Shown here: positions 1-26,737 of the stretch, piece after piece
How positions within the stretch are numbered: the stretch's first letter is position 1
How the letters are laid out: each line of letters opens with the position of its first letter
Virus record (IMG/VR): IMGVR_UViG_3300016665_000732
Span: 1 to 26,737 of that record
Source of the DNA: a virus
Taxonomy: Duplodnaviria; Caudoviricetes
Length of the DNA stretch: 26,737 bases
Reading direction: 5' to 3' (one strand)
The notes under the pieces: generated by a model
Told to the model about the DNA's origin: nothing
Database searches by the model: none
What the model saw: the letters and a program-made list of their open reading frames with translations, nothing else
Position numbers and translations under genes: made by a program

Positions 1-16
1 ATGAGCAGACCTGCGT

Positions 17-286
17 CTAGTCAATTTTATGGGCTAGGATGTAGTCACCTAAGATAGTAGCTTGGATGGCAAAGAATAGACTTTCAGTGTCATTAAGTGT
101 GGAGTGAGCAAATCTGAAGCGATTAACAAGGGCTTCTTCAATAAAGTACTCTTTATCGTCAAAGGTAAACTTGATGGTGGTAAGGGAGATTTGTTGGACA
201 GAAAAAGAGCTATTGGGGCAGAAGCGGTTCTTAATTTCGATAAGAAGTCTTTCCACATTAGACACAAGATGTTTAGTAATAGACAT
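17..286 (-). CDS. Hypothetical protein (~89 aa)
   Basis: Lies within track ORF 17..445. Start moved to ATG at 286 (MSITKHLV), preceded by GGAG, because the longer version overlaps the divergent gene at 396. Confidence 0.6.
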   Translation of the reverse strand: MSITKHLVSNVERLLIEIKNRFCPNSSFSVQQISLTTIKFTFDDKEYFIEEALVNRFRFAHSTLNDTESLFFAIQATILGDYILAHKID

Positions 287-395
287 AAAATACTCCATAG
301 GTATAATATAAAGGTGGTATAGTACCACAAGACAAGGTATATATAATACTATGATACCTATGACAAATCTATATTCATGAAGGAGCTGAGTCCCG

Positions 396-1361
396 ATGAG
401 TGACATTAATTTTATCCGTGGAACTTTCATCCAATTAGAAGCCACTACAACAATTCACTTAGGTCGTCTAGAAAGAAATATCTCTAAAGGGGATGTGATT
501 GAATTTGACGGCACCAACATTAAATACAATGGACAAGAAGTGGCCATGCCCGAATTGAAGTCTGGTGTAAAAAGAGGTTGGTTAAAGGTAATTGTACCTG
601 TGGCAAGCCAACCTGTGTTAATTGACCAAGCGTTAGAAGCAAAGAAGCAAGCATCTGTGGCAAGTAAGCCAAAGATGGAAGTGCAGAAGGTTTATGATGA
701 AGAGAGAGAAGTAAACTCTAGCTTAAAGAAGACCGAACAAGTTCAACCTAAGAAGTTCCCAGTCCAAGTAGACAAAAGAGAAGATGACCTTAGACCAGTG
801 GCTAAGGTAGACTCTAAGAGTGGTGCTTCAGTAGCGGGTCATGATGAGACTGGTGTAATCATGACAGAAGCAGGCATCAACTTGAAGACAGCGTCTAAAG
901 GCAAGAAGATGGTCTTGAATGATGCCTCCTCAATAGACGCAGAGCTTAACAAATTGGAAAACATGACATTCCAAAAGAACAAGTTTGCGGTTAAGAAAGA
1001 TGAAGATGCTATCGTGTTAAAAGACGAACCAGCATTTAATGCAAAAGATGTAGAGTTAGCATTAGCTGACAGCTCTGTAGAAGATGTGAAGACAGTAGAA
1101 GCACTAGACAGTAAACCTGTAACAGGTGCTGTGGAAGTGGGAGCACCTGAGGGAGAATTTGTATGGGACAAGACCTTGCATTGGCAAGGAAGAGCTAAGT
1201 TAGCAGTTGAGAAGTACAAAGACCAACCTGAGTTATTGGAAAAGGTAAAGGCAGTAGAGAGCAAGGGTGTGATTGACTTGATTAACAAGTTGATGGGAGT
1301 AGAAGCACCTAAAGAAGAAGAAATTGAAATTGCTTTAACAGACGAAGAAGTTAATAGCTAA
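396..1361 (+). CDS. Hypothetical phage protein, small N-terminal domain plus K/E/D-rich low-complexity body
   Basis: 321 aa ORF with AGGAG at 381-385. No recognised family. Confidence 0.8.
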   Translation: MSDINFIRGTFIQLEATTTIHLGRLERNISKGDVIEFDGTNIKYNGQEVAMPELKSGVKRGWLKVIVPVASQPVLIDQALEAKKQASVASKPKMEVQKVYDEEREVNSSLKKTEQVQPKKFPVQVDKREDDLRPVAKVDSKSGASVAGHDETGVIMTEAGINLKTASKGKKMVLNDASSIDAELNKLENMTFQKNKFAVKKDEDAIVLKDEPAFNAKDVELALADSSVEDVKTVEALDSKPVTGAVEVGAPEGEFVWDKTLHWQGRAKLAVEKYKDQPELLEKVKAVESKGVIDLINKLMGVEAPKEEEIEIALTDEEVNS

Positions 1362-1366
1362 TTTAT
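1354..1366 (+). promoter_or_regulatory. Putative late-class promoter element ATA-N5-TTTAT
   Basis: ATAGCTAATTTAT about 46 nt upstream of ATG 1413. The same pattern occurs at 11097 and 25679. Confidence 0.45.
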
Positions 1367-1412
1367 ATAAGAGTCCTATAGTGAGATTAAAACCTTGCTA
1401 GGAGGACAAAAA

Positions 1413-3215
1413 ATGTCATTTAGAAATAAAATTGCCAGTCTAAAGGCTGAATTATTAGACCAAAGATTTAGAAGTGCTGTGATTAGAACAGCGTCAAAAA
1501 AAGAGAATTTAGGGCCTTTATTGGATAGTGTGTTGCATAAGATTGCGACAAACCAAAAGATTTCGTCTATTGAGAAGATTGCGTTATCCCCAAAGGAATT
1601 TGCGTCTTCAGTGCATAGAAACGGTCTCTTTATTGTATCTGGCTATACTACTAAGCAAAAAGATACTCCCTCTCAAGTTACTTTAATCCCAGAAGAACAA
1701 TGGTTTGAGAGTATTTTAGTCGGTAAAGCTGTCTATGAAAAAGGTATCTTAGCTGTTCTTCAAGGTGGTGGGAGTCCCGATGATGTTTTAAGTGAGGTAT
1801 CTTTAACCCCAAAGATGTTGTATGCTCAATTTACTACTAGTTTAGAGCATGCTTTGGGGCAAGAAGTGATGGCATTTCTTAAGCCCAATTTTAATGCCTT
1901 ATCTATGTTAGGAACACCCGCTCAAATTGGGGCAAGCTTTGTGGATGCAATTTTAAAGGCCTTTTTAAGTGAAAAGAGTAGCCGTGCTTTAAACACAGAG
2001 GCTGTTGCTAATATTAAGAATAGTCATTTAGTTCAGTCTATTAAGGCACAGAACGAAAAGAAAGTTATGGAAAAGTATGTAGCTAACTTGATGGGTAGCT
2101 TTATGCCTGCTCCCAAGTTATCGTCTATTCTTTATCAATTAAGTCCCGTTGAATATAAGTATAGAAGAATTGGTCGTTCTGAAAATAAGCGTGTTACTAC
2201 TGATGTAATGCAACTCTTTATTAACGAAGGCTTGAATTTAAGTAAGATGGAATCCTTATCGGCATCCGCATGGGGTGGTGGAGCTGTTGGGGAACAATCC
2301 TTTATGTTTAATCAATATGTTCCCTTTGCAACCGCTTTAAAGATTAACAATATTTTAAAGCAAGATGCTTTTATTTGGGGATGTCCCGCTAAAGATTACC
2401 CCATTATGATGTATTGGCCCGGTAAAGGCTACGCATTAACCCCAGCCGGCGTTCAAGTTGTTGAGGGTAATGAATTAAGTCATATGGTAGAAGTGTCTAA
2501 AGAAGTAGAAGTAAACCATCCTAAACATGACTTTTTACAAGTAGACTTAGGTAAAGGTCAGTCACAACAACTTTTCCAAGCTGTAGGTGGCTTGAAGAGA
2601 GCTTTACAACCTTCTGTCATTTTACATCACTTGAGGGAGTCTTTACATAAGTTTAAGATTATTCCATCTGTGACAAATGGTAACTATAGCGAAAAGCATC
2701 AATTACCTGCTATTGAACAAATTGTACAATTCTTGCCCAATAAGGAATATATGGCATATTTCCAAGGCAAGTTTGATATGCTTCAGTCTAACTTCCCAAA
2801 TATTATGGGTAGCTTAAGCTTTTCCGAGTGGCTTCAAGCTCAACAAAAGCCACATACCCCCGTCTCAAATCTCGAAGATGTGGATGTTGTACCTACAATG
2901 GTGCCTGTGGATACCAATACAGGTTTGACAGCAGAGCCCGTTCCGGGCCATGCTGACCACCTTAGAGTGGGTGCAAATTCTAACCAAAGTGGGTTTGCAA
3001 AAGCATGTTTTTACTATCTCATCAATTTCTATCCCCAATTAAAATATAGTATGGTAGAAAAGAAGTACTCAGCGGGTCGTGGTGGTTCTTTTGGGTTTAA
3101 TTTCTTTACAGCGGGAGAGTCCGAACATACTTTTAGTGGACAACCTTTGACCTTTGAACAAGTAAATAACGATAGAATTAAAGACGATATGTTGCCAATT
3201 AGCAGAACCCGTTAA
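1413..3215 (+). CDS. Hypothetical protein (~600 aa), possibly an internal virion protein
   Basis: Long ORF. GGAGG at 1401-1405 supports ATG 1413 over TTG 1395. The N-terminus has clustered K/R-x-A motifs. Confidence 0.8.
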   Translation: MSFRNKIASLKAELLDQRFRSAVIRTASKKENLGPLLDSVLHKIATNQKISSIEKIALSPKEFASSVHRNGLFIVSGYTTKQKDTPSQVTLIPEEQWFESILVGKAVYEKGILAVLQGGGSPDDVLSEVSLTPKMLYAQFTTSLEHALGQEVMAFLKPNFNALSMLGTPAQIGASFVDAILKAFLSEKSSRALNTEAVANIKNSHLVQSIKAQNEKKVMEKYVANLMGSFMPAPKLSSILYQLSPVEYKYRRIGRSENKRVTTDVMQLFINEGLNLSKMESLSASAWGGGAVGEQSFMFNQYVPFATALKINNILKQDAFIWGCPAKDYPIMMYWPGKGYALTPAGVQVVEGNELSHMVEVSKEVEVNHPKHDFLQVDLGKGQSQQLFQAVGGLKRALQPSVILHHLRESLHKFKIIPSVTNGNYSEKHQLPAIEQIVQFLPNKEYMAYFQGKFDMLQSNFPNIMGSLSFSEWLQAQQKPHTPVSNLEDVDVVPTMVPVDTNTGLTAEPVPGHADHLRVGANSNQSGFAKACFYYLINFYPQLKYSMVEKKYSAGRGGSFGFNFFTAGESEHTFSGQPLTFEQVNNDRIKDDMLPISRTR

Positions 3216-3516
3216 TAGTTTTAGTTAAAGTATCCCAAACTTTATCGCTAAAGAGTCCACCTTTATTTAATCTAATTTCTTCAATTTTTAATCTAGTTTC
3301 GATACCGTCAATTAAACTAAGAACAGTAGGGATATCCTTATCTTGTGTTAAGAGCAAAGAGAATGCTTTATCCACTTTGGCAGATAAAGGTGCGTCTACA
3401 TAGCTTAAATTAAGAATATCGGGGCTACAAGGATACTTAGAATTAACGATAGCATTCCTTTGAGCATGGCTTACATAACTCTCCCTAGATTTTAGCTCTT
3501 TCTTGCTTTTTGACAT
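3199..3516 (-). CDS. Hypothetical protein (~105 aa)
   Basis: Within track ORF 3199..3567. Start moved to MSKSKK at 3516, after AGGGGG and directly after the upstream stop. Confidence 0.65.
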   Translation of the reverse strand: MSKSKKELKSRESYVSHAQRNAIVNSKYPCSPDILNLSYVDAPLSAKVDKAFSLLLTQDKDIPTVLSLIDGIETRLKIEEIRLNKGGLFSDKVWDTLTKTINGFC

Positions 3517-3517
3517 T

Positions 3518-4039
3518 TTATTCATCCCCCTTACAGATGTCTTTAATTTGTTGCTTAAGTGTTTCAATTTCTGGGTCGGAGGCTTCTTTTTCTAGTTGTT
3601 TCTTAAAAAAGTCTAAGCCTTCCTCACCTGCTAATTGTTGTACTCGATTGGCAATATAAGTTAGGATATCGCCTTCGACATAAATCATCTCTTTTTTAAA
3701 GGGGAACTTTAAGACCTCCCCGCTTTCTTGGGTAATCTCAACCTCGATAGCGGAAGCCTCGCCATTAGCACAAAGACTCCACTTATCTTGCAAGTATTGT
3801 AGGGTATTGCAATACAGTACGGGACTATCAAGGTTAGTGATGTCGAGTGCGAAGGCGGGGGCGTAGGTGTGGATATCGGCTTCTTCGAGGGAGGCTACAT
3901 TAAGGTTTTGGCGGATAATTTCGAGGACGAGGTAGACGGAGGCACAATAGAGGGGGGTGTTATGGCGTTCTAGTGGGGAGATGTCATTATTCCTAGCGAG
4001 GTAGATTTCGATGAGGTCGAGGGCTTGAATGTCTTGCAT
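3518..4039 (-). CDS. Hypothetical acidic protein (~173 aa)
   Basis: Within track ORF 3518..4195. Start moved to MQDIQ at 4039 (AAGGA upstream), with the GCTCATA motif further upstream. Confidence 0.7.
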   Translation of the reverse strand: MQDIQALDLIEIYLARNNDISPLERHNTPLYCASVYLVLEIIRQNLNVASLEEADIHTYAPAFALDITNLDSPVLYCNTLQYLQDKWSLCANGEASAIEVEITQESGEVLKFPFKKEMIYVEGDILTYIANRVQQLAGEEGLDFFKKQLEKEASDPEIETLKQQIKDICKGDE

Positions 4040-4183
4040 AAAAAAATCCTTAAAAGAGTTGGTTGTAACTATACATATGAGCATATATAACAGGAATAAC
4101 AGAGGAATATTGCATGCGATATTTTGTTTATTCTGAAGGACTTTATATACGGATAACTTGAACCTTAAAATGGGAGCATAGAA

Positions 4184-4552
4184 ATGAAAAGACAATCATC
4201 AAGTCAAGCATCATGGGCATTATTAGCACAAGGTGTAAATGAAGCTAGAGTTGAAGCTCATAAGATTAGCGTGTTTATCAACCAATTAACTTCAGCATTA
4301 AAGAAGAAGGAAATTGAAGAACAAGTATATGAGTTAGCAGGAGATACCTTGCTCGCATTACCCAAGGCATTGTTAAGTTTAGAACAGTCATTAGACAGAA
4401 CGAACTATGCTTTAATCAAGCTTGGGGACAACTTTTATCGTCAAAGACTAAGTCAAGATGACAGAGAAACAGTGGATTTAACATCTCAATACAGTCCAAT
4501 GCCAGCGGCCGCCAAAAGAGTGGCAACTCTTTATCTCAATAGACGTAAGTAA
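4184..4552 (+). CDS. Hypothetical helical protein, first gene of a putative structural operon
   Basis: 122 aa ORF with GGGAG SD and C-terminal AKRVATLYL. Confidence 0.75.
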   Translation: MKRQSSSQASWALLAQGVNEARVEAHKISVFINQLTSALKKKEIEEQVYELAGDTLLALPKALLSLEQSLDRTNYALIKLGDNFYRQRLSQDDRETVDLTSQYSPMPAAAKRVATLYLNRRK

Positions 4553-4561
4553 GAGGTTATC

Positions 4562-5455
4562 ATGATTTCGTTTAAGAGAAACCAAGTTTTAGGACGAGGG
4601 GACTTAGACATATTTTTAACCAACTCAACAGGTAATGTAGCAAATGCGGCGTCTATTACCTATGCGTTATATTATGTAGACCCCGGGCCACCCGAAACAG
4701 ATGTCTTAATTGGCAATTCTTTGAGAGCTCCCGAAAATCCCGCAGTAGGTGAATACTATGCGAGTGTGCGTATACCACAGACAGCGGCATACGGGACATA
4801 TCGTATTCGATGGACATTAAAGCAATTGGTAAACAGCCAACCTCAAGTGGTGGTGCAAGAGTTTTCAGTGGTACCAGAGAATGCGATGCTGAATTTAAGG
4901 GTAAATAAATCTGAGCAAGAGATGATTAGAAGTTTAAGGATTTTGTTAAGAGATCAGAACCCAGACAAGTTTTATCATTTTAGACCCCCAGAACATGAAG
5001 CGAACATAGGTCAATACAACCGAGTGTTTGGACAAGTGTGGGAAGACGAAGAGCTGTTAGAATATTTAAACCGAGCAATAGACTGGTGGAACATGATGCC
5101 CCCAGAGACGGAAAACTATAGGGATGTAAATACCTTAGTGACCCAGAAGCCGGCATGGAGAATGCCCGTATTGCAAGGGGCGATAGTAATGGCGGCGATG
5201 GCCTTACAAGCGAATTGGATTGTAGACGAGTTTGACTATTCAATAGGCGGTATCTCTTTAAACTTAGATAAGAGCAGTCGTTATGATGGTTTGAAGTCAA
5301 GTGCAGAGGGTTTGTGGAATCAAGCAGTGGACATGAAGGCAAGAACAACGAAATTTATACGAGGGCTTCAGCAACCTAAGTATGGTATCGGTATTAGAAG
5401 TGCATTCGGTCCCCACGTGGGAACGGGTGTTTTGTCGCCTCGTAATTTCCTATAA
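4562..5455 (+). CDS. Putative neck / head-tail adaptor protein with N-terminal Ig-like (BppU-like) domain
   Basis: Beta-rich N-half (GEYYASVRIP...GTYRIRW). The C-half has WEDEELLEYLNRAIDWWN and DEFDYSIGGISLNLDKSSRY, an arrangement typical of large-phage adaptor proteins. Assigned by eye. Confidence 0.5.
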   Translation: MISFKRNQVLGRGDLDIFLTNSTGNVANAASITYALYYVDPGPPETDVLIGNSLRAPENPAVGEYYASVRIPQTAAYGTYRIRWTLKQLVNSQPQVVVQEFSVVPENAMLNLRVNKSEQEMIRSLRILLRDQNPDKFYHFRPPEHEANIGQYNRVFGQVWEDEELLEYLNRAIDWWNMMPPETENYRDVNTLVTQKPAWRMPVLQGAIVMAAMALQANWIVDEFDYSIGGISLNLDKSSRYDGLKSSAEGLWNQAVDMKARTTKFIRGLQQPKYGIGIRSAFGPHVGTGVLSPRNFL

Positions 5456-5469
5456 GAAGAGGTGATAAC

Positions 5470-5769
5470 ATGCAGATAACATCAGAATTAATATGGCAAT
5501 GGGTTTTTAAAGTCGTCTCAGCGTCTATTGTACCTTTACTCATTTGGCTAAATAGTCTTTCAGTAGACTACAGTCTATTGAAAGAAAAAGTAGATGGTTT
5601 ACAGCAAGAGGTTAAAGACTCACATGATAAAATTAGAGAATTAGAAATTAATCAAGCTAGGACGGACCAGTCTTTAACAAACATTCAGTCATCTGTAAAG
5701 GATATCCAAGATACCGTTAAAGAAATCTACCGTCTAATAAGCTCCAATCATCCCAATAAGGAGAAATAA
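5470..5769 (+). CDS. Membrane protein with coiled coil, holin / XhlA-like candidate
   Basis: N-terminal hydrophobic helix (WQWVFKVVSASIVPLLIWL) followed by a heptad coiled coil. GAGGTG SD. Confidence 0.5.
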   Translation: MQITSELIWQWVFKVVSASIVPLLIWLNSLSVDYSLLKEKVDGLQQEVKDSHDKIRELEINQARTDQSLTNIQSSVKDIQDTVKEIYRLISSNHPNKEK

Positions 5770-5770
5770 G

Positions 5771-6235
5771 ATGGTAGCCGAAAAGTCTTATCTTGTAATA
5801 ATGCTAGTATCAGCTTTTCTACTTATGTCAGGAACAGACCATCTCACATCAGGCCAAAGTCCTTTTAAGGACATTGGCGAGGATAGGGATATGGGAGGGA
5901 TGTCACCAGACATGCACTATTATGACATGGGGTTTGAGCCTCCGATAATACCGTTACCCTATGAGCCGTTTCCAATATGTAAATGTTATAAGGATAGTCC
6001 CTTAAACTGTAGATGTGTAACAAAAGGATTTAGTAGCGTAAAAATAGAGGTGCCGTTCTTGCCAAAAGAGAGGAGTATGCTTATAGTAAAAAAAAAGTAT
6101 AAGACTCTAGGCGAAAAAGTGGTAAAGTCTAGCGATACCATAGTAAAAGACTTAGGGTTGATAAAAAAAGACCTTAATGCTATAAAAACACATTTAGATG
6201 ATGGAGATGTCAAACATGACGACTGCAAACAATAA
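5771..6235 (+). CDS. Putative membrane-anchored or secreted protein with Cys cluster
   Basis: N-terminal hydrophobic segment, then a Pro-rich linker and CKC...CRC. AGGAG SD. Confidence 0.6.
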   Translation: MVAEKSYLVIMLVSAFLLMSGTDHLTSGQSPFKDIGEDRDMGGMSPDMHYYDMGFEPPIIPLPYEPFPICKCYKDSPLNCRCVTKGFSSVKIEVPFLPKERSMLIVKKKYKTLGEKVVKSSDTIVKDLGLIKKDLNAIKTHLDDGDVKHDDCKQ

Positions 6236-6509
6236 TATTAAAGAAGCCGGTAAATTAACAGAAGCAGAACTTGCAGAATTTACCACATTAAGACAAACCG
6301 CCTCACAATTAGTGCAACAATTAGGAGCATTAGAGATGAGAAAGTCAAAGATGATTGGTGAAGTAGATGCTACTGAAAAGAAGGCACAAGCTTTATTAGC
6401 GGAAGCTCGTAAGAGACTTGGGTTGGGTGACGACCAGCCATGGCAGATTTTGGAAGATGGTCGTATTATGACCATTGAAGAACCAGCTAGTCCATCGACT
6501 CAGGGTTAA
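6216..6509 (+). CDS. Small coiled-coil hypothetical protein
   Basis: Track ORF 6198..6509. GGAG spacing favours the start at 6216, but this is uncertain. Confidence 0.7.
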   Translation: MTTANNNIKEAGKLTEAELAEFTTLRQTASQLVQQLGALEMRKSKMIGEVDATEKKAQALLAEARKRLGLGDDQPWQILEDGRIMTIEEPASPSTQG

Positions 6510-6756
6510 AAGTTTCTTTGAGATAAAGAGCCAAGAGTTTGAGCTTGAGCTCTACCCAAATAACGAAAGTTAGAACAAAAGAGGGGTCGCTTAACAAAGC
6601 GACCTCTTCTAATTTTTGGTGTTGATAACGAGTCATGCGACCGTCTTCCGGCATAACGACTGTAAATTCATCAGCATCTGGGTGAAAAGCAATAATTAAG
6701 TCTTGCTCACAGAGGAAGTCTTCATCCTCATATTCATCAAATTCTTCATTAGACAT
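6487..6756 (-). CDS. Small acidic protein with C-terminal hydrophobic helix
   Basis: Within track ORF 6487..6804, probable start MSNEEF at 6756. Confidence 0.6.
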   Translation of the reverse strand: MSNEEFDEYEDEDFLCEQDLIIAFHPDADEFTVVMPEDGRMTRYQHQKLEEVALLSDPSFVLTFVIWVELKLKLLALYLKETFNPESMD

Positions 6757-6781
6757 GATTTTCTTCTTTCTAAAGGGTTTT

Positions 6782-7543
6782 TTAACTGCTAGAGAGGTCA
6801 CCAAACAGATACCAAGTATCAGTAGCTGTTTTAATGAGAGTTACCGCACCATAAGTGTTTGCTATATATCTATTAGAGCTAACGGAGTTAAGAGTAACAC
6901 CAACGGTTGGAGAGATATTAACGGAGCCGGCACCAATGCGGGTGATGATAATTTGAGCCCCAGTGGCTATAGCAATAGACGAATTTAAAGGGATAGTTAC
7001 TGTAGTGGCAGTTGCCTTATTCATGGTAATCATTTTGCCTTCGTCTGATACAGCTAGTGTGTAATTGTCTGTTTGAGCATTGAGAGTTATTCTAGTAGCG
7101 GTTTGAACATAAGCGGTGTTTGCTAAACTAGTAGAATTGTCTAAAGCTGTTTGGGTTGCTGTAGCAAAATCCACTTGACCTACAGTCCCGCTAAAGACTT
7201 CGCTACTATTAGTCGCATCTGGAATAAAGGTTAGCTTTTGAGTAGACCTATCGAAGCCAAAGAAGCCTACTTTAGCTGAAGTGCCATCATGCCATCTAAA
7301 TTCTATACCCCTATCCTTATTATCATTACTAGACGGGGCTGTATCTCCCCCTAAAGTTAAGATAACATCGTCTATTGTCTGAGTGGTGCTGTTAATAGTG
7401 GTAGTTGTGCCATTAACGGTTAAGTTGCCGGCAATAACAGCATCTCCTGTACTACCTACTATGCTAAATTTAGTGTTTTTGTTACTGTCTATTACATATA
7501 AATTATTTGAATATGAATTTTTACTGAAGCTGACCTTAGCCAT
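6782..7543 (-). CDS. Tail fibre-like protein
   Basis: Contains fibre motifs GNLTVNGTTTTINST, DNKDRGIEFRW...GFFG, DNSTSLANTAYV and a C-terminal YTL...TIP...G.V.L...YG.VTLIK...DTWYLFGDL domain. AAGGAG SD. Confidence 0.75.
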   Translation of the reverse strand: MAKVSFSKNSYSNNLYVIDSNKNTKFSIVGSTGDAVIAGNLTVNGTTTTINSTTQTIDDVILTLGGDTAPSSNDNKDRGIEFRWHDGTSAKVGFFGFDRSTQKLTFIPDATNSSEVFSGTVGQVDFATATQTALDNSTSLANTAYVQTATRITLNAQTDNYTLAVSDEGKMITMNKATATTVTIPLNSSIAIATGAQIIITRIGAGSVNISPTVGVTLNSVSSNRYIANTYGAVTLIKTATDTWYLFGDLSSS

Positions 7544-7550
7544 TTTATCT

Positions 7551-7572
7551 CCTTAGTACATATATACTAAGG
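7551..7572 (-). promoter_or_regulatory. Inverted repeat occluding the SD of the 6782..7543 gene
   Basis: CCTTAGTA-catata-TACTAAGG perfect 8 bp stem. On the minus strand the 3' arm contains TAAGG of the SD. Confidence 0.55.
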
Positions 7573-7589
7573 GCAGAGGCATAAAGGTA

Positions 7590-8099
7590 CTAGGGTTCTA
7601 GCTGAAAGAGATAAATTTTACTAGCAATGGGTAAGATGCCACCACCACTAGGTGTGACAGAAACTGTTTTTATATAGAAAGAAGTATTTGCTTCTAAAAT
7701 AGCATCTGCTGAGTTATGGTATTGATTTAGACCCCCGCCATTAGGTGTGGGATATGAGGCATATAGGAATCCGAAACCCCCTTGACAACCTAATTGTAAA
7801 TTAGTGGTATTATCAAAAATCCCATAAAGATAGCTTTGATTTTGAATAGGTTGATAACCAGATAACCATACCTTTTGTCTTAATGTTGCTCTAACTAAAG
7901 TTTTTTTTGTCACTGTAATGATAGAAGTATCTAGACTATTTATTGAGTAGTTAGTGTTTTGTTCTAAACCAAAAGAGATATAATTAGAATCTAAACTTGC
8001 ATTAGTGAAAGTAGCTTTAAGGTCTGCACCAACAGTATCGGATTCGTCAGGGAATAGTAAAACACTAGGCATTCTGAGGATAGTTGAAGGTATGTACAT
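7590..8099 (-). CDS. Beta-rich putative fibre-tip / receptor-binding accessory protein
   Basis: 169 aa, S/T/G/Y-rich, sits in the fibre cluster, N-terminus MYIPST. Confidence 0.55.
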   Translation of the reverse strand: MYIPSTILRMPSVLLFPDESDTVGADLKATFTNASLDSNYISFGLEQNTNYSINSLDTSIITVTKKTLVRATLRQKVWLSGYQPIQNQSYLYGIFDNTTNLQLGCQGGFGFLYASYPTPNGGGLNQYHNSADAILEANTSFYIKTVSVTPSGGGILPIASKIYLFQLEP

Positions 8100-8573
8100 T
8101 TATCGATTCTCCGATATAGGTAGCATAAAAAGATGACTATTAAGGTCTCTTGTTGTATATTGTGGTCTTAGTATAGAGTTTATAGCTTCTGAACTATTAA
8201 TACCATATTTAGGTGTACCTAAAGCTACGATATTATTCCACCAAACTAGAACATAGGAAACCTCTGACATACTACCTATGTAAGCATTTTTATAAAATTG
8301 GCTTCCGGAATAATCTACCGGAATATTATCTTCACCAATAGTATTGTATTGAACATAATATTGATAATCTCCTGAAAATGCTCCAACATTGAAATGCCAA
8401 TTAGAAAAGTATAAACCTTTAAGTCTAGTGTTGTCATAACTAGCAGTAGTTTTTCTACAAAATTCAGCATCTTGAGTATATAAGAAATCCCACAAATAAG
8501 TGCCAAAGCCTGCTTCTGAAGCTACCGAATCAGCCTTTACATATTTAATAGGTGTGCTAGGAATATAAGTCAT
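8100..8573 (-). CDS. Beta-rich putative fibre accessory protein
   Basis: Within track ORF 8100..8588. Probable start MTYIPST at 8573 (GGAG upstream). Aromatic-rich. Confidence 0.55.
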   Translation of the reverse strand: MTYIPSTPIKYVKADSVASEAGFGTYLWDFLYTQDAEFCRKTTASYDNTRLKGLYFSNWHFNVGAFSGDYQYYVQYNTIGEDNIPVDYSGSQFYKNAYIGSMSEVSYVLVWWNNIVALGTPKYGINSSEAINSILRPQYTTRDLNSHLFMLPISENR

Positions 8574-8575
8574 TT

Positions 8576-9022
8576 TTAAATTCTCCAAATTAGCATAGTG
8601 CCATTATCAGTGTTATAGGTAACTGTGCCAAGAACATCATTTGCTATGATTTGGATAGTCGATGTAGTACCGTCTGCTACGGTTAAATCATATTGAAACC
8701 CATCTTGACTTATGCCGTAAGTATATGCAGTAATATACCCCCAACCTTTAGGTGCAATAGCATTTACTCCGTCTATTACGAGGTTGTAATGGAGTTTATG
8801 CCAAAAATCTCCCTTAACCCCACCTAGGTACACCTCTATAAAATAGTCACCGGGTTGTAGAACCACACTATTGCTAGATATTGTAGCATAATTTGTGAAA
8901 GTGGTAGTCCCGTTTATATATATGGGGGTATAAATATGACCAACTTCAGCAGTTGGTGCGGGATAGCTAAACATATATTGCCCAACTATCGGTGTAACAA
9001 GGGTTTTTGCTAGATAGCTCAT
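8576..9022 (-). CDS. Beta-sandwich (C1q/TNF-like?) putative fibre-tip protein
   Basis: VVLQPGDYFIEV...TIQI...GTMLIWRI strand pattern, located in the fibre cluster. Confidence 0.5.
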   Translation of the reverse strand: MSYLAKTLVTPIVGQYMFSYPAPTAEVGHIYTPIYINGTTTFTNYATISSNSVVLQPGDYFIEVYLGGVKGDFWHKLHYNLVIDGVNAIAPKGWGYITAYTYGISQDGFQYDLTVADGTTSTIQIIANDVLGTVTYNTDNGTMLIWRI

Positions 9023-9040
9023 CTCTAAAAGTCCTTTTTG

Positions 9041-9487
9041 TTAACAGATGTACCAAGCCCCATCGGCTTCATTTGCAACAAGTGTTAGTACAGTACCTGT
9101 AATCGCTAAGACAAAAGAAGTAGTGTCACTAAAGTCTATAAAGACACCTGTATCTGCATTATTAGTACGGACGGTAACAAAAGCTGTGCCTAATCTTTTA
9201 ATATGGACTTTATATGTGTTCTTCCCCGATATTGGCGGTAGATATACATTAAACGCAGTAGAACTGTTTTTAACAAGAACAAAAGTTTCGGCTTCTGTGA
9301 GGCTTAAGGTTGTATTATCAGTAGTAACATCCGCATGATAGGTTAAAGAACCACCGCCCCCTCCACTTATAGTAACAGGCTTCCATTGAGAATGTGAACT
9401 ATCCCAAGCAAGGACTTGTCCATTTGTTGGTGGGGTTGTAGTTGTATCAACATCCTTAAGTGTATTTATTAAACGAAAATGGGACAT
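9041..9487 (-). CDS. Short tail-fibre-like protein
   Basis: INTLKDVD...NGQVLAWD...QWKP shaft motif, GGGGG hinge, then a VYLPP...VHIKR...WYI domain. Confidence 0.7.
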   Translation of the reverse strand: MSHFRLINTLKDVDTTTTPPTNGQVLAWDSSHSQWKPVTISGGGGGSLTYHADVTTDNTTLSLTEAETFVLVKNSSTAFNVYLPPISGKNTYKVHIKRLGTAFVTVRTNNADTGVFIDFSDTTSFVLAITGTVLTLVANEADGAWYIC

Positions 9488-9578
9488 GTGTTATTATCTC
9501 TCTTTAAAAAACTTACAAAATACTTTAAATATAAAGAAAAAACTATCGACCGTAATTAAGTTTAGTAGTTATGAAATA

Positions 9579-10202
9579 TTAATGAGCATGCTTGGCTTGT
9601 TTAACCATGAAGTCATGGATTGCTTGAATGACGGAGGCTTCATCACTCATATCAGCATGGATAACTTGAGATGTTTCAACAAGAATTTCATCATCCTCAT
9701 CATTGGTGGTGATTTGGATGTCTGCTTGCATGCCATCTTTACCTTTTGCTTTAACTTCTAAAGCAAGGTGTAAACCTTTGCTTTCGTTCCAACATTGGAA
9801 AAGAGAACCATCACCTTCCCATTCACCCCAACCTTCAAGACCTTTATGGTTGGTCTTCAAATGCTTTTCAACAGCACTCATGATATTCTTGAGATTAACT
9901 GGGGAAGCAATACGAGCTTGTAAAGAAGCAATACGGGCTTCCAAGAAAGCAATTCTATCGAGAGTAGATGCTGTTCTAGATTGACCTTTTAGATGTTCAG
10001 CAGTGCTTAAAGTTCCTTCAAGATGATGAAGTTGGTCTGTAATATCTTTAGTTACTTTTTTAGCAACTGCATCGGATGAATATTGTTCTAATTCGTAAGC
10101 ATTAAGTTTTGCTTCTTTTAAAGAACTAATCGCATCTTTTAAATTTGAGATAACACCTTGAAGTAAGGTGCTTTGGGCTTCTCGAAAACCAGAAATAGCC
10201 AT
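9579..10202 (-). CDS. Hypothetical protein, coiled-coil N-half, possible internal virion protein
   Basis: 207 aa with AGGAG SD and a central RTAS/RIAF/RIAS/RIAS cluster. Confidence 0.75.
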   Translation of the reverse strand: MAISGFREAQSTLLQGVISNLKDAISSLKEAKLNAYELEQYSSDAVAKKVTKDITDQLHHLEGTLSTAEHLKGQSRTASTLDRIAFLEARIASLQARIASPVNLKNIMSAVEKHLKTNHKGLEGWGEWEGDGSLFQCWNESKGLHLALEVKAKGKDGMQADIQITTNDEDDEILVETSQVIHADMSDEASVIQAIHDFMVKQAKHAH

Positions 10203-10212
10203 TTTGTTTCTC

Positions 10213-11058
10213 CTATTTTAATCGTTTAATGCCGTCAGCGATGAGAATTGCTACCGCCTTTGCAAATCTATGCATGGCTGTAGCATTTGTCGCTTCGACT
10301 TGACCGAGGGTTAAGTTTAGGTTTGATTGGGAATATCCATATCCATCAGAGTTTTTAAAACTTACTTGAGGGATAGAGATAAGGTTAGGGTTTTCCACAT
10401 ACGGATTAGGTTTATCATTATAAGAATGATAAACGGTAATTGTAAAGGGGGTTGTGTCATAATTAGGTTCATCATCAGCGTCCATATCACGGAGGATGAT
10501 GACAGAATGGCCATCCTCTACTTTTTGAACTTTACTGAATAGACGGAAGGTGTTATTTTTAATCTCTGTAGCTACGAGAGCATAAAACTTTGTAAGAAAA
10601 GTTTTATCGATTTTCTTAGTAGGAGAGGGAGCATGTTCATGGGTTTTAATATGTTCTTCCGCATCATGATAAATCCCTGCGGCTAAAACAGCTCCAATAG
10701 ACCCTAAATCTTTAAGTTCGTCATTAGACATAAAGTCTGGGGCATATGCTTGTTTAGAATAATTAATCTTAACACTTCTGCTCTTGACATCTAGCATAGT
10801 TACTTGTTCTATATGGAAAACAGAGACAGGTGGTTCAAGAAGGTGTTTCATTCTAGAGGTCATTTTAGGTTCATATAGATACCTAACATAAACTTCAATA
10901 GGTAAAGGACGGTATCCTTGGTCAAGAGCGGAAAAATTTAGCTTTATAACAGCCATACTTTGCCCAACACTCTCTACAGAGGGTGTGAAATTGTGAGAAC
11001 CAAAGTCTTTTATTTGGTCACATACGTATTCGAAAAATTCATCTAAGTTTAGTATCAT
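10213..11058 (-). CDS. Hypothetical protein with apparent two-domain internal duplication
   Basis: Track ORF 10213..11064. AGGAG spacing favours ATG 11058. Confidence 0.75.
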   Translation of the reverse strand: MILNLDEFFEYVCDQIKDFGSHNFTPSVESVGQSMAVIKLNFSALDQGYRPLPIEVYVRYLYEPKMTSRMKHLLEPPVSVFHIEQVTMLDVKSRSVKINYSKQAYAPDFMSNDELKDLGSIGAVLAAGIYHDAEEHIKTHEHAPSPTKKIDKTFLTKFYALVATEIKNNTFRLFSKVQKVEDGHSVIILRDMDADDEPNYDTTPFTITVYHSYNDKPNPYVENPNLISIPQVSFKNSDGYGYSQSNLNLTLGQVEATNATAMHRFAKAVAILIADGIKRLK

Positions 11059-11095
11059 GAACATCTCTCCTTAAATATAACATTAAACCCTTAAC

Positions 11096-11110
11096 TATAA
11101 ATGATTTATA
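11096..11110. promoter_or_regulatory. Palindromic, possibly bidirectional promoter element
   Basis: TATAAATGATTTATA reads ATA-N5-TTTAT on both strands and lies about 40 nt from each of two divergent starts. Confidence 0.5.
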
Positions 11111-11149
11111 ACTTCTTACTTGTATATATACACTTATCTGGAGAGATTT

Positions 11150-12523
11150 ATGACAGCTGGATGGCAAGCATCGAGGTCAGCGTGGCCTCAACCCCCACAA
11201 CATGTAACAGCCCAATCTCCTTTTCTTAAGGGTGTAATAGACTTAAGATGGGATGACCCCGCTCAGTTACTTGGTAATGAAGGGTGGCTCGTTAGAGGGA
11301 TTAACATTTATCGGTCTACTGGCTCTGATCGAGGCCCTTTTAGACGCTTAAACTCTGCCCCCATTGGAAGCACTCTCTATCGAGATAGCTCTCGTCTAAT
11401 CCCCGTACATAATGAACTCATACGGGAATGGGTCTTTAAGGGTAATAATGCTGAAGACCCTTATCATTTTAAGACTAACCTTCCTATTGCTCGAACCGGC
11501 ACTAATGGTGAACCGTCTAATTCAGGTAGAGATGTTATCGTTACGGTCGATGGCGTTGTCGTACCCGTCATGGCAGTGAATGGTGCCGCAAGGGATGTCT
11601 TTATTCATTTCAGAGCTCTTCCGAATGCCAAAACTTGGAGATATGATAACCCCTTATTAGACAACCTCACCGACACTTCTGTTGTGACAATTAGCTATAT
11701 GGGCTATATCCCGGAAGACCGCTTGGGTGGTGACCAATTACATAAGAAGAACTTCTATCGCTTAACCACAGTAGCTGAGGATTATATCACGGGTGAACTC
11801 TTTGAAACCCCAATAGACCATACTCGTTCTGTGTCTGATCAAGACATCGAACAAATAGACTATATTTGGAGAGAAGGGGCTAGAAGAAACCAATGGATTT
11901 TAGAACAAGGCGGGGAACGAGTTAAATTCTTTACTCGTAGAGTTAACGGCACTCCTTGTAATTGCACCGACTTTGACTTTACCACATTGCAGTATGGAAA
12001 ACAGCCTGACAGTAGATGTCTTGCTTGCTTCGGTACTGGCATACTTGGGGGTTATGACGGGCCTTACGACATGATTATTGCACCAGATGATGCTGAGAAG
12101 CGAGTATCACAGTCTAATCAAGGTAGAAGAAAAGAGCATAGCTATGAAGTATGGATTGGGCCTAGTCCAATTGTTTCACAGAGAGATTTCTTGGTGAAGC
12201 TAAATAATGATAGGTATTCTATCGGTGCGGTAAGAAGTCCTACCAACAGAGGGGTCGTTTTACAGCAACACTTTAATGTTGGTTATTTAGACTCTGGTGA
12301 TATAAGATATAAAGTGCCCGTGGAGGGAGTCCCTTCTAGTTGGAATGAAACTAAGTACTCTTATAGACCCGGCTTGTTTAGAGAAACCTATAGTGCTCGT
12401 TCTGATGCTCCTTGGTCAGATATTGCTGATAAGAATTTCCCAATCCAAAATGACCGTAAGGATTTAGCTTTAGAACAAAAGGGACGTACAGGCACATGGG
12501 AAAACCAAAACTCTGGAGGCTAA
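11150..12523 (+). CDS. Putative virion neck / head-closure protein with FN3-like N-terminus and Zn-binding Cys motif
   Basis: IDLRWDDP...GINIYRS...GPFRRLN...YRD (FN3-like), then GERVKFFTR...CNC...CLACFGTG.LGGY. Start moved to MTAGW at 11150 (GGAG). Confidence 0.55.
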   Translation: MTAGWQASRSAWPQPPQHVTAQSPFLKGVIDLRWDDPAQLLGNEGWLVRGINIYRSTGSDRGPFRRLNSAPIGSTLYRDSSRLIPVHNELIREWVFKGNNAEDPYHFKTNLPIARTGTNGEPSNSGRDVIVTVDGVVVPVMAVNGAARDVFIHFRALPNAKTWRYDNPLLDNLTDTSVVTISYMGYIPEDRLGGDQLHKKNFYRLTTVAEDYITGELFETPIDHTRSVSDQDIEQIDYIWREGARRNQWILEQGGERVKFFTRRVNGTPCNCTDFDFTTLQYGKQPDSRCLACFGTGILGGYDGPYDMIIAPDDAEKRVSQSNQGRRKEHSYEVWIGPSPIVSQRDFLVKLNNDRYSIGAVRSPTNRGVVLQQHFNVGYLDSGDIRYKVPVEGVPSSWNETKYSYRPGLFRETYSARSDAPWSDIADKNFPIQNDRKDLALEQKGRTGTWENQNSGG

Positions 12524-12524
12524 G

Positions 12525-13076
12525 ATGATAAATAGTGTAAAAGTAAACCAAAATGGTCAATATGTCTTCGAGGCATTAACCTATAACTCAGCAGATATTC
12601 TCACAGCTTATCCCGCTATTGCTAGTCGGATGACCCCAGCGTTATATGCTGAAATCATGGGTATCTTTGGGGATAGCATTATTGCTCGTCTAAAGAAAGA
12701 AATGACAAGGCTAATGGGTATTGGGGTTATACCTAAGTCTAAATCCTTATATGAGTCTTTTGGGTATCGCCTAGATACCAAGCTAGGCAATCTTGTCTTT
12801 TATTCAACATGGGATAAGGCTAACATCTATGTGGCTGGGCGTGATAGCTATAAAATGTCATGGCTAACCAAGCAAAAGGGCGTGAACCGTAAAATTCCTA
12901 TGAAGGATAAAGAGGGTAAGTTAGTGTTTAGAACTGTCCCTCTTACTACCAATCAAGCTTGGGTGCATCCCGGCATTCAACGATTTTCTTTTTTTGCCGT
13001 AGCAATTGAGGAAGGTAGATGGGATGCTGTTTCCAAGGTTACTAATTTACTAATTAAAAAGGGCTTATACCTATGA
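12525..13076 (+). CDS. Putative neck / tail-completion protein
   Basis: Basic protein with LVFRTV...WVHPG motif seen in myophage neck-region proteins. Adjacent to the putative head-closure gene. Confidence 0.45.
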   Translation: MINSVKVNQNGQYVFEALTYNSADILTAYPAIASRMTPALYAEIMGIFGDSIIARLKKEMTRLMGIGVIPKSKSLYESFGYRLDTKLGNLVFYSTWDKANIYVAGRDSYKMSWLTKQKGVNRKIPMKDKEGKLVFRTVPLTTNQAWVHPGIQRFSFFAVAIEEGRWDAVSKVTNLLIKKGLYL

Positions 13077-13684
13077 TAATGCTGTTAAGATGTATAGACG
13101 CTAGGGGTATCCAAATCCCTTCAATTAGACGTAACCTGTCTTATGGTGATGTCTTTGAAGCAGGTAAGGAACTCATAGAAAAGAATAGAGAACTACAATA
13201 CTTTATCCGAGTAGGTAGCCTAGAAGTAAAAGAAAAAACCTCTAGCTTCCCCTCTAGAGTCAATAACTTCCCCACAAACCCCGTCTACCAAAGACCCCTA
13301 GCAGAACAAGCTCAAGCTCAAGCTCGGAACGAGCAAGAGCAACAGCGGGTTCTTCGTCCTGTGAACCCGGTAAATTCGTTGTACCCTCCGGCACCAAAAG
13401 AGCCCGTACAGCCGGCAATAGACATGAATGCTTTAGCGGAAATGATAGCAAGTAAGATTAACTTGCAAGTGGTATCTAATCCTAATATGGTAATGTCTAA
13501 TCAGACACAAGGGGTGCCCCAGTACAACACATCTAAAGCAACAGATGAGCTTGTGTTTATACCATCAACAATAGTGGATACGGAGCAAAAGGTAAGTCGT
13601 TCAATGTCTAATGAGAAAGCGACAGGGGACGATGTGTCGGATGCTTTGAAAGCCCTAAAGAAACTTAGAAAAGGAGGAGGCTAA
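13073..13684 (+). CDS. Hypothetical protein, Q/P/N-rich linker and C-terminal amphipathic basic helix
   Basis: ATGA overlap with the upstream gene. Its last codons supply the AGGAGG SD of the actin gene. Confidence 0.75.
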   Translation: MIMLLRCIDARGIQIPSIRRNLSYGDVFEAGKELIEKNRELQYFIRVGSLEVKEKTSSFPSRVNNFPTNPVYQRPLAEQAQAQARNEQEQQRVLRPVNPVNSLYPPAPKEPVQPAIDMNALAEMIASKINLQVVSNPNMVMSNQTQGVPQYNTSKATDELVFIPSTIVDTEQKVSRSMSNEKATGDDVSDALKALKKLRKGGG

Positions 13685-13686
13685 AA

Positions 13687-14703
13687 ATGGCAAAAGCTCC
13701 TAAGGTATTAGGTGTAGGATTAGACATTGGGACAATGAACTTAATGTCAGCTAAAAGACAAGGGTCTGAAGTGGTTACTCGTAGAATGAGAGACCTCTTT
13801 ATTGACTTACCCGCTTCAGCAAAAAAGATGTTAAAGTTGGGTTCAGTGCCTTATATCCAGAACGATGAGATTTTATTAGTTTTGGGAGATGAAGCTTTAG
13901 AGGTAGCTAATATGTTTGGTAAAGAGGGTCGCCGTCCATTAAAGGCGGGGCTTGTATCACCAGATGAAATTGACTCCTTAAAGGTGTTGGGCTTCATGAT
14001 TAAAGATGTGCTAGGCGAGGCAAGAGAGCCCAATGAACATTGTTACTTCTCTGTGCCAGCCGCACCCGTGGATGTCCCAATGGATGTTATTTACCACAAG
14101 GGTGTGTTTACTAAGATTGTAAAGGAATGTGGGTTTACTCCACATGCGTCTAATGAAGCTATGGCCATCGTATTTGCTGAGACAGCAAAAGAGGGCTTCA
14201 GCGGGATTGGGATTTCCTTTGGTAGTGGTATGACTAACATTGCTTTGTCTATTAACACAATTGAAGGTTTAAGCTTCTCAGTAGCAAGAGGTGGTGACTG
14301 GATTGACAACGGAGCCGCTAAGTCTGTTGGTTCAACCGCCGCTCGTATTTGTGCCATTAAAGAAAAAGGCATTCAGCTCTCCTCTCCCAATGGTAGAGAT
14401 GAAGAAGCGATTGCTTTTTACTACAAGGCACTTATTGAGTATGCATTGGAAAACTTGGCTCGTCAGTTCATTATGAAGAGCAATCACCTTAACTTGAATA
14501 GACCTATCCCAATCGTTGTGGGTGGTGGGACTTCTTTGGCGGGTGGCTTCATGGACTTCTTCAGAGAAGTTTTTGAGTCTAAGCGAAAGACCTTCCCAAT
14601 CCAAATTAGTGAAATTAGACATGCTTCTGACCCATTAGGCTCTGTGGCAAAGGGTCTATTAATTTTGGCAAGTCAAGAATACGAGGATGACGATGACGAA
14701 TGA
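13687..14703 (+). CDS. Actin-like ATPase (MreB/MamK/FtsA superfamily)
   Basis: All actin-fold motifs in order: phosphate-1 GLDIGTMN, RRPLKAG, FSVPA, connect-1 NEAMAI, phosphate-2 SFGSGMTN, GGDWID, adenosine VVGGGTSL, connect-2 DPLGSVAKG. Confidence 0.88.
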   Translation: MAKAPKVLGVGLDIGTMNLMSAKRQGSEVVTRRMRDLFIDLPASAKKMLKLGSVPYIQNDEILLVLGDEALEVANMFGKEGRRPLKAGLVSPDEIDSLKVLGFMIKDVLGEAREPNEHCYFSVPAAPVDVPMDVIYHKGVFTKIVKECGFTPHASNEAMAIVFAETAKEGFSGIGISFGSGMTNIALSINTIEGLSFSVARGGDWIDNGAAKSVGSTAARICAIKEKGIQLSSPNGRDEEAIAFYYKALIEYALENLARQFIMKSNHLNLNRPIPIVVGGGTSLAGGFMDFFREVFESKRKTFPIQISEIRHASDPLGSVAKGLLILASQEYEDDDDE

Positions 14704-15004
14704 CCCTTATTTAGATAAGTTTTTGGAAACTCTAAAAGAGGTTTTGCTTGAAAGGGAAGCAAAAGAACAATCTGGCCAATGGAAAGAGCCGGACGGTTTA
14801 CCTACTTTAGAGGACTTTTTATCTAATGCTAAGGACATGCCTTTTCAAGACATCTTAGAAATTGAAGACACCCCAACTATTAAGTCTGTTAAGCTAATTG
14901 ACCCTAACGGTCAAGGCTTTGAATTTGTGGGCAAATTTACATATGTATTTAAAGAGGATTTTAATGAGGGTACAAGCTTAATCTTAAAAGCCGTTAAAGA
15001 ATAG
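14687..15004 (+). CDS. Small acidic hypothetical protein
   Basis: Overlaps the end of the actin gene. GAGGA SD. The start could be 14693. Confidence 0.65.
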   Translation: MTMTNDPYLDKFLETLKEVLLEREAKEQSGQWKEPDGLPTLEDFLSNAKDMPFQDILEIEDTPTIKSVKLIDPNGQGFEFVGKFTYVFKEDFNEGTSLILKAVKE

Positions 15005-15139
15005 ATATCCTAGCTTACACACTAGAAGTGTGCTAGCAATGATGAGCAAGGTTTTGGTGACAAAGAGGTCGTGCTTAACATCTTGCTTAAGAGTTTCGAT
15101 CATGGTTTTAATCAGTTCTAGGTTATCGGTATTTCTCAT
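14984..15139 (-). CDS. Small coiled-coil plus C-terminal TM protein (~51 aa)
   Basis: Within track ORF 14984..15220. Probable start MRNTDN at 15139 (AAGGA upstream). Hydrophobic C-terminus. Confidence 0.5.
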   Translation of the reverse strand: MRNTDNLELIKTMIETLKQDVKHDLFVTKTLLIIASTLLVCKLGYLFFNGF

Positions 15140-15146
15140 AGGGAGT

Positions 15147-15569
15147 TTATTCCTTAGAAGCTTTGCTTTCGGCACGAAGTTGGTTGAGGGTAGCTTCCTC
15201 TTCTTCGGAGATAAGTTCATAGTCTAGATGCACTTTATCTGGGTTAGAGCATTCGGACAACAAGCCATTGATATATTGTTCTCTTAGCTTATTGAGTTCA
15301 TCGAGAGCGTTCTCCATGATGCGAGCTTGGGTGTTGATTTTTTCAGCTAATTCCACATATTCGGGTAAGTGTTGGTTCCAGCGATAGGTGCTAACATAAA
15401 AGCTATCGGAGGTGCAAATAGAACGATTATAGCCAATATCTTGCCATCTCAAGCGACTTTCGTTATATCTGAACCATTCGAACTTTTTATCACGACCACG
15501 GGTTTGAGGTTCAAGTGCTTTATAAGCCGCTTCTTCTCGGCGGCTAATCTTTCGTAGGCTTTTTGCCAT
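15147..15569 (-). CDS. Paralog family member 5, unknown function
   Basis: AGGA SD. Shares MAK..ISR.E, P...A...R...L and ISEEEE motifs with its neighbours. Confidence 0.8.
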   Translation of the reverse strand: MAKSLRKISRREEAAYKALEPQTRGRDKKFEWFRYNESRLRWQDIGYNRSICTSDSFYVSTYRWNQHLPEYVELAEKINTQARIMENALDELNKLREQYINGLLSECSNPDKVHLDYELISEEEEATLNQLRAESKASKE

Positions 15570-15585
15570 TTGGGTTGTCCTTTTT

Positions 15586-16134
15586 TTAGGGGAAAAGTTT
15601 CAGTTTATCAAGAATTTGGTTTAATTCTTTTTTATAGGGTTTTCTGATAGGTTCTGAGTCTGGGTCTTTGGGTAACTTAGCAATGATTGCCTCAAGTTCT
15701 TCTTTACGGTCTTTAAGCTTTTTTAACTTCTCAGGGTTAGCTCTTAAATCTCGGTAGATAGCTTCTTGTTCGTCTGTCATGACATAGTAGAGGGTCTCAA
15801 AGTTAGTACGCTTAGTTACAAAATGGTTGTCCCTAAGCTCATCTACAAACTTAATACGCATGTCATCGTACTTCTTAATAGCGTTCTCTGCAATTTTGCA
15901 TTGCTTTGCCATTTCTTGAAATTCTTCTGTGTGTTCCGGGAAAGCGGCTAAAAACTCGTCAACCCCCTTTGCACCCATGTAGAAGAGGTCAGCATAAGTG
16001 CCATAGTAGTCACGCCACATTTCACGTATATGAGCCCTTTTGGTGGCATAGCCTGCTCTATGCCCACCACCTAGCGTTTCTAGGACAGGATAAGCGAGAG
16101 CTTCTTTTTTAGTTGCAAATCTTCGTTTAGCCAT
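15586..16134 (-). CDS. Paralog family member 4, unknown function
   Basis: AAGGA SD and the family motifs, plus a C-terminal coiled-coil extension. Confidence 0.8.
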   Translation of the reverse strand: MAKRRFATKKEALAYPVLETLGGGHRAGYATKRAHIREMWRDYYGTYADLFYMGAKGVDEFLAAFPEHTEEFQEMAKQCKIAENAIKKYDDMRIKFVDELRDNHFVTKRTNFETLYYVMTDEQEAIYRDLRANPEKLKKLKDRKEELEAIIAKLPKDPDSEPIRKPYKKELNQILDKLKLFP

Positions 16135-16606
16135 TGGAGTTGTCCTTAAGCTTTTTAGCTTCAGCTTGTGTAGCTAAATTTTGAGCGATTTCTTCTTGTT
16201 GCTTTTTAGCAAAAGCGTCTTCTTCCTCTTCAGAGATAAAGGTAGGGTTATCGCTTTGACAAATAACGGGGTTGTATAACTTAGCCTTTAGAGCCTCTAC
16301 ATAATCTCGTCTAGCATAGTTAAACATACCGGTCGCTTTTTCTAAGTTCGCAAGTGCTTCTTCAAACTTAGTGGCAATAGGTGCTACATCGGGGTAGTTT
16401 TCTTGGATGTACTTTCGGTCTTGATGGTCATACATCCAAGACCCTGTCCAATAATAGTTAGCCATACCATAATGGTGCTTAAAGAAATCGGGGATTTCTA
16501 AGCCTTCTACTTGGAAGTTTCTTTTCTTCTTGTTGGTATGGTGGTCTAACAATTCATAAAGCTTAAGGTCTTTACGAGAAATTCTAGGGTCTACTCTTTT
16601 AGCCAT
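16127..16606 (-). CDS. Paralog family member 3, unknown function
   Basis: Within track ORF 16127..16723. True start MAKRVDP at 16606 (AAGGA SD). Has the family motifs. Confidence 0.8.
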   Translation of the reverse strand: MAKRVDPRISRKDLKLYELLDHHTNKKKRNFQVEGLEIPDFFKHHYGMANYYWTGSWMYDHQDRKYIQENYPDVAPIATKFEEALANLEKATGMFNYARRDYVEALKAKLYNPVICQSDNPTFISEEEEDAFAKKQQEEIAQNLATQAEAKKLKDNSNG

Positions 16607-16958
16607 TTTCTTCGTCCTTTTCGAGAGAAAGTTGGTTGTCTTTTTCTTTTTGTGGTTCGGTGTATTCTGACTCAACCCAGCGTTCTTCAACATTTTCCCC
16701 TTCAAAGCCGGAACACATGCCATAGCTAATCGAGAGCTTGTATTGTTCTAAGTCTTTCATAAGGGTGTCTAGGTTTACGGGTTGTGTTTGAGGTCTTGAT
16801 GTTTCGGTGTCTAATGTAGAAAGCTTCTCACATAACAGAGAGTAGGTTTCTTCCTTTAAAATACCATCAGTTGAGTAGTCATCTGCTTGGAAAATAAAGT
16901 TATAGTTCTTACCTTCCACATTGTTGACTTGTAGCATATAAAGTCTGTCGACTGTCAT
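16599..16958 (-). CDS. Acidic hypothetical protein interrupting the paralog array
   Basis: AGGAG SD and ATGA coupling to the upstream gene. Confidence 0.7.
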   Translation of the reverse strand: MTVDRLYMLQVNNVEGKNYNFIFQADDYSTDGILKEETYSLLCEKLSTLDTETSRPQTQPVNLDTLMKDLEQYKLSISYGMCSGFEGENVEERWVESEYTEPQKEKDNQLSLEKDEENG

Positions 16959-17368
16959 TTAGTATCTCCTTGGGTTGCATACTCATACTTCTTATGAGCA
17001 TTAGGTACATCAACTAACGGAATTAGCTTTTGCACTAATGCAATTCTTGCTTGGTCAAAGTCCATGATGGCCATCAAGGCTTCTGTTGAAGCTCTCTTAA
17101 ACCTATCAAGCTCTTCTTTAAGATGCGGGTGCATATACTCAATCAGCTCCTCCTTATGACGAAGTTCATCTGGAGTGCTAGCTGAGAATAAGTTAAAATC
17201 CCCAGTCTTTTTGGTTCTCTTTGGGATATGGTAAATCGCATAAGGGTTAGCATACTCTGCTTTAAACCCTAACTTAGCTCCCATGGTGATATTTTTAAGG
17301 GCTAAGAGAGCGATCTCTTCCTTATGGGTAATTTGTCTCAGAGGACGACCTTTTCTTTTTCTGCTCAT
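16955..17368 (-). CDS. Paralog family member 2, unknown function
   Basis: AAGGAG SD, basic N-terminus and the family helix motif. Confidence 0.8.
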   Translation of the reverse strand: MSRKRKGRPLRQITHKEEIALLALKNITMGAKLGFKAEYANPYAIYHIPKRTKKTGDFNLFSASTPDELRHKEELIEYMHPHLKEELDRFKRASTEALMAIMDFDQARIALVQKLIPLVDVPNAHKKYEYATQGDTK

Positions 17369-17375
17369 GTGTGTT

Positions 17376-17405
17376 CTCCTTGCTTAATATATATGAGCAA
17401 GGGAG
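17376..17405 (-). promoter_or_regulatory. SD-occluding hairpin overlapping a GCTCATA motif
   Basis: Minus strand CTCCCTTGCTCATATATATTAAGCAAGGAG: CCTTGCT pairs with AGCAAGG, which includes most of the SD. Confidence 0.55.
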
Positions 17406-17825
17406 TTAAGACTTACACCTTTTATCTTGAGCAAGCATTAATTCTTCATGCTTTTCTTCTTCAATAGTCATAATTGTATAAGGCTTCTTGGCTTCAAAGG
17501 GGTCGTCTATTAAAAGAAGAAGCTGGTCAATAATCTCAAGTCTTAATTTATTGTATCTTTCTACCGCTTCCTCAACCGCAAGAGCTTTCATGCTAAGGTT
17601 TTTGACCTTATCGGAAAGTTCTAAGGGAAGCATGCTGATGATAGGAAGTTCGAGCCCGGTTGCTGGATTGAGAGACATATTCTTTTGGGGGAGAATATCT
17701 CTAGCATGCAAAAAGATGGGAGTGCTAAAGTTTTCTTCTCGACCTAAGGTCATTCTATGCAAAAGGGTTTCAACTACATAAGTAGTGCGGTTGATTAGAC
17801 GCTCTTTTTTAGTTTTCTTAGCCAT
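17406..17825 (-). CDS. Paralog family member 1, unknown function
   Basis: AGGAGG SD and the family motifs (A..RYNKLR..IID.L...P...Y.IMT.EEE). Confidence 0.8.
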   Translation of the reverse strand: MAKKTKKERLINRTTYVVETLLHRMTLGREENFSTPIFLHARDILPQKNMSLNPATGLELPIISMLPLELSDKVKNLSMKALAVEEAVERYNKLRLEIIDQLLLLIDDPFEAKKPYTIMTIEEEKHEELMLAQDKRCKS

Positions 17826-18142
17826 TAGACCTCCTTCTTAAGAAGCTCATAGTTTAAAAAGCTGATGACTTCATAGGAGGTCTTAAAGGTACATAAAAGC
17901 CCTTGTTGTCTCTCATAGAGGTAAAAGTCTTGGGTTCTAGTGTCAAACCTCGTAAAGATAAGGTCTGTAAACTCATGGTTAAGCCAAAGGTTGCCATCCG
18001 ACAGGAGAACCATAGATTTAAATCCATTTAGATGGAAAAGATTACATTCAGGTGTCTGATAGTAAGCTTGGTCTAAAGAGGAGTGCAAGGTGGTGTAATA
18101 GCAGGTTAAGGCTTCGTTAACGGGGTGGAGATGTACAATCAT
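17825..18142 (-). CDS. Hypothetical protein
   Basis: 105 aa, coupled by start/stop overlaps at both ends. Confidence 0.65.
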   Translation of the reverse strand: MIVHLHPVNEALTCYYTTLHSSLDQAYYQTPECNLFHLNGFKSMVLLSDGNLWLNHEFTDLIFTRFDTRTQDFYLYERQQGLLCTFKTSYEVISFLNYELLKKEV

Positions 18143-18795
18143 GGCTTCTTCTTTTCGTTATATAAGTGGAGTAGTCTAATTGTAACTAAAACCTCAGAAG
18201 GGTCTTTTGGTTTAGCTGTCACTTTTCTAATTAAGGGCATGTTATTGGGAAAACTAGGGTGCGTTTCTTCTTGAGAGTAAAACTCCCACTTATCCCCGTT
18301 TGTGCCTTCTACAACTTTGAGTTTGGATACACTATCGTAAAAGTCTAGGTAGTCCCCAAAGTTATTCGCAAAGATAAGTGCATCTTTTTGAGTGAGGTCT
18401 TTATAAGTGGGTTTAACAATCTTGGTCGCATCGCTCTTATAAAAGTAACTTGAGTCGATTGTATAGCTACCGATTTTACTAGTATGGTCACCCGCATAAC
18501 AAACGACATACTTACCCGAAATGTTTTTATCTACAATAAATGTATTAGACATAGGGGTTAGGTAAGCAAAATTACCATAGGTTCTTCTCAAGGACTCTTC
18601 TTTAAGCTCAAGCCACTCTGTCTTAAACTCCAGAAGAGAACTCTCACTTGCGAATTGACGCAAGTACTCTAAACTGTATCCTTGATAAGGGTCTAGCTTA
18701 CGGATAATCTTTTGGAAGTTGGGAGAGGAGTTGATCGGTGTGTAAAGACCGACAGCTTCCGCTGTGTTAAGGGCGTTATCGATTAAGTTTGGCAT
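18139..18795 (-). CDS. Hypothetical protein
   Basis: 218 aa with AAGGA SD, overlapping its neighbours. Confidence 0.75.
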   Translation of the reverse strand: MPNLIDNALNTAEAVGLYTPINSSPNFQKIIRKLDPYQGYSLEYLRQFASESSLLEFKTEWLELKEESLRRTYGNFAYLTPMSNTFIVDKNISGKYVVCYAGDHTSKIGSYTIDSSYFYKSDATKIVKPTYKDLTQKDALIFANNFGDYLDFYDSVSKLKVVEGTNGDKWEFYSQEETHPSFPNNMPLIRKVTAKPKDPSEVLVTIRLLHLYNEKKKP

Positions 18796-19201
18796 CTCTG
18801 TCCTTGAAAATCTTTTGAAAAGAAGGGTTTAGGGCTCTTACTGGGCTTAGGAATTGGTTCTCTTCGATGATAGCTCTTCTATCCTCTAACGAGTTCCATT
18901 CAAAAAAATGTTTACTAGTGTTCGTGAGTGCACCATACATTGAAATGCACTTTAATCGCTTGTGTAGTCTTGGGTACTTAGTAAATAAGTCCAAGAGGAA
19001 GTTTTCTAAGAACCTTGGAGATGAATATGCCCAATTTCCACTAGATAATTTAGTCAAGTGTACAATAAATTTATCTAAGAATGGTTCATCATCTAGCGTA
19101 TCAAGTGTTCCTTTTTCACAAATGATGCGATCTAGTTCTAAACTGACTTCCCTAAAACTTCTGGTTTCGAGGAGTCGTCTCCTCTGTTGGTAGGTATCCA
19201 T
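18776..19201 (-). CDS. Hypothetical helical protein
   Basis: 141 aa with AAGGA SD. Confidence 0.7.
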   Translation of the reverse strand: MDTYQQRRRLLETRSFREVSLELDRIICEKGTLDTLDDEPFLDKFIVHLTKLSSGNWAYSSPRFLENFLLDLFTKYPRLHKRLKCISMYGALTNTSKHFFEWNSLEDRRAIIEENQFLSPVRALNPSFQKIFKDRDAKLNR

Positions 19202-19286
19202 TTTTTTCCTTTCTAATGGCTTCTATTCTGTATATAGGTTGAGATTCTCAGATATTAAAATAGGATTAAACCCCCTCTAAAAAAAA

Positions 19287-19674
<388 letters not shown>

Positions 19675-19682
<8 letters not shown>

Positions 19683-19986
19683 GGTGGCCTCCTTGTTTTT
19701 TTAAAGTACTCCAATAATGGAGAGCTCGTAGTTCAGTTTCACTTAGAGAGGATGCAGATAAATGATTTAAAGCATCGCTATTTACAGCTGTGAGCTTATT
19801 CTTATCATGTATCCATCTGAAGGGTGTTTTATAGACGGTAGTTTTAAAACCTTCATAAGGTCTATTCTCGGCAATAGAATAGTGAAGGATTAGCGTTAGT
19901 AGATAATACTGATGTTTTAATTCTGGGTATTTTTCTGCTTGGAGGGCATATTCATAGGGTAATGCATGTGTAGGGTTTCTATCCAT
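19675..19986 (-). CDS. Hypothetical protein
   Basis: 103 aa, in operon with tight junctions. Confidence 0.65.
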
Positions 19987-19987
19987 A

Positions 19988-20254
19988 TTAAAAAATCCTA
20001 TTCCTTAGGTCTTGAAGGAAAACAGTTCGGGATAAGGTGGAAAGTTCTATTTGTCGGAGAAAGTCTATTATTTCTGGATACTCCGGATTGTTTAAAAAAG
20101 AAAGAACCTCATCGTCATAAACTTGGCTTACGGTTCTCCAAAACCCTAATACGACACGAAGGTTTGGAACCGTAGGGTTTTTAATAAACGCTTCTTCTGC
20201 TAGTGTTTGAGGGGTGTTCTTCGAACGGGCGGATATCATTTTTACTAGAGGCAT
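19988..20254 (-). CDS. Hypothetical protein
   Basis: 88 aa. Start uncertain because of overlap with the upstream ORF. Confidence 0.5.
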   Translation of the reverse strand: MPLVKMISARSKNTPQTLAEEAFIKNPTVPNLRVVLGFWRTVSQVYDDEVLSFLNNPEYPEIIDFLRQIELSTLSRTVFLQDLRNRIF

Positions 20255-20453
20255 TTTTAAACTTCAAACTTAACATACGGGTTCGGAAATAAGGATAATC
20301 TTCTTTTTCAAGAGATCGTTCGAGACTAAGAGGGATTGCAAAGACTTTTTGACTTAGGAAGAAGCAAAACAGCTGTCTTTTTTCTTCTAATGAATAGGCC
20401 TGAATATCATGTTGATAATATTTGCTAGGCTTACGCATTATTTCAGTAATCAT
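20181..20453 (-). CDS. Hypothetical protein
   Basis: ATGA coupling to the upstream gene. Its 3' end overlaps the next ORF by up to 74 nt. Confidence 0.5.
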   Translation of the reverse strand: MITEIMRKPSKYYQHDIQAYSLEEKRQLFCFFLSQKVFAIPLSLERSLEKEDYPYFRTRMLSLKFKNASSKNDIRPFEEHPSNTSRRSVY

Positions 20454-20842
20454 TTTTTTAAATTCTTTCTATATGTGGCTTCTATGTTTAAGATTTTAAA
20501 ACATGGGTCATTATCTACATGAGTAATTTTCCCTCTAGTAAGAAGAGGAATAGGGTCAAAGTTTTCTGTCCTTTTTGTCTCCTTGGCAATACGCCGGCGG
20601 GATACCCGTTCCATCATGTCAGGGTTTGCTTTAAAGAGCATACCTAAAGGGGAGGTCATAATTTTAAAGGCTGTGGTTAGGCTTAAATGTATGGGGATTT
20701 CTTTGGAGACCACATCATCATAAAAGAAAGCTAGTTCTAATAATACTTCTGGGGAGTTGTAGATTGGGTCATGGTATTCGATATTAGACAGCCAATCAAA
20801 ATCTAAACGTCTAATCTTATCTATAAGTTCTTCTTTAGTCAT
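20450..20842 (-). CDS. Hypothetical protein, N-terminus resembles degenerate DUF4116 repeat
   Basis: GAGGTG SD. MTKEELIDKI resembles MTKEEVISRI of 24373..24831. Confidence 0.7.
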   Translation of the reverse strand: MTKEELIDKIRRLDFDWLSNIEYHDPIYNSPEVLLELAFFYDDVVSKEIPIHLSLTTAFKIMTSPLGMLFKANPDMMERVSRRRIAKETKRTENFDPIPLLTRGKITHVDNDPCFKILNIEATYRKNLKK

Positions 20843-20889
20843 AATGCACCTCTTTCTTTTTATATATGAGCCTCAATCATTTTTATTAC

Positions 20890-20929
20890 AGATTTCATAA
20901 TATAACGATTAACTAATTATATGAAATCT
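20890..20929. repeat. 10 bp inverted repeat with AT-rich spacer
   Basis: AGATTTCATA-N20-TATGAAATCT. Confidence 0.7.
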
Positions 20930-20941
20930 AGAGGTGGGTCA

Positions 20942-21004
20942 GGGAGGAAAAGAGGCTTGGGAGGAAAAAGAGGCTTGGGAGGAAAAGAGGCTTGGGAGGG
21001 GGGG
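20942..21004. repeat. Purine-rich tandem repeat (GGGAGGAAAA(A)GAGGCTT)x3 followed by G-run
   Basis: Units of 17, 18 and 17 nt read directly from the sequence. Confidence 0.9.
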
Positions 21005-21028
21005 TTGACTTGTTAAGTCAAGGTAGGC

Positions 21029-21409
21029 TTATTGGAGGGGGGTTGAAGTGCCATAGGTTAACAACACAGACATAGGCATACAGTCCTCAAAAACCTCTTG
21101 AAACTCCTCGTCAAGCTCCTCTTGTGTTGGCATACCTTTAAGGGAGGGGTCAAGCATAAGCCTAACTTTCCAAATACTAGCATAAGGGAAAACACAGTGA
21201 TGACTTTGACCGTCAAAGCTAAGATCGACCTCGATCTTATCTTTATGGACGACATAGTCTGCATGAGTTCTGATGGAAACTTTAGCATTATCCTTAGTCA
21301 TTAAATGACTAGGATATTCAACCCCCTCAATAGAGAGGTTGAGGCTTAATTGCACTTTACCCATAGAGAGCAAAGTTAAGAGAGTTCTATGTTTTGTTTT
21401 GAGAAACAT
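21029..21409 (-). CDS. SspB-like ClpXP protease adaptor, paralog 2
   Basis: GVEYPSHL...IEVDLSFDGQSHHCVFPYASIW matches the SspB core pattern. Clear paralog of 21466..21849. Confidence 0.65.
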   Translation of the reverse strand: MFLKTKHRTLLTLLSMGKVQLSLNLSIEGVEYPSHLMTKDNAKVSIRTHADYVVHKDKIEVDLSFDGQSHHCVFPYASIWKVRLMLDPSLKGMPTQEELDEEFQEVFEDCMPMSVLLTYGTSTPLQ

Positions 21410-21465
21410 AACGTCCTTAAAAGAAAAAGGTTGAAAAAACAGACTAGACTTGAGAAAACAGACAC

Positions 21466-21849
21466 CTATTGACTAGGGGTATCATCATCTCTCATAGATA
21501 ATGGTAGACAGTCCTCAAAACCCTCGTAAAACTCTTCGTCAAGCTCCTCTTGGCTTGGCATACAGTCTACATTGGGGTCGTGGATAATCCTCAAACTCCA
21601 AATTGAGTTAAGAGGAATAACACAAGTAAAGGGTTGACCATTGAAGCTAAGCACTGCCACGATTTTATCCTTATGGATAACTAGATCACCGTCAAACTCA
21701 GTTGATAAGTGAAGATAAGAGCTATCACGACCACTTGTCATAACATGACTTGGGAGGACTAAGCCGTCAACAGCTAGGTTGACACCTACTCGGATTTTAC
21801 CTAAAGATAGGTAAGTCATTAAAGTTCTATGTTTGTTAATGATTAACAT
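21466..21849 (-). CDS. SspB-like ClpXP protease adaptor, paralog 1
   Basis: GLVLPSHV...LHLSTEF..DLVI...IVAVLSFNGQPFTCVIPLNSIWSL is the stringent starvation protein B fold signature. Start moved to MLIINKH at 21849 (AAGGA). Confidence 0.75.
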   Translation of the reverse strand: MLIINKHRTLMTYLSLGKIRVGVNLAVDGLVLPSHVMTSGRDSSYLHLSTEFDGDLVIHKDKIVAVLSFNGQPFTCVIPLNSIWSLRIIHDPNVDCMPSQEELDEEFYEGFEDCLPLSMRDDDTPSQ

Positions 21850-21979
21850 ACAATCCTTTAAGTTAAGGGAAAAACACATCGACTACATTTAGTTAAGGGT
21901 TGAGGTTCTGAGAAATTAAAATGACTACGACCCCCCCCCAAAAAAAATTTTTATGAACGAACAGGGGTAGGGTCACCTT

Positions 21980-22021
21980 TATGAAATCTAGTCTTTAAGT
22001 ATGAAATCTAGTCTTTAAGTA
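21980..22021. repeat. 20 bp tandem duplication spanning the ligase stop codon
   Basis: TATGAAATCTAGTCTTTAAG x2. Confidence 0.9.
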
Positions 22022-23876
22022 AGTCTAAAAATTCATTCTCCGTAAGCACCTTAACGCCTAGAGAGTTTGCCTTGTCTAATTTAGACCCGGCTTTCTCGCC
22101 AGCGACAAGGTAGCTTAAGTTTTTACTGACAGATGAGGCAATATTACCCCCATTATTACTTACAAGAGCTTCCGCATCATTTCTCTTCATGGTAAGGGTT
22201 CCTGTGAATAAGAAGCTCAAGCCTTTAAACTTACCTTCTCGTTCTACCCCATTGTCAATAGAGATAAAGGTAAGTAATTCGTCAATAAGAGTCTCGTTAG
22301 CTTTTAGGCCGTCTACGATTGCTTTAGCCATAAGCTCCCCAAAGCCCTCTAAGATTTCAATTTGAGCATAGGTTAATGCACGAATAGACTCTAAGGTTTT
22401 AAACTTAGAACTTAAGACATCGGAAGCCTTACGACCTAGTGCTTCAATCCCAAGAGATTGTAAGAATTTGTCTAATGACACTCTTTTAGCCTTGCCAATA
22501 CTAGAAAGCCAACCGTCAATTCTAGTGTCTCCCATATTGTCTAGCTTAGATAAGCCGGCTCTATCTAGTCTAAATAAATCTACAGGGCTTAAAACGAGCT
22601 TAGTTTCCACTAGCTTCTCAACCCATGATTGCCCAATTCCTTCAATTTCCATCCTATCGATAAAATGGCTAATCCTCTGGGTCAAAGCAGATAAACAAGT
22701 GTCTTTACCCGTGCAATAAAGAAAATCTCCTTCTAAGCTCGTAGAAGCCCCGCATTGAGGACAATGACTAGGCAATGAAATTGCAGTGTCGCCGTCTTTA
22801 ATGACTCGTTCGAGGTGGGGGATAACGCCACCTCTACGGCAGGCAAGGACTTCTGCATTAAGGGTGAGGCCTTTAGACTTAAGCATAGAAGCATTATGTA
22901 AAGTGATGCGGCTAACAACAGCCCCACTAAGAGGGACAGGGTCAACCAAGCCTACGGGAGTAAGAATGCCATTACGGCTAACTTGCCATTCGACACCTCT
23001 AAGGACGGTGATTTTTTCATCACCTTGGAATTTATAAGCAAGAGCACCTTTGGGGTGATGGCTTGTATAGCCGGCTTTCTCATATTCGGAAACATTATTG
23101 ACTCTATAGACGACTCCATCAAGTTCATAGTCTAATGAGAGTCTTTCTTGGGCAACTTTATCATAGCCCTTTTGTAAGTCATCTTTAAGGACTTGATAAG
23201 GAGGGACAGTAAACCCAACCTGTTGCAAGACGCTAAAGCGTTGTGCAAGGGTGGGGTGGTTAGTGCCGATAAGGTCATATGCAAAGAATTTAATACCGAG
23301 GTTAGCGGTATAGGAGGCACCGCCATCTTTTTGTTTAAGGGAGCCTGCTACAGCATTTCTTGGGTTAGAGAAGGCTTGTTTATGAAGTTCATAGGAGGAG
23401 AGGGGCATATAGAGTTCGCCTCTAACTTCGAAGTCAAGCAAGTCTTTAACTTTTTTAGGGATGGAGTCTAATTTAACGACATTAGCGGAGATGTCTTCAC
23501 CAACAGAGCCATCACCTCTAGTGGAGGCAAGTTGAAGGCAACCAGATTTATAGATAAGGCTACAGGCCATGCCATCGATTTTGGGAGAAACGATAAAGTC
23601 TGATTTAAACTTGGAAGCCCATTTAATAAGAGAGGCTTCATCATAGCATTTATCTAGGCTTAACATGGGTTTAGAATGAGTAACCTTAGTACCTAGTTCA
23701 TCGAATTGGACACCGAGAAAAGAGAGGATAGGATGTTCGGAGTCAAAAGAGCGAAGCTCTTCGACAAGCTGGTCATATTCTGAGTCTGGGATTTCTGGGT
23801 TTTGGAGGTTCCAATAGAGGTGATTATGTTTAGCGATAAGAGAAGCGAGTTCTTCGATAGCTATAATTTTCTTCAT
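22008..23876 (-). CDS. ligA: NAD+-dependent DNA ligase
   Basis: Domain Ia (Y...NPEIPDSEYD), PMLSL, KIDG adenylation motif, TRGDG, EVRGE, NPRNA, DGVV, AYKF, OB fold (TLHN), CxxC...C...C Zn finger, HhH repeats and BRCT (GEKAGSKLDKA). Confidence 0.97.
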   Translation of the reverse strand: MKKIIAIEELASLIAKHNHLYWNLQNPEIPDSEYDQLVEELRSFDSEHPILSFLGVQFDELGTKVTHSKPMLSLDKCYDEASLIKWASKFKSDFIVSPKIDGMACSLIYKSGCLQLASTRGDGSVGEDISANVVKLDSIPKKVKDLLDFEVRGELYMPLSSYELHKQAFSNPRNAVAGSLKQKDGGASYTANLGIKFFAYDLIGTNHPTLAQRFSVLQQVGFTVPPYQVLKDDLQKGYDKVAQERLSLDYELDGVVYRVNNVSEYEKAGYTSHHPKGALAYKFQGDEKITVLRGVEWQVSRNGILTPVGLVDPVPLSGAVVSRITLHNASMLKSKGLTLNAEVLACRRGGVIPHLERVIKDGDTAISLPSHCPQCGASTSLEGDFLYCTGKDTCLSALTQRISHFIDRMEIEGIGQSWVEKLVETKLVLSPVDLFRLDRAGLSKLDNMGDTRIDGWLSSIGKAKRVSLDKFLQSLGIEALGRKASDVLSSKFKTLESIRALTYAQIEILEGFGELMAKAIVDGLKANETLIDELLTFISIDNGVEREGKFKGLSFLFTGTLTMKRNDAEALVSNNGGNIASSVSKNLSYLVAGEKAGSKLDKANSLGVKVLTENEFLDLLKD

Positions 23877-23922
23877 GTAGAGTCCTTTATAAAGAGAGGC
23901 AACTACAAGATACTATGAGCAA

Positions 23923-24216
23923 TTATTTAGTTTTGTACAAGGTTTCGGGTTCTTCTTTTTTATTAACAGCGAGGAGGGCATAGCCGGCAAGGTCTAGATA
24001 AGGGCTTTCACCGAAGGGGTCATTATCTTTAGCGATACGGGACATTTTATCGAGCATCCTGACAAGGATGTGAACATCTTTGTATTGATGGATGGAGATG
24101 CCGTCTGGGTAAAGGATTTTGAGGATATCTTCAGTTTTATCGAAGGCGTTGCCGTAAGCTTGGTTTTTCTTTTCGATAAGGTCACAGAGGTCTTTAGCGA
24201 TTTTATGAATAGACAT
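23923..24216 (-). CDS. DUF1599 / nucleotide modification associated domain 1-like protein (MazG-like all-alpha fold)
   Basis: KKNQAYGNAF...RMLDKMSRI...ESPYLDLAGYALL. Start moved to MSIHK at 24216 (AGGA). Confidence 0.75.
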   Translation of the reverse strand: MSIHKIAKDLCDLIEKKNQAYGNAFDKTEDILKILYPDGISIHQYKDVHILVRMLDKMSRIAKDNDPFGESPYLDLAGYALLAVNKKEEPETLYKTK

Positions 24217-24372
24217 GGGTTTAATCCTGTGGAGGTATAGTAGAGTCATGGATTTTATCTCCGAGGGAGTTTAGTCCTAGGAGGGTACAGATTTCGCAGA
24301 GAGGGTGAGCGAAGATATTATGGATAGACCATTGGAATTTTTTAGGTAATTTAGCAATAAGTTTTTGCATTT

Positions 24373-24831
24373 TTAATCCTTTTGAAGAAGCATTTGTTGT
24401 TGGACTTCTCCGGGAAGGTGCATAAAAAGGTTAAAGGACAAGGGACAAAGGATTTTAAGGATATCGATATCATGTTTAATAGAGGGGTCGAGATAGAAGT
24501 AAAGGTATCCGGGGTCTGTGACATTACGATATTTACGTTGGAGGGTACGAAGCCAGAAGTCTTTATCTTTAAAGACGGGGTGTGTTCTGATGTAATAAAG
24601 GATAGAAATGCCTTCAGCTTCCCAAGCGAGGGAGATGATATCGGTATCTTGTTGAATAGACGGAGGGAAAAGCCAAAAAATCTCACTTCTAACAAATTCT
24701 TGAGATTGGTAAGGGAAGAATTGGTTAAGGATGAGGGTGGCAATTTCTTTATCTTTAAGGAAAACTTTAGGAATATGCATGGCATTATCCACGCTATCAA
24801 GGATACGGCTAATTACTTCTTCTTTAGTCAT
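24373..24831 (-). CDS. DUF4116-like helical repeat protein
   Basis: Repeats of hydrophobic-x-x-(I/F/L)P..(L/I)(K/Q).D..I: HIPKVFLKDKEI, LFPPSIQQDTDI, YLDPSIKHDIDI. Confidence 0.6.
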   Translation of the reverse strand: MTKEEVISRILDSVDNAMHIPKVFLKDKEIATLILNQFFPYQSQEFVRSEIFWLFPPSIQQDTDIISLAWEAEGISILYYIRTHPVFKDKDFWLRTLQRKYRNVTDPGYLYFYLDPSIKHDIDILKILCPLSFNLFMHLPGEVQQQMLLQKD

Positions 24832-24846
24832 GGGGCTCTCTCTGTA

Positions 24847-25305
24847 TTATTTATTTTTTAACCAAAAGAGAGCAATCTGTATATGTTTACTATTGGGATT
24901 AGACCTAGCTAGAATGGGAGCAGTATCTAAGCTTACATTTAAGCACCATTTAACAAAAGCCTCTTCTTGTTTTTGTTCATAAGTGGCATGAACCACAGTT
25001 TTATAATTAGCAGAAATTGCTTTTTTCACCAAGTTTTCCGAACGAAGAGCAAAAGGTACAAATCTGAGAGAAGAATTATTAGTATCTAGGGCTAGCTCAA
25101 TAAGGGGTGTTTCAAAGCCCATCTCTCTGATTAGACTAGGAGAGCGTCTAATGGTATGCTCTTTAATAGAAGTGTCGTTTTTAAAGACATCAGGAAGAAA
25201 GACATACAGAAAAGGGTCTTCGTTTATCAACTCTTGAACCTTTTCTTTTGTAAGTTTTCCTAAGTCATAAAGCTCTTTTATAGTGTCTTTACTGGTGCTA
25301 GTCAT
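24847..25305 (-). CDS. DUF4116-like helical repeat protein
   Basis: FLPDVFKNDTSI, ALDTNNSSLRFVPFALRSENLVKKAI. AGGGG SD. Confidence 0.65.
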   Translation of the reverse strand: MTSTSKDTIKELYDLGKLTKEKVQELINEDPFLYVFLPDVFKNDTSIKEHTIRRSPSLIREMGFETPLIELALDTNNSSLRFVPFALRSENLVKKAISANYKTVVHATYEQKQEEAFVKWCLNVSLDTAPILARSNPNSKHIQIALFWLKNK

Positions 25306-25324
25306 AATTACCCCTTTTTTGATC

Positions 25325-25353
25325 TTTCATACGATACCAAGGTATGCTATAAG
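25325..25353 (+). promoter_or_regulatory. Possible sigma70-type promoter for 25380 ORF
   Basis: TTTCAT-N17-TATAAG with TG at the extended -10 position. Confidence 0.35.
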
Positions 25354-25379
25354 AACCAAAATATAAAGGAGAACAAAAA

Positions 25380-25679
25380 ATGTATAACTGTTACTTGAGG
25401 ATAAGCAATCCTAAAGAGGACTTAATTAAGATATTAAACCCGCATTTAGTATTCACTGATGTGAGCACTGTGGTGCATTTTACGGTTGCGAAGATAGACT
25501 TGGATATCTTTAGGGGGTATAGTGATTGGCACTTATATTATATGGCTAAGGGGAGTTATGGGGTGGTGAAGGATAACTTATCGATAGAATGGTCTAAGTT
25601 TGAGGATGTGTCGGAGAAAGAGAAGCGGTTTTTTAGTATTTATTTTAACTTAGGAGAATTGAACTCAAGTGAAGGATGA
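25380..25679 (+). CDS. Hypothetical protein
   Basis: 99 aa with a strong AAGGAG SD. Confidence 0.7.
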   Translation: MYNCYLRISNPKEDLIKILNPHLVFTDVSTVVHFTVAKIDLDIFRGYSDWHLYYMAKGSYGVVKDNLSIEWSKFEDVSEKEKRFFSIYFNLGELNSSEG

Positions 25680-25741
25680 TAAATTCTTTATAAGCAGGTA
25701 GGTATATATGAAGCACTTATCTCTTAACTAGGAGTATTATC

Positions 25742-26236
25742 ATGGCTATTACAACCAAAGCCTCTTTAAGTTTTTACACAAATGGTTTATCCACAGACTA
25801 CAATTCCACCTCTCAAATTAGACCAGCAAGTAACGGTGATCTTGGCTGTGATACTACTCTTAAGGTTTTAAGAGTAGGAGATGGTGCGACAAGAGGGGGT
25901 ATTCCAGTACCAACCGCCTTAAACTTTTTTAGTCAAGTCACCGCAGGTGGTAATGTCACATTAGGTAATCATCATGTTTATGTTGCTAATGGTGGGTCTA
26001 CTGTAACTTTACCTGCTTCTGATGCCTCTTCTGTTTATCATGGTGTTCAAAATAACTTTTATGGTCGCCGTTATCTTATTGTACATTCTAGTGGTGCTGA
26101 TGTAACTGTAACTGGCCCCGGTGGTTTTTCTGCTATCCTTACAGAAGAACCTAATGGTTTTAAGTCTATTGAAGTTATGTCCACAGGTAGTTCTTGGGTT
26201 ATCATCAATTCTTCCTTGAACCCTATTGTTCTTTAA
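25742..26236 (+). CDS. Short fibre/spike protein with Mtd-N-like anchor motif
   Basis: GDLGCDTTLKVLRVGDGATRGG followed by a VTLPAS...GRRYLI...W.II domain. AGGAG SD. Confidence 0.7.
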   Translation: MAITTKASLSFYTNGLSTDYNSTSQIRPASNGDLGCDTTLKVLRVGDGATRGGIPVPTALNFFSQVTAGGNVTLGNHHVYVANGGSTVTLPASDASSVYHGVQNNFYGRRYLIVHSSGADVTVTGPGGFSAILTEEPNGFKSIEVMSTGSSWVIINSSLNPIVL

Positions 26237-26264
26237 TCCCATATAACAGAGAAAGATACCTAAA

Positions 26265-26737
26265 ATGGCTTTAGTGAGAAACATTAATGGCATTTTATGC
26301 GGGTCTACCGGTGATGTGAATGCATATCGAGGGAGATTCAATGAAATTGTCATTAACACCCAAACTAAGCAGTTTAGGCTCATGGATGGAAAGGCTCTCG
26401 GGGGACAGTCTTTCGCTGTTTCAGCGGTAGTAGATAATTTGTCCGATATCGGAGATGTGCTTTTATCAAGCCTCTCTGCAGGACAAGCCTTAGTGTGGTC
26501 TGGGACTCATTGGGTTAACTCTACCGTTACAGCCACCATCGCAGATGGGTCTATTACTGCCGCAAAACTAGCAAGCAACTCCGTTATCGAAGCTAAAATC
26601 TTAGATGGGGCAGTGACCAATGCCAAATTGGCAGGGTCTATTGCTTTATCTAAGCTTTCTTCTGCGGGGGTAAATGGGCAAGTAATTCGTCTAAACGGCG
26701 GTGTTGCCACTTATTCGGATTTTTCCTTTGCTAATCT
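26265..26737 (+). CDS. Tail fibre protein, N-terminal part (runs off window, absent from ORF track)
   Basis: Hand translation gives MALVRNINGILCGSTGD...NEIVINTQTKQFRLMDGKALGG...LSDIGDV...GQALVWSGTHWVN...IADGSITAAKLA...ILDGAVTNAKLA, with no stop before the window end. Confidence 0.85.
   Translation, partial: MALVRNINGILCGSTGDVNAYRGRFNEIVINTQTKQFRLMDGKALGGQSFAVSAVVDNLSDIGDVLLSSLSAGQALVWSGTHWVNSTVTATIADGSITAAKLASNSVIEAKILDGAVTNAKLAGSIALSKLSSAGVNGQVIRLNGGVATYSDFSFAN

Follow-up and report, generated by a model that had tools for sequence, protein, structure and literature searches.

What is an actin-like gene doing among the genes that complete a phage neck? The window, by which we mean the whole stretch of DNA analyzed, is a 26.7 kb virus fragment that constitutes an entire record, and its plus strand carries three consecutive open reading frames at 13073-13684 (203 aa), 13687-14703 (338 aa) and 14687-15004 (105 aa). 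An earlier note had described the middle one as an intact actin-fold gene tightly coupled downstream of putative neck genes, and had proposed that it works together with an adaptor to position capsids. The features needed in the following are:

4562..5455, plus strand: head-tail connector gp4562, a context gene (homologue of Tunturi_5 gp319)
11120..12523, start likely at 11153, plus strand: neck/minor tail protein gp11120, a context gene (homologues in Tunturi_5 and phage G)
12525..13076, plus strand: gp12525, conserved neck-block gene immediately upstream of the partner, recurring between the neck gene and the partner
13073..13684, plus strand: gp13073, the partner, a predicted adaptor of 203 aa (from alignments, model and synteny)
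13673..13680, plus strand: GGAGG ribosome-binding site of the actin gene, within the final codons of the partner (from the sequence)
13687..14703, plus strand: volactin-family actin-like ATPase of 338 aa (from PF25216, the AF2 model and motif counts)
14687..15004, likely start at 14693, plus strand: small acidic ORF gp14687, a lineage-specific passenger

The genes are closely packed, with an ATGA overlap between gp12525 and gp13073, an actin start 2 nt past the gp13073 stop, and a gp14687 whose 5' end overlaps the 3' end of the actin gene. A promoter scan gave results at the level of chance. Small shares of two expression runs yielded one short contig each. The neck context is upheld by homologues in Tunturi_5 and phage G: gp11120 is 38% identical to Tunturi_5 gp322 (“minor tail protein”) and 24% identical to phage G gp175, and gp4562 matches the Tunturi_5 head-tail connector gp319 with 27% identity over 292 aa (E 9e-29), in addition to a weak match to phrog_17327. 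No match to gp12525 was found in Pfam, PHROG or NCBIfam, and it reaches Tunturi_5 gp323 with an E-value of only 0.025. The picture of an actin embedded in a virion morphogenesis operon needs one correction: the structural block of the window ends after the actin gene, and it is only in relatives that the genes 3' of actin match the tail terminator and the sheath of Tunturi_5.

The acidic gp14687 had been suggested as a further partner of the actin. It gave no tblastn match at E≤1 across 208 loci and has only five homologues, which are 57-100% identical, and it is rejected as a third component; it is a passenger outside the conserved module. The ATG at 14693 is the likelier start codon, and both of the closest full-length homologues have a length of 103 aa.

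It is clear that 13687-14703 encodes a volactin-family actin distinct from MreB. Its single Pfam family match is Volactin (PF25216, E 4.7e-74, 250.2 bits against a cut-off of 35), and the alignment is full length, covering profile positions 3-321 of 321. No PHROG or NCBIfam match was obtained, and profiles of MreB, MamK, FtsA and BeeR gave no match at E≤0.01 in Pfam or at E≤0.1 in NCBIfam. A recent capture from MreB, which would have spoken against the proposal, is rejected. The AF2 model, built from a 90-row alignment, has a pLDDT of 96.4, and when it was compared with 48,161 solved chains of the PDB using VIA-align the best match was BeeR (Z 27.5, rmsd 3.5, 304 aligned residues, 17% identity), followed by MreB (Z 26.1) and the archaeal actin 4bql (Z 24.9), confirming that the actin fold is intact. 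Non-polymer actin-fold proteins reach Z-scores of 21-24 against the same model. Identities in the structural alignments are 11-19% for MreB, MamK, FtsA and BeeR, and 10-13% for ParM and Alp7A, while the nearest solved sequences by profile are MamK (E 3e-15) and BeeR (E 1e-9).

The nucleotide-binding motifs are D13-G15-T16, connect-1 E157, phosphate-2 S177-F-G179-S-G181 and G280-G-T-S283, and each of the residues D13, G15, T16, E157, S177, G179, G181, G280 and G281 recurs in at least 87 and up to 90 of the 90 alignment rows. The serine at position 177, in the place of an aspartate, had been regarded as unusual. It is found in 88 of 90 rows and the phosphate-2 motif of three haloarchaeal volactins reads SFGAG, so SFGSG is a family hallmark. 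The acidic EDDDDE tail is indeed present, but short acidic ends are common across the family, and neither the motif nor the tail can be counted as a special feature of this protein. Four family members carry inteins near phosphate-2, i.e. in the ATP site.

For analysis of the neighborhood, loci were chosen by alignment of the neck gene, so that the actin played no part in the choice, and the best 80 of 158 neck-gene relatives were kept (65 clusters at 95%). Among these best 80, an actin lies within 10 kb of the neck gene in 67 loci (53 of the 65 clusters), and each of the 67 has a gp13073 homologue 5' of the actin gene, directly adjacent in 43 and separated by 0.3-2.5 kb of inserted DNA in 24. 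All 67 actin-bearing loci therefore show an actin-type ATPase with a small neighboring adaptor-like gene, which is the layout of ParMRC and AlpACS. The synteny comparison that the earlier note had proposed as a check came out in favor of the pair, and its neighborhood is conserved, the gene order in relatives being neck, gp12525, partner, actin, tail terminator and sheath. In one relative (G008) the gp12525 homologue, partner, actin and terminator are found together approximately 90 kb from the neck gene. One locus (L208), found through a distant actin and not through the neck gene, also contains the neck gene, a tailed partner and the actin. The 13 loci devoid of actin fall into three that are cut short, four that are rearranged, and six (five clusters) with the terminator in place. 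The cultured phages Tunturi_5 and G have the same neck block and neither volactin nor partner.

The partner consists of a folded N-domain (residues 1-55, predicted pLDDT 96-98), a variable linker of low confidence, a FIPS motif (residues 162-165) and a basic helix (residues 188-201); the stretch DVSDALKALKKLRK, residues 187-200, is predicted to be helical. The protein had been described as disordered with a basic C-terminal helix, which agrees with the prediction for the helix but not with the folded residues 1-55. When the helix sequence was shuffled 10000 times, 831 of the shuffled versions attained its hydrophobic moment (0.52), so it is the conservation of the helix rather than its amphipathicity that counts. 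For the N-domain there are many look-alikes among small uncharacterised phage proteins (the best a 51-aa target with TM 0.79 and E 5.6e-3), none of them below E 0.001, and its best match in the ESM Atlas (0.83) is within chance. In the PDB its top match is an unrelated enzyme (Z 5.5), and YqbF (Z 4.6) and the C-domain of lambda gpFI (Z 3.5), which we take to be the capsid-binding part of gpFI, stand among unrelated entries and are below the trust level of the tool, so that capsid binding by the N-domain can be taken only as a lead. The partner has no recognised DNA-binding domain and no match to the DUF7139 membrane domain in Pfam, and no second tail-bearing protein was found in the window or in G001, a close relative described below. 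The protein gp396 was considered as a paralogue of the N-domain and rejected (E 0.11).

The C-terminal tail of the partner follows the actin. It is present in 66 of the 67 actin loci, as opposed to none of the six loci with a terminator but no actin. A profile built from 13 sequences finds the tail in 65 of the 67, and a 63-sequence profile adds one more (L096, 21.6 bits); in the remaining locus (L058) the actin is kept and the partner has no helix, with a tail score of 2.3 bits. As many of the loci scored had also served to build the profiles, these positives are partly circular, and the weight rests on the negatives and on L208, whose partner tail gives an E-value of 0.0019 among 4158 ORFs; the haloarchaeal test described below is likewise non-circular. 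Four of the actin-less terminator loci have kept the N-domain but not the tail (-0.1 to -1.9 bits), and the other two, which are near-identical, have no partner. The N-domain-only partners do not form one clade (AU p 0.00046 against a single origin in a 20-row neck tree); at least two changes are needed to explain the four tail-less partners on the neck tree, and a 67-row quick tree agrees. Recombination could mimic multiple events of tail loss. The pattern extends to whole genomes, as G006 (536 kb, CheckV 100%) has kept nothing of the partner but its N-part, with no volactin in the entire genome, and G007 (CheckV 95%) has neither actin nor partner; G009 and G010, both less than half complete, are uninformative. 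Some related phages can clearly dispense with the actin. The actin-less homologues that keep the N-domain suggest that this protein originally served virion assembly independently of the actin, and that the tail hitches that role to a filament. The co-lost tail defines a candidate volactin-binding element of 50 residues.

The actin also diverges together with its neighborhood, as pairwise identities of the neck protein and the actin are correlated across 54 loci (Spearman 0.74, 0 of 999 permutations). Synteny, co-loss of the tail and co-divergence taken together strongly support the view that actin and gp13073 form a linked pair within the neck/tail-completion block. Of the actin and adaptor system originally proposed for positioning capsids, it is this pair that stands, and gp14687 that falls away.

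The actin is under purifying selection in relatives, with dN/dS of 0.02-0.04 in five pairs, and the partner shows 0.10-0.13 in three unsaturated pairs. A protein search with the actin gave 1960 matches, with 62-94% identity among the 120 matches listed, and the haloarchaeal volactins are 37-38% identical to the window actin. Two of 50,697 GenBank phage records match it, both from uncultured phages (485 and 595 kb). A scan of GTDB genomes gave no true close relative, the one locus obtained being a spurious match to another enzyme. An actin tree (FastTree, 163 of 196 rows, 33 intein-bearing or partial ones having been dropped, mostly rows of unknown origin) sets 40 neck-phage actins apart from three haloarchaeal ones; it has no MreB outgroup and cannot name a donor. 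Members of the family also turn up in a few records that bear the label Patescibacteria or Planctomycetota. In a second clade of huge phages another volactin is accompanied by a partner of 70-90 aa in 77 of 78 informative loci. The 75-aa partner of that clade gave an HHalign probability of 0.8% against the gp13073 tail, which does not support a homology of the two, and the 12 neighbors in one of its loci gave no structural-gene match.

What kind of phage carries the pair is best seen from G001, a close and complete relative of 312 kb with terminal repeats and 79% actin identity, in which we found matches to DNA polymerase, terminase and head protease as well as to the major head, portal, baseplate and sheath proteins. 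It has 197 ORFs of at least 170 aa, and the 194 covered by the search gave no RNA polymerase, integrase or shell match and no match named ParA or ParB at E≤1e-8. Tubulin (PF00091) was matched in none of five near-complete relatives, in a search that ran without a PhuZ control. The markers of the PhuZ system (tubulin, shell and multisubunit RNA polymerase) were accordingly not found, as judged in relatives, the genome of the window being incomplete. A mutual exclusion of actin and tubulin was considered and rejected, since the actin-less G006 and G007 also have no tubulin match. The clade of the window is a large one of uncultured 250-540 kb tailed phages with a conserved volactin and partner pair.

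A parallel to the pair is found in haloarchaea, where the filaments built by volactin are dynamic, anchored at their tips and similar to those of ParM (PMC10869688). According to the same source volactin affects cell shape, and volA appears to be essential in Haloferax volcanii. The CdpA-like HVO_2016 adjoins volactin and a common function has been hinted at (PMC12126565). A gene for a DUF7139 membrane protein was located directly 5' of volactin in all three haloarchaeal loci examined, and the phage tail profile ranked the three DUF7139 proteins 1, 2 and 4 of 525 ORFs, matching their C-terminal part. The E-values of 0.12-0.65 are insignificant singly, and 0, 1 and 0 of 500 shuffles reach the respective scores. 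This is no more than suggestive of a kinship between the phage tail and the C-terminal part of haloarchaeal DUF7139 proteins, and it makes HVO_2016, through its C-terminal part, a candidate tip anchor for volactin in Haloferax.

An actin in the neck block, with a partner whose tail goes when the actin goes, makes it likely that these phages build filaments, which would carry or position particles during assembly. We propose that the actin polymerizes late in infection into ATP-driven filaments, that the C-terminal tail of the partner would grip these, that heads or head-neck intermediates would be held by the N-domain at its other end, and that heads would be moved with the actin, as PhuZ does for capsids. 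We assign this whole chain a probability of roughly 0.45, and its parts differ in strength. By analogy with the volactin of H. volcanii it is highly probable that the actin forms ATP-driven, dynamically unstable filaments. ParR engages ParM via its C-terminal helix, and it is likely as well that the FIPS motif and helix bind the actin much as ParR or AlpA does, for which the co-loss of tail and actin gives indirect support. The gene position suggests late expression. Given filaments and tail binding, the chances are somewhat better than even that the cargo consists of proheads or heads brought to packaging or tail-joining sites.

The same genes could instead serve to position the replicating DNA of the phage, as a system of the ParMRC/AlpAC type in which the partner links the filaments with DNA or with the packaging complex. 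AlpC and AlpA move the DNA of prophage CGP3 (PMC5539076), the dynamics of volactin are like those of ParM (PMC10869688), the partner ends in a basic patch, and gpFI, the weak fold neighbor of its N-domain, is reported to bridge the capsid and the terminase-DNA complex (PMC13595911). We consider DNA positioning unlikely, because region 10900-15300 contains no centromere-like repeat array (although such a site could lie beyond the 27 kb fragment), no DNA-binding domain was recognised in the partner, the genes lie among neck genes and away from replication genes, and the large ORFs of G001 gave neither an integrase nor a ParA/ParB-named match.

A fixed place between neck genes and tail terminator would also suit a non-filament assembly ATPase or scaffold of the PilM/EutJ kind that acts as a chaperone when neck or head and tail are joined, the partner being its cofactor; the Z-scores of the non-polymer actin-fold proteins and the replacement of the phosphate-2 Asp by Ser fit such a role. 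However, the haloarchaeal volactins carry the same Ser and the type member polymerizes in vivo (PMC10869688), the closest solved relatives by profile, MamK and BeeR, are filament formers, and the same neck block serves related phages that have no actin, all of which makes a non-filament ATPase quite improbable. We find it rather improbable, too, that the filaments act on the host cell through its shape, a division block or membrane tethering, the neck location reflecting late timing only. The DUF7139 membrane domain is missing from the phage partner, and neither the window nor G001 yielded a further anchor protein with such a tail, against which must be set that volactin alters cell shape and has its tips anchored at the membrane (PMC10869688), that family members occur in Patescibacteria- and Planctomycetota-labelled records, and that no structural neighbors were detected in the second clade. 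That the gene is a recently captured host actin and a neutral passenger is already largely refuted and very improbable, since the low dN/dS, the co-divergence with the neck gene, the many protein matches, the only 37-38% identity to haloarchaeal members, the GTDB scan and the inteins in the ATP site of family members outweigh its loss in several lineages and the existence of cellular homologues.

Returning to the transport of heads along actin filaments, a broader version is that several lineages of huge phages have an actin-based capsid-transport cytoskeleton as a counterpart of the PhuZ spindle, in which a gpFI/YqbF-like capsid-binder gained a volactin-docking tail related to that of the archaeal membrane anchor. 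We regard this as possible but doubtful. If true, one short motif would tether the tips of volactin to archaeal membranes and filaments to phage heads. We found no report of phage volactins in the openly accessible literature searched, which included main-text passages of PMC7162821, PMC10914622, PMC12363816, PMC12619734 and PMC11748809, although genes of this kind may appear in supplements. The phage cytoskeletons known so far are the tubulin PhuZ and the DNA-moving prophage actin AlpC, and a volactin in the neck genes of most of a widespread huge-phage clade would organize very large virions without a tubulin.

How does the pair compare with known systems? The nearest solved relatives of the phage actin by profile and fold are MamK and BeeR, although the identity is approximately 17% and there is no NCBIfam match to either; MamK positions cargo via the adaptor MamJ. 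VolA (HVO_2015) shares PF25216 and the S-x-G-x-G phosphate-2 motif with the phage actin, and VolA/HVO_2016 likewise has a fixed upstream gene with a C-terminal part weakly like the phage tail. Unlike VolA/HVO_2016, the phage pair is viral, its actin shares only 37-38% identity, it sits among neck genes, and it is dispensable whereas volA is apparently essential; the partner has a small soluble N-domain where HVO_2016 is a four-transmembrane DUF7139 protein. The PhuZ spindle of nucleus-forming jumbo phages, which traffics empty capsids (PMC7950403), is likewise a phage-encoded cytoskeleton of very large phages, but it is made of a tubulin and not an actin, five of five relatives of the window gave no tubulin match, and G001 gave no RNA polymerase or shell match. 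AlpC/AlpA/alpS of the Corynebacterium prophage CGP3 and ParM/ParR/parC likewise join an actin of a mobile element to a small adjacent adaptor (PMC5539076). The phage actin belongs to another family, with 10-13% identity to ParM and Alp7A, and in contrast to AlpACS and ParMRC no DNA-binding domain or repeat site was found for the phage pair, which lies in a structural-gene context. The system is not PhuZ, and by analogy the pair would work most like a type II actin-adaptor pair.

The neck block of the window is broken up by a group of tail-fibre-like genes on the opposite strand, which is listed here together with other features of the window.

6782-9487 (-), tail-fibre-like genes
19287-19682 (-), extremely acidic ORF of 131 aa
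21029-21879 (-), two small ORFs, alike in appearance, one with a weak SspB match (E 0.004)
22008-23876 (-), NAD-dependent DNA ligase
25742-26735 (+), tail-fibre-like gene or genes

In most of the loci chosen by neck gene a conserved gene of the FmdB zinc-ribbon family lies between the tail terminator and the sheath gene (L018:12577-13011). Sixteen ORFs of the close complete relative G001 (loci L112-L127) have in common an N-terminal leader of the type LE-x-RIA-x-LE, and RTAS/KTAS motifs recur; in the window, 9579-10202 and 1395-3215 belong to this set. Leader and motifs are possibly a packaging or processing tag. The insertions found between the partner gene and the actin gene include several genes of this leader or RTAS/KTAS type.

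Three 20-nt look-alikes (85% and 75%) were found, one within the 3' part of the actin gene (14556-14575) and two within the small acidic ORF gp14687 (14706-14725 and 14802-14821), in differing reading frames; they may be due to chance or be the scar of a gene insertion behind the actin. Part of the actin gene (14163-14514) is covered by a single contig from an RNA library, and the back-joint in this contig is likely an assembly or library chimera.

Within the volactin family, P0121, P0125, P0126 and P0145 have inteins according to Pfam, inserted at more than one position near the phosphate-2 motif, and two neck-phage actins of approximately 700 aa each (L052:12669-14798 and L061:14304-16412) are probably intein-bearing as well.

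In a second clade of huge phages (L025, L128-L207), whose records reach 595 kb, the volactin is a different one, with 32% identity to that of the window. This volactin has its own upstream partner of 70-90 aa, with the C-terminal end W-x-I-P-x-F, present in 77 of the 78 informative loci. In Bacillus phage G, gp506 (G3MAP7) gave an Actin/Hsp70-fold match to the predicted structure of the window's actin (E 4e-10, 14% identity); this phage thus apparently encodes an actin-fold protein from a different family.
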